Of a DNA stretch of 64,000 nt, positions 1 through 64,000 are shown one piece after another (positions within the stretch are counted from its first letter, which is position 1; each line of letters begins with the position of its first letter). The position numbers were made by a program, and so were the translations under genes. The notes beneath the pieces were generated by a model. It saw only the letters and a program-made list of their open reading frames with translations, had not been told where the DNA came from and made no database searches. Where the stretch lies: the NCBI GenBank assembly GCA_002500135.1, contig DLSM01000003.1:12100-76099 (forward strand). The letters run 5' to 3'. This DNA comes from Christensenella sp. UBA7862 (GTDB taxonomy: Bacteria > Bacillota > Clostridia > Christensenellales > UBA1242).

Positions 1-3000
1 ATATTGAAGATTGGTTACTGGGTCGTCACCTGGGTTCAGCCCAATGTAATTATACGAATCCACTGAGTAATACACTTGCTCTCTTTCGCCGTCTGCCCAT
101 ATGAGATAAACTTTTATATCAAATCTTGCCTTGCTGTATCCACTTTGAAGGTCAACATAAAAAATTCTGTTCGTGCCATATTCCACATTGCCAGTTCCAC
201 GGACTTTAAACTTTTCGCTCACTTGTGATGATGATATTGTGCAGTTTTCACCTCTCCACTTTGCATAAAGAGTGATATCCTCTGCCGTGCCTTGTTCAAT
301 TTTCTCAAGTGCAGTTCCGCTGAAAGAGGAATTATTATACCAGCCCTTGAACTCATATCTACTTTTATTTGGAATTGGAAGATAAAATGTTTCTGTTGTA
401 ACGTCAAATGTTGTTCTATATTCTGCTGGCATTTCACCGCTTGCAGAGTTATAAGTTATGGTGTAAGTGATAAGTCTATATCCGCCAACAAGTGTTACAT
501 CACTTGTAACTTCATATGTTGAAATATCTACAGTTTCGCTGCCGACTTGCCAACCAACAAAGACATATCCTGCGACATTTGTGTTAATTTTTGGCAAATT
601 AAGTTTTTCAAACTGCATAACTTGCTGGGTTTCTATTTGATTTAGATATTTAAATGTGACTGTGCAAAGTCTGTATGCGATTGTGTATATGCCCTCTGTT
701 GCAGTAACGATATAATTTGGATTTTTGGAACGAGCGGATATAGTATAACCTGTGCTGTTTTTGCGAGTTGTGTTTGAAATTGGCTTGCCGTTTGCGTCAT
801 TGCAAATAAATTCAATAACACTTTTTACATTGTCACTTGAAGCAAAATTATCTTCTGTGCCGTCCAAAAATTCATATTTAAAATTCAAGTCCAACTCGCC
901 ATAATAGGCTGCCATATCAAGAAGTTTTATCTTGATAATTGCCTCAAAAATTATAAACGAGCCGTCAATATCTTCTGAGATGACATAGTTCTTTGTCCAT
1001 TCGTCTGCCAAGGTGACGGAGCCTATTGTGTATTTGTAAAGCCCAACTTCCTCGCCAGTTTTCCTTGACAATCTGCCAAGATAAGTCACCTCGTCACCCT
1101 CGACAATATTGCTTAAAACAAATGGGAACTCAGGGTCAGTTTTGCCATAATTTTTGCTTATATTTTTCGTTGGGATAATCTTTAGTTCTCTTTTTTGAAT
1201 TTGGAACTTTACATCGCCACTCAGTTCAATTTGATAGTCGTCTTTCCTAAAAGTATCCGAATCTGCAAGTTGCAAAGTGCCAAGCAAAATGTCATAAGTT
1301 CCGACATCAGTGCCGTCTGCCTTTGCAAGTTTTCCTTCAAAATTTGGAGTTTCGCCCGTAAGATTTCCCGAGTATGTAAAGTCTATTGTGTAATCTTTGT
1401 CGCCATAGGACATGACTTGTCTGCTTTTTGGAGTTATATATAATTTTGCTGGCAAAATTTCAATATATACTGTAGCAAAAGAGTCGTCATAATCTTTCAT
1501 TGAAAATTTAAGAGTTAGAGTTGTTTTGCCGACATGAGTTCTGCCGATTGGTTCAAAAGAACTTTCCTCCTCCACAAAACTTTCCCCAAGACAATATCTT
1601 ACGCTCATGCTCTCGCTTGCAAAGATGTCAACAAAATGTTCTGTTGCGTCATATGTTGTTGTTTTGTTTGAAACATATGAATAGGCGTCAAGCGTTCCAT
1701 TTGTTATGTAAAAATATGCTTCTTCAAGTTCAAAAGTGTAATTCTTTGCAAGGAATTTTCCGTCCGTTCCGTCTTCAAATGCAAATGTCCCTGCCAGAAT
1801 TTTGTAATGCCCAACACTCTCCCCAACTTCCCTTGATAGAACACCTGTGTATTTGGCTTCTTCGCCAGAGAGGACATTTTCAAGCGTGAATGAAAATTCT
1901 GGGTCGCCCTCGCCTACAGATTTTGAAAATTGTTTGTCAAATCTCAATGTGACAACTCTTTGCTTTATTCTAAGAATAGAGCTTGAGGTTATTTTAAAAG
2001 TGTAATTGTTTGCGTAAAATCCCGTGGCTTGATTGTCTATAAGTTTTGACTCGGAAGTTAAAGAATAGCGATAATACCCTACATTTTCATTTTCTGGGCG
2101 TTCAAAATAGAACTCACCTTTTGGCACTTCGCCATTCACCGCACCAGTAATTTTATAAGTTAATTCTGGGTCACTTTCTCCATAATATTTGCGATTGTTT
2201 GCCCCCACACTCACGCTTAAAGTTTTTGGCTCAATAGTGAACATCTTTGTTTCGTCAAAAACAAGGGTGTAGTTTGAAGGGTTGAAGTTTCCTCTCTTTG
2301 CAAGTTTAAAGTCACCCATTGTTATTGCATACTTTCCGACATTTGTCCCCGGCTGTCTTTGAAGTCTGCCTGTGTAATACAAATCTTCCCCGTCAATTAG
2401 TCCACTTGACACAAATGTTAATGTTTGATTGTCTGCATCGCCATATGTTATTGTTCTTTCCGTTGGTGTAATTGTCAAAGTTTTAGGGTTTATTTGCACA
2501 TGGCAAGTAACAGTTTTTGATTCATAGAAATCAGCAGAAACCTTTATAACAACTGTGTATGGGACGGCGACTTTATTGCCATTTGAGTCCAGTCCCCATT
2601 TGACATCGACTAAGTTTATATCGCTCACAAATTCTCCGCCGTCAACGCTATACATAACTTTTGCGCCCGTTGGAGTTTGGACGGAAACAGTTGGGTTGTG
2701 AGCCTTGCCGTCATATTCGGCGATTATATTTTTCTCATCAACAGAAAAATCAATTTCGCCTTTAATCTTGCTTTCGACAATCATAGGAAGAACTGAAACA
2801 TACTCTTGTATAGTTGTGCCGCCAAGTTTATATTCACCCCAGCCGTTTGTTCCATTGCCGTTTGTTGTGGTATAGGTTGGATAAGATATGTTTTGTGAGT
2901 TGTTGCCAGCATACACACTAGCACCTATGTCCACTTGCATAAAGACTGCAAAATAGTCACCAGTCAGTTCAATTTCGTCAGCGAGGTCGATGTAATAAAA

Positions 3001-4383
3001 GCCCGTTTGTTGCGAAACAAATTGATACTCACTGTCCTCTGACACATTGTGATTTCTGACCTTTGTGCTTTGTGGAAATTTACTTGCCAAAGTTGTTGAT
3101 AGTGAGTTTAAATCGCTTTTTGATATTCCACTTGCGATGTAGATATTAAAGTTACTTGCTGGGTTGTTTGACCTGTAATAGACAAGTTGCTTATCTTCAT
3201 TATATCCGCTCGTAATTGTGCTGACTGCTGGCACTTTTATCTTTGAAACATATTGATTTTGATAGGTTTCCCTTTCAAAGACATTGGCAAAGACAGTTTT
3301 TGTTTGTGTTTGAATATAACTTATTGCATAATTCGTGCCAGAAAATACACAGAACTGATTTTTATTGACCGCCCCTTCAACGTCCATTTTATCATAAACT
3401 ATTATGTCTTCCTCGTTTTCCATTTTGCCAACACGGACAAAACCACAAACATTGTTTTCAATGGTCTTATCGTTATACATAACATAAAAGAAACCGCCAT
3501 ATCCAAAACTTGTGCCGTAAGAATTTTGGCAAATGTATGCGCCAACATTGCCTTGGCTATCCTCAATAGTGTCGTCCCAGCCAACTATTGTAATTAGGTG
3601 ATTGGTTGAAGATTTGTCGGTATTGCAATATGTATTTTTAACATTATCAAAATATGACGCTTGATTCATATAAATCGAGCCAGTGACTGCGCCATAGGTT
3701 GTTATATGTTTTTTGATGGAATTTCTGAGGTCAAGGACATTTTGCTTTGCTGTTTCCTCGTCAACATTATCGGCATTGTCGTTGAACATAAGTGCAGTTC
3801 TTGAAGGAAAATTTATACATTCTTTGGCTTCATATGGGAAATAAGTTCTCTCATTGGACTCAATTTGGCTAGCGTAGTAATTTGTGAGGGTTGAACTGCT
3901 TGACCAATTTTTCTCATTGTTATTTGTTTCCCAATCTTGTTCCTTGGCAACACCTTTCCCACGTGTTAGATATTCATATGCAAACTCAAACGCTCCGCCA
4001 CCCATATTTGACATTGAACGAGCTTCAACACAGATATAATATGCGACATCTGCTTCGGAAAAGTTTAGTTCAAGATTTTTGTCCACAACATTTGTCATTC
4101 TTAAAGTTGTTTCAAAAGCAGTCAGTGTGCCAAACGCCCAGCATATTCCCGCCCCACGTTGATTGCCCACTCTGTATGGCAGATGTTCGCTTTGCGTGAC
4201 ATCAATGCCTTCAATGTCAAACAAAGAATAGGATACTGGCAAACTGCTAGCCTCTTGAACTACAACTTGATTTTGAGCATAAGTTTCTGTTTTACTTGTA
4301 AGCGTAACACCACACAGCAAACAAGAAATGGACAACATAACGCCCAAAATTGTGTATAACAATCTGTGTTTGTTCTTTTGCAT
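1..4383 (-). CDS. Secreted multidomain surface protein: N-terminal papain-like (C1) cysteine peptidase, MBG-type repeats, Listeria-Bacteroides (Flg_new) repeats; 3' end runs off the window
   Basis: Absent from the ORF track because it has no stop inside the window. Read by hand: ATG at 4383..4381 preceded by AGAGGA; signal-like MQKNKHRLLYTILGVMLSISCLLCGV. The frame was open in every row I checked, down to nt 1. Motifs: GNQRGAGICWAFG (Cys codon 4143..4141), NHLITIVGWDD (His 3600..3598), QNSYGTSFGYGG (Asn 3525..3523). At least 5 YG(D/E)xDP...VGxY modules. GYVFVGW and YEFKGWY...LYAKW repeats lie near nt 270-600. Confidence 0.8.
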   Translation of the reverse strand, partial: MQKNKHRLLYTILGVMLSISCLLCGVTLTSKTETYAQNQVVVQEASSLPVSYSLFDIEGIDVTQSEHLPYRVGNQRGAGICWAFGTLTAFETTLRMTNVVDKNLELNFSEADVAYYICVEARSMSNMGGGAFEFAYEYLTRGKGVAKEQDWETNNNEKNWSSSSTLTNYYASQIESNERTYFPYEAKECINFPSRTALMFNDNADNVDEETAKQNVLDLRNSIKKHITTYGAVTGSIYMNQASYFDNVKNTYCNTDKSSTNHLITIVGWDDTIEDSQGNVGAYICQNSYGTSFGYGGFFYVMYNDKTIENNVCGFVRVGKMENEEDIIVYDKMDVEGAVNKNQFCVFSGTNYAISYIQTQTKTVFANVFERETYQNQYVSKIKVPAVSTITSGYNEDKQLVYYRSNNPASNFNIYIASGISKSDLNSLSTTLASKFPQSTKVRNHNVSEDSEYQFVSQQTGFYYIDLADEIELTGDYFAVFMQVDIGASVYAGNNSQNISYPTYTTTNGNGTNGWGEYKLGGTTIQEYVSVLPMIVESKIKGEIDFSVDEKNIIAEYDGKAHNPTVSVQTPTGAKVMYSVDGGEFVSDINLVDVKWGLDSNGNKVAVPYTVVIKVSADFYESKTVTCHVQINPKTLTITPTERTITYGDADNQTLTFVSSGLIDGEDLYYTGRLQRQPGTNVGKYAITMGDFKLAKRGNFNPSNYTLVFDETKMFTIEPKTLSVSVGANNRKYYGESDPELTYKITGAVNGEVPKGEFYFERPENENVGYYRYSLTSESKLIDNQATGFYANNYTFKITSSSILRIKQRVVTLRFDKQFSKSVGEGDPEFSFTLENVLSGEEAKYTGVLSREVGESVGHYKILAGTFAFEDGTDGKFLAKNYTFELEEAYFYITNGTLDAYSYVSNKTTTYDATEHFVDIFASESMSVRYCLGESFVEEESSFEPIGRTHVGKTTLTLKFSMKDYDDSFATVYIEILPAKLYITPKSRQVMSYGDKDYTIDFTYSGNLTGETPNFEGKLAKADGTDVGTYDILLGTLQLADSDTFRKDDYQIELSGDVKFQIQKRELKIIPTKNISKNYGKTDPEFPFVLSNIVEGDEVTYLGRLSRKTGEEVGLYKYTIGSVTLADEWTKNYVISEDIDGSFIIFEAIIKIKLLDMAAYYGELDLNFKYEFLDGTEDNFASSDNVKSVIEFICNDANGKPISNTTRKNSTGYTISARSKNPNYIVTATEGIYTIAYRLCTVTFKYLNQIETQQVMQFEKLNLPKINTNVAGYVFVGWQVGSETVDISTYEVTSDVTLVGGYRLITYTITYNSASGEMPAEYRTTFDVTTETFYLPIPNKSRYEFKGWYNNSSFSGTALEKIEQGTAEDITLYAKWRGENCTISSSQVSEKFKVRGTGNVEYGTNRIFYVDLQSGYSKARFDIKVYLIWADGEREQVYYSVDSYNYIGLNPGDDPVTNLQY
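3480..4210 (-). other. Peptidase C1 (papain-like) catalytic domain, approximate bounds
   Basis: Gln/Cys (NQRGAGICWAF), His (NHLITIVGW) and Asn-Ser-aromatic (QNSYG) motifs occur in papain order and spacing. Confidence 0.7.
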
Positions 4384-4402
4384 AATTTTCCTCTTTTAAA
4401 TT

Positions 4403-5023
4403 TTATTTTATCATCGACTTAACTTTAAGCAATCTAATTTTGCTTGTTCTTTCTTGTTCGTCAATTTTCATTGAGATATATTTTATCGTTTCCTCAAGCT
4501 GTGGAATCATAACAAACTCAAGAGCGTTTACTCGTCTTTTTGTGTGTTCAATTTCAAAACTTAATATTTGGCACGTCTTTTCAACCTCCGCAAGTCGCAA
4601 GATGTCTGGCATAACTTCATAAAGTATTTGTGTTGGCTTGTCAAAAAGCGAATTGCTATCCACCATTGAATATGGACTTGACACGTCAGACTTTGACGCA
4701 ACAGAAATGTTTGGAACAGAAATATTCATAAGCGAGCGTGTCCCATAATCTGCCGAAAAGTTTTTCACTGGCAGCATAAAATGCTCCATTGTTTCTACAT
4801 TTGAATGATATGATTTTGCAAAGCAGAAGTTTGAAAATATAATTTTCAATTTACTTTCAACTTGTTTTCTTAAAGAGTAGTTTTGTTTGACAAGTGAAGT
4901 GTATTTTTTAATCAATTCGTCACATTTATCTTTCAGCATTTTATGCCCACGCTTTGCCACAACAAGCCTAGATTTAAGCGTTTTAAGTTGTATTCGTGTT
5001 GGGTTGACATTCATTCTTGCCAT
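4403..5023 (-). CDS. ntpD: V-type ATPase subunit D
   Basis: 206 aa, MARMNVNPTRIQLKTLKSRLVVAKRGHKMLKDK is typical of the subunit D N-terminus. AGGAGA RBS. Last gene of the ntp operon. Confidence 0.9.
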   Translation of the reverse strand: MARMNVNPTRIQLKTLKSRLVVAKRGHKMLKDKCDELIKKYTSLVKQNYSLRKQVESKLKIIFSNFCFAKSYHSNVETMEHFMLPVKNFSADYGTRSLMNISVPNISVASKSDVSSPYSMVDSNSLFDKPTQILYEVMPDILRLAEVEKTCQILSFEIEHTKRRVNALEFVMIPQLEETIKYISMKIDEQERTSKIRLLKVKSMIK

Positions 5024-5043
5024 TCAAAACATTCTCCTTTTAA

Positions 5044-6411
5044 TTAGTTTTTTGGAAGGTATTTTTTGATATACTCTGGTTTAATTCGTTTTAGTTCTTC
5101 TTCTGGCAAAATATTAAGCAATTTCCAACCTAAATTTAGCGTTTGTTCAATCGTTCTATTTTCGTCACTGAGTTGTGACACAAACTCTTTTTCAAACTGG
5201 GTTGCAAACTGTGCATAGATTTTATCCGTTTCGCTCAAAGCACCCTCGCCAAGGACTGTTGCCAGTTCTTTTGCCTCTTTCCCCTTTGCATAACTTGAAA
5301 ACAGTTGGTTTGCAAGGTCGCTGTGGTCCTCACGAGTTTTGCCCGCTCCGATGCCTTTGTCTTTTAGTCTTGAAAGGCTTGGAAGCACATCAATAGGTGG
5401 CATAATCCCCTTATTTTGAAGTTCACGAGAAAGAATTATTTGCCCTTCTGTTATATATCCCGTTAGGTCTGGAATAGGGTGGGTTTTGTCGTCTTCGGGC
5501 ATTGTCAAAATTGGAATTTGAGTTATTGAACCCTTTTTATCTTTTATTCTGCCCGCTCTTTCAAAAAGTGAAGCAAAGTCAGAATACATATATCCAGGGT
5601 ATCCCCGCCTTCCTGGGACTTCCTTTTTGGCAGAAGCGAGTTCTCGCAGGGCTTCAGCGTAGTTTGTCATATCTGTTAAAATGCAAAGTACATGCATTCC
5701 AAGGTCAAAGGCAAGATATTCTGCACAACTGAGTGCCATCCGTGGGGTTGCAATTCGCTCTATGGCTGGCTCGTTGGCATAATTTACAAACATAACAGTT
5801 CTTTCAATGGCTCCGCTGTCGCAAAAACTCTTTTTAAAAAATTCAGATTCTTCATATGTTATGCCCATGGCACAAAACACAACAGCAAACTTGTCTTGCT
5901 TGCCAAGAACTTTTGCTTGACTGGCGATTTGTGCCGACAGACTTGCATGGCTCAGTCCACTCATTGAAAACACTGGCAACTTTTGCCCACGGACAAGGGT
6001 GTTAAGTCCGTCTATCGCCGAAATGCCCGTTTGGATAAATTCATTTGGATAATCTCTTGCTGTTGGGTTTATTGGTTCACCGTTTATATCAATTTGCTTT
6101 TGTGGGATAATTTCTGCTCCGCCGTCACGAGGTCTGCCCAAGCCGTCAAAAATACGTCCTAACATATCTTCTGAAACATTAAGCCTAAGCCCATGCCCCA
6201 AAAATCTCACTTTGCTTTTGGAAATGGAAAGTCCTTGCGAACTTTCAAACAACTGCACAACTGCCTTGTCATTTTCCACTTGCAAAACTTTTCCTAGTCT
6301 TGTGCCGTCATTTGATACAATTTCCACCAGTTCATCATATTTTGCCCCTTCAACGCCGTCAACAAGCATAAGAGGTCCCACAATTTCTTTTATGGTCTTA
6401 TATTCTTTCAT
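5044..6411 (-). CDS. ntpB: V-type ATPase subunit B
   Basis: 455 aa. Conserved B-subunit blocks ([21 protein letters not shown]). ATGA overlap with the ntpA stop. Confidence 0.95.
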
Positions 6412-8174
6412 ATTTCATCATCTCCCATGCTATACAGCGCTTTAAGTTGACTTAAGAGTTCTCGTTTTATTATTTCAAACTCACCAAGAGAATTCTCGTC
6501 AATATATTTTGCACGTGCAATTTTTTGCTTTGCTCTCATGGACAAAAGTTCGTTTATGCCAATGCCGTCAGAAATTGCCTTCATGCAACTGTCATGATAA
6601 AGTTTTATAACTTCAAGCATTTTGCATTGCTTTTTAAGTGAAGAATAAGTGTCCACTGGGTCAAAAGCATTTTGGTGCAAAAAGTCTTCCCTTATCATTT
6701 TTGCTACGTCAAGTGTTAATCTATCTTTGCTTGAAAGTGAGTCAGCCCCCACAAGTCTTATAATTTCAAGAAGCGAACCTTCTTCTTGAAGGATATTCAT
6801 AACAAACGCCTTAAGCCCCGCAAAATTTGTTGAAACATTATTTTCAAACCAAGGTGCAAGCTGGGTGGAGTAAAGCGAATAACTTTGAAGCCAGTCGATT
6901 GCTGGGAAGTGTCTTTTGTATGCAAGGCTTGAACTTAGTCCCCAGAAAGTTTTAACAACACGCAATGTTGCTTGTGATACAGGTTCACTTAAATCGCCCC
7001 CCGGAGGTGACACCGCTCCAATAACTGTGACAGAGCCTTTTCTAGGTTTTGTTCCAAGAGTTTCCACAAGCCCTGCTCTTTCATAAAATTCTGCAAGTCT
7101 GCTGGACAAATATGCTGGATACCCTTCGTCCCCCGGCATTTCTTCAAGACGTCCGCTCATTTCTCTTAATGCTTCTGCCCAGCGAGATGTGGAGTCTGCC
7201 ATAAGAGCAACATTATATCCCATATCACGAAAATACTCTGCAATAGTTATTCCCGTATAAATTGACGCTTCCCTTGCAGACACAGGCATGTCCGAAGTGT
7301 TTGCAATAAGAATTGTTCGTTTTATAAGTGGCTGTTTTGTCTTTGGGTCAAGAAGTGTTGGAAATTCATTCATAACGTCTGTCATTTCGTTTCCACGTTC
7401 GCCACAGCCAATGTAAACAATAATATCCGCATCAGCCCATTTTGCAAGTTGGTGTTGAACAATAGTTTTGCCACTGCCAAATGGCCCCGGAACACCCGCA
7501 ACACCGCCTCTTGCTATTGGGAAAAGTGTATCAATAACCCTTTGACCAGTGACCATTGGCTCCACGAGTGGAAGTTTTTTTGCATAAGGTCTATTTCGTC
7601 TTATGGCATACTTTTGAAGCATTTGAATATTAAAAGTCTTGTTTCCATTTTTCAAAACAGCAACGGTGTCGTCAATTTTAAAGTCACCTTCTTCAATTTT
7701 TTCAACAACACCACTTGCTCCTTGTGGCACAAGAATTTTGTGTCTTATGGCGATTGTTTCATCAACATATCCCAGTTCGTCACCGCTTTCAAGATTTTCA
7801 CCCACTTTGCAAGTTGGATAGAAATGCCAAAATTTTGTTCTGTCAAGCGAGTTTGCTTGCATGCCACGAACGATTCTATTTCCAAACTTTTCTCTCAGTT
7901 CATCGAGCGGTCTTTGTATGCCGTCAAAAATCCTTCCCACAATTCCAGGTGCAAGTTCCACAGACAATGGCTCGCCCGTTGACACAACTTCTTCACCAAC
8001 AGAAAGCATTGATGTATCTTCATACACTTGAATGGAGGCTATGCCATTTCGCATTTCTATAATTTCGCCCGTAAGCATAAGTTTGCCTATTTTCACCACG
8101 TCAAAAAGCCGACACTCTTGCATATTGTCTGCTTGCACAAGTGGCCCAGACACTTTGACAACTTTACCCTTCAT
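6408..8174 (-). CDS. ntpA: V-type ATPase catalytic subunit A
   Basis: Walker A GPFGSGKT and [10 protein letters not shown]. Start moved to ATG 8174 ([12 protein letters not shown]) behind GAGGAGGAG; the track start 8207 is over-extended. Confidence 0.95.
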
Positions 8175-8496
8175 TTTTCTCCTCCTCAAGCATAATTTTA
8201 GCACCAATAGCCCGCTCCATATCCGTCATTATTTTCCCCAGCGCATATGGATTTTCTTCATCTCTGTTTGGCACAACAAGAATAACAGGATAAGCAGAAG
8301 TTCTTGTTTGCTCAATCAAGTCTTCACACAGTTTTGCATAGTTTGTTTGAATTAAAATAACTTTGTAGTTTGAAATGAGTTTGCTCAGAGTGGCTCTGAT
8401 TTTATCTCTCCCCACCGGAGAAAAAACATCACAGCCAACCGCCTTAAAGAGCATAACCATATCCCTACTCCCCAAAATTGCAATTTTATCTTCCAT
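8164..8496 (-). CDS. ntpG: V-type ATPase subunit F (E. hirae NtpG position)
   Basis: 110 aa from ATG 8496 ([21 protein letters not shown]). Size and position between C and A match the ntpFIKECGABD order. Confidence 0.8.
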
Positions 8497-8497
8497 T

Positions 8498-9433
8498 TCA
8501 ATCTCCAAGTAGCATTTGCTTTGCCTTATCCGCAATGTTATTTCTAACAAACAGCAAACACATTCTACAGTTTTTAATTTCCGCTAACTTTTTCAAAACA
8601 TAATACACAAACTGTGCCGGGCTATCCATATCAAATCTCAATGGCTCACAATATTTGAGTAGCAACATATTTTTCTCTTTTTCAAACTTAATAAGCGCCT
8701 TATCCTTGCTTTCAAAAATGAGTTCTGCCATATTTTTAAGCAATTTATTCTCAATCTGCCCCACACAAAATTTATCTTTTTCAAAAATTCCTTGCAGTGT
8801 TTTTTTATTTAAAAACCCACATTCAACAAGGTTCTTTTCAAAATTTAATTCATCTTTCGCCCTGAGGCAAACGGATAAGTTTTGTTTGTCACATTCAAGT
8901 TTGACAAGGTCACAAAGAAGTCCTTTTTTAAACATTCCTCGCATAATTTTATACTTATTTTGCTTAAAATATCTATCCAGCTCTTCAGCCCCACTTTGTG
9001 GTGTAAAATTCTCAGAGAAAGTCTTTATGGCTGCGGCAACGCTTTTTTCAAATATAGAGAAATCTCTTTTTGCCACAAAACTTGCCATTTTTTTGTTGTC
9101 ACAAAAGTCGTAATCTTGAACATAATTTTCCCAATCTATCCCAATAAGTTGAGCCTTGCAAATTGTGGATAAATTGTCAAAAATAAGTGGGAAAATGAAG
9201 AAATTTTTAACCATTTCATTTGGGGAATCATTTGACACAAATTCAAAGAGTTTTCGCTCTTCCATATCCAGATACTCGTCAACATTTGCGTCATCGCTTA
9301 GGCGGAAGGCATTTCTGAGCAAATTTTCCGCATCTAGAGCATTGCTGCAAGATAGCACACTTGCATAGAAATCTTTTGGCAAAAGTTGTGCTTCTTTCAC
9401 GCTTACAACGCCAGATGAATAAAGATAACTCAT
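8498..9433 (-). CDS. ntpC: V-type ATPase subunit C (d-type)
   Basis: 311 aa, GGGAGG RBS. Position between E and F subunits. Helical composition typical of the family. Confidence 0.8.
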   Translation of the reverse strand: MSYLYSSGVVSVKEAQLLPKDFYASVLSCSNALDAENLLRNAFRLSDDANVDEYLDMEERKLFEFVSNDSPNEMVKNFFIFPLIFDNLSTICKAQLIGIDWENYVQDYDFCDNKKMASFVAKRDFSIFEKSVAAAIKTFSENFTPQSGAEELDRYFKQNKYKIMRGMFKKGLLCDLVKLECDKQNLSVCLRAKDELNFEKNLVECGFLNKKTLQGIFEKDKFCVGQIENKLLKNMAELIFESKDKALIKFEKEKNMLLLKYCEPLRFDMDSPAQFVYYVLKKLAEIKNCRMCLLFVRNNIADKAKQMLLGD

Positions 9434-9456
9434 ATTTCCTCCCGTTTTATCGACTT

Positions 9457-10014
9457 TTAAAATAACAATTCTGAAATCTCTTTTAAGTTGTTTTCAATAT
9501 AATCTTCAACAAGTGTTTCAAAAAGCAAATTTTTATCACACTTTTCGCCACACAAAAATAAGCCCTCTTTTTCACCCGCTTTAACTTCAAGCGAAAGTTT
9601 TTTGACTGACGGAAGCGACAAAATGTCTTTTTCTGTTAGACTACTGCATTTCCAAAAAACAGTGTCACCGCTTTCTGCATTTTTCTTCAAAAGACCTTCA
9701 AAAAACTTCTTTGCTTGCGTCTTTCCCATGTTGCAAAGTTCCAAAACTGCCTCAGTTTTTATCTTTTCAAGCAATTTTGTTTTGCTTTTAAGTTCCACCT
9801 TCTTACACTCAATTTTGACACTTACATCTGTGGCAGAAGAGATTTCTTTTTCTTTTTGTTTCAACCTTTTTGACGTGTCCCCGCTTTTTTCTTTTTGCCA
9901 AGAAAGTTCTTCTCGTTGCATTTTTGCCGCTTGCTTTTCGGCGGCGTCCACGATGTCCTCTGCTTGAATTTTTGCGTCAGTCAATATTCTATCAACAATC
10001 AAATCACCTTGCAT
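9457..10014 (-). CDS. ntpE: V-type ATPase subunit E (peripheral stalk)
   Basis: Start set to ATG 10014 (MQGDLIVDRILTDAKIQAEDIV) after AAGGGGA, just past the ntpK stop at 10025. Coiled-coil N-terminus. Confidence 0.75.
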   Translation of the reverse strand: MQGDLIVDRILTDAKIQAEDIVDAAEKQAAKMQREELSWQKEKSGDTSKRLKQKEKEISSATDVSVKIECKKVELKSKTKLLEKIKTEAVLELCNMGKTQAKKFFEGLLKKNAESGDTVFWKCSSLTEKDILSLPSVKKLSLEVKAGEKEGLFLCGEKCDKNLLFETLVEDYIENNLKEISELLF

Positions 10015-10024
10015 ACTTGTCCCC

Positions 10025-10468
10025 TTATGGCAAAAGAAGCAGCGACACGACAAGTGACAAAATGGCGTAAGTTTCAATCATTGCTGGGAAAAGAATAAGT
10101 TTGCCCGACAAAGTGTCTTTTTTAGCAACGGCTTGGATACAACTTGCAGATGTTTTGCCTTGAAGAACTGGTGTCAAAAGCCCTGTGACAGTTAGTGGAA
10201 GTGACGCCAAAAGGATATTTAGCCCAGTTGCAAGACTTATGCCCATTGTGCAACTGCTTGAAGCAACAATAGCAAACACAAAGCCATAAATACCTTGCGT
10301 TGCTGGAAGGACAACAAGCACCAAAAGTTTGCTAAACTTCTTTGGGTCTTCGCTCAAAACCCCCGCCGCAGTTTGCCCCGTTTTGGTTAGTCCTATAGCT
10401 GACCCCATTCCACACAAAAATACACATAACACAAGCCCCGCTAGTCCAATTACAAATCCCCATTCCAT
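10025..10468 (-). CDS. ntpK: V-type ATPase proteolipid subunit K
   Basis: 147 aa, four hydrophobic helices. LPATQGIYGF, LQGKTSAS and AMIETYAIL align with E. hirae NtpK. GGAGG RBS. Confidence 0.9.
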   Translation of the reverse strand: MEWGFVIGLAGLVLCVFLCGMGSAIGLTKTGQTAAGVLSEDPKKFSKLLVLVVLPATQGIYGFVFAIVASSSCTMGISLATGLNILLASLPLTVTGLLTPVLQGKTSASCIQAVAKKDTLSGKLILFPAMIETYAILSLVVSLLLLP

Positions 10469-10486
10469 AACATTTTCCTCCTTTAA

Positions 10487-12403
10487 TTATTCGTTATTTC
10501 CTGTTATATTTACATAAGAGAACCCAGAACCAAATGGCTCAAACAGTTCCCCCTCGCCCTCATAAAATCTTGAAAAGAATTCTACGTATTGAAGCCTTGC
10601 GACATGGATATATGCACTAAGGCAGCCCATTGAAAGATTGAACCCATGTCCAATTAAAAGAATTATTGCCCCAACAAGATAGGTCGCCGCACTGCTAAAA
10701 AATGGAACAGCCAACTGATTGACAATGCCCGCAATGATTGCACCACTTAACATCAGTCCAAAAAGTCTTGCATAACTCAAAATATCAGAAAAGATATTGA
10801 TTATCCCATACACTGCTCCAAAACTTTTTGTAAGACGATTTATACCCCTTTGAGTGGCTATTAAACCCACAACGCTTATTGCAACTGACGCAATGGCAAC
10901 ATACATGCCAATCATCTTTACTCCCTCAATAAGTCCCGCTATGTCAAGTGCCACAAGTCCTATGCCTACAAAAAAGCCTTCCCACACAAGTGCCGAAAAT
11001 ATTGCTTCCGCCACTTGTTTTCGTTTTATGAGCAAAATCGCTTTAAGAAGCAGCGACACCATAATTTGCACTGCGCCTGCCCCAAGACAAATGCCGAGCA
11101 TTGCAATAACATCTTTTGTTGGATTCGGCATTATTCTAGGCGGAATAATGCTCCAAACATCGCTCCCCACGCCAAACATTGAGCCAAAGAGTATTCCAAA
11201 TATTATCGCAAACACTCCCCCCGTTGCAAGCACGCCACATAGTTTTTTAAACGACGTTTCCTTTTTCTGCATTGCTCCGACAAATGTTCCAAACAGAACA
11301 AGCACAAAGCCATATCCAATGTCCGCCACCACAAAGCCAAAGAAAAGAGAAAAGAAGAAAGTCAAAAGCCCATTTGGGTCAAGTTCCCTATAGTTTGGCG
11401 AAGAATACATGTTTGTCACAAATTCAAAGTTGCTAACAATTTTGTTGTTTTTAAGAAGTGTTGACGGCATTTCATTTTTTGGAATTTCCAAAAATTCTTT
11501 CTCCATGCAAATTCCAAGTTTGTCCAAACACTTATCCACATAACTGACTTTGTCCTTTGGCAGATAGCCCTCAAGCACAAAAGTTTGTTTTGTTGAACGA
11601 ACAAGGTTCTCGGCATCCAACTTTTCCATGCAAAACTTAGTGTGGTCAAGTGATAACTTAAGGTTTTTGATACTGGACGAAAAACCTTTCAATTTTTCTT
11701 CACAAGCATGAATTTTATTGTTGTTTCTTATTATCTCATTTTGACATTCGGCAACAAGAGCCTTGCTTGTTTTGTCGTAATCAAACGGACATTTTGAAAA
11801 CCCAATTTCAGCCAAACCTCTTGATACGACAATACTTTCAGATTTATGGCAACAGACCTTCAAAACTCTGCCTTCGTCACCGCACACTTCAACAACCGTA
11901 AGTGGACAGTCTTTCAAAACTTCTGGCAGTCTTTCGCTATTTCCCTCTGGCAAAAGTCCCACATAAATATCCACATGTTTTGTGCTTTTGAAATCAGAAA
12001 ACTTCTCGCTTAAACAAAGATATGGTTCATAGGTCGAACGTCTTGTGACAATTTTCTCATTCTCTCGCTTTAATGTACCAATTTCCTTTTGAAGTTCATC
12101 AATTTGCTCAAGCGTTTTCTCGCAGTCAAAATTCCCGTTCACAAACTCCTCTGCACTCATGTCAAGCGTTTCTTCGTCAATCTTTCCCACGGCGTCTTGC
12201 ACAACTTCTATCGAACGAGCAATCTTATCATGTAGCGATTGCATACTGTCATACTTCTCCTCACAAAAGTTACATGCCGTGCCGTCAATGTTTGTTGTTT
12301 TTTTAAGTTCCACACAGCGAGTTCTGAAGAGTTCGTTTAATATCTTTTCTTTATCCATGGAGAGTGCAACAAGTTTAAGTTTTGACATTTCAACAATAGC
12401 CAT
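10487..12403 (-). CDS. ntpI: V-type ATPase subunit I (a-type membrane subunit)
   Basis: 638 aa. Soluble N-terminal half plus multi-TM C-terminal half ending in ARLQYVEFF. Confidence 0.9.
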   Translation of the reverse strand: MAIVEMSKLKLVALSMDKEKILNELFRTRCVELKKTTNIDGTACNFCEEKYDSMQSLHDKIARSIEVVQDAVGKIDEETLDMSAEEFVNGNFDCEKTLEQIDELQKEIGTLKRENEKIVTRRSTYEPYLCLSEKFSDFKSTKHVDIYVGLLPEGNSERLPEVLKDCPLTVVEVCGDEGRVLKVCCHKSESIVVSRGLAEIGFSKCPFDYDKTSKALVAECQNEIIRNNNKIHACEEKLKGFSSSIKNLKLSLDHTKFCMEKLDAENLVRSTKQTFVLEGYLPKDKVSYVDKCLDKLGICMEKEFLEIPKNEMPSTLLKNNKIVSNFEFVTNMYSSPNYRELDPNGLLTFFFSLFFGFVVADIGYGFVLVLFGTFVGAMQKKETSFKKLCGVLATGGVFAIIFGILFGSMFGVGSDVWSIIPPRIMPNPTKDVIAMLGICLGAGAVQIMVSLLLKAILLIKRKQVAEAIFSALVWEGFFVGIGLVALDIAGLIEGVKMIGMYVAIASVAISVVGLIATQRGINRLTKSFGAVYGIINIFSDILSYARLFGLMLSGAIIAGIVNQLAVPFFSSAATYLVGAIILLIGHGFNLSMGCLSAYIHVARLQYVEFFSRFYEGEGELFEPFGSGFSYVNITGNNE

Positions 12404-12710
12404 CTTGCACCCCCTGCACCACCCGTTTTGTAGTAGCGGCTATTGCATTCGTTTTCTCATTCTCAAGGTTGTCAAACTCCGCTTGTATTTTTGCCACAAT
12501 GTCTTGCAATTTCTCAGCGTATTTTTTCTCTAGTTTATTTAGTTCAGTCACATATCTTTTTTTGTCAAGTTCCAAAAACTCTTCTCTGTCTTTTGATAAT
12601 TGCTCGGACTTTTTGGAAACAATTTCTTGTGACTTTGTTTGTGCCAAAGACACAATTTGTTCTGCTTGTTCTTCTGCCAAAAGAATTTTGTCAATATATG
12701 CAGTTTTCAT
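12390..12710 (-). CDS. ntpF: V-type ATPase small stalk subunit (G-like, E. hirae NtpF position)
   Basis: 106-aa coiled-coil protein. First gene of the operon, overlapping ntpI. GGAGG RBS. Confidence 0.65.
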   Translation of the reverse strand: MKTAYIDKILLAEEQAEQIVSLAQTKSQEIVSKKSEQLSKDREEFLELDKKRYVTELNKLEKKYAEKLQDIVAKIQAEFDNLENEKTNAIAATTKRVVQGVQDGYC

Positions 12711-12857
12711 TTTTTGCCTCCAATCATTTTACAAAAAAGGGACCACAAAACCTATGCCGAGCAATCCCTTGTCAAATACTATTATGTGCTATATAAATAA
12801 TACTATAAATAGCCCCCTTTTATCAAGCAAAAGTGCCATGTTTTTGGATAAAATTTC

Positions 12858-12882
12858 CATAATTTTTGCATAAAAAAACCTT
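12858..12882. repeat. 25-nt sequence CATAATTTTTGCATAAAAAAACCTT, copy 1 of 2 (other copy 61430..61454)
   Basis: Identical 25-mer read at both places. In both it runs into the 5' arm of a terminator hairpin. Confidence 0.85.
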
Positions 12883-12899
12883 GGCGTAAAATTCCAAGG
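12872..12899 (-). terminator. Rho-independent terminator after the 85-aa membrane protein gene
   Basis: CCTTGG-9 nt-CCAAGG hairpin followed on the minus strand by T7. Confidence 0.5.
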
Positions 12900-12910
12900 C
12901 TGTTTTCTAT

Positions 12911-13168
12911 TTATCTTGTTTGGATGTAAATCACCACATAAATTGAAATGATGATAAGTCCAGCTAGAATGAGAAGCAATCCGGCAAGTTTAAGTGCCAT
13001 ATTAACTTTATCGTCACTTTTAATTTCGTTTGAATGTCTAACTGCTCTTGTTATTCTTGCTGACAATGCCACAAGCGCAATGCCCAAAACGACAAGCACA
13101 AGCCCAACTATAACAAGTGGTTCACTCAAAAATTGTACAAGAGTTCTTCCAAGCATATCTCCCAACAT
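12911..13168 (-). CDS. Small membrane protein (two predicted TM helices), unknown function
   Basis: 85 aa, GGAGGG RBS, own promoter and terminator. Hydrophobic stretches LVIVGLVLVVLGIALVAL and LAGLLLILAGLIIISIYVVIY. Confidence 0.6.
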   Translation of the reverse strand: MLGDMLGRTLVQFLSEPLVIVGLVLVVLGIALVALSARITRAVRHSNEIKSDDKVNMALKLAGLLLILAGLIIISIYVVIYIQTR

Positions 13169-13198
13169 TTTTCACCCTCCAAATTTAATTTCTGCCAT

Positions 13199-13227
13199 AT
13201 TATATCAAATGTAGATTAAAATTTCAA
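13199..13227 (-). promoter_or_regulatory. Sigma-A type promoter
   Basis: Minus strand TTGAAA-17 nt-TATAAT with TGn extension. Confidence 0.55.
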
Positions 13228-13325
13228 TAGTAATTTTGCACAAAATAACTTTTTATGAAAATTTATCACATTTTTTGTGTTTTCCCACCTATTTTTATGC
13301 CAATTTCTATCGATTTTTACAAATT

Positions 13326-14969
13326 TTACACTTCAAGATTATACTTTGTTGTGAAGTCATAAAAGTCTTCTTGTGTAATTTTAAACTTATTACAAATTTT
13401 ACTCAAAGGTGCGTGCCTAGTGTCTTTTAATATGTCCCACGCAAGAAATGCCGCCAACACATTTTCATCAACGTTATCATTTTTTATTTTTCGCTCTAGT
13501 CTAACAACTGGCTTTGCTATTGTCAGTTGAAAGTTTGCGATGTCAGTAAAAATGTATCTTACAAGCAACATAACGGCGTTATAAAGGTTCATGTTATTTG
13601 TTTTTGTTGCCAAGTTGTTTGGCAAAATGATTTTTGAAAATATGTCGTCACGAACAATGCAAACTCGCCTTGTGCAATTTAGCCCCGCACGCTTTAGGGC
13701 GATTCTGTTTTTCAAACTTGTTTTTATCTGTCTGCCAAGAAGAATAAAGTCAAAGAATTCGTCAAGGCAATTATCATCTATTGAAGCAAGTTTCAAAAGA
13801 AGCAGCGAAGAAATATTTGTTTCTTGCTTTGCTATGTAATAAAACAAGTCTTCGTTGTTTTTAAACTCATTCAAAAGTGCCTCTGGCGTTTGAACAAGCA
13901 TTTCTTTAACTTTTGCATTTATAATATTCTCTTCTCGTTTTGGAATGTTAAAGATATATTTAAAATTGTGTTTTTTATTATCGCCACAGAACTTCAAATA
14001 ATAGTCAAAAATATATCCGTCAAATGGGTCAAGAAGTTTCAAATCAAGAAGTCTAGTCTTTATTTGCTCACCTTTGCCGCAGTTTATGCAAGTTATGCAA
14101 TACAAGAAGTCCAACTCTGGCTCCGCCGTCCCGCTTTCAACATATCCTCGCATATACTCAGCGGCAAGTTCATTTTCCCCCACTTGCGAAAATGAAGCCC
14201 CTATTCTATATCTCTGCTCCATGTCCACGTTGTCAATGTTTTGTAGTCGTTTTTTAATTTCCTTACATCTTTCATCATTTCCCAAGGAATATTCAATTAG
14301 CATTTGACTTATCAAATCTTGAACGGACTCTTTGCCATAAGTCTTTATAATCTCACTTGCCCTATCCATTTCCCCCGCAAAAAAATATGCCATAACAAGT
14401 TCGTTTCTTATGTCGTCATCTTGAAAATTCGCCATGTTCTCATAAGTCTTTATCGCTTCTTCCAAGTTGCCTTGTGACATTTTTTCATGCGCAAGAAGCA
14501 AGTTATGTTTCAAGAGATAATCGTCATTGACAAGTTGCAAAGCAGGTTTCCCTTTTTGAATTCTGTCAATTTCGACCAACATATCCTTAAGAAGTTGTTC
14601 TTGTGGGGTGTTTTTGTGTTGATTTAAATAAACATTTGCATAAAATCTTGCCACGTCATATTCTTCAAGCATAAAATATGCCCGAGCGAGCATTGTATAG
14701 ACGAGGTCGGCGTGTGAATCGTCTGTTTTCTTCAGCACTTTATATCCATAAAAAATGCCCATAGGAATCATTCTTAGTTCATAATATATCCCCGAGCGAA
14801 TTGAGTTTATAAGAAATTCCTCATCATCATTCAGTTCCATTTGGCCAGCTATGCGAAGATATTTTAGGGCTTTCTTATATTCTTGCTCCTCCTCAAAAAA
14901 CTTCCTCGCACGGAACAGATAAAAGATTGGCTTTTTCTTAATGTTTATAACTTTTCTTTCTTCTTCCAT
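13326..14969 (-). CDS. Hypothetical protein with TPR-like helical repeats in the N-terminal half
   Basis: 547-aa ORF. Repeated A/Y/L-rich helix pairs (e.g. GNLEEAIKTYENMANF). No clear Shine-Dalgarno before ATG 14969. Confidence 0.65.
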   Translation of the reverse strand: MEEERKVINIKKKPIFYLFRARKFFEEEQEYKKALKYLRIAGQMELNDDEEFLINSIRSGIYYELRMIPMGIFYGYKVLKKTDDSHADLVYTMLARAYFMLEEYDVARFYANVYLNQHKNTPQEQLLKDMLVEIDRIQKGKPALQLVNDDYLLKHNLLLAHEKMSQGNLEEAIKTYENMANFQDDDIRNELVMAYFFAGEMDRASEIIKTYGKESVQDLISQMLIEYSLGNDERCKEIKKRLQNIDNVDMEQRYRIGASFSQVGENELAAEYMRGYVESGTAEPELDFLYCITCINCGKGEQIKTRLLDLKLLDPFDGYIFDYYLKFCGDNKKHNFKYIFNIPKREENIINAKVKEMLVQTPEALLNEFKNNEDLFYYIAKQETNISSLLLLKLASIDDNCLDEFFDFILLGRQIKTSLKNRIALKRAGLNCTRRVCIVRDDIFSKIILPNNLATKTNNMNLYNAVMLLVRYIFTDIANFQLTIAKPVVRLERKIKNDNVDENVLAAFLAWDILKDTRHAPLSKICNKFKITQEDFYDFTTKYNLEV

Positions 14970-15074
14970 AATTAAAATTTATTCTTTAGGTTGTAAAAAA
15001 AACACAGAATAATGTCAAAAATTCTCCTATAATGTTATTTTAGCAAAAAAATTGTCTTTTAAAAAGAGATTTTG

Positions 15075-16487
15075 TCATTCTACACAAACAAGTTTCTTAA
15101 GCCACAAATAAGTGTTCATGACAGTTGCATATTCCACTCTTTCGCCATGCAAGTTTTCATCAAGGATTTTTGGAGAAATGCACACACACTCGCACTTCTT
15201 AATTTTCTTTTGAAAAATGCCCAACTCGCTTGCAAAGTTTCCTTTCTCGAGTTTTATATCTTCAAAGCCAACATAGTTTGCTTTAAGCGCCTTGACCAAA
15301 GAACTTTCCTCATTTGCTTCAAAATGATTGATTGTGGAAACAACACTCAAACTTGCCCCAAACTTGTCTGAGAAAGACTTGAGTTTGTTTTCCTTTATGT
15401 CCAAGTCTTTCTTGTCGCTTGACAGTACTTGAAGCGAAAGTTCCCCCTTGTTTGGCTCAAAATCTAGCACACTTGTCCCTATTTCTTGCTCTAAGTCATA
15501 AAGTTCAAACACGAAGTTAATAAACTTTTCTGTATCCTCAAGCACCAAAAAATTGTCCGCTTGTCTTGTGCAATCAATTTTAAGTCCAGCGTAATTATTC
15601 TTTTGCAAAATGTATTCGCCAAGAAGTTTGGCTTTGACCTTCAGTTCCTCGCAAAAGGTTGAAAATACACACTCAATTTTGTTTGCGTCAATGTAATTTA
15701 TTGAGTTAATCATAAACTTATCTTTGCTCAAGAATTTTGCAAGTGAATATAGGGACGAAAAGCCCTCACTTCCGTCATCGACAATTTTTCTTTGCCAAAA
15801 GATGTTTCTCTTGATTTTTGGTTGGCAAGAGATTTTAAGTTTAAAAGTTTTGAACCCTGCGTCCTTGCTCATAAAAGCTTTATTCATATTCAGTTTGCAA
15901 AACACAAGCGAACTATCATAGTTTGAGGTGAAGATTTTGTTATATTGTCCACCGTCAAGTGAGATAAGATTTCTACAATTTATTTTTGAAATATCAAGCA
16001 TTTTCGCCCCAACAAATTTTCCGTCATCTCGTGGAGTGAAAATAATTTTAAAAGGTACTTTTGCCCTATTTTCAATAAGATTTAATGCCATTGCAACTTT
16101 AGATAGCGTTGCAAGGCGTGGGGTTGTATCCTCAAGAACAAGATATTTGGAACTTGAATCTATTGACTTTTGCGAAAGATTTGACAAACTTTTTTCGCCA
16201 AGGTTTAGGACTGGATTTTGTCTATGTTTTCGCCAACCAGTGTTTTCAAGGACTTTTGTATTAAGTCCCCGTTCCAGAGAACAAAGTGGAATAACTATCC
16301 CCACTTCGTCAATGTCGCCCGCCTCAATATCTTCCTTTTTTGGTCGGCACGAAATAATGCAGTTGTCAAATTGGTCTTGATAAACTTCATGCTCCAACGA
16401 CTTTGCCCTGCTAGATACAAAATCAACAAGCGAGTCGTTTGTTAGGTTGTGGATATTTACAAGTTGTTCCAAAGTGGACAAAATCAT
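15075..16487 (-). CDS. PepD-like (peptidase M20C, Xaa-His dipeptidase family) protein, possibly non-catalytic
   Basis: Start set to ATG 16487 after GGAGGG. Blocks align by eye with E. coli PepD: TTPRLATLSKVAMAL vs TTLGADNGIGMASAL; FTPRDDGKFVGA vs LTMTEEAGMDGA; AGFKTFKLKIS vs AGFETFKLTLKG; LHGERVEY vs HSPDEQVH. Confidence 0.75.
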   Translation of the reverse strand: MILSTLEQLVNIHNLTNDSLVDFVSSRAKSLEHEVYQDQFDNCIISCRPKKEDIEAGDIDEVGIVIPLCSLERGLNTKVLENTGWRKHRQNPVLNLGEKSLSNLSQKSIDSSSKYLVLEDTTPRLATLSKVAMALNLIENRAKVPFKIIFTPRDDGKFVGAKMLDISKINCRNLISLDGGQYNKIFTSNYDSSLVFCKLNMNKAFMSKDAGFKTFKLKISCQPKIKRNIFWQRKIVDDGSEGFSSLYSLAKFLSKDKFMINSINYIDANKIECVFSTFCEELKVKAKLLGEYILQKNNYAGLKIDCTRQADNFLVLEDTEKFINFVFELYDLEQEIGTSVLDFEPNKGELSLQVLSSDKKDLDIKENKLKSFSDKFGASLSVVSTINHFEANEESSLVKALKANYVGFEDIKLEKGNFASELGIFQKKIKKCECVCISPKILDENLHGERVEYATVMNTYLWLKKLVCVE

Positions 16488-16578
16488 AATTCCCTCCAAA
16501 TTTTCTTCTATATATATTTTGCAACATTTTGCGTCAAAATGCTAATGATTTTGCATATTTTTTAAAAAAATTTCCAAC

Positions 16579-16604
16579 AAAAAAAGGACAAGTTTGTCTT
16601 GTCC
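16579..16604 (-). terminator. Rho-independent terminator after rpmF
   Basis: GGACAAG-5 nt-CTTGTCC followed on the minus strand by T7. Confidence 0.65.
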
Positions 16605-16625
16605 ACCGAGCAAAAGAAATTGAAA

Positions 16626-16823
16626 TTACTTGCTTTCTTTTTCTTTAGCCTTTTTTGCAACAACTTCCTTGCCGTCATAATATCCACATTCCGAGCACAC
16701 AGTGTGAGAGCGGATAACTGCTTTGCAGTGTGGACATTCCACAAGTGTTGGGGCTGTTGCTGTCCAATTTGCCTTTCTTTTGTCACGTCTTGATTTGCTA
16801 ACTTTAACTTTTGGAACTGCCAT
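16626..16823 (-). CDS. rpmF: 50S ribosomal protein L32
   Basis: MAVPKVKVSKSRRDKRKANW plus the CPHC...CSEC zinc ribbon. AGGAGA RBS. Confidence 0.95.
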   Translation of the reverse strand: MAVPKVKVSKSRRDKRKANWTATAPTLVECPHCKAVIRSHTVCSECGYYDGKEVVAKKAKEKESK

Positions 16824-16827
16824 TTTA

Positions 16828-17337
16828 CTATCTCCTATTTTTTAATTTGTCAAACGGGTTATCAAGTCTTTCCTCGTCTTGCTGAATTTGCTCACAGTTG
16901 CAAGTGTAGTAGTTTTTGTTTTTGCCACAAACTTGGCACAAACCCTTGCAGTCTGCCTTGCACAGCATTTTGGTTGGAAGACTCAAAAGCAAGTTATTTG
17001 CAACGACTTCATCAATTTCCACAGATGTTCCATTTATAATCGAAAAACTTTCGTCATCATGTAAGTTATATTGCTCCACAAAAGTTTCTTCAACTGGAAA
17101 GTTGAGAGTCATTTCAAACTCCTCGCCGCACTTGTCGCACACACAAAGCAACTGAATGGAGGCATTTGCCACAAGATGCAACTGCTCGTCAAGATATTCA
17201 AAATATCCCTTGACCACTGCATCCGAAGTGAACTTGTCACCCTTGCCAGAAACCAACTCCTGCGACATAGGCAACGACACCTCAAAATCAATTTTTTGTC
17301 CCTCTTGACTTTTTGCTTTTAAAATGTTCAACAACAT
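16828..17337 (-). CDS. yceD: YceD/DUF177 family protein
   Basis: 169 aa, immediately upstream of rpmF as in most bacteria. C-terminal CxxC...CxxC pairs (CDKCGEEF, CQVCGKNKN). Confidence 0.85.
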   Translation of the reverse strand: MLLNILKAKSQEGQKIDFEVSLPMSQELVSGKGDKFTSDAVVKGYFEYLDEQLHLVANASIQLLCVCDKCGEEFEMTLNFPVEETFVEQYNLHDDESFSIINGTSVEIDEVVANNLLLSLPTKMLCKADCKGLCQVCGKNKNYYTCNCEQIQQDEERLDNPFDKLKNRR

Positions 17338-17346
17338 AGCATGCTT

Positions 17347-17375
17347 ATTATATTGCCTTTTTTGTAACTTGTCAA
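17347..17375 (-). promoter_or_regulatory. Consensus sigma-A promoter of yceD-rpmF
   Basis: Minus strand TTGACA-17 nt-TATAAT. Only 9 nt separate the -10 from ATG 17337. Confidence 0.6.
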
Positions 17376-17456
17376 TGTTTTTGTTTACATTTTATTGTTT
17401 TTGTTTACAAATTTTTAGTTTATAGATTGAAATAAGCCCTAAACCCCTAAATGAAT

Positions 17457-17485
17457 TTGACTTTTTCACAAAAATATTGTAAAAT
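17457..17485 (+). promoter_or_regulatory. Promoter of tRNA-Leu
   Basis: TTGACT-17 nt-TAAAAT, ending 9 nt before the tRNA 5' end. Confidence 0.5.
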
Positions 17486-17494
17486 ACTATATAT

Positions 17495-17579
17495 GTGGAT
17501 ATGGTGAAACTGGTAAACACGCTAGATTCAGGTTCTAGTGAGGCGACTCTTGCAGGTTCAAGTCCTGTTATCCACACCA
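17495..17579 (+). tRNA. tRNA-Leu(CAG), CCA encoded
   Basis: Hand fold: acceptor GTGGATA/TATCCAC; D arm GTG..CAC; anticodon stem CTAGA/TCTAG with loop TTCAGGT; long variable arm; T arm GCAGG-TTCAAGT-CCTGT; ACCA tail. End coordinate cross-checked against the antisense ORF 17392..17580. Confidence 0.9.
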
Positions 17580-17585
17580 CCCATC

Positions 17586-17609
17586 AAAAAAGCCCAAACG
17601 GGCTTTTTT
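17586..17609. terminator. Bidirectional terminator shared by tRNA-Leu (+) and lysS (-)
   Basis: AAAAAGCCC-AAAC-GGGCTTTTT, with A/T runs on both sides. Confidence 0.7.
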
Positions 17610-17615
17610 ATACAT

Positions 17616-19088
17616 TTATTTCATTAGTGGGAACAAGACGACATCACGGACCGATTCTTGGTTGGTGAGGAGGCACATAAGTCTGTCCACGCCAAACCCA
17701 AGTCCAGAGATTGGTGGCATGCCGTGTTCCATAGCATTTAGGAAGTCTTCGTCAAGTTCCATTGCTTCGTCATCACCTTCTGTTCTTGCTTTTGCTTGTT
17801 CTTCAAGTGTTTGACGTTGCACTATTGGGTCAACAAGTTCTGAATAAGCCTTGCAGATTTCGTCCCCGCAGACCAAAACTTGGAACAAGTCAATTCTTCT
17901 TGCGTCTTCATCATTTCTTCTTGCAAGAGGCACAAGGCATGCTGGATAGTTATAGAGGACTGTTGGTTGAATGATATTTTCCCTAATTTTTCTCTTATAA
18001 ACAAGGTCAATAACTCCGCCAACTGTTTTGCAAGCGTCAAAGTCGTCCATTGAGAAAAGACCAGTTTTCACAATGTCTTCTTTAAGTTTTTGGGCATTTG
18101 TATATTCAAGGATATTAAGTCCCAAAATTTCGTTGACTCGCTCTGTGTAGTTAATTCTCTCAAAGTCTTTTGAGAAGTCAAGAGTATGTCCCTTAAATTC
18201 AATTTTCAAGTCTTCATTGCAAATGGTTCTAATCGCTTCCCTAATGAATTTTGTGAAGAATCTGATATTATCTTCAAAATTCCAATAGGCAGCATACCAT
18301 TCGACCATTGTAAATTCTTGCAAGTGGCTTGGGTCCATGCCTTCATTTCTGAAGCATTTTGCCACTTCAAAAACTCTGTCGAAACCGCCAGCGATGACGT
18401 GTTTTAGATAAACTTCTGGTGCAATTCTGAGGTTGCAGATTTTGTTTAGTGCATTGTGTTTTGTAAAGAAAGGTTTTGCACTTGCTCCGCACACTGCACT
18501 TTGCAAAATTGGAGTTTCCACTTCCAAAAAACCATTTTCATTGAGGAAATTTCTGAGGAATGACAAAAATTTGCTACGTTTTAGGAAAACTTGTCTGCTT
18601 TCTTCGTTTGACACCAAGTCCATGCAACGTTCCCTATATCTTTGGTCTTGATTTGTAAGCCCATGGTGTTTTTCTGGGAGAGGCAAAATGGCTTTTGACA
18701 AGAGTTCATAGTCTGCTACACGCACAGTTTTTTCGCCTGTTTGGGTGGTGTAAAGCTCGCCCTCTATGCCAACAAAGTCACCGATGTCAACCATTTTCTT
18801 GAAGAAAGTGTATTTGTCTTCGTCAATTTCGTTACGGCTGATACTTGCTTGAAGTCTTGCTTCCACATCTTCAAGTGCAAAAAAACTGAGTTTGCCCATA
18901 ATGCGTCTGAAAGTCATTCTTCCGCAAACTCTAACTTTTGTGCCGTCTGGCAAAGATTTTGCTTCCACAAGTTTGTGAGTTCTTTCGAACTTTTCTGCAT
19001 AGACAATTTTGCCTTCTTCTTTAAGTTTTCTGACTTTTTCTTTTCTAATATCTACTTCGCTTGATAGATTTTGTGTGTTGTTGTCCAT
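17616..19088 (-). CDS. lysS: Lysyl-tRNA synthetase, class II
   Basis: 490 aa. OB-fold N-terminus and class II motifs (FRNEG, GLGFGVDRL). Confidence 0.95.
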   Translation of the reverse strand: MDNNTQNLSSEVDIRKEKVRKLKEEGKIVYAEKFERTHKLVEAKSLPDGTKVRVCGRMTFRRIMGKLSFFALEDVEARLQASISRNEIDEDKYTFFKKMVDIGDFVGIEGELYTTQTGEKTVRVADYELLSKAILPLPEKHHGLTNQDQRYRERCMDLVSNEESRQVFLKRSKFLSFLRNFLNENGFLEVETPILQSAVCGASAKPFFTKHNALNKICNLRIAPEVYLKHVIAGGFDRVFEVAKCFRNEGMDPSHLQEFTMVEWYAAYWNFEDNIRFFTKFIREAIRTICNEDLKIEFKGHTLDFSKDFERINYTERVNEILGLNILEYTNAQKLKEDIVKTGLFSMDDFDACKTVGGVIDLVYKRKIRENIIQPTVLYNYPACLVPLARRNDEDARRIDLFQVLVCGDEICKAYSELVDPIVQRQTLEEQAKARTEGDDEAMELDEDFLNAMEHGMPPISGLGFGVDRLMCLLTNQESVRDVVLFPLMK

Positions 19089-19114
19089 AAATAGTTCCTT
19101 CTGCTGCGTTAAAT

Positions 19115-19489
19115 TTACTTGTTATCTGATGATTTTTTGTCAATTTTTTGTTTGGCTTCTTCTTCATCCATAAGTTTGTTGTAAACTTCAAAAACCTTGT
19201 CGATAATGTCAATATCGCCAACGAGTTCAAGATATTCGCTGTGTTCGCCAGTTTCTGCGTCTTCTTCTGTTTCCACAATTTCAAAAGCCAATGCTTCGTC
19301 TTCACCAACACCTTCAATTTCTTTCATTGGTTTCAAAATTGCATAAATTTTTTCTTCAAGTGGAATAAGTGCGATTTGCTCAAATTGAACTTCCTCTCCT
19401 TTTTCGTTGTAAAGAGAGATTGGGTCTGTGTTGTCCTCGTCAAATAGGCAATCGATTGGGCTTTTCACTTCTTTTTCGTTTTCGTTCAT
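19115..19489 (-). CDS. DUF1292 (YrzB-like) protein
   Basis: 124-aa acidic protein with YNEKGEEVQFEQIALIPLEEKIYAILKP. Sits after ruvX as in Bacillus. Confidence 0.8.
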   Translation of the reverse strand: MNENEKEVKSPIDCLFDEDNTDPISLYNEKGEEVQFEQIALIPLEEKIYAILKPMKEIEGVGEDEALAFEIVETEEDAETGEHSEYLELVGDIDIIDKVFEVYNKLMDEEEAKQKIDKKSSDNK

Positions 19490-19503
19490 TTTAATTCTCC
19501 TTT

Positions 19504-19917
19504 TTAAGACTTAGAGTCCAAATAAGTTTGCAAAATTATTGTTGCGGAAATTTTGTCGATATATTTCTTTCTATCTTGCCACTTTATGTGGGCTTCACGC
19601 AAGATATCCTCTGCCTCAACGCTGGAAAGTCTTTCATCAACATAGGTTATAGGAAGTCCTGACACTTCCTTCAGTTTTTCACCAAACTCCCTTGTTGCTT
19701 TTGCTCTGTCGCCTTCCGTTCCGTCCATGTTAAGAGGCAAGCCCATAATTATCTCATCAGTTTCTTGGCTTTTTGCAAGGGCTGCAAGATAATTTATGTC
19801 TTGTTCGACATCTTTTCTGTAATAAGTTTCATAACCACTGGCTATCATGCCCAACAGGTCACTAAACGCAACCCCGATGCGTGCTTCGCCATAGTCAAGT
19901 GCCATCTTCCGCTTCAA
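19504..19917 (-). CDS. ruvX: Putative pre-16S rRNA nuclease / Holliday junction resolvase-like YqgF
   Basis: ALDYGEARIGVAFSD motif. I prefer TTG 19917, 5 nt after GGGGG, over ATG 19905. The track start 20007 is over-extended. Confidence 0.85.
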   Translation of the reverse strand: MKRKMALDYGEARIGVAFSDLLGMIASGYETYYRKDVEQDINYLAALAKSQETDEIIMGLPLNMDGTEGDRAKATREFGEKLKEVSGLPITYVDERLSSVEAEDILREAHIKWQDRKKYIDKISATIILQTYLDSKS

Positions 19918-19988
19918 AATTTCCCCCAATAATATAAGACAAAAGTAGTTTATCACAAAATGCAAAAAATTAAAAGCATTTTTATTAC

Positions 19989-20021
19989 AAAAAAAGAAAG
20001 TCAGCAACCCGCACTGACTTC
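19989..20021 (-). terminator. Rho-independent terminator after tsf
   Basis: AAGTCAG-9 nt-CTGACTT followed on the minus strand by a T run. Confidence 0.65.
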
Positions 20022-20030
20022 CCTTAATTA

Positions 20031-20678
20031 TTACTTGCCCATTTGGCTCATAACTTCTTCTGCAAAGTTGTCTTGTCTTTTTTCAAGACCTTCACCCATT
20101 TCATAGCGGACAAATCTTCTGATTGTAATTTTTTCGCCAATTTTGAGTGTTGCATCTGTTATAAGGTCGCTGATTGTTTTTGATGGGTCTTTAACAAAAT
20201 CTTGTTCCATAAGGCACACATCTTTGTAATATTTTTTGATACGTCCTTGAACCATTTTTTCAGCAATTTCTTTTGGTTTGCCTTCGTTTTGTGCTTGAAC
20301 AATAAGAATTTCTTTTTCCTTTTCAACATTTTCTGCTGGGACTTCTTCAATTCTTACATATTCTGGTTTTGCTGCTGCAATTTGCATAGCAATATCTTTG
20401 CAAAGAAGTTGGAAAGCTTCGCTTTTTGCAACGAAGTCTGTTTCGCAGTTTACTTCAAGCAAAACACCAATTTTTCCGCCCATATGAATGTAACTTGTAA
20501 CAAGTCCTTCGCCTGCAATTCTTGATGCTTTCTTGGCAACAGAAGCAATTCCCTTTTCTCTGAGGTATGCAACTGCTTTTTCCATATCGCCATTGCTTTC
20601 GTCAAGTGCCTTTTTGCAATCTTGCACACCAGCACCAGTTTTTGCTCTAAGTTCTTTAATATCGTTTGCGTTGATCAT
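20031..20678 (-). CDS. tsf: Elongation factor Ts (short form)
   Basis: [22 protein letters not shown]-like N-terminus. 215 aa. Confidence 0.95.
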
Positions 20679-20715
20679 TTTAATTTCTCCCTTTTTGTTT
20701 AGGTTTTATGGTCAA

Positions 20716-21504
20716 TTATTCCGCTTTTGGAGCGTCTTGCTCTGCCATTGCGTCAGCCATATTAACTTCTTCACCTGCTTCTTCCATTTGAGCTGCTTTT
20801 TCAGCTTCAAGTCTTGGTGAAACGCCTTCTTTTGCTTCAATAACAGCATCAGCCATAGCACTTACAATAAGTTTTACAGACCTGATTGCGTCATCGTTTG
20901 CTGGGATTGGGTAGTCAACATCCTCTGGGTTGCAGTTTGTGTCAACAATGCCCACGATTGGAATATTGAGAAGTCTTGCTTCTTTAATTGCAATGTGTTC
21001 TTTCTTTGGGTCAACAACAAAGATTGCTCCTGGAAGTTCTGGCATATTTTTGATGCCACCAAGGTTCTTCTCAAGTTTGTCTTTTTCTGCTTTAAGTTTT
21101 GCGACTTCTTTCTTTGGAAGAAGGTCAAATTCCCCCATTTCTTCCATTTGAGAAAGCTTGTTAAGTCTTGCAATTCTTGTTCTGATTGTTTTAAAGTTTG
21201 TAAGAGTTCCGCCAAGCCAACGGTTTACAATGTAGAACATTCCGCAACGAGTTGCTTCTTGTTCGATTGCTTCTTGTGCTTGCTTCTTTGTGCCAACGAA
21301 GAGAATGTTCTTTCCGCTTGCGACCATATCTCTTATAAAGAAATAAGCATTGTCGCAGCACACAGAAGTGTCTTCAAGGTTGATGATATGAATATCATTT
21401 CTTGTTGTGAAGATATATTTCTTCATTTTTGGGTTCCACTTGTTGGATTGATGTCCAAAGTGAACGCCTGCTTCTAGTAGTTGTTTCATTGAAATAACTG
21501 GCAT
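20716..21504 (-). CDS. rpsB: 30S ribosomal protein S2
   Basis: Start at ATG 21504 ([19 protein letters not shown]) after AGGAGA. The track start is over-extended. Confidence 0.95.
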
Positions 21505-21626
21505 AATAATTTTTCTCCTTTTTCTTGTTAATCCTCCCCGAACGAGCAAAAGTCGGGTTAATCCTTTTGCATCACCCACACAGTGGGACAAGAAAATTCA
21601 ATTCGGGTGTGAATTTAAACGCACAA

Positions 21627-21655
21627 ATTATATCACACAAAAAAAAGTTATGCAA
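21627..21655 (-). promoter_or_regulatory. rpsB-tsf promoter
   Basis: Minus strand TTGCAT-17 nt-TGaTATAAT. Implies a 5' leader of about 115 nt. Confidence 0.6.
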
Positions 21656-21715
21656 TAGTTTTTGCACAACTTTTTTATAAAATAATCATATTATCAGCAT
21701 TATTTATTTTTACGC

Positions 21716-22153
21716 TTAAATAAACAAGTTTTTATTTTCAAGAAGTTGCCTTTGTTCAAGGTCACGTTGCATTTTTATAGCAAGTTGAAGTTGTTTTTTC
21801 CTATAATTTTTAATTGCTTCTTTTATTGCCTTTTCTGCCATAACAGCACATTCTTCTTTGCCCTCTGGAAGTTCGCCAATGTCTTCCAAAATATCCTTAT
21901 GGGAAATATTTGCCACATCGTCAAGGCTTTGTCCTTCAATGTGCCTGCAAGCAATTTCACTTGCGACAATAGCACCAACACAGCCAAATGTTTTAAACTT
22001 TGCCCCAACAACTACGTCATTTTCCACTTTGATATATATTTTAAAAATTTCTGACCCGTCAGTTGATTTGCAAATGCCTATGCCGTTTGAGCCTTTAAGT
22101 GTTCCGCTGTGGGTTGGGTTTTCAAATATTCCTAGCACTCTTTCACTATACAT
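21716..22153 (-). CDS. nifU: NifU/IscU-type Fe-S cluster scaffold
   Basis: FKTFGCVGAIVASE plus two further conserved Cys. Follows nifS directly. Confidence 0.85.
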   Translation of the reverse strand: MYSERVLGIFENPTHSGTLKGSNGIGICKSTDGSEIFKIYIKVENDVVVGAKFKTFGCVGAIVASEIACRHIEGQSLDDVANISHKDILEDIGELPEGKEECAVMAEKAIKEAIKNYRKKQLQLAIKMQRDLEQRQLLENKNLFI

Positions 22154-22166
22154 TCATCTTTCCCCC

Positions 22167-23336
22167 TTACTTCCTTTTTTGCACCTTAACTGGTGACATT
22201 CCTCTGAGGAACGCAACACTTGTTTTCAATGTTTCAACGACATAATCAATTTGTTCTCTTGTGTTGTCTGTTGCAAAAGAAAATCTGACAGTGCTTTGTG
22301 CTTGTTCTGGGCTAAGTCCCATTGCCATAAGCACATGACTTGGCTCTCTGCTGCCACTTGAGCATGCTGAACCAGTTGAAACGGCAATTCCCTTAAGGTC
22401 AAGAAGATTGCTTAGCGCTTCACCATTTACACCAGTAAACGACAAACTGACCATTCCTGCAACTCTTTGGTGGATATGTCCATTTTGAATGACATCTGGA
22501 ATTTCCTCCATAACACGAGAAACAAAATAATCTCTCAAACTTTTGAGTTTTTTGCAGTCGATGATATAGTTGCTGGCAGTAACTTCCATTGCCTTGCCAA
22601 AGCCGACAATTGCTGGCACGTTAAGTGTTCCGCCTCGTTTGCCACGTTCTTGCTCGCCGCCATAGATTATGTTGTCAATCTTGACGCCCTTTTTAACATA
22701 CAATGCCCCAACACCCTTTGGCCCATGTATTTTATGTCCACTCATACTCATAGCGTCTATGCCAATGTCTTTAACATCAATTTTAAAATTGCCAATAGCT
22801 TGCACGGCGTCCGTGTGGAAAAGCACATTTTTTTCGTGAGCGATTGTTGCAATAGTTTTCAAATTTTGAATTGTGCCAACTTCATTGTTTGAAGCCATAA
22901 TGCTGACAAGGACTGTCTTTTGATTGATATAGTGAAGCAAATCTGCGACACTTACAAGCCCTTTGTCGTCAACAGGAAGACAGGTCACTTCAAAGCCCAT
23001 TTCTTCAAGTTTTTTGCATGTATCCAAAATGCTGTGATGTTCTATGGAAGATGTAATAATGTGGTTGCCTTTTGCTCTGTTTGCCATGGCAAGACCAAAC
23101 AAAGCCCAGTTGTTTGCTTCTGTGCCGCCAGATGTAAAATATATTTCCCCACGTTCTGCATTTATAGCATTTGCAACTCTGTCCCTTGCTTTGTCCACAA
23201 GTGCTTGTGCGTCACGCCCAAAACTGTGAAGGCTGTTTGCATTGCCAAAAGTTTCGCCAAAGGCTGGAAGCATTTCACTTAAAACTTCGTTTGTTACACG
23301 AGTTGTTGCTGCGTTGTCAAGATAAATTCTTTGCAT
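22167..23336 (-). CDS. nifS: Cysteine desulfurase (NifS/IscS type)
   Basis: PLP-lysine block SMSGHKIHGPKGVGALYV. Active-site GSACSSGS. Confidence 0.9.
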   Translation of the reverse strand: MQRIYLDNAATTRVTNEVLSEMLPAFGETFGNANSLHSFGRDAQALVDKARDRVANAINAERGEIYFTSGGTEANNWALFGLAMANRAKGNHIITSSIEHHSILDTCKKLEEMGFEVTCLPVDDKGLVSVADLLHYINQKTVLVSIMASNNEVGTIQNLKTIATIAHEKNVLFHTDAVQAIGNFKIDVKDIGIDAMSMSGHKIHGPKGVGALYVKKGVKIDNIIYGGEQERGKRGGTLNVPAIVGFGKAMEVTASNYIIDCKKLKSLRDYFVSRVMEEIPDVIQNGHIHQRVAGMVSLSFTGVNGEALSNLLDLKGIAVSTGSACSSGSREPSHVLMAMGLSPEQAQSTVRFSFATDNTREQIDYVVETLKTSVAFLRGMSPVKVQKRK

Positions 23337-23365
23337 AATAAATTCCTTCTTTTATTCACACATAA

Positions 23366-23394
23366 ATTTTGCCATTTTTTGAACAATTTGTCAA
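23366..23394 (-). promoter_or_regulatory. Candidate nifSU promoter
   Basis: Minus strand TTGACA-17 nt-TGgCAAAAT. Confidence 0.45.
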
Positions 23395-23423
23395 TAGTCA
23401 TTTTGCACAAAAAGAGCGAAAAT

Positions 23424-23452
23424 AAATAAAAAAGGAACAAAAAACATGTTCC
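23424..23452 (-). terminator. Rho-independent terminator after rplS
   Basis: GGAACA-6 nt-TGTTCC followed on the minus strand by TTTTTTATTTATTTT. Confidence 0.6.
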
Positions 23453-23468
23453 CTTGAAAATATTTAAC

Positions 23469-23810
23469 TTATCTAGCCTCTTTAATCTTTGTTGCTTTGC
23501 CAGTGAGGTCACGGAGATAAAAGAGTTTTGCACGTCTGACTTTACCTTTTTTCAAAACTTCAACTTTGTCGATTTTTGGGCTGTGAAGTGGGAAAGTTCT
23601 CTCTACGCCAACACCAAAAGACATACGTCTTACAGTAAAGGATTCTCTTATGCTTCCATTTCTTCTAGCGATAACAACGCCTTCGTATCCCTGAATTCTT
23701 TCCTTGTTGCCTTCTTTAATCTTGTAATAAACTTTAACAGTGTCGCCAATGTTAAATTCTGGGATATTGTCTTTGATATTTTCTTTTTCAATAACATCAA
23801 TAAGGTTCAT
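23469..23810 (-). CDS. rplS: 50S ribosomal protein L19
   Basis: Start at ATG 23810 ([13 protein letters not shown]...FNIGDTVKV) after GGAGG. Coordinate checked against the track frame. Confidence 0.95.
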
Positions 23811-23838
23811 TTTGTTACCTCCACTTAAATTGCAAGAT

Positions 23839-23867
23839 ATGATAACACAATGCAATAAAAATTGCAA
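23839..23867 (-). promoter_or_regulatory. rplS promoter
   Basis: Minus strand TTGCAA-17 nt-TGtTATCAT. Confidence 0.55.
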
Positions 23868-23926
23868 GCGTTTTTTCAAATTTAGCAAAAACATTTTTCT
23901 TGCTCAAAATGATTTGCTTCTCTTTT

Positions 23927-24286
23927 TTACATAATTCCCTCAATGTGGTCAATTTTATGGTCTTGTTTTGTTCCCAAAATTGCCACACAGTCAAAGCGAA
24001 TGTCCACCTTATCCATAAGACCTTTAAGTTTGAGATAAGACAGTGCCGTTCGCTGCATATGAATGAGTTTATGTTTCGTAATTGCCTCTTGCGGAAGTCC
24101 AAACATATCACTCGTTCGCATTTTCACTTCCACAAAAACAAGAGTGTCTTTGTCTCGTGCTATTATGTCAATTTCACCTGTTTTTGAAGAAAAATTTGTT
24201 TCAACAATTCTGTAACCTTTATTTTTCAAAAAGTTAACTGCTATTGCTTCGCCAATTCCACCCGTTTGCTTGTTTAAAGTTTTCAT
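23927..24286 (-). CDS. yraN: YraN family (UPF0102) endonuclease-like protein
   Basis: 119 aa. GEIDIIARD...VFVEVK restriction-endonuclease-like core. Confidence 0.85.
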   Translation of the reverse strand: MKTLNKQTGGIGEAIAVNFLKNKGYRIVETNFSSKTGEIDIIARDKDTLVFVEVKMRTSDMFGLPQEAITKHKLIHMQRTALSYLKLKGLMDKVDIRFDCVAILGTKQDHKIDHIEGIM

Positions 24287-24294
24287 TTTTCCCC

Positions 24295-24897
24295 CTAAAC
24301 AAAGTGTTTTATAAAACTATCTCGGTGAATTTGACATTTGCCAAACTTTTTTAAAAGTTCAATGTGTTCTTTTGTGCCATAGCCTTTGTGTTTGTCAAAA
24401 TGATAATTTGGATATTGCTTTGCATATTCCACCATAAGCCTATCCCTAAAAACCTTTGCCAAGATTGACGCTGCTGCAATGTTATAACTCCTTGCATCGC
24501 CTTTTATTATTCCCTCTTGTGGAATGTCAGTATCTATGTGTTCAGCATCAACAAGCACTATTTTAGGCGGAAATTTAAGCCCATTTAGTGCGTTTTTCAT
24601 GCCAAGTTTGGTGGCTTGCAAAATGTTTATTTTGTCAATGGTCTTTTCGTCAACTTGTGTTATGCAAAATGTTTTTGCCGTGGCAACAATTTTGTCAAAC
24701 AACTCGTCACGCTTTTTAGGTGTCAGTTTTTTGCTATCATTTATGCCAGAGATTATTTTATCTTCCTCAAGTGGCATAATGACACACGCACACACCACAG
24801 GTCCAGCAAGTGGTCCACGCCCCGCTTCGTCAATGCCAGCAATGTCGCCTAAGTGTTTATATTTGTTTTCAAATTCAAACAAATCATATTTCTCCAT
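24295..24897 (-). CDS. rnhB: Ribonuclease HII
   Basis: GIDEAGRGPLAGPVV and DSKKL motifs. Confidence 0.95.
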   Translation of the reverse strand: MEKYDLFEFENKYKHLGDIAGIDEAGRGPLAGPVVCACVIMPLEEDKIISGINDSKKLTPKKRDELFDKIVATAKTFCITQVDEKTIDKINILQATKLGMKNALNGLKFPPKIVLVDAEHIDTDIPQEGIIKGDARSYNIAAASILAKVFRDRLMVEYAKQYPNYHFDKHKGYGTKEHIELLKKFGKCQIHRDSFIKHFV

Positions 24898-24907
24898 ATT
24901 TCACCAT

Positions 24908-25744
24908 TTAATCCAAAACAATTTTACCAAGTCTGCCCTTTCTAAAGTCGTCTAAAATCATTTTACCGCCTCTGTCGTAGTCAAGTTCGCCTTTTTTTAA
25001 AATACAATTTCTGCTGCGGCAAATGTCTTCATAAATTTCAAGCACTTCTTCATCTTCAGAGATTTTTATGTTATATCTCACTTCCAGTTGGCTTTTATAC
25101 TTTGGCAAAATATCTCTTATAAAATTGAACGCTAGGTCATTCGTATCAAGCACTTGGTCTTTAATGCTGCCGATGTATGCAAGATTTCTTGCAACTTTGT
25201 CGTCTTCAAATGCAGGCCACAATGTCCCTGGGGTGTCAAGGAGCATAAGTCCACTTTCCGTTTGCACCCATTGCTTGCCCTTTGTGACGCCTGGTCTGTT
25301 TCCTGTTTCAGTTTTGGCACGTCCGCAAAGGTTATTTATAAGTGTACTTTTGCCAACATTTGGCACACCAACAACCATTGCTTTTGGAATATAATCAATT
25401 CCCTTTTCGCTCTTTCGCTCTAACTTTTCGCTAAGAAGTTTTTTTGCCAACAAAAACAGTGGCTTTGCAGAATTCGATTGAATGGCATTTATTGCAAGTG
25501 CTGAGCAATTCTTGCCTTTAAGTTCTCTTTTAAAACGCTCTACATCCGCCTCTTCCACCATATCACATTTGCTTAGGACATAAACAATTTGCTTGTCTTT
25601 TGCCACTTGCGAAAGTTTTGGATTGAGGCATGAATAAGGGGCTCTTGCGTCAAGGAGATAGAATATCAAGTCAACATTTTTCAGTTCCTTTTCCATTTGT
25701 CTTAGGGCTTTTGTCATATGCCCTGGGAACCATTGAATCGGCAT
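24908..25744 (-). CDS. rbgA: Ribosome biogenesis GTPase A (YlqF)
   Basis: Circularly permuted GTPase: WFPGHM, DARAP, GVPNVGKST. Confidence 0.9.
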   Translation of the reverse strand: MPIQWFPGHMTKALRQMEKELKNVDLIFYLLDARAPYSCLNPKLSQVAKDKQIVYVLSKCDMVEEADVERFKRELKGKNCSALAINAIQSNSAKPLFLLAKKLLSEKLERKSEKGIDYIPKAMVVGVPNVGKSTLINNLCGRAKTETGNRPGVTKGKQWVQTESGLMLLDTPGTLWPAFEDDKVARNLAYIGSIKDQVLDTNDLAFNFIRDILPKYKSQLEVRYNIKISEDEEVLEIYEDICRSRNCILKKGELDYDRGGKMILDDFRKGRLGKIVLD

Positions 25745-25753
25745 TTTTACCTC

Positions 25754-26464
25754 CTACTTTTTTGTGTCAGTTTGCAGTTTCTTTTGTTTTCGCATGTATT
25801 TTCTATACAAATCTGGACGGTTTTTCTTTGTAATTTCAAGTGACTTTTCAAGCCGCCATTTGTCCACTTCCTTGTGATTGCCGTCAAGCAAAACTTGTGG
25901 CACTTCAAGCCCTTCAAACTGAAATGGCCTTGTCCATTGTGGATATTCTAAAAGCCCGTCAGAAAATGACTCGTCAGATGTTGTTTCTTCGTTTCCAAGC
26001 ACATTTGGAATGTATCTTGCAACGCAGTCAACAAGCACCATTGCTGGAAGTTCCCCACCTGTTAGGACATAATCTCCAATGGAAATTTCCTCATCAACAC
26101 AAAGGTCAACAATTCTTTGGTCAATGCCTTCATAATGTCCACAAACGAGAATTAACTCGTCCAATTTTGCCAGTTCTTCCACTTTTTCTTGTGATAGGAC
26201 TTTGCCCTTTGGCGACATATAAATTGTGTGTGACTTATCCGTTTTCACGCTTTTTATTGCGTCAAACAGTGGTTGAGGCGTCATAATCATGCCCGCTCCG
26301 CCGCCGTAGGAATAGTCGTCACACCTTTTGTTTTTGTCAAGCGTAAAATCTCTTATATTTATAACATTTATTTCGATAAGTCCGTTTTTTTGCGCACGGG
26401 ACAAAATGCTGTGATTGAGTGCATCAAACATTTCTGGAAATAATGTTAAAATAGTGATTTTCAC
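25754..26464 (-). CDS. trmD: tRNA (guanine37-N1)-methyltransferase
   Basis: GTG start in a GTGA overlap with the rimM stop. ILTLFPEMF and YSYGGGAGM motifs. Confidence 0.95.
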   Translation of the reverse strand: MKITILTLFPEMFDALNHSILSRAQKNGLIEINVINIRDFTLDKNKRCDDYSYGGGAGMIMTPQPLFDAIKSVKTDKSHTIYMSPKGKVLSQEKVEELAKLDELILVCGHYEGIDQRIVDLCVDEEISIGDYVLTGGELPAMVLVDCVARYIPNVLGNEETTSDESFSDGLLEYPQWTRPFQFEGLEVPQVLLDGNHKEVDKWRLEKSLEITKKNRPDLYRKYMRKQKKLQTDTKK

Positions 26465-26949
26465 ACCAACACCTCGTCAAGTTTATTTTTGAAAACAACA
26501 ATTTTCTTGTTTGCGACATCAACAGATTTTATCACTTCGTTTAGGAAAGGAAAACTTCTAACCCCGCCTTGTTTTAGGATATTTATAATGTAAGCCGAGC
26601 CATATTGCTCCACACTTTCAACATATCCCACAAGTTGTTCCGTTTCGTCAACAACGGCACAGTTTTCAAGGTCAGAAATCAAATATTCCCCGTCTTTCAC
26701 TGGAATTTGCTCTTTTGGGACAAACAGAGATATATTTCTAAACATTTCTGCTTGCTCGCAATTTGCAATGTCGTCCAAAGTGATGTATCCAAAATCTTTG
26801 TAATATCTAAACTTCACAACATCGTGGTCGTGACCGTCAATATACACAGCTTTTAGATTGTTCCAAAAGTCAAGGTCATGAACGTAAAGAGAAATTTTCA
26901 TTTCACCACGCAGACCTTGAGGTTTCAAAATTTTTGCTATCTCTATCAT
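26461..26949 (-). CDS. rimM: 16S rRNA processing protein RimM
   Basis: IAKILKPQGLRGEMK N-terminus plus a PRC-barrel C-terminus. Confidence 0.9.
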   Translation of the reverse strand: MIEIAKILKPQGLRGEMKISLYVHDLDFWNNLKAVYIDGHDHDVVKFRYYKDFGYITLDDIANCEQAEMFRNISLFVPKEQIPVKDGEYLISDLENCAVVDETEQLVGYVESVEQYGSAYIINILKQGGVRSFPFLNEVIKSVDVANKKIVVFKNKLDEVLV

Positions 26950-26953
26950 AATT

Positions 26954-27181
26954 TTACTTTATCTTTAAGATATATTTTTTTGATTGTTTGTGAGAAGCCG
27001 AATGCAAAATTGATCTGATTGCTTGAGCGACCTTTCCATTTTTGCCTATCAGTTTGCCCGTGTCTTGCTGAGCAACCTTAACTTCAAAGACAACTGCTGT
27101 TTCGTCTTCATGCTTTTCAATTTCAATCGCATCTTTGTCGTCAACAAGGCTTTCCACAATAAATTTAAGTAATTCTTCCAT
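26954..27181 (-). CDS. KH-domain RNA-binding protein (YlqC)
   Basis: 75 aa, GKLIGKNGKVAQAIRSI. Lies between rpsP and rimM. Confidence 0.85.
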   Translation of the reverse strand: MEELLKFIVESLVDDKDAIEIEKHEDETAVVFEVKVAQQDTGKLIGKNGKVAQAIRSILHSASHKQSKKYILKIK

Positions 27182-27208
27182 ACTACACTCTCCTTATATT
27201 GTGGTTAA

Positions 27209-27511
27209 TTATTTTTTTGCATCTTTTTTCTTTGGAACAATTTTCTTTGGTGTGTATGGTTTTGCGTTTTCAACAATACCAGCTTTGACCAAAAGAGTTC
27301 TTGCTGTTTCGGTTGGTTGAGCGCCATTTTTAAGCCATGTCAAAGTTTTTTCTTTGTCAAGTTTAAGACCGTTTTCTTCAACAAGTGGGTTAAAATATCC
27401 AAGGTTGTCAATAGCCTTGCCATCTCTTGAAGTTCTTGCATCTGCAACAACAACTCTGTAGAATGGGCTCTTTTTGTCCCCTAGTCTTGTAAGTCTGATT
27501 TTAACTGCCAT
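27209..27511 (-). CDS. rpsP: 30S ribosomal protein S16
   Basis: [24 protein letters not shown]. Confidence 0.95.
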
Positions 27512-27596
27512 TTTTAATTCTCCTTTATTTTATCTATATTGAATATTTTTTTGAAAGCATATTGGCTTGTGCTTTAAAAAAATTGTAAAAAACTAA

Positions 27597-28910
27597 TTAA
27601 AATTTAAATTTCTTCATTCCGCCATTTTTCAATTGCTTCATCATATTCTTTGATTGTTCAAATGACTTTAGAAGTCTGTTGACGTCTTGAATTTGTGTTC
27701 CACTGCCTTCGGCAATTCGCTTTTTCTGACTGCCCTTTATGATGTCTGGATTTTGTCTTTCCTTTGCGGTCATGCTTTGGATAATTGCCTTATTCCTTTC
27801 CATTTCCTTTTCGTCAACGGTTGCGCCTTTAAGTTTGCCGCTAAGCCCTGGTATCATGCCCAAAATGTCGTTTATGTTGCCCATGCTTTTCAGTTTGTCC
27901 ATTTGAACAAGATAATCTTCAAAAGTAAATGAATTTTCTCTAAACTTCTTTTCAAGTTGCTTTGCTTCTTCTTCGCTAACTGCGTTTTGTGCTTTTTCAA
28001 TAAGTGTTAGCACATCGCCCATGCCAAGAATTCTTGATGCCATTCTGTCTGGGTAAAATGGCTCAATGTCGCCAAGTTTTTCACCCACGCCGCAAAATTT
28101 GATTGGCTTTTTGACCACTTCTGAAATGGAAAGTGCCACACCGCCTCTTGTGTCGCCGTCAAGTTTTGTAAGGACAACGCCAGTTATGTCAAGTGCTTCG
28201 TCAAAAGTCTTTGCCACATTAACACTTTCTTGCCCATTCATGCTGTCTATTACAAGCAAAATTTCCGTTGGGTTGATATTTTTCTTTAGGTCACGAAGTT
28301 CGTCCATAAGTTTTTCGTCAATGGAAAGCCTACCCGCTGTATCGACAATCAATGTGTCATACATTTTCTTATTTGCATAGTCAATGGCTTCTTTGCAAGT
28401 TTTGGAAGGGTTTTGTGTGCCGCGCTCAAAAACTTCTGTGTTCACTGCTTTGCCAACCACTTGAAGTTGGTTTATGGCAGCAGGTCTATAGATGTCACAC
28501 GCAACAAGCATTGGCTTTTTGCCTTGACTTTTAAGAAGTCCAGCAAGTTTTCCGCACATTGTTGTTTTGCCACTGCCTTGAAGTCCACAAAGCATAATAA
28601 TTGTAGGCAACTGGCTTGACACTGCAAGTTTGCTATTAGTTTTACCCATAAGTTCCACCAATTCGTCATTAACAATTTTGACGACTTGTTGACCTGGGGT
28701 TAGGCTTGTAAGAACGCTTTGTCCAAGTGCTTTTTCGCTTACTCTATTAACAAAGTTCTTTGCCACCAAAAAGTTGACATCTGCTTCAAGAAGAGCAACC
28801 CTAATTTCTCTCATGGCTTCTTTAATTTCAAGTTCAGTCAGTTTGCCACGTTTTGTAAGGTGAGAAAAAATGTGATTAAGCCTTAGTGAAAGATTGGAAA
28901 ACATTCCCAT
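27597..28910 (-). CDS. ffh: Signal recognition particle protein Ffh
   Basis: GLQGSGKTT and DTAGR. Met-rich M domain. Confidence 0.95.
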   Translation of the reverse strand: MGMFSNLSLRLNHIFSHLTKRGKLTELEIKEAMREIRVALLEADVNFLVAKNFVNRVSEKALGQSVLTSLTPGQQVVKIVNDELVELMGKTNSKLAVSSQLPTIIMLCGLQGSGKTTMCGKLAGLLKSQGKKPMLVACDIYRPAAINQLQVVGKAVNTEVFERGTQNPSKTCKEAIDYANKKMYDTLIVDTAGRLSIDEKLMDELRDLKKNINPTEILLVIDSMNGQESVNVAKTFDEALDITGVVLTKLDGDTRGGVALSISEVVKKPIKFCGVGEKLGDIEPFYPDRMASRILGMGDVLTLIEKAQNAVSEEEAKQLEKKFRENSFTFEDYLVQMDKLKSMGNINDILGMIPGLSGKLKGATVDEKEMERNKAIIQSMTAKERQNPDIIKGSQKKRIAEGSGTQIQDVNRLLKSFEQSKNMMKQLKNGGMKKFKF

Positions 28911-28911
28911 A

Positions 28912-29244
28912 TTACAAAACCTCCAAAATAGAATTTAACTTTGCCTTGATTTGCTCCTTGTCTGCACTGTTGTCAAGAAGTTGAGAGCAATCGGAAATCG
29001 TGGATTTTATTTCTTCAAACTTTTCAAGAAGTTTAAGTTTGCTTTCATAATCCTCAAGTACTCTAAAAGTCCTTTTTACAAGATCGTTGACCGCTTGCCT
29101 TGAAATATCAAATTCCTCTGCAATTTCGCTTAGTGAAATGTTGCTATCCAAAAACATACGAAGCATATTCTGCTGTTTCGAAGTGAGCAGTGGCTCATAA
29201 ATTTCTGCCAGCAAACTTTTTCTCAAATTATCTTGAATTTCCAT
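28912..29244 (-). CDS. ylxM: YlxM (UPF0122) putative HTH protein
   Basis: 110 aa, directly upstream of ffh. LSLSEIAEEFDISRQAVND. Confidence 0.85.
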   Translation of the reverse strand: MEIQDNLRKSLLAEIYEPLLTSKQQNMLRMFLDSNISLSEIAEEFDISRQAVNDLVKRTFRVLEDYESKLKLLEKFEEIKSTISDCSQLLDNSADKEQIKAKLNSILEVL

Positions 29245-29278
29245 ATTCCCTCGTAAAGCATTTTTACTTTACAACACA

Positions 29279-29306
29279 ATTATACCCATATTTTCCCTAT
29301 TGTCAA
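29279..29306 (-). promoter_or_regulatory. Consensus promoter of the ylxM-ffh-rpsP operon
   Basis: Minus strand TTGACA-16 nt-TATAAT with an A/T-rich tract upstream. Confidence 0.65.
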
Positions 29307-29327
29307 GCAATTTTTGAAAATAATTTG

Positions 29328-29410
29328 GGGGCGACAGACAAAACAAAGTTTTGTAGCAAAATCCGAAAGATTTTGCAGAATTTTTCTCTTGGAAAATTCA
29401 CTGTCGCCCC
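29328..29410. other. 83-nt perfect cloverleaf (four-way junction) inverted-repeat element
   Basis: Closing stem GGGGCGACAG (29328..29337) pairs with CTGTCGCCCC (29401..29410). It encloses three perfect hairpins: ACAAAAC-AAA-GTTTTGT; GCAAAATC-CGAAA-GATTTTGC; GAATTTT-(7 nt)-AAAATTC. Single A spacers sit between hairpins. Coordinates checked against the ORF 29314..29640 codon register. Confidence 0.6.
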
Positions 29411-29415
29411 GCAAC

Positions 29416-29445
29416 AAAAAAGATTGCATTTTTGCAACCTTTTTT
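29416..29445. terminator. Bidirectional terminator-like hairpin after trxA
   Basis: A6-GATTGCA-TTTT-TGCAACC-T6, with one mismatch in the stem. Confidence 0.5.
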
Positions 29446-29450
29446 ATATT

Positions 29451-29771
29451 TTACATTTTTGCCTCAATGGCGGAGATTATTTGTGCTTTTTGGCGAAGTC
29501 CAACAAGTCTATCCACTTCTTCCCCGTTTTTGAAGATAATCATTGTAGGCACGCTCATAACGCCAAATTGTTTGGCAATGTCCATACCTTCGTCAATGTC
29601 AAGTTTATATATTTTTGCTTTGTCGCCAAGTTCTTCTTGAGTTGTTTCAAGGATAGGTGCAAGCATTTTGCAAGGTCCGCACCAAGTGGCATAAAAATCC
29701 ACCAAAACAAGGCTCTTTGCGTCTTTTATTGTTTTTTCAAAAGTTTCATTGTTCAAATGTTCAAGTTCCAT
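29451..29771 (-). CDS. trxA: Thioredoxin
   Basis: 106 aa, WCGPCK active site. Confidence 0.95.
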   Translation of the reverse strand: MELEHLNNETFEKTIKDAKSLVLVDFYATWCGPCKMLAPILETTQEELGDKAKIYKLDIDEGMDIAKQFGVMSVPTMIIFKNGEEVDRLVGLRQKAQIISAIEAKM

Positions 29772-29814
29772 TTTCTCTCCCTTTGGTCTTTAAAAGTGTT
29801 CAATTTTCAAAGAA

Positions 29815-29843
29815 ATTCTAGCACTTTACAAAATTTTTGTCAC
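29815..29843 (-). promoter_or_regulatory. trxA promoter
   Basis: Minus strand GTGACA-17 nt-TGcTAGAAT. Confidence 0.5.
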
Positions 29844-29856
29844 GCTAATTTGCCTA

Positions 29857-31167
29857 TTACAAGAAATATTTTCTTAAATCATGTTCCTTATCAAAGTTTT
29901 CAAAGGCTTTTTTGACATACTCTTTGTCAATAACCACTTGTTTTGGCTCGCCACCAGCATTAAAACTTACATCTTCAAGCAAAAGTTCCAAAACTGAATG
30001 AAGTCGTCTTGCCCCCAAGTTTTCGCTTGTTTCATTTTCTTCTTCTGTGTATTTTGCAATTTCTTTCAAGGCGTCTGTCTTAAACACAAGGTCAACTCCG
30101 TCAACTTTCAAAAGTTCCTTATATTGAAGTGTCACCGCATTTTTTGGTTCGGTTAAAATTTTGTAAAACTCTTTTGCAGTCAAGTTGTCAAGGTCAACCC
30201 TAATTGGGAAACGCCCTTGAAGTTCTGGAATAAGGTCTTCCACTTTTGAAACATGGAACGCACCCGCTGCGATAAAGAGAATGTAATCGGTCTTGATTAT
30301 GCCATATTTTGTGTTGACTGTGCAGCCTTCAACAATTGGAAGAATATCCCTTTGAACTCCCTCTCTGCTAACCTCTGGACCATTGCTTCTGCCCGAACTT
30401 CCTGCAATTTTGTCAATTTCGTCAATAAAGATAATGCCCTCTTGTTCAGCACGTCTAACTGCTTCAGATTTAACTGTTTCAATGTCGATAATTTTGTCAC
30501 ATTCTTCTTGATTTAATATTTCTCTTGCTTCACGAATTGTAAGTTTTCTCTTTTTCTTTTTGGTTGGGAAAATCCCGCCCATAAGTTCGCCAAAGTTTAT
30601 TTCCATGCCCGCCCCTGGCATCATTTCAAAAGATTTTGGGGCTTCTGCGACGTCCATTTCGATAAACTCATCATCATATTTGCCGTCTTCAATGCCCTTT
30701 TGAATATGAGTTTTTAGGTCATCTTCATTGGCTGTTGCATCAATAGTTGCTTTTTTTATTGGATAAAGATATTCAAAAAGTCGTTTGTTTACATTTGGAG
30801 CAACCTTTTCCACAACTTCATTATATTTTTCGTCTTTTACAAGGCGGAATGATGCTTCAACAAGGTCACGTACCATGCTTTCAACATCTCTGCCCACATA
30901 GCCCACTTCTGTGTATTTTGTGGCTTCAACCTTTATGAAAGGAGCCTTAACAAGTTTTGCAAGACGTCTTGCAATTTCTGTCTTCCCAACGCCAGTTGGA
31001 CCTTTCATAATGATATTTTTTGGTGTAATTTCCTCTTGCATTTGCTTTGTAAGTCTGCTTCTTCTGTATCTGTTTCTAAGTGCAATGGCAACAGCCTTTT
31101 TTGCATTGTCTTGACCTATAATATATTTGTCAAGTTCGGCAACAATTTCTTTTGGTGTATAGTTCAT
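29857..31167 (-). CDS. hslU: ATP-dependent protease ATPase subunit HslU
   Basis: GPTGVGKTEIARRLA Walker A. 436 aa. Confidence 0.95.
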   Translation of the reverse strand: MNYTPKEIVAELDKYIIGQDNAKKAVAIALRNRYRRSRLTKQMQEEITPKNIIMKGPTGVGKTEIARRLAKLVKAPFIKVEATKYTEVGYVGRDVESMVRDLVEASFRLVKDEKYNEVVEKVAPNVNKRLFEYLYPIKKATIDATANEDDLKTHIQKGIEDGKYDDEFIEMDVAEAPKSFEMMPGAGMEINFGELMGGIFPTKKKKRKLTIREAREILNQEECDKIIDIETVKSEAVRRAEQEGIIFIDEIDKIAGSSGRSNGPEVSREGVQRDILPIVEGCTVNTKYGIIKTDYILFIAAGAFHVSKVEDLIPELQGRFPIRVDLDNLTAKEFYKILTEPKNAVTLQYKELLKVDGVDLVFKTDALKEIAKYTEEENETSENLGARRLHSVLELLLEDVSFNAGGEPKQVVIDKEYVKKAFENFDKEHDLRKYFL

Positions 31168-31704
31168 TTAAACCTCCTCCACAGTTACATGTCCGTTTGT
31201 AAACACACATATATCGCTTGTAATCTTGAGTGCTTTAAGTGCAATTTCTTTGGCACTTAGGTCAGTGTTTTCAATAAGCGCACGAGAGGCTGCAAGAGCA
31301 TAAAACTCGCCACTCCCAATGGCCGCCACCCCATATTCTGGTTCAAAAACATCACCATTTCCAGACACATAAAGCAAGTTGTCTTTATCTGCAACAAGCA
31401 TAAGTGCGTCAAGTTTGCGGACATATTTGTCGTCCCTAAACCCTATTGCAAGTTCCACAGCACTTCGCATAAGATTTCCGCTGAATTTTTGCAAAAGTTC
31501 CTCAAATTTTTGTGACAAACTGAATGCGTCAGACGCACTGCCTGCAAAGCCAATGACGACCTTTCCCCCAAAAATTCTTCTAACCTTTACAGCGTTGTTT
31601 TTGACAATAAACTTTTCGCCAACAGTAACTTGTCCGTCACCGGCTATTGCAGTTTTGCCATTTCTTTTTACAGCCACAATTGTGGTGCTTCTCATTCCTT
31701 CCAT
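31168..31704 (-). CDS. hslV: ATP-dependent protease subunit HslV
   Basis: MEGMRSTTIVAVKRNGKTAIAGDGQVT. Ntn-hydrolase Thr lies behind a short propeptide. Confidence 0.95.
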   Translation of the reverse strand: MEGMRSTTIVAVKRNGKTAIAGDGQVTVGEKFIVKNNAVKVRRIFGGKVVIGFAGSASDAFSLSQKFEELLQKFSGNLMRSAVELAIGFRDDKYVRKLDALMLVADKDNLLYVSGNGDVFEPEYGVAAIGSGEFYALAASRALIENTDLSAKEIALKALKITSDICVFTNGHVTVEEV

Positions 31705-31707
31705 AAT

Positions 31708-33021
31708 TTACTCCTTATCTATAATTTTTACAACATTATCTATTTCTTCAAGTGAACGAGCAACAATCTTTTCTCGCTTTAACTTGTTATCTTTAATCTT
31801 TTCGCCAAGTGGGCTGACAATTCCAAAGTTTGCATTCATTGGTTGAAAATTCTTTTGTGGACAAGTGGTTATAAAGTTTGTAATCGCCCCCATAATTGTA
31901 TTTGACGAAAGAGTTACAAGTGGTTCGTTTTTTAAGTAAAGATAAGCATTTATTCCACTCAGTAACCCACTCATTGTGCTTTCCACATACCCCTCAACCC
32001 CGCTAAGTTGCCCCGCTATAAACAAATCTTCTCTTTTTCTTGTTTGAAATGTGTTTTTCAAAACTTGTGGAGCATTTATGTATGTATTTCGGTGCATAAC
32101 TCCATATTTAACAAACTTTGCATTTTCTAGCCCTGGGATAAGTGAAAACACTCGTTTTTGTTCTGGAAAAAGTAAGTTTGTTTGAAAGCCAACAAGATTG
32201 TATAGCCTTTTATCCTTGTCCTCCGGTCTTAATTGCACAACAGCATAATATTTTTCTCCCGTCATTGGGTTATCCAGACCAATGGGTTTCAATGGTCCAA
32301 ATCTCAGACTATCCTCTCCCCTTTGAGCCATAACTTCAACAGGCATACAACCTTCAAAAATTTCCTTCTTTTCAAAGTTTTTAAGTTCCACTCTCTGTGC
32401 AGAAATAAGTTCTTTATAAAAGTTTAAATATTGCTCTTTGTTCATTGGGCAGTTTATATAATCGCCGTCACCCTTGTCATATCTATCTTTTACATACGCC
32501 TTTGTCATGTCAATGCTATCTCGCTCTACAATAGGGCTTGAAGCGTCATAAAATGACAAGTTGTCTTGCTCCAAAAAGTCCTTTAAATTCTGGCTAAGTT
32601 TTCCCGTTGTAAGTGGCCCCGTTGCGATAATTGTAAGCCCGTTAGGGATACTCTCTATTTCTTCTGTCACAAATTTGATATTTGGCAACTTCTTTATTTC
32701 GCCAGTGACCATTTGCGAAAACTTTTCTCTATCCACAGCCAAAGCATTGCCCGCTGGCACACGACATGCGTTGGCACATCTAAGTATCAAACTATCAAAC
32801 CTTTCCATTTCCGCTTTCAGCAGCCCCGAGGCAGTGGAAATATCCATTGATTTAAGGCTGTTTGAGCAGACAATTTCGGCAAGGTTTTTGTTTGAATGAG
32901 CGGGAGTAAATTTGTTTGGTTTTATGTCATAAAGTGTGACGGATACGCCCCTTTTTGCCAGTTGCCAAGCGGCTTCGCACCCAGCAAGCCCCGCTCCCAC
33001 AATATTTACAGCATTATTCAT
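31708..33021 (-). CDS. trmFO: Folate-dependent tRNA (U54) methyltransferase TrmFO
   Basis: Start at ATG 33021 (MNNAVNIVGAGLAGCEAAWQLA) after AAGGTGA. Overlaps the topA stop by 8 nt. Confidence 0.95.
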   Translation of the reverse strand: MNNAVNIVGAGLAGCEAAWQLAKRGVSVTLYDIKPNKFTPAHSNKNLAEIVCSNSLKSMDISTASGLLKAEMERFDSLILRCANACRVPAGNALAVDREKFSQMVTGEIKKLPNIKFVTEEIESIPNGLTIIATGPLTTGKLSQNLKDFLEQDNLSFYDASSPIVERDSIDMTKAYVKDRYDKGDGDYINCPMNKEQYLNFYKELISAQRVELKNFEKKEIFEGCMPVEVMAQRGEDSLRFGPLKPIGLDNPMTGEKYYAVVQLRPEDKDKRLYNLVGFQTNLLFPEQKRVFSLIPGLENAKFVKYGVMHRNTYINAPQVLKNTFQTRKREDLFIAGQLSGVEGYVESTMSGLLSGINAYLYLKNEPLVTLSSNTIMGAITNFITTCPQKNFQPMNANFGIVSPLGEKIKDNKLKREKIVARSLEEIDNVVKIIDKE

Positions 33022-35125
33022 TTTCACCTTCATTTGTTTTTTCTGGTTGCTTTGTTTCTTTCTTCTCATAATCGCAAGCCTTGTTTGAGCATTTGTAATA
33101 GTTCATAGTTTTGCTTTCTTTTACAGTTAAGAAACTTTTACACTTTGGGCAAGCGATGTTTGTTGGCTTGTCCCAACTTGCAAATTTGCAATCTGGATAG
33201 CCCACACAGCCATAGAAAATCTTTCCGCCATGAGTTCTCCTTTCCACGACGTCTTTGCCGCATTGTGGACATTTACAAACGGGTGGTTTTGGCTGATTTA
33301 GGCTGACGATATTTTTGCATTTTGGATAATTTGGACAAGCGAGGAATTTTGTATATTTCCCTTCTCTCACCACCATTTTTGCCCCGCATTTACTGCAAAC
33401 AACATCACTAACTTCTGGTGCGACTGACATTCTTTTTGACTCTCTATAAGCAAAAATCAATTCTTGCTCAAAGCCTGCGTAGAATTTGGAAATGACATTT
33501 TGCCATGACTCTTCGCCGTCTGCAATTCTATCGAGATCATTTTCCATTTCGGCAGTAAAGGACACATTCATAATATCAGCAAAGTATTTTTCCAAAAACT
33601 CAGTAACAGTTGTCCCAAGTTCAGATGGTTTCAAATACTTCCCGTCTTTAACCATGTAAGTTCTGTTAAGAAGTGTCATAACAGTTGGAGCATAGGTTGC
33701 TGGTCTGCCGATGCCCTTTTCTTCCATTGTCTTAATAAGACTTGCTTCTGTAAATCTTACTGGTGGTTTTGTAAACTTTTGCTCTTTTGTAATCTTATCT
33801 ACATTTAGTTTATCTTTTTCGTTAAGTTTTGGAAGTTTGCTTTCGCCCGAATCGTCTTCTTGTTCCTCAAAAACCTTATATGCCCTAGTCCACCCTGCAA
33901 AAATTGGCGTTCTTCCCGTAGCCTTAAAACCCAAAGCGCCAGCAGAAATTCCGACTGATTGAGAATCATATGTTGCTGGGGTCATTTGACTTGCGACAAA
34001 ACGTTCATAAATAAGTTTGTATAGTTTGTAGTTGTCGGCAGACATATAGGACTTCACAGTCTCTGGCGTTCTATCTAGGCTGATTGGTCTTATTGCTTCG
34101 TGAGCGTCTTGAGCGTTCTTTTTTGCTTTAAAGACATTGTAAGTTTTTGGTGCATAATCTTCGCCATAATGCGATACGATGTATTCTTTTGCTTTTGCTT
34201 GTGCTTCTGGAGAAACACGAGTGGAGTCTGTTCTTATATAAGTTATAAGAGCGGTCTTTCCTTCTGAGCCAAGTTCCACTCCTTCATACAATGCTTGGGC
34301 ACTTTTTGTTGTTTGTGAAATACTCATGCCAATTTTGTTAAGCGCATCTTGTTGCATTGTACTTGTTATAAATGGAGGTGGTGGCGTTGACTTTGTAACA
34401 CTTCTCTTAATTTCTTCCACAATAAATTGTTGCTCTGCAAGATATTTAACAACATTTTCCGCTTGTTCAGCGTTGTCTGGAACAAATTTTTTCCCAAGTT
34501 TTGTGGCAAGGCTTGCCTTAAACTTTGTGCCGTCCTTTTCAAGAAAAGCACAAATTGGCCAATATTCTTGTGGCTTGAAATTTACAATTTCTTTTTCTCT
34601 ATCCACAATCAGTTTCAGTGCCACACTTTGCACACGTCCAGCACTAAGGTTTGGCTTTATTTTTTTGCAAATAATTGGCGAAACCTTGTAGCCCACCAAT
34701 CTATCTAGGACACGTCTTCCTTGTTGAGCATGCACCAAATCCATGTTTATTTTTCGTGGGTTTTGCACAGCCTTATTTACAACAGACTTTGAAATTTCGT
34801 TAAATTCAATTCTGCATGGTTCGCTTTCTGGGATATTTAAAATGTGTTGAATGTGCCAAGAAATAGCCTCTCCTTCTCTATCAGGGTCGGTTGCCAAAAG
34901 CACACAATCTGCTTTTGCTGCTTTGCTTTTCAGTTCTTTTATAATTGTTTCTTTGCCTGGCATAATTTCATATTGTGGCTCAAAATTCTTGGAAACATCA
35001 ACGCCAAGTGTTTTTTCTGGCAAATCACGCACGTGACCTTTTGTGGCAACAACGTCATAGCCTTCGCCAAGATATTTTTTAAGAGTTTCTCTCTTTCCTG
35101 GACCTTCAATAATAACTAACTTCAT
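33014..35125 (-). CDS. topA: DNA topoisomerase I
   Basis: Toprim N-terminus (KLVIIEGPGK). C-terminal CxxC zinc ribbons. Confidence 0.95.
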   Translation of the reverse strand: MKLVIIEGPGKRETLKKYLGEGYDVVATKGHVRDLPEKTLGVDVSKNFEPQYEIMPGKETIIKELKSKAAKADCVLLATDPDREGEAISWHIQHILNIPESEPCRIEFNEISKSVVNKAVQNPRKINMDLVHAQQGRRVLDRLVGYKVSPIICKKIKPNLSAGRVQSVALKLIVDREKEIVNFKPQEYWPICAFLEKDGTKFKASLATKLGKKFVPDNAEQAENVVKYLAEQQFIVEEIKRSVTKSTPPPPFITSTMQQDALNKIGMSISQTTKSAQALYEGVELGSEGKTALITYIRTDSTRVSPEAQAKAKEYIVSHYGEDYAPKTYNVFKAKKNAQDAHEAIRPISLDRTPETVKSYMSADNYKLYKLIYERFVASQMTPATYDSQSVGISAGALGFKATGRTPIFAGWTRAYKVFEEQEDDSGESKLPKLNEKDKLNVDKITKEQKFTKPPVRFTEASLIKTMEEKGIGRPATYAPTVMTLLNRTYMVKDGKYLKPSELGTTVTEFLEKYFADIMNVSFTAEMENDLDRIADGEESWQNVISKFYAGFEQELIFAYRESKRMSVAPEVSDVVCSKCGAKMVVREGKYTKFLACPNYPKCKNIVSLNQPKPPVCKCPQCGKDVVERRTHGGKIFYGCVGYPDCKFASWDKPTNIACPKCKSFLTVKESKTMNYYKCSNKACDYEKKETKQPEKTNEGENE

Positions 35126-35167
35126 TTAAACCTTCTTTAATTATCATTTTGTTTTGCAACTTGCCTA

Positions 35168-36262
35168 TTATTTTAAGAAATACACATTGCCCGCAAGTTT
35201 TTTTATTATTCCACGAATTGTCAGCATTGTCAACAAACTGTTAAGCCTTTTTGTTTCAATGTGCGACAAATCGACAAGTTCTTGAAAAGTCTTTTCGCCC
35301 AAACGCAAAAGTTCAATCACCACTTGCTCATCCATAGACACATTTTCGCAAGTCTTATCTTTTGTCACATCACGCAACTTTCTATCGCCAATTATGTCCC
35401 TTATGTCGCAAACAGCCTTTGCTTGTCCGTTTGAAATCATTCTGTTTGTGCCAACACTTGCAATACTAAACACACTGCCTGGCACGGCAAAAACATCTTT
35501 GCCATAGTCAAGTGCGTAATTCTTGGTGTGCAGCGCTCCAGATTTCTCGCCCGCTTCAACCACCAAAATTCCACTGCTTAGTCCTGCAATAATTCTATTT
35601 CTTATCGGGAACATATATGCTTCTGACCTTCTTAATGGTCTTGTTTCAGAAAGCACAAGTCCGCCAGACTCAACAATTTTCTTTGCAAGGTCTGTGTTTG
35701 TTGCTGGATAAATTTCATCAATTCCGCCCGCCAAAACTGCTATAGTTTGACCATGATAGTTAAGTGCATTTTGATGAGCGTAAGTGTCAACACCGCTTGC
35801 CAAGCCACTTACAATAACATATCCCGCATCAACAAGCCCATGACAAAACTTTTCCGTTGCCATTTTGCCATAACTTGTTATGTGCCTTGTGCCAACAATG
35901 CCAAAGCAATCGTCTTTCATAAGTTTTGGATTGCCCTTGTAGTAGATGACAAATGGTGGGGTGTCAATATTTCTCAAAGACTTTGGATAGTCAATGCTTT
36001 CTATTGTAATTGCCGAAATTCCAAGTGAATTTAGTTTTTCAATAACTTTATCCGCAAACTTTTCTCCCACTTCTCTATACAAAATTTGACTTTCCTCTGG
36101 TGACAAAATCTTCTCTATTTTATCCTTAATTCTCACCACCACTTCCCAGTCCAAAAAGTCGCCTGCGTTTGCAACAAGTTTTAATAGTTTCCCCTTTTTG
36201 GAATATGTGGCAAAGTCAAAGTTATCCAGCCACAATATCGCTTTCTCGTTTCTATCCATCAT
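35168..36262 (-). CDS. dprA: DNA processing protein DprA (Smf)
   Basis: SGLASGVDTYAHQ Rossmann-like core. Position upstream of topA as in Bacillus. Confidence 0.9.
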   Translation of the reverse strand: MMDRNEKAILWLDNFDFATYSKKGKLLKLVANAGDFLDWEVVVRIKDKIEKILSPEESQILYREVGEKFADKVIEKLNSLGISAITIESIDYPKSLRNIDTPPFVIYYKGNPKLMKDDCFGIVGTRHITSYGKMATEKFCHGLVDAGYVIVSGLASGVDTYAHQNALNYHGQTIAVLAGGIDEIYPATNTDLAKKIVESGGLVLSETRPLRRSEAYMFPIRNRIIAGLSSGILVVEAGEKSGALHTKNYALDYGKDVFAVPGSVFSIASVGTNRMISNGQAKAVCDIRDIIGDRKLRDVTKDKTCENVSMDEQVVIELLRLGEKTFQELVDLSHIETKRLNSLLTMLTIRGIIKKLAGNVYFLK

Positions 36263-36412
36263 CTTTCCTTCAATTTCTAAATCTAATCTCTGTATAATCT
36301 TTTTTAAAAATAATAAATCTATCTATTAAATCTATATAAACTTCATTATTTTTGCTAAATTTTTATCAATTTTTGGCACATTTTGCTATATTTTTGGCAC
36401 TTTTTTAACAAA

Positions 36413-37951
36413 TTAAGTCCAATATTTTTCGTCAAGGCTCCTATAATTTATGGCTTCCACCAAGTGGTCTGTTTGGATATTCTCACTGCCGTCAAGGTCG
36501 GCAATGGTTCTTGCCACTTTTAAAATTCTGTTATAAGCCCTTGCTGTAAGTTTTAAACTTTCAAACGCTTGCTCAAGGAGCATATTGCACTCGTCATCCA
36601 GTTTGCAATATTTTTTTATCATTTCTGGTCGCATTTTGCTATTGCTAAAGACGCCAGTGCCAGCAAATCTTTCCAGTTGAATTTTTCTTGCTCTATCCAC
36701 TCGTTCCTTTATATTTTTGGAACATTCCTCATTTGAAACAGTGCTTATGTCGCCATATGTAACACCGTCAACTTCAATATACATATCAATTCTGTCCATC
36801 AAAGGACCGCTTAATTTGCCAAGATATTTATGAATTTGCGAAGGCGAACATTTGCAAGGTTTGGTTGTTGAGCCGTAATTGCCGCATGGGCATGGGTTCA
36901 TACTTGCAATAAGCACAAAGTTTGCAGGATATTCCACCGATTGCATATTTCTTGAAACGGTTATAACGCCGTCTTCAAGAGGTTGTCTTAGGGCTTCTAT
37001 TGTGTGTCTTGGATATTCTGGCATTTCGTCAAGGAACAAAACCCCGTTGTGTGCAAGGCTTATTTCCCCTGGTTTTGCCTTTGCCCCGCCGCCAGTTAAA
37101 GCGACTGTTGTTGCCGTGTGGTGAGGCGACCTAAATGGTCTTTCGGTCAAAATTCCCGTTTTGCTGTCAAGAGTTCCCGCAACGCTGTGAATTTTTGTAA
37201 CTTCCAGTGCTTCTTCAAAGGACATATCTGGAAGAATACTTGGGAACGCCTTTGCGAGCATTGTTTTGCCACTTCCTGGTGGTCCAATTAGAATGACATT
37301 ATGACCGCCCGCTGCTGAGATTTCAAGCGCACGCTTTGCACTTGCTTGCCCTTTAATTAGGGCAAAATCGCCTATTGCCTTTGCTTGTTGTTTTACAAGT
37401 TCATAACTCACATTTTCAACAGGAGCAATTTGCCTTGCACCGCTTAGAAATTCAACGACCTCTTTAAGATTGTGAACAGGATAAACTTCCACCCCTTCAA
37501 TAAAGCCCGCTTCCGCCTTGTTTCCATATGGAATGACAATTTTCTTTATGCCCAAGTTTCTTGCGGTTATCAAAATTGGAAGCACACCTTTAATTTTTCT
37601 TAGACTTCCGTCCAGTGACAATTCACCAATAAAAGACAACTCGTCAAGCACTTCTTTTGCCACTTCAACTTGATTTGTCGCACGCAAAATGCCAACGGAA
37701 ATTGGGAGGTCATAAAGTGAGCCTTCTTTTTTTGTGTCCGCTGGGGCAAGATTTATTGTCACTTTTTCAATAGGGCTTCTGAAGCCTTGATTTTTAATTG
37801 CTGAGATAACCCTTTCCTTGCTTTCCCTAATTGAAGTGTCGGCAAGTCCAACGACATCAATGCCAGGAAGTCCACGAGAAATATCCGTTTCCACCTTTAC
37901 AAGATAGCCGTTAAGTCCAACAAGTCCAAATGAATTTATAATTGATAGCAT
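36413..37951 (-). CDS. comM: YifB/ComM family Mg-chelatase-like AAA+ protein
   Basis: GPPGSGKTMLAKA, Lon-like N-terminal domain, CPCG zinc motif. Confidence 0.9.
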   Translation of the reverse strand: MLSIINSFGLVGLNGYLVKVETDISRGLPGIDVVGLADTSIRESKERVISAIKNQGFRSPIEKVTINLAPADTKKEGSLYDLPISVGILRATNQVEVAKEVLDELSFIGELSLDGSLRKIKGVLPILITARNLGIKKIVIPYGNKAEAGFIEGVEVYPVHNLKEVVEFLSGARQIAPVENVSYELVKQQAKAIGDFALIKGQASAKRALEISAAGGHNVILIGPPGSGKTMLAKAFPSILPDMSFEEALEVTKIHSVAGTLDSKTGILTERPFRSPHHTATTVALTGGGAKAKPGEISLAHNGVLFLDEMPEYPRHTIEALRQPLEDGVITVSRNMQSVEYPANFVLIASMNPCPCGNYGSTTKPCKCSPSQIHKYLGKLSGPLMDRIDMYIEVDGVTYGDISTVSNEECSKNIKERVDRARKIQLERFAGTGVFSNSKMRPEMIKKYCKLDDECNMLLEQAFESLKLTARAYNRILKVARTIADLDGSENIQTDHLVEAINYRSLDEKYWT

Positions 37952-38089
37952 AATTCACCAACCTTAAAAATCTAAACTTTAGTATATAATAAATGTCAAA
38001 TTTGACCAAATGATTTACGCAATAACTGCCAAAATTTTTAAAAATCGTTCAAAATGTGACTTATGTTGTCACAAAAAAAGTGAATGGCA

Positions 38090-38989
38090 TCACTCCAAAA
38101 TGCCATCCACAAATGAAGTTGGGTCAAAAATTTCAAGGTCGTCAATTCCCTCCCCAACGCCAACAAAATACACTGGAACTTTTATTTCTTCTTGAATTGG
38201 GAAAACAATTCCGCCACGGCTTGTGCCGTCAAGTTTTGTAAGAACTATGCCGTCAATGCCAACTGCGTCTTTGAATGCTTGAACTTGGACAAGAGAGTTT
38301 TGACCAATGGTTGCGTCAAGAACAATAAAGTTAAGTTTCATTGCATCTGGGAATTCTCTATTCTCAATTCTTGAAATCTTTTTAAGTTCTTCCATAAGGT
38401 TGACTTTTGTATGAAGTCTGCCCGCTGTGTCAACAATAAGAACATCTGTCTTTTTTGCCTTTGCACTTGCAATGCCGTCATAGACAACGGCAGAAGGGTC
38501 TGCCCCTTCACTGTGCTTAATAATCTTAACACCGGCTCTGTTAGACCATTCGTTAAGTTGTTCGGCAGCGGCGGCTCTGAAAGTATCTCCCGCCACAAGC
38601 GATACACTCTTGCCTTGTTTTTTAAAGAAATTGGCAAGTTTTCCTATGGTTGTAGTTTTTCCAACGCCATTTACGCCAACAATAGTTATTATAAGTGGAT
38701 ATTCAAACTTCTGTGGCTGCGTTTCAAGCAAAATTTCTTTCAGAATTGCCTTAAGTTCCACCCTTGCTTGCTCTTGTTTTACAATATGCTTTTCTCGAAG
38801 TCTATTTTTGAGCGAAGAAATAATTTTTTCTGTTGTTTCCACACCCATATCTGAACTTACAAGTGCAAACTCCAGTTCGTCATAAAAATCTGCGTTTATA
38901 TCGCCACCACGAAAAACACTGTTGAGTTTGGTGATAAGAGCGTCTTTTGTCTTTTTAAGTCCGTTTTTAATTTTGGAGAAAAATCCCAT
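38090..38989 (-). CDS. ftsY: Signal recognition particle receptor FtsY
   Basis: GVNGVGKTTTIGKLA and DTAGR. Confidence 0.95.
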   Translation of the reverse strand: MGFFSKIKNGLKKTKDALITKLNSVFRGGDINADFYDELEFALVSSDMGVETTEKIISSLKNRLREKHIVKQEQARVELKAILKEILLETQPQKFEYPLIITIVGVNGVGKTTTIGKLANFFKKQGKSVSLVAGDTFRAAAAEQLNEWSNRAGVKIIKHSEGADPSAVVYDGIASAKAKKTDVLIVDTAGRLHTKVNLMEELKKISRIENREFPDAMKLNFIVLDATIGQNSLVQVQAFKDAVGIDGIVLTKLDGTSRGGIVFPIQEEIKVPVYFVGVGEGIDDLEIFDPTSFVDGILE

Positions 38990-39030
38990 GTTATGCTTGT
39001 CCTTTTTTGTCGAATTTTGTCATTTTGGCT

Positions 39031-39058
39031 AAAATGCAAGAGGAAAAGTCCCCTTGCA
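39031..39058 (-). terminator. Terminator-like hairpin after smc
   Basis: TGCAAGGGGA-CTTT-TCCTCTTGCA on the minus strand (one mismatch), then TTTT. Confidence 0.5.
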
Positions 39059-39060
39059 CA

Positions 39061-42000
39061 TTAAGCTGTTTTATCAGTTTTGATGTTTTGTTCTTCGGAA
39101 GAATTTTTGATTGCGTCTTCAAGTTTGACAGAAACAATCTTGCTGACGCCCCTTTCTTCCATCGTCACGCCATAAAGTGAGTCAGCAAGCATCATAGTTG
39201 GCTTTCTGTGTGTGATGACGATAAATTGAGTTTCCTTAGAAAAGTTCTTAAGATATTGAGCAAATCTTGAAACGTTGCTGTCGTCAAGAGCAGCCTCAAT
39301 TTCGTCAAGCAAGCAGAAAGGCATTGGTCTTAGTCTTAATATTGCAAACAAAATTGCAATGGCTGTAAGAGCCTTTTCGCCACCGCTTAAAAGGGTTATG
39401 CTTTGAAGTTTCTTCCCTGGTGGTTCTGCAACAATTTCCACGCCTGCTTGAAGTGGGTCTTCGCTTTCTGTAAGTTCAAGTCTTGCATTGCCGCCGCCAA
39501 ATAGTTCCCTAAATGACTTTGAGAAGTTGGCTTGAATTTTTGCAAATTCAGCGTCAAATCTTGTTATCATTTCTTCTGACAAGTCTTTGATAATCTTTTG
39601 CAAGTCTTCCTTTGCTGTGGTCAAGTCTTGTGCTTGAGCGTTTAGTTCTTCATATCTTGTCATAAGTTCTTTGCAATCTTCAATGGCATTGACGTTTATA
39701 TATCCAAGTTTTGAAATTTCTTTTTTAAGTCTTGAAATTTCAATAAGCCCTTGTTTTAGGTCAAAATTTTCCACTTTAAGTGGCAAACATGAAGCATAAG
39801 TGAGTTCATAATCTTCAAAAATCTTTTCTTGCATTGCTTCAATATCTGTGTCCACTTTTGCAAGAGCGTTTGTTTGTTGATATTTCTTTTCTTGCACAAG
39901 GCTAATTTCGGTCATGAGTCTTGCTTTGTCTTCGTCAAGTTTCCTAATTTCATATTGAAGATTTTGCTTAACTTGGTCTAGGCTTGCAAGTTTGCTCTTT
40001 GCCTCATCAATCTTGGCTTTAAGTCCGTCATCGTCATGACTATCAACACTTGTGTCCACCATTTCTTGAGCAAGTTCCACACTTTCTTCAATTTTTGCAA
40101 TATTGGAAGAAATATCTGTTATGTTGAAGTTTGCCCTATTTATGTATTCGTCAAGTCTTGCAATTTCAGTTGAAATATTAGAAATTTCATTTTCAAGCGT
40201 TGTTTTTTCAATTTTAAGTTCAGTTATTGTGTTTTGAAGTTCATCACGCTTTGAACGAAGCTGATTGAACAATTTTTGATTATTTTCAATCTGCTTAGAG
40301 CCAGCGATATTCATATCGACATCGCCCTCAACGCTTGCAAGAGCCTTTGTAATAACTTCAATTTTGGTTGCGAAATCAATCTTTTCTTGACTGAGTGCAA
40401 TTCGCTCTTTATTAAGTTCGTCAACAAAAACAGATAGTTGCTCCAAGTTTTGTGCTTGTTTTGCACTTTCCACTTGCGAAACAACAAGTCTTGATTGCAA
40501 ATCTTCGTCAATTTTTGTAAGTTTTGCAAGTTCTGCTTCAAGGGTTGTCTTAAGGTTTTTAAATTCCTCAAAATTCTTTGAAAGTTTATCAATTTGAACG
40601 GTCAAGTTCTCAATTTCGTTATCTCTTGTTAAAAGGTTTGATGTAACAGCCTTTTTGCTACCGCCAGACATAGAACCTTGAGTGCTTACTACATCGCCGT
40701 CAAGAGTAACTATTTTGAAAGTGAAATTGGTTTGTCTTGCAAGCGAAACTGCTGTGTCTATTGTATCAACAACAACTGTTCGCCCAAGCAAACTTTCAAA
40801 CACCGCCTTCAAACTTGAATCAAATTTCACAACGTTTGACGCAACGCCATATGTTTTGTTTTTGGCAACAATATTTTTTTCACTGTCACTCAAAAGTCTA
40901 ACTTTCATAGCGGTTATTGGCAAGAAAGTTGCTCTGCCATAGTTATTGTGTTTTAAATAGTTAATAAGATATTTTGCATCTTCTTCGTTTTTTGTAATAA
41001 CGTCTTGAACTGCCCCGCCAAGTGCCACTTCTATCGCCGTTTCAAAGCCTTTTGGAATGGTCATTGCAGAAGCAACAATATCCACAATTTTGCTCTTAAG
41101 TTCTACCTTGCTCTTTGCGTCTTGCATAAGCCTTTTGACAGAATAGTTAAAGCCGTCATAGTCCCTTTGCATATCTTCAAGCACTTTCTTTCTGTTTTGC
41201 AAAATTTGAATGTTTGAAGTGCTTTGAGCAAGTCTTTCATTGTTTTCTTTTATTCTATTTTGAACGGTTTGGAGTTGCTCTCTTGCTCTCTGTGCTTGAG
41301 AGGTTAGTTTTTCGTGAATATCTTGTGCGTTTCTTGAAATTTCTGTTGCTTGAGATAACGCATCTTCTTTTTCTTTAATCCTTGTCTGCAAAGAGTAAAT
41401 TCTGCTATCTAGGTCGGAAATATTGCTTTGATAAGCGTCCTTTTGAGCATTAAGAGCGGATATGTTTGACTTGATGTCCGTCATTTTGGACAATTCGTCA
41501 ATCATTTCTTTTTGCTTCTTTGTTGCTTCGTCCTCTGCCCCAGTCAATTCGTCAACAATCTTAAGGTATTGCTCTGTCATGTCGTCAAGTTTGTATGAAA
41601 GCGTCCTAAGCCGTGCTTCCTTCACTTCCTTTTCTTGCTCGTTAACTTCAACAAGTCTAACAGAGTTATCTCTGTTTAATGTTTCTTTTGCCAAGTCTTC
41701 CTTTAATGATGACATTTCGTCAAGCAAAAATTTAAGTCTTTCTTTCACGACATTTGCTTCGCCTGTTTTCTTCTCAAGTTCCACAGTGTGAGCAAGAATT
41801 TTGTCGTTGAGTTCTTGCAAGGTCTTGTCAATGTTTGACACTTCACCCATTTTTGCGTCATAATCGCTGTTCATTTTGTCAAGTGATGATTGTTTTGACG
41901 CAAGTTCTTCTTCAAAGCCATCAATTTTTGTTTGAATGGCTTGTTTTGTGTCGCTTGCACTTTCATATTGATTTACATAAACATTGACTTCATAGGTCTT

Positions 42001-42666
42001 GAGTTCATCTTTGTATCCAAGATAAAGTTTAGCGTTTTCTGCTTGTTTTTTAAGAGGTCCCAGTTGCCTTTCTTGTTCTTGCAAAACGTCAAGCGCTCTG
42101 TTCAAATTATCTTGTGTTCTATCCAGTTTTCTTTCCGCTTCAATTTTGCGTTGTTTAAATTTTGCAATGCCTGCTGCTTCCTCAAAAATTGCACGTCTAT
42201 TTTCTGGCTTTGCACTGATAATTTCTTCAACCTTGCCTTGTCCAATGATTGAGTATCCCTCTTTGCCTATGCCCGAATCGTGAAGAGCATTGACTATGTC
42301 TTTCATTCTGCAAGGGGTGCCGTTTATTAAATATTCACTTTCGCCCGAGCGATAAAGTTTTCTTGTAAAAGCCACTTCATCAAAGTTTAAGTCAAACATT
42401 CGTGATGAGTTGTCAAAAAACAAAGACACTTCGCAATAGGACATGCTCTTTCTTTTTTCTGTGCCATTAAAAATAACTTCTTGCATGTTGCTGCTACGCA
42501 AGAGTTTTGTGCTTTGCTCACCAAGCACCCACCTTATGGCGTCTGATACATTAGATTTCCCGCATCCGTTTGGCCCGACAATTCCCGTTATACCCGCATC
42601 AAACTTAATTTCAAGTTTGTCGGCAAACGATTTAAAGCCCACCAGTTCAATTTTCTTAAAGTTCAT
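39061..42666 (-). CDS. smc: Chromosome partition protein SMC
   Basis: 1201 aa. GPNGCGKSN Walker A, long coiled coils, hinge, LSGGEKALTA signature. Confidence 0.95.
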   Translation of the reverse strand: MNFKKIELVGFKSFADKLEIKFDAGITGIVGPNGCGKSNVSDAIRWVLGEQSTKLLRSSNMQEVIFNGTEKRKSMSYCEVSLFFDNSSRMFDLNFDEVAFTRKLYRSGESEYLINGTPCRMKDIVNALHDSGIGKEGYSIIGQGKVEEIISAKPENRRAIFEEAAGIAKFKQRKIEAERKLDRTQDNLNRALDVLQEQERQLGPLKKQAENAKLYLGYKDELKTYEVNVYVNQYESASDTKQAIQTKIDGFEEELASKQSSLDKMNSDYDAKMGEVSNIDKTLQELNDKILAHTVELEKKTGEANVVKERLKFLLDEMSSLKEDLAKETLNRDNSVRLVEVNEQEKEVKEARLRTLSYKLDDMTEQYLKIVDELTGAEDEATKKQKEMIDELSKMTDIKSNISALNAQKDAYQSNISDLDSRIYSLQTRIKEKEDALSQATEISRNAQDIHEKLTSQAQRAREQLQTVQNRIKENNERLAQSTSNIQILQNRKKVLEDMQRDYDGFNYSVKRLMQDAKSKVELKSKIVDIVASAMTIPKGFETAIEVALGGAVQDVITKNEEDAKYLINYLKHNNYGRATFLPITAMKVRLLSDSEKNIVAKNKTYGVASNVVKFDSSLKAVFESLLGRTVVVDTIDTAVSLARQTNFTFKIVTLDGDVVSTQGSMSGGSKKAVTSNLLTRDNEIENLTVQIDKLSKNFEEFKNLKTTLEAELAKLTKIDEDLQSRLVVSQVESAKQAQNLEQLSVFVDELNKERIALSQEKIDFATKIEVITKALASVEGDVDMNIAGSKQIENNQKLFNQLRSKRDELQNTITELKIEKTTLENEISNISTEIARLDEYINRANFNITDISSNIAKIEESVELAQEMVDTSVDSHDDDGLKAKIDEAKSKLASLDQVKQNLQYEIRKLDEDKARLMTEISLVQEKKYQQTNALAKVDTDIEAMQEKIFEDYELTYASCLPLKVENFDLKQGLIEISRLKKEISKLGYINVNAIEDCKELMTRYEELNAQAQDLTTAKEDLQKIIKDLSEEMITRFDAEFAKIQANFSKSFRELFGGGNARLELTESEDPLQAGVEIVAEPPGKKLQSITLLSGGEKALTAIAILFAILRLRPMPFCLLDEIEAALDDSNVSRFAQYLKNFSKETQFIVITHRKPTMMLADSLYGVTMEERGVSKIVSVKLEDAIKNSSEEQNIKTDKTA

Positions 42667-42731
42667 TATGTTTCCTTTTTAATACTCTTGGCAAAAGGCA
42701 TATTTTATACACCCTTTGCCAAAAGGATATT

Positions 42732-43427
42732 TTATGAATGTTTCCCCTCGACAAGCAAAAGTCTTAACATTTCCTTGTTTTCAAGCGCTCGCTTTGCACA
42801 GTCCATCTGGGCATGTTTCTTGCTTTCTGCCGAACTTCTTGCCACAAACACATCGTTTATGTATGCTTCTGCACAAAATACCCCAGGGTTGTTTGGCATG
42901 GCATAGGTGAAATACACAAGGTTTGCACCTTTCACTTTTTGCACTTCTTCTTGAAGCATTGTTTTGTAGTCAAAGTCCTTTGTTTTGCACGCTTTTGCAA
43001 CGTCTATAAATCTTAACACAAAACGCTTTGCCTTTTCAAGACTGCTATCTGTGTAAATTGCCCCGACCAAACTTTCAAACAAATTTTCCTTTATGCTTCT
43101 TGCAATTTCTTGCCCCGCAAGACTTCTTCCCACTTGCAAAAACTGGTCCAGCTTTTCATTTTCAATGATGTTTGCAAGGGCGTCACCATTAACAAGTTTT
43201 GCACGAAGTTTTGTCATTTTGCCTTCTTCAATGTTAAAGTTTGAATATAACTCGCTTGCAATAACAAAGTCCAATATTGAATCTCCCAAAAATTCAAGAC
43301 GCTCGTTGCTCTGGGTGTGGTGTTCGTTTGCGTAGGATGAATGAGTGAAGGCGGTGTTCAAAATTTGCTTATTTTTAAATGAATAATGAATTATTTTCTC
43401 AATTTTCTTGATGTCCGCATCAGTCAT
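42732..43427 (-). CDS. rnc: Ribonuclease III
   Basis: ERLEFLGDS signature. ATG 43427 lies after GAGGTGA and overlaps the plsX stop. Confidence 0.95.
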   Translation of the reverse strand: MTDADIKKIEKIIHYSFKNKQILNTAFTHSSYANEHHTQSNERLEFLGDSILDFVIASELYSNFNIEEGKMTKLRAKLVNGDALANIIENEKLDQFLQVGRSLAGQEIARSIKENLFESLVGAIYTDSSLEKAKRFVLRFIDVAKACKTKDFDYKTMLQEEVQKVKGANLVYFTYAMPNNPGVFCAEAYINDVFVARSSAESKKHAQMDCAKRALENKEMLRLLLVEGKHS

Positions 43428-44436
43428 CAACTTTCACCTCCAAGCCTTCAACTTGCTCTTTAATTTTTTCACAAAGCCCTTGCTCTGCCAAAGTCTTCAC
43501 TTGGAATATTGCCTTTTCAAACGCCAAAGCGTCACTTGCCCCGTGACCTTTAACAACCAGTTTCTTAACCCCCAAAAGCATTGCTCCGCCATATGCATTT
43601 GCATTAAACTGAGATTTAAGTCTTTTGAAAGCACCTTTCATAAAAAGCGCCCCAACCTTAGACCAAAGAGACTGTTTAATATTCTTTTTAAGTTCTCCCA
43701 AAGCAAAACTTGACGCACCTTCTGTGGCCTTGAGAAGAATATTGCCATAGAAGCCGTCAGTTACAACTATGTCATATTTCCCGCTCAAAAAGTCCCTTGC
43801 TTCCATGTTGCCCACAAAGTTAATTGGCATTTGCTTTAGAAGTTTAAAGCACTCATGGCAAAATTCATTTCCCTTTTTGTCTTCTGTGCCAATGTTTAGT
43901 AGTGCGACTTTTGGGTTTTCAATTCCAAGATACGCTTTTGCATAACTTGACGCCATAATTGCGAAGTGGCAGATATTTATTGGCTTGCAATCAACATTTG
44001 CTCCCGAATCTACAAGCAAAACTTTTTTGCCGTCTTTTGCTGGGATAATTGGGCAAAGTGCTGGGCGGGAAATTCCCTTTATTCTTCCAATTTTAAGAAA
44101 AGCCCCAGTAAGAACAGCCCCAGTTGAGCCACACGACACAAGCCCTACGACATCGTCATTGTGTCTTAGTTCGTCAAAAGCCCTAACAAGACTCGAATTT
44201 GTTTTTGTTTTCACCGCTTCAGTTGGTGATTCATTATTTGAAATGACATCATCGGCAGGCAAAATTTCAATTCGCTCTTTGTCATAAGTCTGACTTGCAA
44301 GAAACCCCTCTATTTCATCCTTTTTGCCAGATAGAACAATTCTTAGGTCTTTATCCTTATTTGTAGCGTTACAAGCACCTTGCACTGCGACCTTTGCACC
44401 CAAATCATTTCCATAACAATCAACAACAATTTTCAT
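43420..44436 (-). CDS. plsX: Phosphate acyltransferase PlsX
   Basis: Start at ATG 44436 (MKIVVDCYGND) after GGAGAG. Full-length similarity to PlsX. Confidence 0.95.
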   Translation of the reverse strand: MKIVVDCYGNDLGAKVAVQGACNATNKDKDLRIVLSGKKDEIEGFLASQTYDKERIEILPADDVISNNESPTEAVKTKTNSSLVRAFDELRHNDDVVGLVSCGSTGAVLTGAFLKIGRIKGISRPALCPIIPAKDGKKVLLVDSGANVDCKPINICHFAIMASSYAKAYLGIENPKVALLNIGTEDKKGNEFCHECFKLLKQMPINFVGNMEARDFLSGKYDIVVTDGFYGNILLKATEGASSFALGELKKNIKQSLWSKVGALFMKGAFKRLKSQFNANAYGGAMLLGVKKLVVKGHGASDALAFEKAIFQVKTLAEQGLCEKIKEQVEGLEVKVDD

Positions 44437-44459
44437 ATTTCTCTCCATTTTTACATAAC

Positions 44460-44488
44460 ATTATAGCAACTTTTTTCTCAAACACAAA
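44460..44488 (-). promoter_or_regulatory. Candidate plsX promoter (extended -10)
   Basis: Minus strand TGcTATAAT with a weak -35 (TTTGTG) at 17 nt. Confidence 0.45.
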
Positions 44489-44489
44489 C

Positions 44490-44521
44490 AAAAATAGCAA
44501 CATAATTTGCGTTTATGTTGC
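44490..44521 (-). terminator. Rho-independent terminator after lysC
   Basis: 9-bp stem GCAACATAA/TTATGTTGC with a 7-nt loop, then a T-rich tail on the minus strand. Confidence 0.6.
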
Positions 44522-44556
44522 CATTTCTTTCCTTTTTTCTAATAAATGAGCGTCAT

Positions 44557-45861
44557 TTAGTCGTTGCAAAACAGATTTTTATGCAAAGTTTTCAGCACTC
44601 GTTCAAAGTCTTTTTGCGGGAAGCCAAATATAATAGACAACCCTTGAGTGCTTTTGTTCAGCATATAAATTTTTGTGCCAAGCGAGTAAATTTCATCAAA
44701 AACCTTTCTTTCCGTCTTTCTATCAAAAGTTGCTCCAACAACACTTACAAGTGCCACATTGTGCGTAATTCTTACACTGTCTGGTGACAATACAAGTGAA
44801 ACTTCCCTAACAATCTCCGCCAAAATTTCATCGCTTAATCCCACTTCTCTTGCCACAACGGAAATATTGTCAATGCCAGTCGGAATATGCTCCACCGTCA
44901 CTCCATTCTTTGAGAAAATGCTTGACACTTCAGATAACTTTCCTAAGGACGAATTTATATTAAACTTTTCAAATGAAACAATGCAAAATCCCTTTTGCCC
45001 CGCAATTCCTGTAAGTTTTTTTTGTTTACATTTTGGCATAATAAAACTTCCTTTACAGGCAGGGTTGAAGGTGTTTCTTAAATTTAAGACAATGTTGTTT
45101 TCTCGCAAAAATCTTGTGCAATCGGGGTGAAGAACATTTGCCCCAGCATAACTTAATTCCCTTAGTTCTGCATAACTAATTTTGCCGATAAGTTTTGGAT
45201 TTTTTGAAAACCTTGGGTCACACTCCAGAAAGCCGTCAACATCAGTCCAGTTTTCATAAACTTTTGCCCCACACAACACCGAAACAACAGCCCCAGTTAT
45301 ATCTGACCCGCCACGAGAGAAAACTTTGACGTTTCCCTTTGCGTCTGCCCCATAAAAGCCGGGAATAATATATTTGTCAGTTTTATTCGTCTTGGAGATA
45401 AACTTCATTTTTGATGTTTCAAGGTCAACTTTTCCATTTTCTGCAAAAGTTATAAAGTCCTTTGCATCTAAAAATTTATATCCCAAATATTTACTAACAA
45501 TTTTTGCCGAAAAGTATTCCCCACGGCTTGCCACATAGTCCAGTGTCGCACCAGATTTTATCTCGCTATAAAATGTGTCTAGCATTGCTTTTATGTCAAG
45601 ACGGGTGCCAAGAGCCAAATCAAGCTCAACCATTCGTTTTGCAAAAAAGTCAAATTCTTTATCAAAATTTTCGTTATTTTTTGCTTTGTTTTGACACGAG
45701 ATCAATGTGTCTGTTATCTTTATATCTTGCTTATTCCTTTTGCCGGGGGCGGAAACAACAACAAATCTAGCACTGCTTACGCTTACAATTTTTGCCACTT
45801 GCAAAACACTTTTTGCGTCCGCAAGAGAGGAGCCTCCAAATTTACAAACCAATTCCTTCAT
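44557..45861 (-). CDS. lysC: Aspartate kinase
   Basis: VCKFGGSSLAD kinase N-terminus. ACT-like C-terminal part. Confidence 0.9.
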   Translation of the reverse strand: MKELVCKFGGSSLADAKSVLQVAKIVSVSSARFVVVSAPGKRNKQDIKITDTLISCQNKAKNNENFDKEFDFFAKRMVELDLALGTRLDIKAMLDTFYSEIKSGATLDYVASRGEYFSAKIVSKYLGYKFLDAKDFITFAENGKVDLETSKMKFISKTNKTDKYIIPGFYGADAKGNVKVFSRGGSDITGAVVSVLCGAKVYENWTDVDGFLECDPRFSKNPKLIGKISYAELRELSYAGANVLHPDCTRFLRENNIVLNLRNTFNPACKGSFIMPKCKQKKLTGIAGQKGFCIVSFEKFNINSSLGKLSEVSSIFSKNGVTVEHIPTGIDNISVVAREVGLSDEILAEIVREVSLVLSPDSVRITHNVALVSVVGATFDRKTERKVFDEIYSLGTKIYMLNKSTQGLSIIFGFPQKDFERVLKTLHKNLFCND

Positions 45862-45911
45862 TTTTCCTACCTATACATCATTGTATTAAAATGTTTTGAA
45901 AAAGGTTTTTA

Positions 45912-46664
45912 TTATTTGTACATATCCTCCATGTCATACATTCCGCACTTCTTTCCATGCACGAACAACGCCGCTTTCATCGCTCCCTCTGCAAAAACAC
46001 TTTTTGAAAAAGCAACATGTGAAATTTCAACACTTTGACTGTCGTTTGCAAACAAAACTTTGTGCGTGCCACAAAAGTCTCCCGCCCTAATGCTGTGCAA
46101 GCCTACTTCGTCACTTCCCCTTGTGCCATAAGTGTGTCTTCCAAGATTTGCAGTTATGTGTGGTCTATATCTTTTTATCTTGTCAAGGAGCATAATTGCA
46201 GTGCCACTTGGAAGGTCAGCTTTTGCCGAGTGATGAGTTTCCAAAATTTCAATATCCCAGCCAGCAAGAATTTTTGTTGCAAGTTCCACAAGTTTGCCCA
46301 CTGCAAAGACACCTTCACTCATGTTGCTTGACCAAAAGACTGGAACAGTTTTTGACAAATCTTCAAGACGCTTTCTTTCGCTTGCTCCAAACCCCGTCGT
46401 GCCGACAACAAGAGCCGTCCCCGTTTTCTTGCAAAATTCCACCACTTGTTCTAAGGCTTTTGGGTGAGAAAAATCTATAACAACATCACACTTCACATCG
46501 TCAAAATTTGTCACAAGTTTTATATTTTCAAAATTGCATGGAAAAGTTGCAATCCGTTCCTTTGTGTCCACGCCGAACACAACATCAGCCCCCTCGAACT
46601 TTTTGCTTGCAAGCAAAATTTCTTGTCCCATTCGCCCGCAAAAGCCATTTATGCAAATTTTCAT
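45912..46664 (-). CDS. dapB: 4-hydroxy-tetrahydrodipicolinate reductase
   Basis: MKICINGFCGRMG dinucleotide fold, HHSAKADLPSGTA block. 250 aa. Confidence 0.9.
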   Translation of the reverse strand: MKICINGFCGRMGQEILLASKKFEGADVVFGVDTKERIATFPCNFENIKLVTNFDDVKCDVVIDFSHPKALEQVVEFCKKTGTALVVGTTGFGASERKRLEDLSKTVPVFWSSNMSEGVFAVGKLVELATKILAGWDIEILETHHSAKADLPSGTAIMLLDKIKRYRPHITANLGRHTYGTRGSDEVGLHSIRAGDFCGTHKVLFANDSQSVEISHVAFSKSVFAEGAMKAALFVHGKKCGMYDMEDMYK

Positions 46665-46713
46665 TTCCCCTCCCCAAAGTCAGTTATTCTCTTTTGTAAG
46701 TTTTTTATGCTTT

Positions 46714-47589
46714 CTATAAAAATTTCTCAAGTGCAGATAAAACAACTTCTTCATTTTTCTTTTCAAGTGGCGTAAGCGGCAAGCGAAGTTCGTTTTTACA
46801 CAAACCCATATGACTTAATGCAAATTTGACTGGAATTGGATTGACTTCGACAAATAATTTTTTGTTAATATCCCACAACTCGTCATGAACTGCAAGAGCC
46901 TTTGCGACTTTCCCCTTTTTGGCAAGCGTCACAAGGCCTTTTATTTGTTTTGGAAGAATGTTTGCTGTCACGCTTATAACTCCCATTGCGCCAAGTGTCA
47001 TAAAGAGAAAATTTAGCCCGTCATCGCCCGAATACACTGCCATTTTGCCGTCAAGTCTGTGACAAAGTTCAACTATTTGCGAAATGTTGCCACTTGCTTC
47101 TTTTATGCCGCAAACATGCTTAATATCCGCCAACTTTTCTGCTGTTTCTGGCAAAATGTTAACTCCCGTTCTGCCTGGGACATTGTAGGCTATTATTGGA
47201 ATGTCAATGCTATCTGAAATTGCTTTATAGTGTTCTATTAGTCCCCTTTGAGTGCATTTATTGTAAAATGGAGTGACCACAAGCACGCCGTCTGCCCCAC
47301 ATTTTTGTGCAAAGATACTTGTTTGAATGGCGGCTTTTGTGTTATTTGACCCCGTTCCGACAACAAACTTTGCTCTGCCAGAAATTGCTTGTTTTGAAAA
47401 CTTTATAACTTCTGCTTTTTCTTCTTGTGACATGGTTGCCGCCTCGCCCGTTGTGCCTAAAACAATAATTGCATCAGTGCCGTTTGACACTTGAAAATCA
47501 ATCATTCTCCCCAGTGCTTCAAAGTCAATTTTTCCTTCCCTAAATGGAGTTGCAATCGCCACTCCGCTCCCTTCAAAAACACTTTTCAT
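46714..47589 (-). CDS. dapA: 4-hydroxy-tetrahydrodipicolinate synthase
   Basis: Start at ATG 47589 after GGAGGGG. GTTGEA and YNVPGRTG motifs. Confidence 0.95.
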   Translation of the reverse strand: MKSVFEGSGVAIATPFREGKIDFEALGRMIDFQVSNGTDAIIVLGTTGEAATMSQEEKAEVIKFSKQAISGRAKFVVGTGSNNTKAAIQTSIFAQKCGADGVLVVTPFYNKCTQRGLIEHYKAISDSIDIPIIAYNVPGRTGVNILPETAEKLADIKHVCGIKEASGNISQIVELCHRLDGKMAVYSGDDGLNFLFMTLGAMGVISVTANILPKQIKGLVTLAKKGKVAKALAVHDELWDINKKLFVEVNPIPVKFALSHMGLCKNELRLPLTPLEKKNEEVVLSALEKFL

Positions 47590-47666
47590 TTTCCCCTCCA
47601 AATTTGTTTTTGCATATTTTTTATATATTTTTATATTATTTTTTGCTACTTTTTGGCTCATTTTTG

Positions 47667-48662
47667 CTATTTTTCGTGCTTGTGATTTATAAGTTCTTGC
47701 AAAATTTGCACTGCATTTGTCGCAGCACCCTTTCTTATATTGTCGGCAACAATCCACATATTAAGAGTATTTTCACAGGAGTTGTCTTTTCTAATTCGCC
47801 CAACAAACACCTCGTCACATTCCTTGCAGAAAAGTGGCATTGGATAGATGTTTTTTTCTGGGTCGTCCATAACAACAACATTTTCAAAATTACTTAAACA
47901 TTTCTTTACTTCTTCCAAAGTAAAAGATTTTTCAAGTTCAATATTTACGCTTTCACTGTGGCAGTCAAAAACTGGGACACGCACGCAAGTGGCGGTGACT
48001 TTTAAATCGTCTTTGTGCAGAATTTTCCTTGTTTCAAAAATCATTTTTGTTTCTTCTTTTGTGTAGCCGTTATTTTCAAAGACGTCAATGTGTGGAATGA
48101 GGTTTGAGAAAATTGGGTGGACAAACTTTTCTGGTTTTTCACCTTTTATGCCTCGTTTTAGGTCGTTTGTGCCACGTTGTCCCGCACCAGAAACTGCTTG
48201 ATAAGTGGAAAAAATAACCCGTTTTAGTCCAAAAACTGTGTCAAGTGCTTTAAGTGGAAGCATTGCTTGAATGGTAGAACAATTTGGATTGGCGATTATG
48301 CCATGATGAGAAAAAATATCTTCTCTATTTACTTCTGGCACGACAAGTGGAACGTCTTTATCCATTCGCCATGCACTTGAGTTATCCACAACAACTGCAC
48401 CCGCTTTCACAAATATTGGTGCAAATTTTTTGGACAATTCTCCCCCGCACGAAAACAATGCATAGTCAATATCTTTGCCCGCAATATTTTCTTCGCAAAG
48501 TTCCATAACTTCCACTTCTTCGCCAAACATTTTTATTATTTTGCCAGCACTCTTTTTGCTTGCATAAAGAAAAAATTTATCCGCACGGATATTCCTTTCG
48601 TGCAGAACTTCAACAAATTTGCCACCGACTTTGCCAGTGACGCCAACTATTGCAATATTCAT
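47667..48662 (-). CDS. asd: Aspartate-semialdehyde dehydrogenase
   Basis: IVGVTGKVG and active-site NPNCSTIQ. Confidence 0.95.
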   Translation of the reverse strand: MNIAIVGVTGKVGGKFVEVLHERNIRADKFFLYASKKSAGKIIKMFGEEVEVMELCEENIAGKDIDYALFSCGGELSKKFAPIFVKAGAVVVDNSSAWRMDKDVPLVVPEVNREDIFSHHGIIANPNCSTIQAMLPLKALDTVFGLKRVIFSTYQAVSGAGQRGTNDLKRGIKGEKPEKFVHPIFSNLIPHIDVFENNGYTKEETKMIFETRKILHKDDLKVTATCVRVPVFDCHSESVNIELEKSFTLEEVKKCLSNFENVVVMDDPEKNIYPMPLFCKECDEVFVGRIRKDNSCENTLNMWIVADNIRKGAATNAVQILQELINHKHEK

Positions 48663-48726
48663 ATTATCTCCCTAGGGCAAATTCTCACCCTTTAAAAAAT
48701 CATATTCCAAATGCCCATATATTGTT

Positions 48727-48756
48727 AAAAAAACTTACCACAAAATCTGTGATAAG
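48727..48756 (-). terminator. Terminator-like hairpin closing the Hint-protein transcription unit
   Basis: Minus strand CTTATCAC-7 nt-GTGGTAAG (one mismatch) followed by T7. Confidence 0.45.
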
Positions 48757-48976
48757 TCTTTTTGTTGATTTTTTATATACCAAATTGAATATTACAAGCA
48801 AATTCGTATCGTTATAACATTCTTAAATACTACGATTTATAATTTATACAATTTTATACTTTTCAATATAACTTGTAAAATATTTCTACAAGATTATTCC
48901 TATAGTATTGTTTTTGCAATAATATTTTCACTTAATTTTATTGTAAAGTTTAATATTGCTCAAAAAATATATCATT

Positions 48977-50992
48977 TTACTTAAAAACTGCTGTGAAGTG
49001 GGTGCTATAGCGGACTTCAAAAGTGTCACCTGGGTGATAAATTTTGCTATCTGCGGAGCAATACCAATAAGAAAAGTTTTCTGCATTTGAACCAGTATAA
49101 GTTGGAATTGTGTAGGTGTCATAATCTGCATAAACATTGGACTTTTCCTCAAATTTAGCAATGTCTTCGGCGGTCTTTGGAACGGTGAAATTTTGGAAAG
49201 CGTCATTGTCCGTTGTCACCACCCAAAGGCTTTTGCCGTCTGCGTTTTTGACTGTTTCTTGTTTGTGCTTTTCGCTGTTGACGGTGTCACGAATAATCAT
49301 GTCACGCACCATTTCTCTTGTAAATTCTGCTGTTTCTGTAAGCCCGTTTTCATAAAGGAAACTGCACCATTCGACCAAGATTTGCCACTCTGCGCCACGA
49401 TAGCCTATCATATCTCTTGGAAGCATATCAAAGTATGTTTTCATTGTTTCTTCGGAATAAAGGTGAACTGGAATTGCGTCAATGCCAAAATTTGATAGGT
49501 CAATGCCGAAAATATTTGAGCATAGAAGTGTGAAAGTTTTGTCGGCAGCGTTTTCTGTGCCGTCTTTGTTAAGTCCAGCACCATAGACTGGGTTGCCGTC
49601 ATCATCACGCAAATAGTCTTCGGTCAAAACTTTTTGTCTTAATGGGTTGGCATAGACCAAGTTTTCGTCAAAACCATACATATTGTGAAAGCCCAGAGCG
49701 TCTGCTTCGTTGGTCAGATAGTCGCTTGCAAAGAAGTTCCACATTTGCCCCATAATTGGTTGGCAATATTGCACAATGTCGTGTGAAATTTTAATTTCTG
49801 TCACCGCTGTCCATGACCATGAAGGAGAACCATTGTTGTAATTCATCTTTACAATTTCACTGCCTACGTGGAAGTTGTCTGTGTCGGTCACTGCTGAATA
49901 TTGATAGGAATATTCGCCCGTTTCGGTGTTTAAGTTTCTTGTAAACATTGAATGTGGTGGGACAAATGTAAGTTCACCGCCGTCTGCAAATTTTACATAA
50001 ACCACTTCTTGTTCGCCATTTGTTGTGCTGTGTTTGTTGAGCCAATGGCAATAGCCTGTGTCAATTTTGCCAGTGTCGTGGTTGAAGCGATAAATTCTGT
50101 CGAAAAATGATATATCTTCAATATTTTTGTAACTGCCGTCTGCAAGCATAACTTTTGTGCCAAAGACAATGCAACCGCTTATTGGTTGTTCAGATTCTTG
50201 ACGTTTAATTGTGTCGCTCCATGTTGCGACCAATGTGTGGTCAGATTTATTTGTAAGTTCAGAGCCGTTTGATATGGTGTCTTCGCCAAGTTTCCAGCCG
50301 TCAAACTGCATATTTGCATAGCCGTCTGCAAAATAGTCTGTGTATTCCCTTTCGGTTTCACGAAGATAGACATATTTTGGGGTTGGAAGCCCGCCGTAGT
50401 TGCCACCTGACTTGGAGAAAGTTCTTTTGGCAAGAAGTTTTAGGTTGCTGACGGTGAGAGTTAGGTCTTGCGACTGCTCTGCGATGTTAAATTGAATAAC
50501 AACAAAATAGTCTTTTGACTCGGTGCAAGTGTAGGACAAAGTTCCCGATTGTTTTGTGTCATTTGGGGTGACTTTTTTCTCTGCTACAAGACCGTCTGAG
50601 CCTTCAGCGGATAGTGCTTGTCCGTAAATTTGGGCGGAAATTTCGTTGTTGCCCGAAAGGTTGTGTGAACTTTCATAGGAAAACTCCCATGTATAGACCC
50701 AGTCTTTTTCAAGCGGCAAAGAAAGATACACTTGCTCGGTGTAGGTGGTGTTTTTGCCAAAAGAAAATGTTGTTGCAAGGGCTTCTTCGTCAAAGGTGTT
50801 TGAAACTATGTGATTGTCAGATTTTGGCCCAAAATTCCACCTATCCACATCTGCAAAAAGTGCTTTTGAATAGTCCAGTGTAAGCGTAAAAGTTGTGCTT
50901 TGAGGTTCTGCCCCACCGCAGCCAGTGAGAGTGAGTGCCACACCCAAAACAAGGCAGCAAACCAGTGCCAAAAGTTTTACAAATTTTTTCAT
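48977..50992 (-). CDS. Lipoprotein with a beta-sandwich-like N-terminal region, one Flg_new repeat, a Hint autoprocessing domain and a conserved post-Hint C-terminal domain
   Basis: 671 aa. Lipobox LTG|C (Cys25) and AGGAGA RBS. Hint block A at SG|CIVFGTKVMLADGSYKNIEDI. The C-terminal ~400 aa is paralogous to the end of ORF 51064..57066. Confidence 0.8.
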   Translation of the reverse strand: MKKFVKLLALVCCLVLGVALTLTGCGGAEPQSTTFTLTLDYSKALFADVDRWNFGPKSDNHIVSNTFDEEALATTFSFGKNTTYTEQVYLSLPLEKDWVYTWEFSYESSHNLSGNNEISAQIYGQALSAEGSDGLVAEKKVTPNDTKQSGTLSYTCTESKDYFVVIQFNIAEQSQDLTLTVSNLKLLAKRTFSKSGGNYGGLPTPKYVYLRETEREYTDYFADGYANMQFDGWKLGEDTISNGSELTNKSDHTLVATWSDTIKRQESEQPISGCIVFGTKVMLADGSYKNIEDISFFDRIYRFNHDTGKIDTGYCHWLNKHSTTNGEQEVVYVKFADGGELTFVPPHSMFTRNLNTETGEYSYQYSAVTDTDNFHVGSEIVKMNYNNGSPSWSWTAVTEIKISHDIVQYCQPIMGQMWNFFASDYLTNEADALGFHNMYGFDENLVYANPLRQKVLTEDYLRDDDGNPVYGAGLNKDGTENAADKTFTLLCSNIFGIDLSNFGIDAIPVHLYSEETMKTYFDMLPRDMIGYRGAEWQILVEWCSFLYENGLTETAEFTREMVRDMIIRDTVNSEKHKQETVKNADGKSLWVVTTDNDAFQNFTVPKTAEDIAKFEEKSNVYADYDTYTIPTYTGSNAENFSYWYCSADSKIYHPGDTFEVRYSTHFTAVFK
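49709..50173 (-). other. Hint (Hedgehog/intein-type) domain of the lipoprotein, approximate
   Basis: Cys1 codon at 50173..50171. TFVPPHSMF (block B-like). C-terminal MWNFFASDYLTN without His-Asn plus nucleophile. Confidence 0.65.
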
Positions 50993-51063
50993 TTTTTCTC
51001 CTTTTTCTTGTTGTATTGTGCAATAAATTTAAATTATACACAGACACCCCATCTTCACAGGTC

Positions 51064-54000
51064 TTATGTGGAATAAACCGCAGTGAAGTGGGTGTTTGTG
51101 CGGACTTTATAGGTGTCGCCAGCGTAGTAAATCTTTCCGTCAGAAGAACTGAGCCACCCGACAAAGCCTTCTTCTTCAATGTTTGGCAAAATGTAATGAG
51201 TGTATTCCTCGAAGAAGAAGTCTTGTGGGTTGAAATGTTCGTTCATGACATCTTCTGACGTGGTTACAACATACATGAATTTGCCGTTTTCATTGGTTGG
51301 TGGCAAAACACGTTCGTTTTCGTTGTTTGCAACTTCGCTTAAAAGTATGTCAATCATGAAGTCCATGTTGAGCATATCGTTGTCAATCAAAATCTTCCAT
51401 TCTCTGCCACGGAAGCCAACAATATCCCTATCTGTCCAGCCCATGTTTTTAAGTTCTTTTTCTGTGAATAAGTGCTTGTCGTAAGTGCCGTTTAGAACTT
51501 TTTGTCTGATACTTGACGCATAGGTCAAATTCTTCTTAAAGCCATACATGTTTTGGAAAATGATTGTGTTTGGAACGGTGGTTAGAATATTCCCCGCAAA
51601 GCAGTTCCACATGCCAGAAGTTATGATTGAATATGCAGGGGTTTCTTCTTCGATGTAGCAAATTCCCGTTACAACTGCCTCGCCCCATGTGGCACAAGAT
51701 TCATAACTTGATTGACACGTGCAAGCAGAACACGTGGAGCAAGTTGTGTTTGCACAGTCGTTTGCGATATATTTTAGAACCCGAGTTCCAATATAGAATT
51801 TCGCTGGGTCGGTGACTGCGACATATTTGTTTTGGTCTAGGCTGAACACTGCATGGTCGCCAACAAATCTTATCGTTTCGCCGTCCGAGAATGTAACTTC
51901 CATAACCCGCTTTGACACAGTCGCTTTGCTTATCCAACTGGCGTAAGCCGTGTCAATTTGCCCAGTATCGTGGTTAAATCTGATAAGCCTATCCGAGTAA
52001 GTTATATCCTGAATCATTTTCCAGCCGTTTGCCGTAAGAATTGGTGTGTTGTATGCAAGACATGAAGGTGTTGAACCGCTGCCACTTCCAGAAATTGAAA
52101 TGTTTTGTGCTGGCATTGTGAACGATACTGAAGCACTTGAAGAACCAGACGCTGAAACATAACCCGAAATACTTGTTGTCTTGTTTGTATGACTTGTTGT
52201 ATTGGTAAATGTAAGCGAAACGCTTGTGCCGAAAGCAATGGTCGTTGTTCCAGTTGCCGTTCCGCTCCAATTTCCGTTTGAAGCACTTAGGGTCATTGTA
52301 TAACTCTTTGCCGAGAATGACGCATTCCAAGTAGCATTGCCCGCAGTTGTCCATGTAGCAGAACTTGTGCCGCTTGAAGAATAATTTGGAACACTTACGT
52401 CATAACCAGTAAACGACTTAATCGTGATATTTGGCAACGTTTGTCCATAAGTGACCGTTACACTTGTTGTGCCACCAGAGAAGTTTGTCTTTGCACTATT
52501 GCAAGTTGTACATGTGCCACTTACATTGCTACCTTTACTTCCCTTACAAGAACCGCATGTAACTTGACCAGACACTGTGCCTGTTGCGGAACATTTGCTA
52601 CAATTTGTCCAACCGTCTGTTCCTGAGCCACCACACCATGAACATGTTGACTCGGTGGTTTCATAATAGTAACCCTTACCTTTACAAGTTGAACAAGTAA
52701 CAGTTCCAAATCCGTTACAAAATTGACATTTATTTCCTGCACTGTTATCACCACTTCCACCGCAACCAGAACATGTTTCGGTAGTAGAGCAACTAACCTT
52801 TGTGCTTGATGAGGTTTTTCCAGAGCCATCACATCTTGAACATTCTTCATCCCAGCCTTTGTAGCCATTACATGTAGGACACTTTACCTGACCAGCAACT
52901 GTTCCATTGCCACCGCAATTTGAGCATGGAACCCATGTGTTCACCGTTCCCACTGCATTACACGTGCCGCAGCGTGGGACGGTGTAGTTGATTGTGAGGG
53001 TGTAGGTGTTGGCTGTCCACTTTGCATACAATGTTGCATTTTGATAAATATCTGTGCAAAGGTCAGACGCAAAGTTGGTTGAATCATAGCCAACATATCT
53101 TTCGCCATTTGACCCACCACAAGAGCCGTCACCATAGTAATGGACAAATGTGTGACCAGTTCTTGTTGGTTTTGTGATAGACGTTATTTCTGTTGTGCAA
53201 GCCTCGTTGGAGTAGAATTTGTTAATGCCATATTTGTAATAGAAAGCACTTGTTCCGCCCGAGCCGCCATTTGCATTAAGCGTTATCTTAATTGTATTTG
53301 GTGCCCAATACGCATACAACGTTTGACCGCTGGCGGTTGTCCATGCACGAGTGCCTGCGCCTGAGGCATTGTAATATTGTGTGCCACCACCGTTTGTGGC
53401 TGTGAAGTAACCACCAAAAGTGTAACCCGTTCTGCTTGGGACAGAAATGCTTGGGACAGTGGAGCCATAAGTTGCTGTTACACTGCCCGAGCCACCAGTG
53501 CCAGATTGTTTGTCAAGTGTTAGCGTATATTGATTTGGGTTCCAATGTGCATAGAGGGTGTATGTTCCACTGGTTGCAAGATTTGTGACACTTTGTTGGT
53601 CGCTATACACTTTTGCCCCGCTGGCACTTGTTGCCCAACCGTCAAAAGTGTAACCCGTTCTTGTAAAGCCGTTTGCAGTAAGTGCTTTGGCAGAGTCATA
53701 AGTGTGAGTACTGTTGGCTGTGGTTCCACTTCCACCATTTGCATTGTAAGTGACTGTGTAGGTGTTGGCTGTCCAGTTGGCTGTTGCAGTTATGTTTGCT
53801 CCACCAGAACAAGTTAAGATTTGGGCAGTGTTGGAAGTACTTGATGTTGCTCCAGTTGAGTCAAACACTTGACTGTATGCCACTTGCCACTTAACTGGTT
53901 TTTCCGCTGTTGCCGCTGTGCCTGTTAGATAATAGAAATTCGTTGAACTGTAACTGCCATTTGACCCGCAAGTCACTTTGTAAATATATCTTTGCCATGT

Positions 54001-57000
54001 TCCCGTTCCAGCTTGACTTGTAAGCCATGAACTACTTCCACCGCCATATGCATTTGAAGCCCATTGCAAATTGTATCCCACTGGAATCTTTGCAATAATG
54101 ACTGTTGTGAAAATTGCACTTGCATAGGAATTTGTGTAGTGAGTGTAACCGCCAAGCCCCGGACTTGCTTCGCCAGCGGTGGTGATTTCAAGATAATATC
54201 CAGTGTTGTTTGGTGCAGAACCTTGAACAACTGAGTGAGTTACTGTGCCGTTACCTTTGTTGTTATATATACTTACACTGTTTGTGCCGTTGAATGATGG
54301 GTTTGAATTAAGTGCTTTGCCAAAGGCGTTGTAACTTGCCCCCGAGTTGACTGTTCCGCCTGAGAAAGTCCAACCAGCGAATGTGTAACCCGTTTTGGTT
54401 GGGACACCAAATGCCATGGCTTCATCGGTGTAAATTGTGTTGGTTGCATTGCCAGATTTGCCGTTTAGTGTGCCACCATTTAGGTTTGTGGTAACTGTGT
54501 ATTGGTTTGCATTCCACTTTGCATACAATGTTGCGTTTTTGTAGATGTCGGTGCAGAGGTCAGAGGCAAAACCTGTGTTATAATAATTTTCTCCGTTACC
54601 GCCACCACAAGAGCCGTCACCGTAGTAGTTGCTGAATGTGTATCCTACTCTGCTTGGAAGCGTTATTGAGGTTATTTCAGTTGTGCAGGCTTCGTTGGAG
54701 TAGAATTTATTTGTTGCATATTTGTAATAGAATGTGTCCGTTCCGCCCGAGCCGCCGTTTTTGTTAAGGGTGATTTTGATTGTGTTTGCAGTCCAATAGG
54801 CGTATAGAGTTGTTGCTTTTGCAATATCCCAGCCACGGGTGCATGTGCCGGAGCCGTTAAAATATTGTGTTCCGCCACCGCTCGTTGCACTGTAATAGCC
54901 TTGGAAGGTGTAACCCGTTCTACTTGGAATAGAAATTGTGTCCATAGAGGAGCCGAATGTTGCTGTAAGACTATCCGTTCCGCCCGAGCCAGACTGTTTG
55001 TCAAAGGTGACGGTGTATTGGTTGGCTGTCCATTTTGCATATGCAGTTGTGCCACCGACCGTTGTCCATGTTATTTGCCCCACGCCAGAAGCGTTGTAAA
55101 GTTGCGTTCCCGAGCCGTTTTTGCCAGTGTAATAGCCCGCAAAGGTATAACCCGTTCTGACTGGTGGACTGATTGTTCCCAGTTTGGAGTTGTATGTTGC
55201 AGAGGTGGTGCTTGTGCCGTCAGACCCGCCTTGCTTGTCGAGGTTAATTGTATAACTATTGGCAGTCCACTTGGCATAAAGGGTCATGTTGCCCGCCGTT
55301 GTGAGTGGTCGTAAGCAAGCACCCGAAGCATTGTAATATTGTGTGCCGCCGCCGTTTGCTGCTGTGTAATATCCGCCAAAGGTGTAACCCGCCCTTGTTG
55401 GAATAGTTATATTTGCCGTGCGAGAATAAAACTTAACAGAAAGACTGCTTGTCCCGCCACTTCCACTTTGTTGGTCAAATGTATATGTGTAATTGTTTGG
55501 TGTCCATTGCCCATAAAGTTTGGTGTTCTCTGCCTTTATCCAGTTGCCACTTGCGTCTGTGTAGCCAGAAACACTTTTTACTGGCACACCGCCCGCAGTG
55601 TAAATCTGCACGCCGCCCACTGGTTGTGTGTAATATCCATTAAATGTGAACCCGTCATAACTCAGTGTCCCCACCCCACCAAGCGCACCATTGTAACTCA
55701 CACTTTTTGTGATGTTGGTGGCTTCAGCGATGGTGTAATCTCTGAAATAGAAATCACCTGTGCAATCTCTAACATACATAAATGCAGTTGCTTGTATAAC
55801 ATTTGATGAAGTAACCGCTGGGTATCCAGTCGCACATACTTGATGATAAAAAACGTCAGTCCAACCTTTGTTGCTATACCCAGAAACTCCTCTTGAGCCT
55901 ACAACCGAATACCATTGTCTTGTCCCAGAACTATCAGTGTAATAGCCATCAGTATAAAGCATTGCAGTTGGATTTGTCGAACCAGCAACATAATTTACAA
56001 CTTTGCTCTTAATTCCAACAATGTATTCCGTTCCTATTTTAATTCTATCCAAAATTGATTGATAAGGAGCGGTTGTTGTTGACATTGCACCCACTATCTT
56101 TACACAACTAAGCCCGTCTTGTGTCGCAATTGTTGTTCCGCCAAGTTGGTTCCAACTCTTAAGTTCCCCCTCGGTTGTAAGCCCGCCGCCATACAATATA
56201 TTCTTGTTTTCATACAATGTGACGGTGTAGTTGTTTGGCGTCCATTGAGCAGTAAGGGTGTGGTCACCGACAATCGTATTTCTAGTTTCTGGTGTGATAT
56301 ACCAACTTGTTGCGGTATATTTCCCTTTATACAAAGCAAGCCCGTCCCAAGTCTGCACAGTTCCAGCATCAGTATATACAGCAACTCCAATTTGAAACTT
56401 CTTTACAGAACTGTTTGTAATAGAAAATGTTTGTGTGTCATTTGCGCCGATGTTAGCCCAATAGCAATGATAATACTGATTCCATATCCAGCCTGATATT
56501 GTAATTTCAGTTCCATCTATGTAAGCACCATTTGAATCTAATATTCTAAGAAGAATTCTTCCAGCAACACTGCCTGGAGTAACTGTATATAAGTCCCCAG
56601 TTGTGTAATCATACATTTTGTTATTTATAATTCCAGGGCTACCCGAACCAGACGATGTAACTTTAAGCACATTTTTATTAACTATAAGTGAGTTTTTTGT
56701 TCCCAAAACTGCAGTGTAATCGTTGGCTGTTGCTGGAATAAACAAATTTGCCGACCAACCATCAAATGTATACCCCGCTCTTGTTGGGGTTGGGAGGACG
56801 GCGTAATATTCGCCGAGTTGCATTTTGAACCCCGCACAAGCGGAGCCGCCGTTGGAGTCCAAGGTGACGTAGTATTCTGGTCGGGTGTAATCTATTTTGA
56901 CCACACTTTGCACACGTTGTTGCCCTGCGCAAAACAAAATTCCCGCACAACAAAGAGCAATGACAATAAAGCAAAAAGACATGGAGATAAATTGCAATCT

Positions 57001-57066
57001 TCTCCATTTTTGACGTTTAAAGTATTCCTTTTTATACTTTTCTATTTGCTCTGTTTGGTTGTCCAT
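51064..57066 (-). CDS. Giant (~2000 aa) signal-anchored surface protein: Flg_new repeat arrays, beta-sandwich insert, CxxC array, Hint domain, post-Hint domain
   Basis: Single open frame. I prefer ATG 57066 (MDNQTEQ...) over the track TTG 57111. TM segment FISMSFCFIVIALCCAGILFCAG. At least 10 GYTF(x)G(W/Y)...LYA(K/Y)W repeats. Confidence 0.85.
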   Translation of the reverse strand: MDNQTEQIEKYKKEYFKRQKWRRLQFISMSFCFIVIALCCAGILFCAGQQRVQSVVKIDYTRPEYYVTLDSNGGSACAGFKMQLGEYYAVLPTPTRAGYTFDGWSANLFIPATANDYTAVLGTKNSLIVNKNVLKVTSSGSGSPGIINNKMYDYTTGDLYTVTPGSVAGRILLRILDSNGAYIDGTEITISGWIWNQYYHCYWANIGANDTQTFSITNSSVKKFQIGVAVYTDAGTVQTWDGLALYKGKYTATSWYITPETRNTIVGDHTLTAQWTPNNYTVTLYENKNILYGGGLTTEGELKSWNQLGGTTIATQDGLSCVKIVGAMSTTTAPYQSILDRIKIGTEYIVGIKSKVVNYVAGSTNPTAMLYTDGYYTDSSGTRQWYSVVGSRGVSGYSNKGWTDVFYHQVCATGYPAVTSSNVIQATAFMYVRDCTGDFYFRDYTIAEATNITKSVSYNGALGGVGTLSYDGFTFNGYYTQPVGGVQIYTAGGVPVKSVSGYTDASGNWIKAENTKLYGQWTPNNYTYTFDQQSGSGGTSSLSVKFYSRTANITIPTRAGYTFGGYYTAANGGGTQYYNASGACLRPLTTAGNMTLYAKWTANSYTINLDKQGGSDGTSTTSATYNSKLGTISPPVRTGYTFAGYYTGKNGSGTQLYNASGVGQITWTTVGGTTAYAKWTANQYTVTFDKQSGSGGTDSLTATFGSSMDTISIPSRTGYTFQGYYSATSGGGTQYFNGSGTCTRGWDIAKATTLYAYWTANTIKITLNKNGGSGGTDTFYYKYATNKFYSNEACTTEITSITLPSRVGYTFSNYYGDGSCGGGNGENYYNTGFASDLCTDIYKNATLYAKWNANQYTVTTNLNGGTLNGKSGNATNTIYTDEAMAFGVPTKTGYTFAGWTFSGGTVNSGASYNAFGKALNSNPSFNGTNSVSIYNNKGNGTVTHSVVQGSAPNNTGYYLEITTAGEASPGLGGYTHYTNSYASAIFTTVIIAKIPVGYNLQWASNAYGGGSSSWLTSQAGTGTWQRYIYKVTCGSNGSYSSTNFYYLTGTAATAEKPVKWQVAYSQVFDSTGATSSTSNTAQILTCSGGANITATANWTANTYTVTYNANGGSGTTANSTHTYDSAKALTANGFTRTGYTFDGWATSASGAKVYSDQQSVTNLATSGTYTLYAHWNPNQYTLTLDKQSGTGGSGSVTATYGSTVPSISVPSRTGYTFGGYFTATNGGGTQYYNASGAGTRAWTTASGQTLYAYWAPNTIKITLNANGGSGGTSAFYYKYGINKFYSNEACTTEITSITKPTRTGHTFVHYYGDGSCGGSNGERYVGYDSTNFASDLCTDIYQNATLYAKWTANTYTLTINYTVPRCGTCNAVGTVNTWVPCSNCGGNGTVAGQVKCPTCNGYKGWDEECSRCDGSGKTSSSTKVSCSTTETCSGCGGSGDNSAGNKCQFCNGFGTVTCSTCKGKGYYYETTESTCSWCGGSGTDGWTNCSKCSATGTVSGQVTCGSCKGSKGSNVSGTCTTCNSAKTNFSGGTTSVTVTYGQTLPNITIKSFTGYDVSVPNYSSSGTSSATWTTAGNATWNASFSAKSYTMTLSASNGNWSGTATGTTTIAFGTSVSLTFTNTTSHTNKTTSISGYVSASGSSSASVSFTMPAQNISISGSGSGSTPSCLAYNTPILTANGWKMIQDITYSDRLIRFNHDTGQIDTAYASWISKATVSKRVMEVTFSDGETIRFVGDHAVFSLDQNKYVAVTDPAKFYIGTRVLKYIANDCANTTCSTCSACTCQSSYESCATWGEAVVTGICYIEEETPAYSIITSGMWNCFAGNILTTVPNTIIFQNMYGFKKNLTYASSIRQKVLNGTYDKHLFTEKELKNMGWTDRDIVGFRGREWKILIDNDMLNMDFMIDILLSEVANNENERVLPPTNENGKFMYVVTTSEDVMNEHFNPQDFFFEEYTHYILPNIEEEGFVGWLSSSDGKIYYAGDTYKVRTNTHFTAVYST
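51577..52062 (-). other. Hint domain of the giant protein, approximate
   Basis: Cys1 codon at 52062..52060 (PS|CLAYNTPILTANGWKMIQDI). IRFVGDHAVF. C-terminal MWNCFAGNILTT without His-Asn. Confidence 0.65.
52501..52971 (-). other. Array of 11 CxxC motifs (6 are full DnaJ-type CxxCxGxG)
   Basis: In order: CGTC, CSNCGGNG, CPTC, CSRCDGSG, CSGCGGSG, CQFCNGFG, CSTCKGKG, CSWCGGSG, CSKC, CGSC, CTTC, within 157 aa. First and last Cys codons were frame-checked. Confidence 0.8.
52972..53775 (-). repeat. Second block of tandem Listeria-Bacteroides (Flg_new) repeat modules (3 modules)
   Basis: Modules delimited by W(T/N/A)(A/P)N(T/Q)Y... and ...LYA(H/Y/K)W. Confidence 0.75.
54370..55506 (-). repeat. First block of tandem Flg_new repeat modules (about 5 modules)
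   Basis: WTPNNYTYTFDQQSGSGG...LYAKW, TANSYTINLDKQGGSDG...AYAKW, and so on. Confidence 0.75.
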
Positions 57067-57261
57067 GGGTTTTCCAAATACGAGTTGTCGCAAATCGACT
57101 TTTAATAACAAAAAAAGACAAAAAACTTGATATGTAAGCAGTCTTTTATATAGTCTTTTGCAATAAATTATTTATGTTGCATAATGTGACAAAAGTTGTT
57201 ATATTTCGACATAAAACAACACTCTTATATTAAATAATTTATAATACACTAAAATTATATG

Positions 57262-57275
57262 AGTAGAATTCTACT
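57262..57275. promoter_or_regulatory. Operator-like perfect palindrome AGTAGAATTCTACT
   Basis: 14-bp perfect inverted repeat 36 nt upstream of the XRE gene. Confidence 0.55.
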
Positions 57276-57304
57276 TTGTCAAGTTTTTTTAGTAGAAATC
57301 TACT
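57276..57304 (+). promoter_or_regulatory. Candidate XRE promoter bracketed by the two operators
   Basis: TTGTCA-17 nt-TCTACT. The -10 lies inside operator 2. The predicted start falls at about ATG 57311, implying a leaderless mRNA (no SD present). Confidence 0.35.
57291..57304. promoter_or_regulatory. Operator-like palindrome AGTAGAAATCTACT
   Basis: Same 6-bp arms as 57262..57275, centres 29 bp apart. Ends 6 nt before the XRE ATG. Confidence 0.55.
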
Positions 57305-57310
57305 AAAATT

Positions 57311-57520
57311 ATGTTGATTATGGAACTGAGCAAAAGATTAAAGGAACTTAGGAAAGAAAAAGGAATTTCTCAGCGGGAGTTAGCAAGTGAAATTGGTGTG
57401 ACGCAAAAAGCGATTGACTTTTGGGAAAAGGAGATAAATGAGCCAAAAGCGAGTTATGTTGTGGCACTTTGCAAGTATTTTGCCGTTCCAAGTGATTATT
57501 TGTTAGGACTTATTGATTAA
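57311..57520 (+). CDS. XRE-family helix-turn-helix transcriptional regulator (Cro/CI-like, 66-69 aa)
   Basis: LKELRKEKGISQRELASEIGVTQKAIDFWEKE. Alternative start at ATG 57320. Divergent from the giant surface protein gene. Confidence 0.85.
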   Translation: MLIMELSKRLKELRKEKGISQRELASEIGVTQKAIDFWEKEINEPKASYVVALCKYFAVPSDYLLGLID

Positions 57521-57524
57521 CGAC

Positions 57525-57553
57525 AAAAAACACCGACCTCTGTCGGTGTTTTT
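57525..57553. terminator. Bidirectional terminator between the XRE gene (+) and rpsT (-)
   Basis: A6-CACCGAC-CTCT-GTCGGTG-T5. Confidence 0.75.
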
Positions 57554-57571
57554 AAAAACCCATAAAATATT

Positions 57572-57910
57572 TTACTCTTCCACTTTTTTGGCTCTTGATT
57601 TCTTAGGTTTTTCTTCAGTTTCTGTTGGTTGTTCTTTGCTTTCAGATGCTGCTTTTGCTTTGTTAAGGAGCAAGTTAAGACGAGCAATCTTTCTGCTGGC
57701 TGTGTTTGCATGAATAACACCCTTGCTCTTTGCAGAGTCAATGTAAGATGTTATGTCAACAAGCATAGCTTCTGCCTTTTGAACATCTTGACCAACAACA
57801 ACTCTGAAATTCTTAATCATTGTTGCCATTGTGGACTTGACATATCTGTTTTCTTCCTTTCTTCTAGCGGAAACTAAAACCATTTTCTTTGCTGATTTGA
57901 TATTTGGCAT
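57572..57910 (-). CDS. rpsT: 30S ribosomal protein S20 with a Lys/Glu-rich C-terminal tail
   Basis: Start at ATG 57910 (MPNIKSAKKMVLVSARRKEENR) after AGGAG. Confidence 0.95.
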   Translation of the reverse strand: MPNIKSAKKMVLVSARRKEENRYVKSTMATMIKNFRVVVGQDVQKAEAMLVDITSYIDSAKSKGVIHANTASRKIARLNLLLNKAKAASESKEQPTETEEKPKKSRAKKVEE

Positions 57911-58033
57911 TGCTAACTCCTTTTTAATACTCGTCAATTCTAGCATATTGAAATTTAATTTGCAACCCTTTTTTCAATCTTTTTTAACAAAATTTTTACA
58001 AACTTCAAACAATTTTGCCATTTCGCCCCAATT

Positions 58034-59008
58034 TTAGCCATTCAATATGCTTGCCACAAGGTAGCCCACTGCATTTTTGGCGTCCATTTCCCCACTTTTT
58101 GTTGCATATTCTGTTTTTGCACACAAGTCAAACGCTCTTTTAAGTTCCACTTGACTGAAATTTTTAAGTTGTGCTTTGTATTTTGAAATTGCAAACTCTT
58201 TTACGCCAAGATATTTTGAAAGTTCTGCCACACTGCAACTGCTCCTTGCAATAAAGAACAATCTTCTGAAATGCGACTGCATGGTGGATATGATTTTTGA
58301 GGGTTGTTCCTTGTTTTTTAGCATTGCGTCAATAAGAGCAAAGGCTTTATCCCCATTTTTCTCACTTATAGCGTTTGTTAGGTCAAAAATTACATATTCA
58401 AGGTCTTTTGTGACGTAATTTTCCACATCTTCTGCCCGAAGTGTTGCTCCCGAGCCGATTATTGCCGATATTTTGTCAATTTCTGTGTCGAGTTTGGTGA
58501 TGCTGTTGTTGCAATATTCGACAAGTTTCAAAACTGCCGCCCTGTCTGCCACAATTCCTTTTTCATTTAGTTTGCTTTCCACAAAGTTGTTCAAAAACGC
58601 TGGACTTGGCTTTTCGCAATCGATATTTTCAACTTTCCCTTCAAGGCTTGTAAAAAACTCACTTTTCATTGTGGAAAAGAACACAAGACAAGTTGTTGGG
58701 TTTGGTTTTTCAAAGTATTTTAGGAAAATTTTTCTTTCACTTTCGTTTTTCTTGCCCAAATAGTCGTGGACAACAACCAATCGTCTTGCATCACAAAATG
58801 GCAAAGCTTGGCAACTTTCAACAATCGCCCCCGCACCCCTTGTGTAGTCGTCCATAAAGACGTTTTTATTAAAGTCTGGCAAAGTGATATTCAAAGTCTT
58901 TTCGATTTTTGATAAAGCCCCAACAGTCAGCAAACTTTCGCCACCGTTTATAATATACACACTTCCTACACCCATTTTTAGTTTGTTATCCAAATCTTCG
59001 TATCTCAT
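58034..59008 (-). CDS. holA: DNA polymerase III delta subunit
   Basis: 324 aa. Position between comEC and rpsT as in Bacillus. N-terminal VYIINGGESLL pattern. Confidence 0.8.
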   Translation of the reverse strand: MRYEDLDNKLKMGVGSVYIINGGESLLTVGALSKIEKTLNITLPDFNKNVFMDDYTRGAGAIVESCQALPFCDARRLVVVHDYLGKKNESERKIFLKYFEKPNPTTCLVFFSTMKSEFFTSLEGKVENIDCEKPSPAFLNNFVESKLNEKGIVADRAAVLKLVEYCNNSITKLDTEIDKISAIIGSGATLRAEDVENYVTKDLEYVIFDLTNAISEKNGDKAFALIDAMLKNKEQPSKIISTMQSHFRRLFFIARSSCSVAELSKYLGVKEFAISKYKAQLKNFSQVELKRAFDLCAKTEYATKSGEMDAKNAVGYLVASILNG

Positions 59009-59050
59009 AATTTCTCCTTAATTATACTCTAACCCATAAAAAAGCAATAT

Positions 59051-60673
59051 TTATCCGCATTTTTGTGCCAAAAAGACACCACTCGGCAAACTCCGATGGT
59101 TTATTCTTGCTTCCTCGCCAAAGAACTCCAAATCTGTCATAAATAGCGAAAAAGATATGCACAAAACTATGACCATGGCAACTATTGCCCTAGTCCTTCC
59201 GTCTACCACCAAATATTTGCTCCCGCACCACAAAAGAGCCATGTATAAAACTATTGAAAGCACATTTACGCCGTTATACTCAATGCTACTTCCCGGCAGT
59301 GAGATAATCAATTCATTGAAATACACAAACAAGTCAAAGAGTATCCCTGGTGCTTTTAGAATGAACCCTAGTGACGGGATTATCATAACAATTATGTTGC
59401 AAACAAACAAAAATGTGTAAAAAAGAGTGAAAAGTGGAATTAAAAACAAGTTTGCGAGCATTGTCCAAGTTGTGACGCAGCCAAAGTAATAAAACATTAT
59501 TGGAAGCACTCCAATTTGGGCGGAAAGAGATAGTTTTGTGACATTCCAAAACTCTTGCATAAAAGCACTTTTGAACTTGACAAAGCCAAAAATTCTTGAC
59601 ATTGTAATTATGCCAAAAACCGCTGCAAATGACAACTGAAACCCCACTGCAAAAAGCATTGTTGGCGAGAAAGCTAGCAAGATTATCCCCGCAAGGCTTA
59701 GGGCGTTTAGCGAGTCATATTTCCTTTCAAAAAGTTTGGATAACAAAAGGCAAATTGACATTACACTGGCTCTTGCGACAGACGGTGTGAAAGAGCATAA
59801 AACGCAGTAGCCAAGCAGAAATCCAGAGATTAAAAAGAACTGAACTTTGCCACCAATTTTGAGTTTTGAGAGAAGCCACGCAATAGCCGCCACAAGAAGC
59901 CCCACATGCAAGCCAGACACAGCAAAAAGATGCATAACACCACTTTGCTTAAAACTATCCAAATCATGCGTTGGCACCGTTGCCCTGTCGCCATACAAGA
60001 TTGAGTAACAAATGTTGCCATTCCTTTCGCCTAGGTTCTTTACCAAATAGTCAAGGTTGTTCTCATGAAAACTTTCAATTATATTCTTATCGACCTCAAC
60101 CTTAACAGGTGTTGAATCTGATGAAACATACATTTTATACTTGTTGTCACTGTAAAAATTATTTTTTCTATCCGAATCCGAATTCTTTTTGTTGTTTTTT
60201 ACAATTTTCCCAACAAAAGCAATTCTGTCAAATCTCTTAAACTCAAATAGTGGCGACGAGCCGTTGACAAATATTGAGCCGCCATCCTTAAGCTTGCATG
60301 CTTCCGAATTTTCATCCTGCTTATACTCTAAATCTCGAAAATAATATAAATAATCACCAGAACTTGTCATGCTGATTTTATCCAGTGTGGCAACAATAAC
60401 TACCTGACCACTAGGCAAAACACTTTCCTCAAAATTCTTAACATTTATGTATGCATACACCGACACGCCGCACAAAATTATGAAAGATATGCCAAGCAGC
60501 ACAAAGCGTTTTTTTATTCCGCAATACAAAAAATATGCAACGGGAAAAACTAGCAACACAAGATATATTTTGTCGCTATATGCCCTCACCGCTCCAAAAA
60601 TGCACAGCATAACAAGCAAAAAGAGGAAGAATATTGCCCTAAAATTACATATTTTTCTAAATTTCGTCATCAT
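59051..60673 (-). CDS. comEC: ComEC/Rec2-family DNA uptake channel protein, short form
   Basis: Polytopic. AVSGLHVGLLVAAIAWLL competence-domain motif. 540 aa from ATG 60673. No C-terminal metallo-beta-lactamase part. Confidence 0.85.
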   Translation of the reverse strand: MMTKFRKICNFRAIFFLFLLVMLCIFGAVRAYSDKIYLVLLVFPVAYFLYCGIKKRFVLLGISFIILCGVSVYAYINVKNFEESVLPSGQVVIVATLDKISMTSSGDYLYYFRDLEYKQDENSEACKLKDGGSIFVNGSSPLFEFKRFDRIAFVGKIVKNNKKNSDSDRKNNFYSDNKYKMYVSSDSTPVKVEVDKNIIESFHENNLDYLVKNLGERNGNICYSILYGDRATVPTHDLDSFKQSGVMHLFAVSGLHVGLLVAAIAWLLSKLKIGGKVQFFLISGFLLGYCVLCSFTPSVARASVMSICLLLSKLFERKYDSLNALSLAGIILLAFSPTMLFAVGFQLSFAAVFGIITMSRIFGFVKFKSAFMQEFWNVTKLSLSAQIGVLPIMFYYFGCVTTWTMLANLFLIPLFTLFYTFLFVCNIIVMIIPSLGFILKAPGILFDLFVYFNELIISLPGSSIEYNGVNVLSIVLYMALLWCGSKYLVVDGRTRAIVAMVIVLCISFSLFMTDLEFFGEEARINHRSLPSGVFLAQKCG

Positions 60674-60809
60674 TTTCAAAACTACTTTTTCATTCTACAC
60701 GACTTAGACAAAATAGTCAAAATATTTTTTTGAAAAAAAAAGTTGACAAATCTATTGCTTTTTCTTTTTAATTTTGCTATTATTATCTCGGTTGCAAAAG
60801 CAATCGCTT

Positions 60810-60884
60810 GCCATCATAGTATAATGGTTAGTACACTGGCCTCTCACGCCGGCAATGCGGGTTCGAACCCCGCTGGTGGTACCA
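60810..60884 (+). tRNA. tRNA-Glu(CUC), CCA encoded
   Basis: 75 nt. Acceptor GCCATCA/TGGTGGT (G1-U72 and U5-G68 wobbles). U11-A24 and U13-G22 D stem. Anticodon stem CTGGC/GCCGG with loop CTCTCAC. 4-nt variable loop. T arm GCGGG-TTCGAAC-CCCGC. Register verified against ORF 60743..60931. Confidence 0.85.
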
Positions 60885-60941
60885 TATTTCTTTGTGAAAT
60901 AATATCCGCAAGTTTTTCTTGCAAAAGTTGAGGAGGAAAAA

Positions 60942-61046
60942 ATGGATTATCAACCAGATTTACCAGGGATAAATTGGGACCAAGCCTGCAATCCAGACCA
61001 ACCTGAATTTGATTTCACATATGATTCTGATGACGATGAGGAATAA
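60942..61046 (+). CDS. Candidate 34-aa highly acidic micro-protein
   Basis: MDYQPDLPGINWDQACNPDQPEFDFTYDSDDDEE. Strong GAGGAGG RBS 5 nt upstream; the stop is embedded in a strong terminator. Too short for the ORF track. Confidence 0.4.
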   Translation: MDYQPDLPGINWDQACNPDQPEFDFTYDSDDDEE

Positions 61047-61075
61047 ACAAGGCTTCGGCTTTGTTTATTTTTTTT
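61045..61075 (+). terminator. Rho-independent terminator
   Basis: AAACAAGGC-TTCG-GCTTTGTTT followed by A-T8. Confidence 0.7.
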
Positions 61076-61137
61076 GTATAATTCGTCCATTTAATACCCC
61101 ACAAAGTATGATAAAATTCAGAAAATTTGGAGGGATT

Positions 61138-61386
61138 ATGAAAAATCTTTCACTTTATGACATTGAACTTTTAAGACCATTTGTTGGAATCCAAAACGAC
61201 ATATCGTCTGTTATAAGATTTCCTGAAATGGCAGAATCATATGCAAAGTTAAAATCTGTTATATCAGAAGATATGAGCCACGTAGAATCTGTTATGCTTT
61301 CAAAATATGTCCGCACAAAATCTCTTGTAGAAAGCAAAATATCCGCATGGACAAGCAAGAGGGCTCTTCTTTGTAACAAATTTTAG
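61138..61386 (+). CDS. Hypothetical 82-aa protein
   Basis: ATG 61138 after GGAGGG (MKNLSLYDIELLRPFVG...). TATAAT at 61077..61082 upstream. No recognisable family. Confidence 0.5.
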   Translation: MKNLSLYDIELLRPFVGIQNDISSVIRFPEMAESYAKLKSVISEDMSHVESVMLSKYVRTKSLVESKISAWTSKRALLCNKF

Positions 61387-61400
61387 CAAAATTTTGTTAT

Positions 61401-61444
61401 ATTTTTGCATAATTTTTGCATAATTTTTGCATAATTTTTGCATA
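61401..61444. repeat. Perfect tandem repeat, 4 x 11 nt (ATTTTTGCATA)
   Basis: Read directly. Register fixed by the stop of ORF 61009..61386. Confidence 0.9.
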
Positions 61445-61454
61445 AAAAAACCTT
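61430..61454. repeat. 25-nt sequence CATAATTTTTGCATAAAAAAACCTT, copy 2 of 2
   Basis: Identical to 12858..12882. Confidence 0.85.
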
Positions 61455-61472
61455 CAAAATTGAAGGTTTTTT
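61444..61472. terminator. Bidirectional terminator between the 82-aa ORF (+) and aspS (-)
   Basis: A7-CCTTCA-AAAT-TGAAGG-T6. Confidence 0.7.
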
Positions 61473-61478
61473 GCTTTT

Positions 61479-63245
61479 TTATTCTGGTTTTTCCACCGGA
61501 ACGAGTTTGATGTGAACATCTTCTAATTGTTGTGGGAAAACTTCGTTTGGAGCACCCATAAGTGGGTCTTGAGCGGACTTATTAAGTGGAAATGCGATAA
61601 CTTCTTTTATGCTATCTTCGCCACACAAGAACATAAGAAGTCTGTCAAAGCCAATGGCTGCGCCAGCGTGTGGAGGTGCACCATAACGGAATGCATTGTA
61701 AAGTGCTGGAAATTTGCTTTCCACAACATCTTGTGAATAGCCTGCAATTCTAAAGGCTTCGACCATAATTTCTGGATTGTGATTTCTCACTGCCCCACTT
61801 GCAAGCTCAACGCCGTTTAGAACAAGGTCATATTGATAAGCCAAAATATCAAGTGGTTTTTTGTTTTTCAAAGAGTCCATTTCGCCTTGAGGCATGGAGA
61901 ATGGGTTGTGTGAGAATTCCACCTTCCCTTCGTCATCTTCCTCATAGAATGGGAAATCAACAACAAAACAAGGCTTAAAGCAAGTTTTATCAATGAGGTC
62001 AAGTCTTTCGCCAAGTTCATTTCTAAGAAGTCCTGCAAGTTTCATGGCTTTTATTCTCTTTACATCAGCAACGATAAAGACTGTATCGCCAGCGACAAGG
62101 TTTAGTTTTGCATTAAGTTTGTCAAAGTCGTCTTCACTAAAATATTTTGCAGCAGGACCACTTAAGACTTCACCGTCATATTTAAGATAGACAAGTCCAC
62201 CAGCACCTTGAAGTTTAAGGAAGTCGGTGACTGCGTCAAAAAATCTTCTTCCCATGTTATTTGCTTGAGCTTTAATCGCAAATATGTTTTTGCCACTGAT
62301 AACGGAAAAGTTGTGAGATTTGAATTCGTCAGTCAAATCGACAAGGACAAGTGGGTTTCTGAGGTCTGGTTTGTCTGAACCGTATGTGAACATGGAATCC
62401 CAAAATTTTATTCTCCTGAATGGTGGCTTGTCAACGGACAATGTGCTGAAATGCGTAAGGGTGTTGTAAAGCACTTTTTCCATAACATCTAGGACGTCTT
62501 CTTGCGTTGCGAAACTTAGTTCAAAGTCAAGTTGATAAAACTCACCTGGGCTTCTGTCCGCACGGGCATCTTCATCCCTAAAGCAAGGAGCAATCTGGAA
62601 ATATCTTGAAAAGCCACTAAGCATAAGAAGTTGTTTGAATTGTTGTGGACTTTGTGGCAAGGCATAGAACTTTCCTGGGTTAAGTCTGCTTGGAACGAGG
62701 AAGTCCCTTGCACCTTCTGGACTTGACGAGGTGAGAATTGGGGTTTGAATTTCCAAAAATTCAAGTTCCCTCATTTGCTGACGTAGAAATTCAAGAAGTT
62801 CTGCTCTTAAAATGATGTTTTTCATATTCTTCTCATTTCTTAAATCGAGATATCTGTATTTTAATCGGGTATTTTCGTTTTGGTCACGTGCTTTTAAAAT
62901 TTCATAAGGCAAAATCTCACTGCATAGTCCCAAAATTTTGACACATTTTGCCAAAATCTCAATTTCACCCGTTGCCATGTCTGAATTGATGTTTTTTTCG
63001 CCTCTTGAGCGGACAATCCCTGTTATTGTGGCGGTGCTTTCACGAGTTAGACCTTCAACAAGTTTTTCATCTTCCACAAAAACTTGCACAACACCGCTTT
63101 GGTCACGAATAGTCAAAAATGTTAGACCACCCATTTTTCTGATGTTGTTGACCCAGCCAGCAACTCTGACTTCTGCCCCAATATGTTTTGTGTTCAAACT
63201 TCCGCACATATGGCTTCTATAAATGTTATTTTTCAAACTAATCAT
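61479..63245 (-). CDS. aspS: Aspartyl-tRNA synthetase
   Basis: Start at ATG 63245 ([17 protein letters not shown]) after AGAGGA. Class II motifs FRDED and GGLVYLK; C-terminal GFDRL. Confidence 0.95.
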
Positions 63246-63288
63246 AATTTTCCTCTTTAAGTGTATAATAGATTTCTTATCCAAATAA

Positions 63289-63317
63289 ATTATATCATCT
63301 TGGGAATTTGTTGTCTA
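63289..63317 (-). promoter_or_regulatory. aspS promoter
   Basis: Minus strand TAGACA-17 nt-TGaTATAAT. Leaves a leader of only about 35 nt. Confidence 0.6.
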
Positions 63318-63469
63318 TATTTTTTTGACAAAAAGCGGTTAAAGTTTTAAAAATTTTTCTTTATGCCACAAAATTCTCCTGCAAACCATACATTTTAGCT
63401 AAAAAATTGGGTATTTCTGTGCAGAAAACTGCATTTATTTGTGCAAAGTTACAATAAATTGACAACCTA

Positions 63470-63498
63470 TTGACAAGAAGTAAAAAATGATATATAAT
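63470..63498 (+). promoter_or_regulatory. Consensus promoter of the terminal + strand ORF
   Basis: TTGACA-17 nt-TATAAT. A second TTGACA lies 11 nt upstream. Confidence 0.65.
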
Positions 63499-63529
63499 AC
63501 AGGCAATAAAAACTTAGGGGGAAAATATT

Positions 63530-64000
63530 ATGGGAGAAAAAAAAGAAAAAAAGGCTACAAGTTCAATCACAAATAAGGCATCAAGAAAAGTTAAACAGGG
63601 CTTTATGACTGTTGGTGCTGGAGCTTTCATTGTAGGTGCTATTGCTTCTGCGGCTTTGGGTGGTGGCAGGTCTAAATCGATAGACGAAAAAGCCCTTGAA
63701 GCACTTAACGATTTTAGCAAACCAAGGAACACTCAAACTACGCAAGGTGAAATATCTTCTGATGTTATAATTGCTCTTCCAACCGCTCCAGCAACAACTG
63801 AAAAAGTTAAAACAGAACAAGGAATTGTGGAAGTTAAAACTCAAGAAGTTGTGACAGAAGAAAATCAACCTGGACTTTTTATCAATGTTAAAACAGAGAA
63901 ATCAAAGGAAGATAAGATTGCTCAATATTTGCAAAATCGCAAAGAAGAAAAAACTGAAATAAAAAACGAAACAACTCAACATGTTTCTGCTGAGAAAATT
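63530..64000 (+). CDS. Membrane-anchored protein of unknown function, 3' end off the window
   Basis: Absent from the ORF track (no stop). ATG 63530 after GGGGGA. MGEKKEKKATSS...GFMTVGAGAFIVGAIASAALGG (one TM), then a K/E/T-rich region. Open to nt 64000. Confidence 0.6.
   Translation, partial: MGEKKEKKATSSITNKASRKVKQGFMTVGAGAFIVGAIASAALGGGRSKSIDEKALEALNDFSKPRNTQTTQGEISSDVIIALPTAPATTEKVKTEQGIVEVKTQEVVTEENQPGLFINVKTEKSKEDKIAQYLQNRKEEKTEIKNETTQHVSAEKI

What the first reader, a model, noticed from the sequence alone, without database searches (positions are those of the whole stretch)
48977..57066. Tandem pair of membrane-tethered surface proteins sharing a C-terminal Hint autoprocessing module plus an unrecognised post-Hint domain (Hedgehog-like 'Hog' architecture)
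**Seen.**
- The lipoprotein ORF (48977..50992) and the giant signal-anchored ORF (51064..57066) lie 71 nt apart on one strand. Their last ~400 and ~330 aa are paralogous.
- Each shared part opens with a Hint block-A signature right after a small residue: PISG|CIVFGTKVMLADGSYKNIEDI and STPS|CLAYNTPILTANGWKMIQDI.
- Each has a block-B-like xxH (ELTFVPPHSMF / ETIRFVGDHAVF).
- Each Hint part ends MWN(F/C)FA..(Y/I)LT, without the terminal His-Asn plus Cys/Ser/Thr needed for splicing.
- After Hint both carry a conserved region: NMYGFxxNLxYAxxxRQKVL ... DxxG(Y/F)RGxEWxIL ... VVTTxxD. Both finish with a half Flg_new repeat, GDT(F/Y)xVRxxTHFTAV.

**Established.** Hint modules lacking the C-terminal Asn do only the N-terminal N-to-S acyl shift; examples are Hedgehog autoprocessing domains and bacterial intein-like domains. 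In Hedgehog, the region after Hint recruits the attacking nucleophile.

**Inference.**
- Both proteins should self-cleave at the X|Cys bond outside the cell.
- That would either shed the Hint+CTD fragment or ligate the tethered passenger to an acceptor chosen by the post-Hint domain.
- I do not recognise the post-Hint domain.
Basis: partly seen in the sequence, partly recalled or inferred. Interest (0 to 1): 0.75.

Follow-up and report, generated by a model that had tools for sequence, protein, structure and literature searches.

The report
Hedgehog-like self-cleaving tail on surface proteins
Two neighbouring surface-protein genes of an uncultured gut Clostridia bacterium end in the same unannotated module, a Hedgehog/intein-type self-cleaving domain always followed by a domain of unknown fold; the module is widespread in gut Firmicutes and their prophages and probably cuts itself off the protein or passes the protein to an acceptor.

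Summary
Two minus-strand ORFs lie 71 nt apart: a 2000-aa signal-anchored Flg_new protein and a 671-aa lipoprotein. They share a C-terminal module (BLASTP E 3e-48).

Shown by tools:
- The first ~155 aa fold as a Hint domain (Foldseek E 4e-8).
- Cys1 is kept in 116/117 and the block-B His in 117/117 distant relatives.
- The splicing Asn and a C-extein are absent.
- The next 170-245 aa form a confidently modelled domain with no sequence or fold match. It was never found without the Hint.

The family is large (about 2,800 representatives at E<1e-10) and unannotated. It sits at the extreme C-terminus of many passenger types:
- LRR, Flg_new and TasA/SipW-type fibre-cassette proteins;
- type IV prepilins;
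- tail-fibre-position proteins of prophages that lack a signal peptide.

Self-cleavage at X|Cys1 through a thioester is inferred (about 0.8). Whether the thioester is hydrolysed or passed to an acceptor remains open; I lean slightly to transfer.

Two caveats: the "half Flg_new repeat" is not supported by sequence profiles, and the Thr of TxxH is not conserved. This is a new variant of a known kind: a bacterial and phage Hog-like architecture.

The parts
57254..57282 (-). Promoter-like site (TTGACA-17-TATAAT, 12/12) upstream of the giant ORF. It is the likely start of a two-gene transcript.
   Evidence: No terminator-like site lies between the two ORFs.
51064..57066 (-). Giant ORF of 2000 aa: N-terminal signal anchor, many Flg_new repeats, a Cys-rich CXXC region, then the Hint and post-Hint module.
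   Evidence: Flg_new E 3e-47, 7 stretches. Homologue P0013 starts at the equivalent ATG.
56926..56997 (-). Predicted transmembrane signal-anchor helix of the giant protein (about aa 24-47), preceded by a Lys/Arg-rich cytoplasmic N-terminus.
   Evidence: Read directly from the translation.
52060..52065 (-). Predicted scissile junction Ser1668|Cys1669 of the giant protein (Cys1 of the Hint).
   Evidence: Cys1 is conserved in 116/117 relatives.
51577..52062 (-). Hint domain of the giant protein (aa 1669-1830). The block-B His1738 codon is at 51853-51855. A Cys-rich insertion lies at about aa 1772-1797.
   Evidence: weak intein/Hint HMM hits that start exactly at Cys1669. Family-level fold evidence.
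51067..51576 (-). Post-Hint domain of the giant protein (aa 1831-2000): about 80 aa of helices followed by a beta part of about 70 aa. This is the compact version.
   Evidence: AlphaFold model ma953262a3752, pLDDT 90. No significant match in the PDB or BFVD or in PDB sequences.
48977..50992 (-). Lipoprotein ORF of 671 aa: signal peptide with lipobox, a 248-aa passenger without any family match, then the Hint and post-Hint module.
   Evidence: no Pfam hit for the passenger.
50918..50992 (-). Lipoprotein signal peptide with lipobox L22-T23-G24-C25.
   Evidence: Read directly from the translation. Conserved in P0002-P0006.
50171..50176 (-). Predicted scissile junction Gly273|Cys274 of the lipoprotein.
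49712..50173 (-). Hint domain of the lipoprotein (aa 274-427). The block-B His347 codon is at 49952-49954.
   Evidence: AlphaFold model m9f22740df149. Foldseek against the PDB: BIL2 E 4e-8, hedgehog 1at0 E 3e-7 with TM 0.78, C. thermocellum BIL TM 0.82. Profile search of the PDB covers the whole Hint.
48980..49711 (-). Post-Hint domain of the lipoprotein (aa 428-671). Same domain as in the giant protein, with an insertion of about 70 aa modelled at lower confidence.

Best explanation
Both proteins end in one composite module that self-processes in the Hedgehog ('Hog') manner.

**Shown.**
- The first ~155 residues are a Hint domain. It keeps the two residues needed for an N-to-S acyl shift (Cys1 and the block-B His).
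- It has no terminal Asn and no C-extein, so it cannot splice.
- It is always followed, up to the protein's last residue, by a conserved domain of unknown fold. That domain is never found on its own.

**Inferred.**
- After the passenger and module fold, Cys1 attacks the preceding peptide bond (Gly273|Cys274 in the lipoprotein; Ser1668|Cys1669 in the giant protein).
- This turns the link between passenger and module into a thioester, and the link is then broken.

**More speculative (my lean).**
- The post-Hint domain plays the part of Hedgehog's adduct-recognition region. It binds a surface component and presents a nucleophile, an amine or a hydroxyl, that resolves the thioester.
- The most economical candidate is a cell-wall-associated polymer of this bacterial lineage.
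- The passenger's new C-terminus then becomes covalently joined to that acceptor, and Hint plus post-Hint leaves.
- For the two window proteins, whose N-termini are already held in the membrane, this would fix the far end of the protein to the wall or to a bound target.
- For the related prophage tail-fibre-position proteins it would fix the fibre to the host surface.

**Probabilities.** Cleavage at X|Cys1 is about 0.8. Transfer rather than hydrolysis, given cleavage, is about 0.5-0.55.
For: **Hint fold and catalytic residues.**
- Fold: Foldseek E 4e-8 to 1e-6, TM 0.74-0.84 to BIL2, hedgehog HhC, C. thermocellum BIL and inteins.
- A profile-to-PDB hit spans the whole Hint domain.
- Seven of eight members hit Pfam Hint PF01079 independently, though below threshold.
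- Cys1 is kept in 116/117 and His in 117/117 relatives. They are among only about six invariant columns out of 335, in representatives <=50% identical to one another.
- The residue at -1 is small: G 38, T 25, S 18.
- There is no Asn at the terminal position (D/E/Y/S/V) and no nucleophile after it.

**Obligate coupling of the two domains.**
- The module ends 0-4 aa from the C-terminus in 106/117 relatives.
- A post-Hint-only profile finds only fragments and remnants.
- Relatives with other tails keep the N.YGF..N..Y element right after block G.

**Behaviour like a sorting or processing tag.**
- One module is joined to LRR_5, DUF285, Flg_new, Ig/FN3-like, TasA/SipW-signal and type IV prepilin passengers.
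- In 47/62 gut-Bacilli loci it ends the last gene of a cassette: DUF11-like subunit, SPase I, DUF5305, then the large subunit.
- In other bacterial TasA/AbpX-like loci, partner subunits are reported to carry SLH or LPXTG wall anchors (bioRxiv 10.64898/2026.01.04.697558).

**Precedents for transfer.**
- Hedgehog's post-Hint region recruits the nucleophile (PMC2362128).
- The closest solved relative, Tetrahymena BIL2, passes its N-extein to a Lys amine (PMC8616854).

**Boundary.**
- A natural module-less homologue (P0207) stops exactly at the -1 residue in an otherwise intact cassette. This supports the junction as the end of the mature protein.
Against: - No cleavage or adduct has been observed; everything after the fold and the conserved residues is inference.
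- The Thr of TxxH is not conserved.
- Pfam and NCBIfam Hint and intein hits are all below their curated cut-offs.
- The post-Hint domain shows no homology to the Hedgehog sterol-recognition region and no evident catalytic or ligand-binding signature.
- The module occurs on prophage proteins without a signal peptide. It must therefore be able to act without the producer's envelope. This weakens 'anchoring to one's own wall' as the general role and fits a self-removing assembly domain equally well.
- The module-less variant P0207 shows that the passenger can do without it.
Confidence: 0.42

Rival explanations
1. Self-removing C-terminal pro-domain. The Hint makes the thioester and water resolves it. 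Hint plus post-Hint is needed only beforehand, for folding, assembly or holding the passenger in an immature state, and is then discarded. The functional analogy is the auto-cleaving C-terminal intramolecular chaperone domains (Peptidase_S74) of phage tail fibres and spikes.
For: - The Hint evidence is the same as for the best explanation.
- The window's clade of the module sits at the tail-fibre position of siphovirus-like prophages. The order is tape measure, tail proteins, an 811/833-aa LRR_5 protein ending in the module, holin, integrase. This protein has no signal peptide.
- C-terminal auto-cleaved assembly domains are well known at that position (established knowledge).
- Passengers are mostly beta-rich repeat or fibre proteins.
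- The module-less homologue P0207 ends exactly at the junction, like a mature product.
- The post-Hint domain has no obvious pocket or catalytic residues.
Against: - The passengers are too varied (monomeric LRR solenoids, pilins, a small lipoprotein domain, Flg_new arrays) to share one folding need.
- Simple N-terminal cleavage by other bacterial Hint domains needs no obligate 170-aa partner.
- There is no sequence or fold similarity to S74 chaperone domains.
Confidence: 0.33
2. Non-cleaving distal binding module. Hint plus post-Hint stays attached as a folded tip domain that binds a ligand. The conserved Cys and His serve structure or metal binding rather than catalysis.
For: - The C-terminal position would be the distal tip in N-anchored proteins, pilins and phage fibres.
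- The beta part weakly resembles the InlB B-repeat and MucBP adhesin domains.
- Zn binding near the catalytic His is described for BIL2 (PMC8616854).
- The TxxH Thr is lost.
Against: - Cys at exactly position 1 and the block-B His are invariant across a family whose other columns vary freely. This is the pattern of active Hint domains.
- A small residue at -1 and flexible Gly/Ser/Thr linkers precede it.
- The boundary of the module-less variant coincides with the scissile bond.
Confidence: 0.12
3. Polymorphic-toxin-type delivery. The Hint releases a C-terminal toxin or effector domain, as PT-HINT does.
For: Hint domains precede C-terminal toxin domains in polymorphic toxin systems (PMC3482391, listed). 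The proteins here are large, secreted and repeat-rich.
Against: - The post-Hint domain is conserved, not polymorphic, across >100 relatives.
- The terminal Asn needed to free a C-terminal domain from the Hint is absent.
- There is no PT-HINT (PF07591) hit.
- No small immunity-like gene follows. In the window the next gene is asd, and downstream genes vary in the other loci.
Confidence: 0.03
4. Genuine or degenerate intein (a mobile element) inserted in surface-protein genes.
For: Weak intein HMM hits: TIGR01445 and Intein_splicing.
Against: - There is no C-extein, no His-Asn, no +1 nucleophile and no homing endonuclease.
- The module is always terminal and is always coupled to the same extra domain.
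Confidence: 0.01

Closest known systems
Hedgehog / Hog proteins (Hint + SRR or ARR), Pfam PF01079
   Same: - A secreted or surface passenger is followed by a Hint with Cys1 and the block-B His but no splicing Asn. An obligate extra region then runs to the C-terminus.
- PF01079 is the Pfam family hit by most members, though below threshold.
- Hedgehog HhC (1at0) matches the model with TM 0.78.
- A small residue, often Gly, precedes Cys1.
   Different: - The hosts are bacteria and phages.
- The post-Hint domain is 170-245 aa of soluble helices plus a beta part. It is not a short hydrophobic sterol-recognition region, and no homology to one was detected.
- PF01079 alignments stop at profile positions 90-138 of 213, inside the Hint part.
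- The adduct, if any, is unknown.
Tetrahymena BUBL BIL2 (PDB 6TMM/6Y75)
   Same: - It is the best match in the PDB by sequence profile (E 0.003, full-length Hint) and by fold (E 4e-8).
- It is a Hint that transfers its N-extein to an amine nucleophile without ATP (PMC8616854).
   Different: BIL2 has the C-terminal Asn and a C-extein (ubl5) and acts in a eukaryotic cytoplasm. It has no post-Hint domain.
Bacterial intein-like (BIL) domains, A-type (e.g. C. thermocellum BIL, 2LWY) and B-type (Pfam Hint_2)
   Same: These are Hint domains in variable secreted or surface proteins of bacteria. 2LWY is a weak sequence hit and a good fold match with TM 0.82.
   Different: - A-type BILs end in His-Asn and are internal. 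An example is the tandem array in P0130 with '..VHNK|GGCF'.
- Hint_2 gives no hit to either window protein or to any of the eight A1 sequences. A single more distant relative, P0158, hits it at E 0.16.
- None of them is described with this post-Hint domain (my knowledge, and no paper found).
Sortase/LPXTG and SLH wall anchoring (functional analogue)
   Same: These are C-terminal tags on diverse Gram-positive surface proteins. Sortase chemistry also goes through a Cys thioester that is resolved by a wall amine. In TasA/AbpX-like loci, partner subunits carry LPXTG or SLH, whereas the gut-Bacilli cassette has a large subunit ending in this module.
   Different: No homology. In the module the nucleophilic Cys lies in the substrate protein itself, so the reaction would be single-turnover. 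Anchoring is a hypothesis, not a finding.
Peptidase_S74 intramolecular chaperone domains of phage tail fibres/spikes (functional analogue)
   Same: These are C-terminal, self-cleaving modules at the end of phage fibre proteins. The position matches that of the module in L095-L099.
   Different: They have an unrelated fold and chemistry (a Ser-Lys dyad). No similarity was detected.

Membership tests
Hint superfamily (Hedgehog/intein fold) | Hint beta-fold | tested here: met
   The AlphaFold model has pLDDT mostly 85-97 over the Hint part. Foldseek against the PDB gives 61 hits at E<=1e-3. All 50 listed hits are Hint, intein or BIL chains, with TM 0.74-0.84 to the mini-inteins, HhC and BILs among them.
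Hint superfamily (Hedgehog/intein fold) | Nucleophile (Cys/Ser) as first residue (block A) | tested here: met
   Cys in 116/117 relatives (the other is a gap), within C[LIF]xxGT.
Hint superfamily (Hedgehog/intein fold) | Block B TxxH | tested here: inconclusive
   His is kept in 117/117, but the Thr position is Val/Ile/Ala in most relatives.
Hint superfamily (Hedgehog/intein fold) | Score above the curated cut-offs of Pfam/NCBIfam Hint or intein models | tested here: not met
   The window proteins and the eight A1 sequences all score below cut-off. Examples: PF01079 at 14.9-21.7 bits against 29.7; TIGR01445 at 16-18.5 against 24.5. One distant relative, P0158, just reaches the PF05203 cut-off at 32.1 bits.
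Inteins (protein splicing) | C-terminal (His-)Asn followed by a Cys/Ser/Thr C-extein | tested here: not met
   The Asn-equivalent column holds D 72, E 15, Y 8, S 4, V 3 and others (Glu and Val in the window proteins). The next residue is Gly/Pro/Ala. Nothing resembles a C-extein.
Hog domain (Hedgehog-type autoprocessing) | A Hint without splicing residues, followed by a C-terminal adduct/sterol-recognition region at the protein's end (definition in PMC2362128) | tested here: met
   The architecture is met. The module is terminal in 106/117 relatives, and the post-Hint domain is never found alone.
Hog domain (Hedgehog-type autoprocessing) | Homology of the post-Hint region to the SRR/ARR | tested here: not met
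   PF01079 alignments cover only the Hint part of that model. The post-Hint profile and model have no significant match anywhere.
Hog domain (Hedgehog-type autoprocessing) | Transfer of the passenger to an adduct (cholesterol in Hedgehog) | not testable with these tools
   This needs biochemistry or mass spectrometry.
B-type BIL / Pfam Hint_2 and PT-HINT | Match to PF13403 or PF07591; for PT-HINT also a variable toxin tail plus an immunity gene | tested here: not met
   Neither model hits the window proteins or family members at E<=1. The tail is conserved and no immunity-like neighbour is present.
Flg_new / InlB B-repeat (for the last ~70 aa) | Sequence-profile match to the repeat | tested here: not met
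   Pfam finds nothing at E<=5. hhalign against the giant protein's own repeats gives probability 0.1%. Only weak fold-level hits are seen: PDB InlB E 1.3; BFVD E 0.012-0.05.

The most novel reading that the evidence does not exclude
The module is a bacterial and phage counterpart of Hedgehog autoprocessing. It would be a single-turnover, enzyme-free ligation device in which the post-Hint domain selects an acceptor on a cell surface. The Hint thioester would then join the passenger's C-terminus covalently to that acceptor. This would amount to sortase-independent wall anchoring of surface proteins and TasA-like fibres, and possibly covalent 'harpoon' attachment of adhesins, pilus tips and phage tail fibres to their targets.
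Probability: 0.35. Interest if true: 0.9.

Novelty: new variant of a known kind. Interest (0 to 1): 0.68.

Why it matters
- Hint domains with an obligate downstream partner domain are known essentially from Hedgehog-type proteins of eukaryotes. Here the same logic appears as a large, unannotated family in uncultured gut and rumen Firmicutes and their prophages. There are about 2,800 cluster representatives at E<1e-10.
- The module is attached to adhesin-like repeats, TasA-type fibre components, pilins and phage fibres.
- If the module only cuts itself off, it defines a new maturation step for many gut-bacterial surface proteins and gives a clean rule for their mature C-termini.
- If it transfers the passenger, it would be a new way to anchor or attach proteins covalently without sortase or ATP. 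That would interest work on cell-envelope biology, phage adsorption, the evolutionary origin of Hedgehog processing and protein-ligation tools.
- Either way, the post-Hint domain deserves a family entry.

Tried and rejected
**Searches for relatives.**
- The word-index homologue search with the lipoprotein module found only 9 relatives and missed even the neighbouring paralogue. The exhaustive profile search was needed.
- The post-Hint-only profile returned only short fragments or remnants through the word index. For example, P0173 begins inside block G. I rejected the idea of stand-alone post-Hint proteins.
- The 'stand-alone' module proteins P0007 and P0018 are not that. The P0007 ORF stays open 155 codons upstream, and it matches the C-terminal part of 811-aa prophage proteins.

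**Family and structure libraries.**
- Pfam, NCBIfam and PHROGs give nothing for the post-Hint domain or for the lipoprotein passenger.
- PDB sequence searches give only noise for the post-Hint part: butyrophilin and epoxide hydrolase at E>0.2.
- Foldseek of the post-Hint model against the PDB and BFVD gives no hit at E<=1e-3.

**Phage collections.**
- The INPHARED phage collection has no tblastn hit.
- An IMG/VR scan with the Bacilli-type alignment found none. The scan with the Clostridia-type alignment found 5 full modules.
- A genome scan with alignment A2 failed because it had no conserved stretch.

**Other checks.**
- Rfam finds nothing in 48.4-58.1 kb.
- The window holds no LPXTG-type ORF and no further Hint module.
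- The literature searches found no paper on this module.
- The passenger-swap search aimed to find homologous passengers carrying another anchor. It gave only the module-less P0207.
- I considered an endolysin role for the post-Hint domain, because the prophages show a holin but no lysin next to it. I rejected it: the fold is not lysozyme- or amidase-like, and no catalytic-type conservation appears in the helical part.

Full report
**1. What is in the window**

- Both ORFs lie on the minus strand. The upstream gene runs from 57066 to 51064 and encodes 2000 aa. The downstream gene runs from 50992 to 48977 and encodes 671 aa.
- A 71-nt spacer separates them. It carries a Shine-Dalgarno sequence and no terminator-like site.
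- A perfect sigma-70 consensus promoter lies at 57282..57254 on the minus strand. The pair is probably one transcription unit.
- The flanking genes are housekeeping genes: rpsT, holA and comEC upstream; asd, dapA, dapB, an aspartokinase gene and plsX downstream.
- The giant protein has a basic N-terminus and one hydrophobic helix, which I read as a signal anchor. It then has many Flg_new repeats (Pfam E 3e-47) and a Cys-rich CXXC region.
- The small protein has a classical lipobox (L-T-G-C25). Its 248-aa passenger has no family match.
- The window comes from an uncultured gut Clostridia lineage. Near-identical loci with the same tandem pair and the same neighbours occur in three Clostridia MAGs.

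**2. The shared C-terminal module is real and begins with a Hint domain**

- The two C-terminal parts align with BLASTP E 3e-48, starting at Cys274 and Cys1669.
- Single-sequence Pfam and NCBIfam hits to Hint and intein models all fall below the curated cut-offs. They are consistent, however, and they start at the Cys.
- A profile of eight modules hits solved Hint domains over their full length. The best hit is BIL2 of the Tetrahymena BUBL1 locus (E 0.003), followed by inteins.
- In the AlphaFold model of the lipoprotein module, pLDDT is mostly 85-97 over the Hint part.
- Foldseek against the PDB returned 61 hits at E<=1e-3. All 50 listed hits are Hint, intein or BIL chains. They include BIL2 (E 4e-8), hedgehog HhC 1at0 (E 3e-7, TM 0.78) and the C. 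thermocellum BIL (TM 0.82).

**3. Conservation test**

- The word-index search found only nine relatives.
- The exhaustive profile search found 4,546 cluster representatives at E<=1e-3, 2,842 at E<=1e-10 and 153 at E<=1e-30.
- I analysed 117 full-length modules. These are representatives at <=50% mutual identity.
  - Cys1 is present in 116 (the other has a gap) and the block-B His in all 117.
  - Only about six of 335 columns are this conserved (Cys1, K21, D30, G40, Y46, H76).
  - The residue before Cys1 is small (G 38, T 25, S 18) and follows Gly/Ser/Thr-rich linkers.
  - The column equivalent to the intein's terminal Asn holds D/E/Y/S/V (Glu and Val in the window proteins). The penultimate His is Thr/Ser.
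  - The Thr of TxxH is mostly Val.
- In 106 of 117 relatives the module ends within four residues of the C-terminus.
- Splicing and Asn-driven C-terminal cleavage are therefore excluded. The residues for the N-to-S acyl shift are under strong constraint.

**4. The post-Hint domain**

- Conserved motifs begin directly after block G: N-x-Y-G-F-x-x-N-x-x-W/Y, then PYYLYxGLRxxE, WMVTTSDD, EGSxYxLP, FxGWYN, YxPGD and HFxAxY.
- A 42-sequence alignment gave a confident model of the giant protein's version: pLDDT 90, six short helices over the first ~80 residues, then a beta part.
- Nothing significant matches it.
  - PDB sequences: noise only.
  - PDB folds: best E 0.31.
  - BFVD: best E 0.012, covering only the beta part, with B-repeat/MucBP-like beta-grasp proteins.
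- The domain was never found without a Hint. The short hits are fragments or remnants.
- More distant relatives with other tails or tandem Hints still keep the N.YGF..N..Y element. The two domains behave as one unit.
- The lipoprotein version carries an insertion of about 70 aa.

**5. Where the module is used**

Passengers include BspA-type LRR_5, DUF285, Flg_new and Ig/FN3-like domains. The N-termini fall into five kinds:
- lipoprotein signals;
- signal anchors;
- TasA/SipW-type signals ('IGYAxF/YN', 'AYF(T/S)D');
- type IV prepilin signals (GFTLxE; N_methyl, TIGR02532);
- no signal at all.

Three contexts stand out.

(a) *Fibre cassettes in gut and rumen Bacilli.*
- Eighty loci come from uncultured gut/rumen 'Bacilli', 'Tenericutes' or 'Erysipelotrichaceae' MAGs.
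- Where enough upstream DNA is held, 47 of 62 loci show the same four-gene order. It is a ~185-aa DUF11-like subunit, a ~378-aa protein with a C-terminal Peptidase_S26 domain, a ~345-aa DUF5305 protein, and a ~790-aa protein ending in the module.
- SPase I plus DUF5305 marks TasA/AbpX/Tafi-type donor-strand fibre loci (PMC11821415; bioRxiv 10.64898/2026.01.04.697558).
- The same preprint reports that bacterial loci of this kind often encode partner subunits with SLH or LPXTG wall anchors.
- A smaller variant of the cassette has a TasA-like Peptidase_M73 protein, SipW and a Hint protein (L002 and L007).

(b) *A natural module-less homologue.*
- P0207 sits in an intact cassette and stops exactly at the residue before the expected Cys1.

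(c) *Prophages.*
- Five IMG/VR contigs carry the full module, 32-35% identical to the lipoprotein's.
- It forms the end of an 811/833-aa LRR_5 protein without a signal peptide.
- That gene lies after the tape-measure and tail genes and before a holin and an integrase.
- P0007 and P0011 are of this type.
- The module can therefore operate in proteins made and assembled in the cytoplasm.

**6. Mechanism**

- *Shown:* a Hint fold; an invariant Cys1 and His; no splicing residues; an obligate, terminal partner domain of unknown fold.
- *Inferred with good confidence (about 0.8):* an N-to-S acyl shift at X|Cys1 and breakage of the bond between passenger and module.
- *Open:* how the thioester is resolved.

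For transfer to an acceptor:
- The only well-understood Hint with an obligate downstream region is Hedgehog's. There that region supplies the nucleophile (PMC2362128).
- The closest solved relative, BIL2, ligates its N-extein to a Lys amine (PMC8616854).
- The module behaves like a C-terminal sorting tag on unrelated passengers. It occupies the end of the large subunit in fibre cassettes, and elsewhere such loci encode subunits with wall anchors.

For simple hydrolysis:
- The phage tail-fibre context favours it, because self-removing C-terminal assembly domains are common there.
- The module-less variant and the lack of any obvious pocket signature point the same way.

One acceptor idea covers both the bacterial and the phage cases. 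The acceptor would be a wall-associated polymer of the lineage, bound by the post-Hint domain. Host surface proteins would use it for attachment and phage fibres for adsorption. This is speculation. I give transfer about 0.42 overall, hydrolysis about 0.33, a non-cleaving binding module about 0.12, and toxin-delivery or true-intein readings a few percent.

**7. Comparison with known families**

- The module belongs to the Hint superfamily by fold and by catalytic residues. Current Pfam and NCBIfam thresholds do not capture it.
- It is not an intein: it has no Asn, no C-extein and no endonuclease.
- It is not an A-type BIL, which would have a His-Asn. An example is P0130.
- It is not Hint_2 or PT-HINT by HMM.
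- It matches the Hog definition in architecture only. The post-Hint domain is unrelated to the sterol-recognition region.
- I found no paper and no database name for it. All carriers are uncultured organisms, which probably explains this.

**8. Verdict**

- The finding is not ordinary. It uncovers a large, undescribed family with a Hedgehog-like domain logic in gut Firmicutes and their prophages.
- It is a new variant of a known kind. The chemistry after thioester formation remains to be determined by experiment.

Noticed in passing
window 52486-52983 (minus strand; giant protein aa ~1362-1527): About a dozen closely spaced CXXC(X)G motifs give weak hits to the DnaJ central zinc-finger domain (PF00684 E 0.003; TIGR02349). 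This is unusual in the predicted extracellular part of a surface protein. A second Cys-rich insertion (7 Cys, aa ~1772-1797) sits inside the giant protein's Hint domain.
   Followed up: no
L008-L087 (e.g. L008 5180-10361; L014 5192-10358): Uncultured gut/rumen Bacilli carry a conserved four-gene cassette. Its order is a DUF11-like ~185-aa protein, a ~378-aa protein with a C-terminal signal peptidase S26 domain, a DUF5305 protein, and a ~790-aa protein with a TasA-type signal, an FN3-like repeat and the Hint module. It resembles TasA/AbpX/Tafi fibre loci. The order is kept in 47/62 loci.
   Followed up: partly
L095 4447-6948; L098 4513-6948 (IMG/VR viral contigs); L001 666-1739: Siphovirus-like prophages encode an LRR_5 (BspA-type) protein that ends in the module, at the tail-fibre position. 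It is followed by phrog_9428, a holin and an integrase. No recognisable endolysin gene lies between the holin and the integrase.
   Followed up: partly
L093 2934-4526 (protein P0207): This is a natural variant of the ~790-aa cassette protein without the whole module. It ends exactly at the residue that precedes Cys1 in its homologues and is followed 15 nt later by a convergent lgt gene.
   Followed up: yes
window 50001-56000: G+C is 42-46% across the two genes against 36-40% in the rest of the window. GC skew changes sign there as well. Either the Gly/Thr/Ser-rich repeat composition or foreign origin could explain this.
   Followed up: no
window 49712-50173 (lipoprotein Hint) and relatives P0002-P0007: The lipoprotein/prophage clade has two extra Cys in the Hint domain (profile columns 47 and 131: 'GYCHW' and 'QYCQP'). 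Each is present in 9 of the 117 sequences, though co-occurrence in the same sequences was not tabulated. This could be a clade-specific disulfide or a second catalytic Cys. Hedgehog has a conserved second Cys (C143).
   Followed up: no
proteins P0036, P0040, P0041, P0050, P0052, P0076, P0097 (L090 464-2131): These proteins have a type IV prepilin N-terminus (GFTLxE). For P0036 this is confirmed by N_methyl/TIGR02532 hits; the others are read from sequence. They carry the Hint plus post-Hint module at their C-terminus. P0036 is encoded away from any pilus operon, between a dUTPase gene and rpmB.
   Followed up: partly
protein P0130 (1285 aa), P0158 (1052 aa): These are distant relatives with arrays of Hint domains. 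P0130 has seven tandem A-type BIL-like units joined by '..LVHNK|GGCF..'. P0158 has two tandem Hints of the present type, each followed by the short N.lY..de.mKY element.
   Followed up: no
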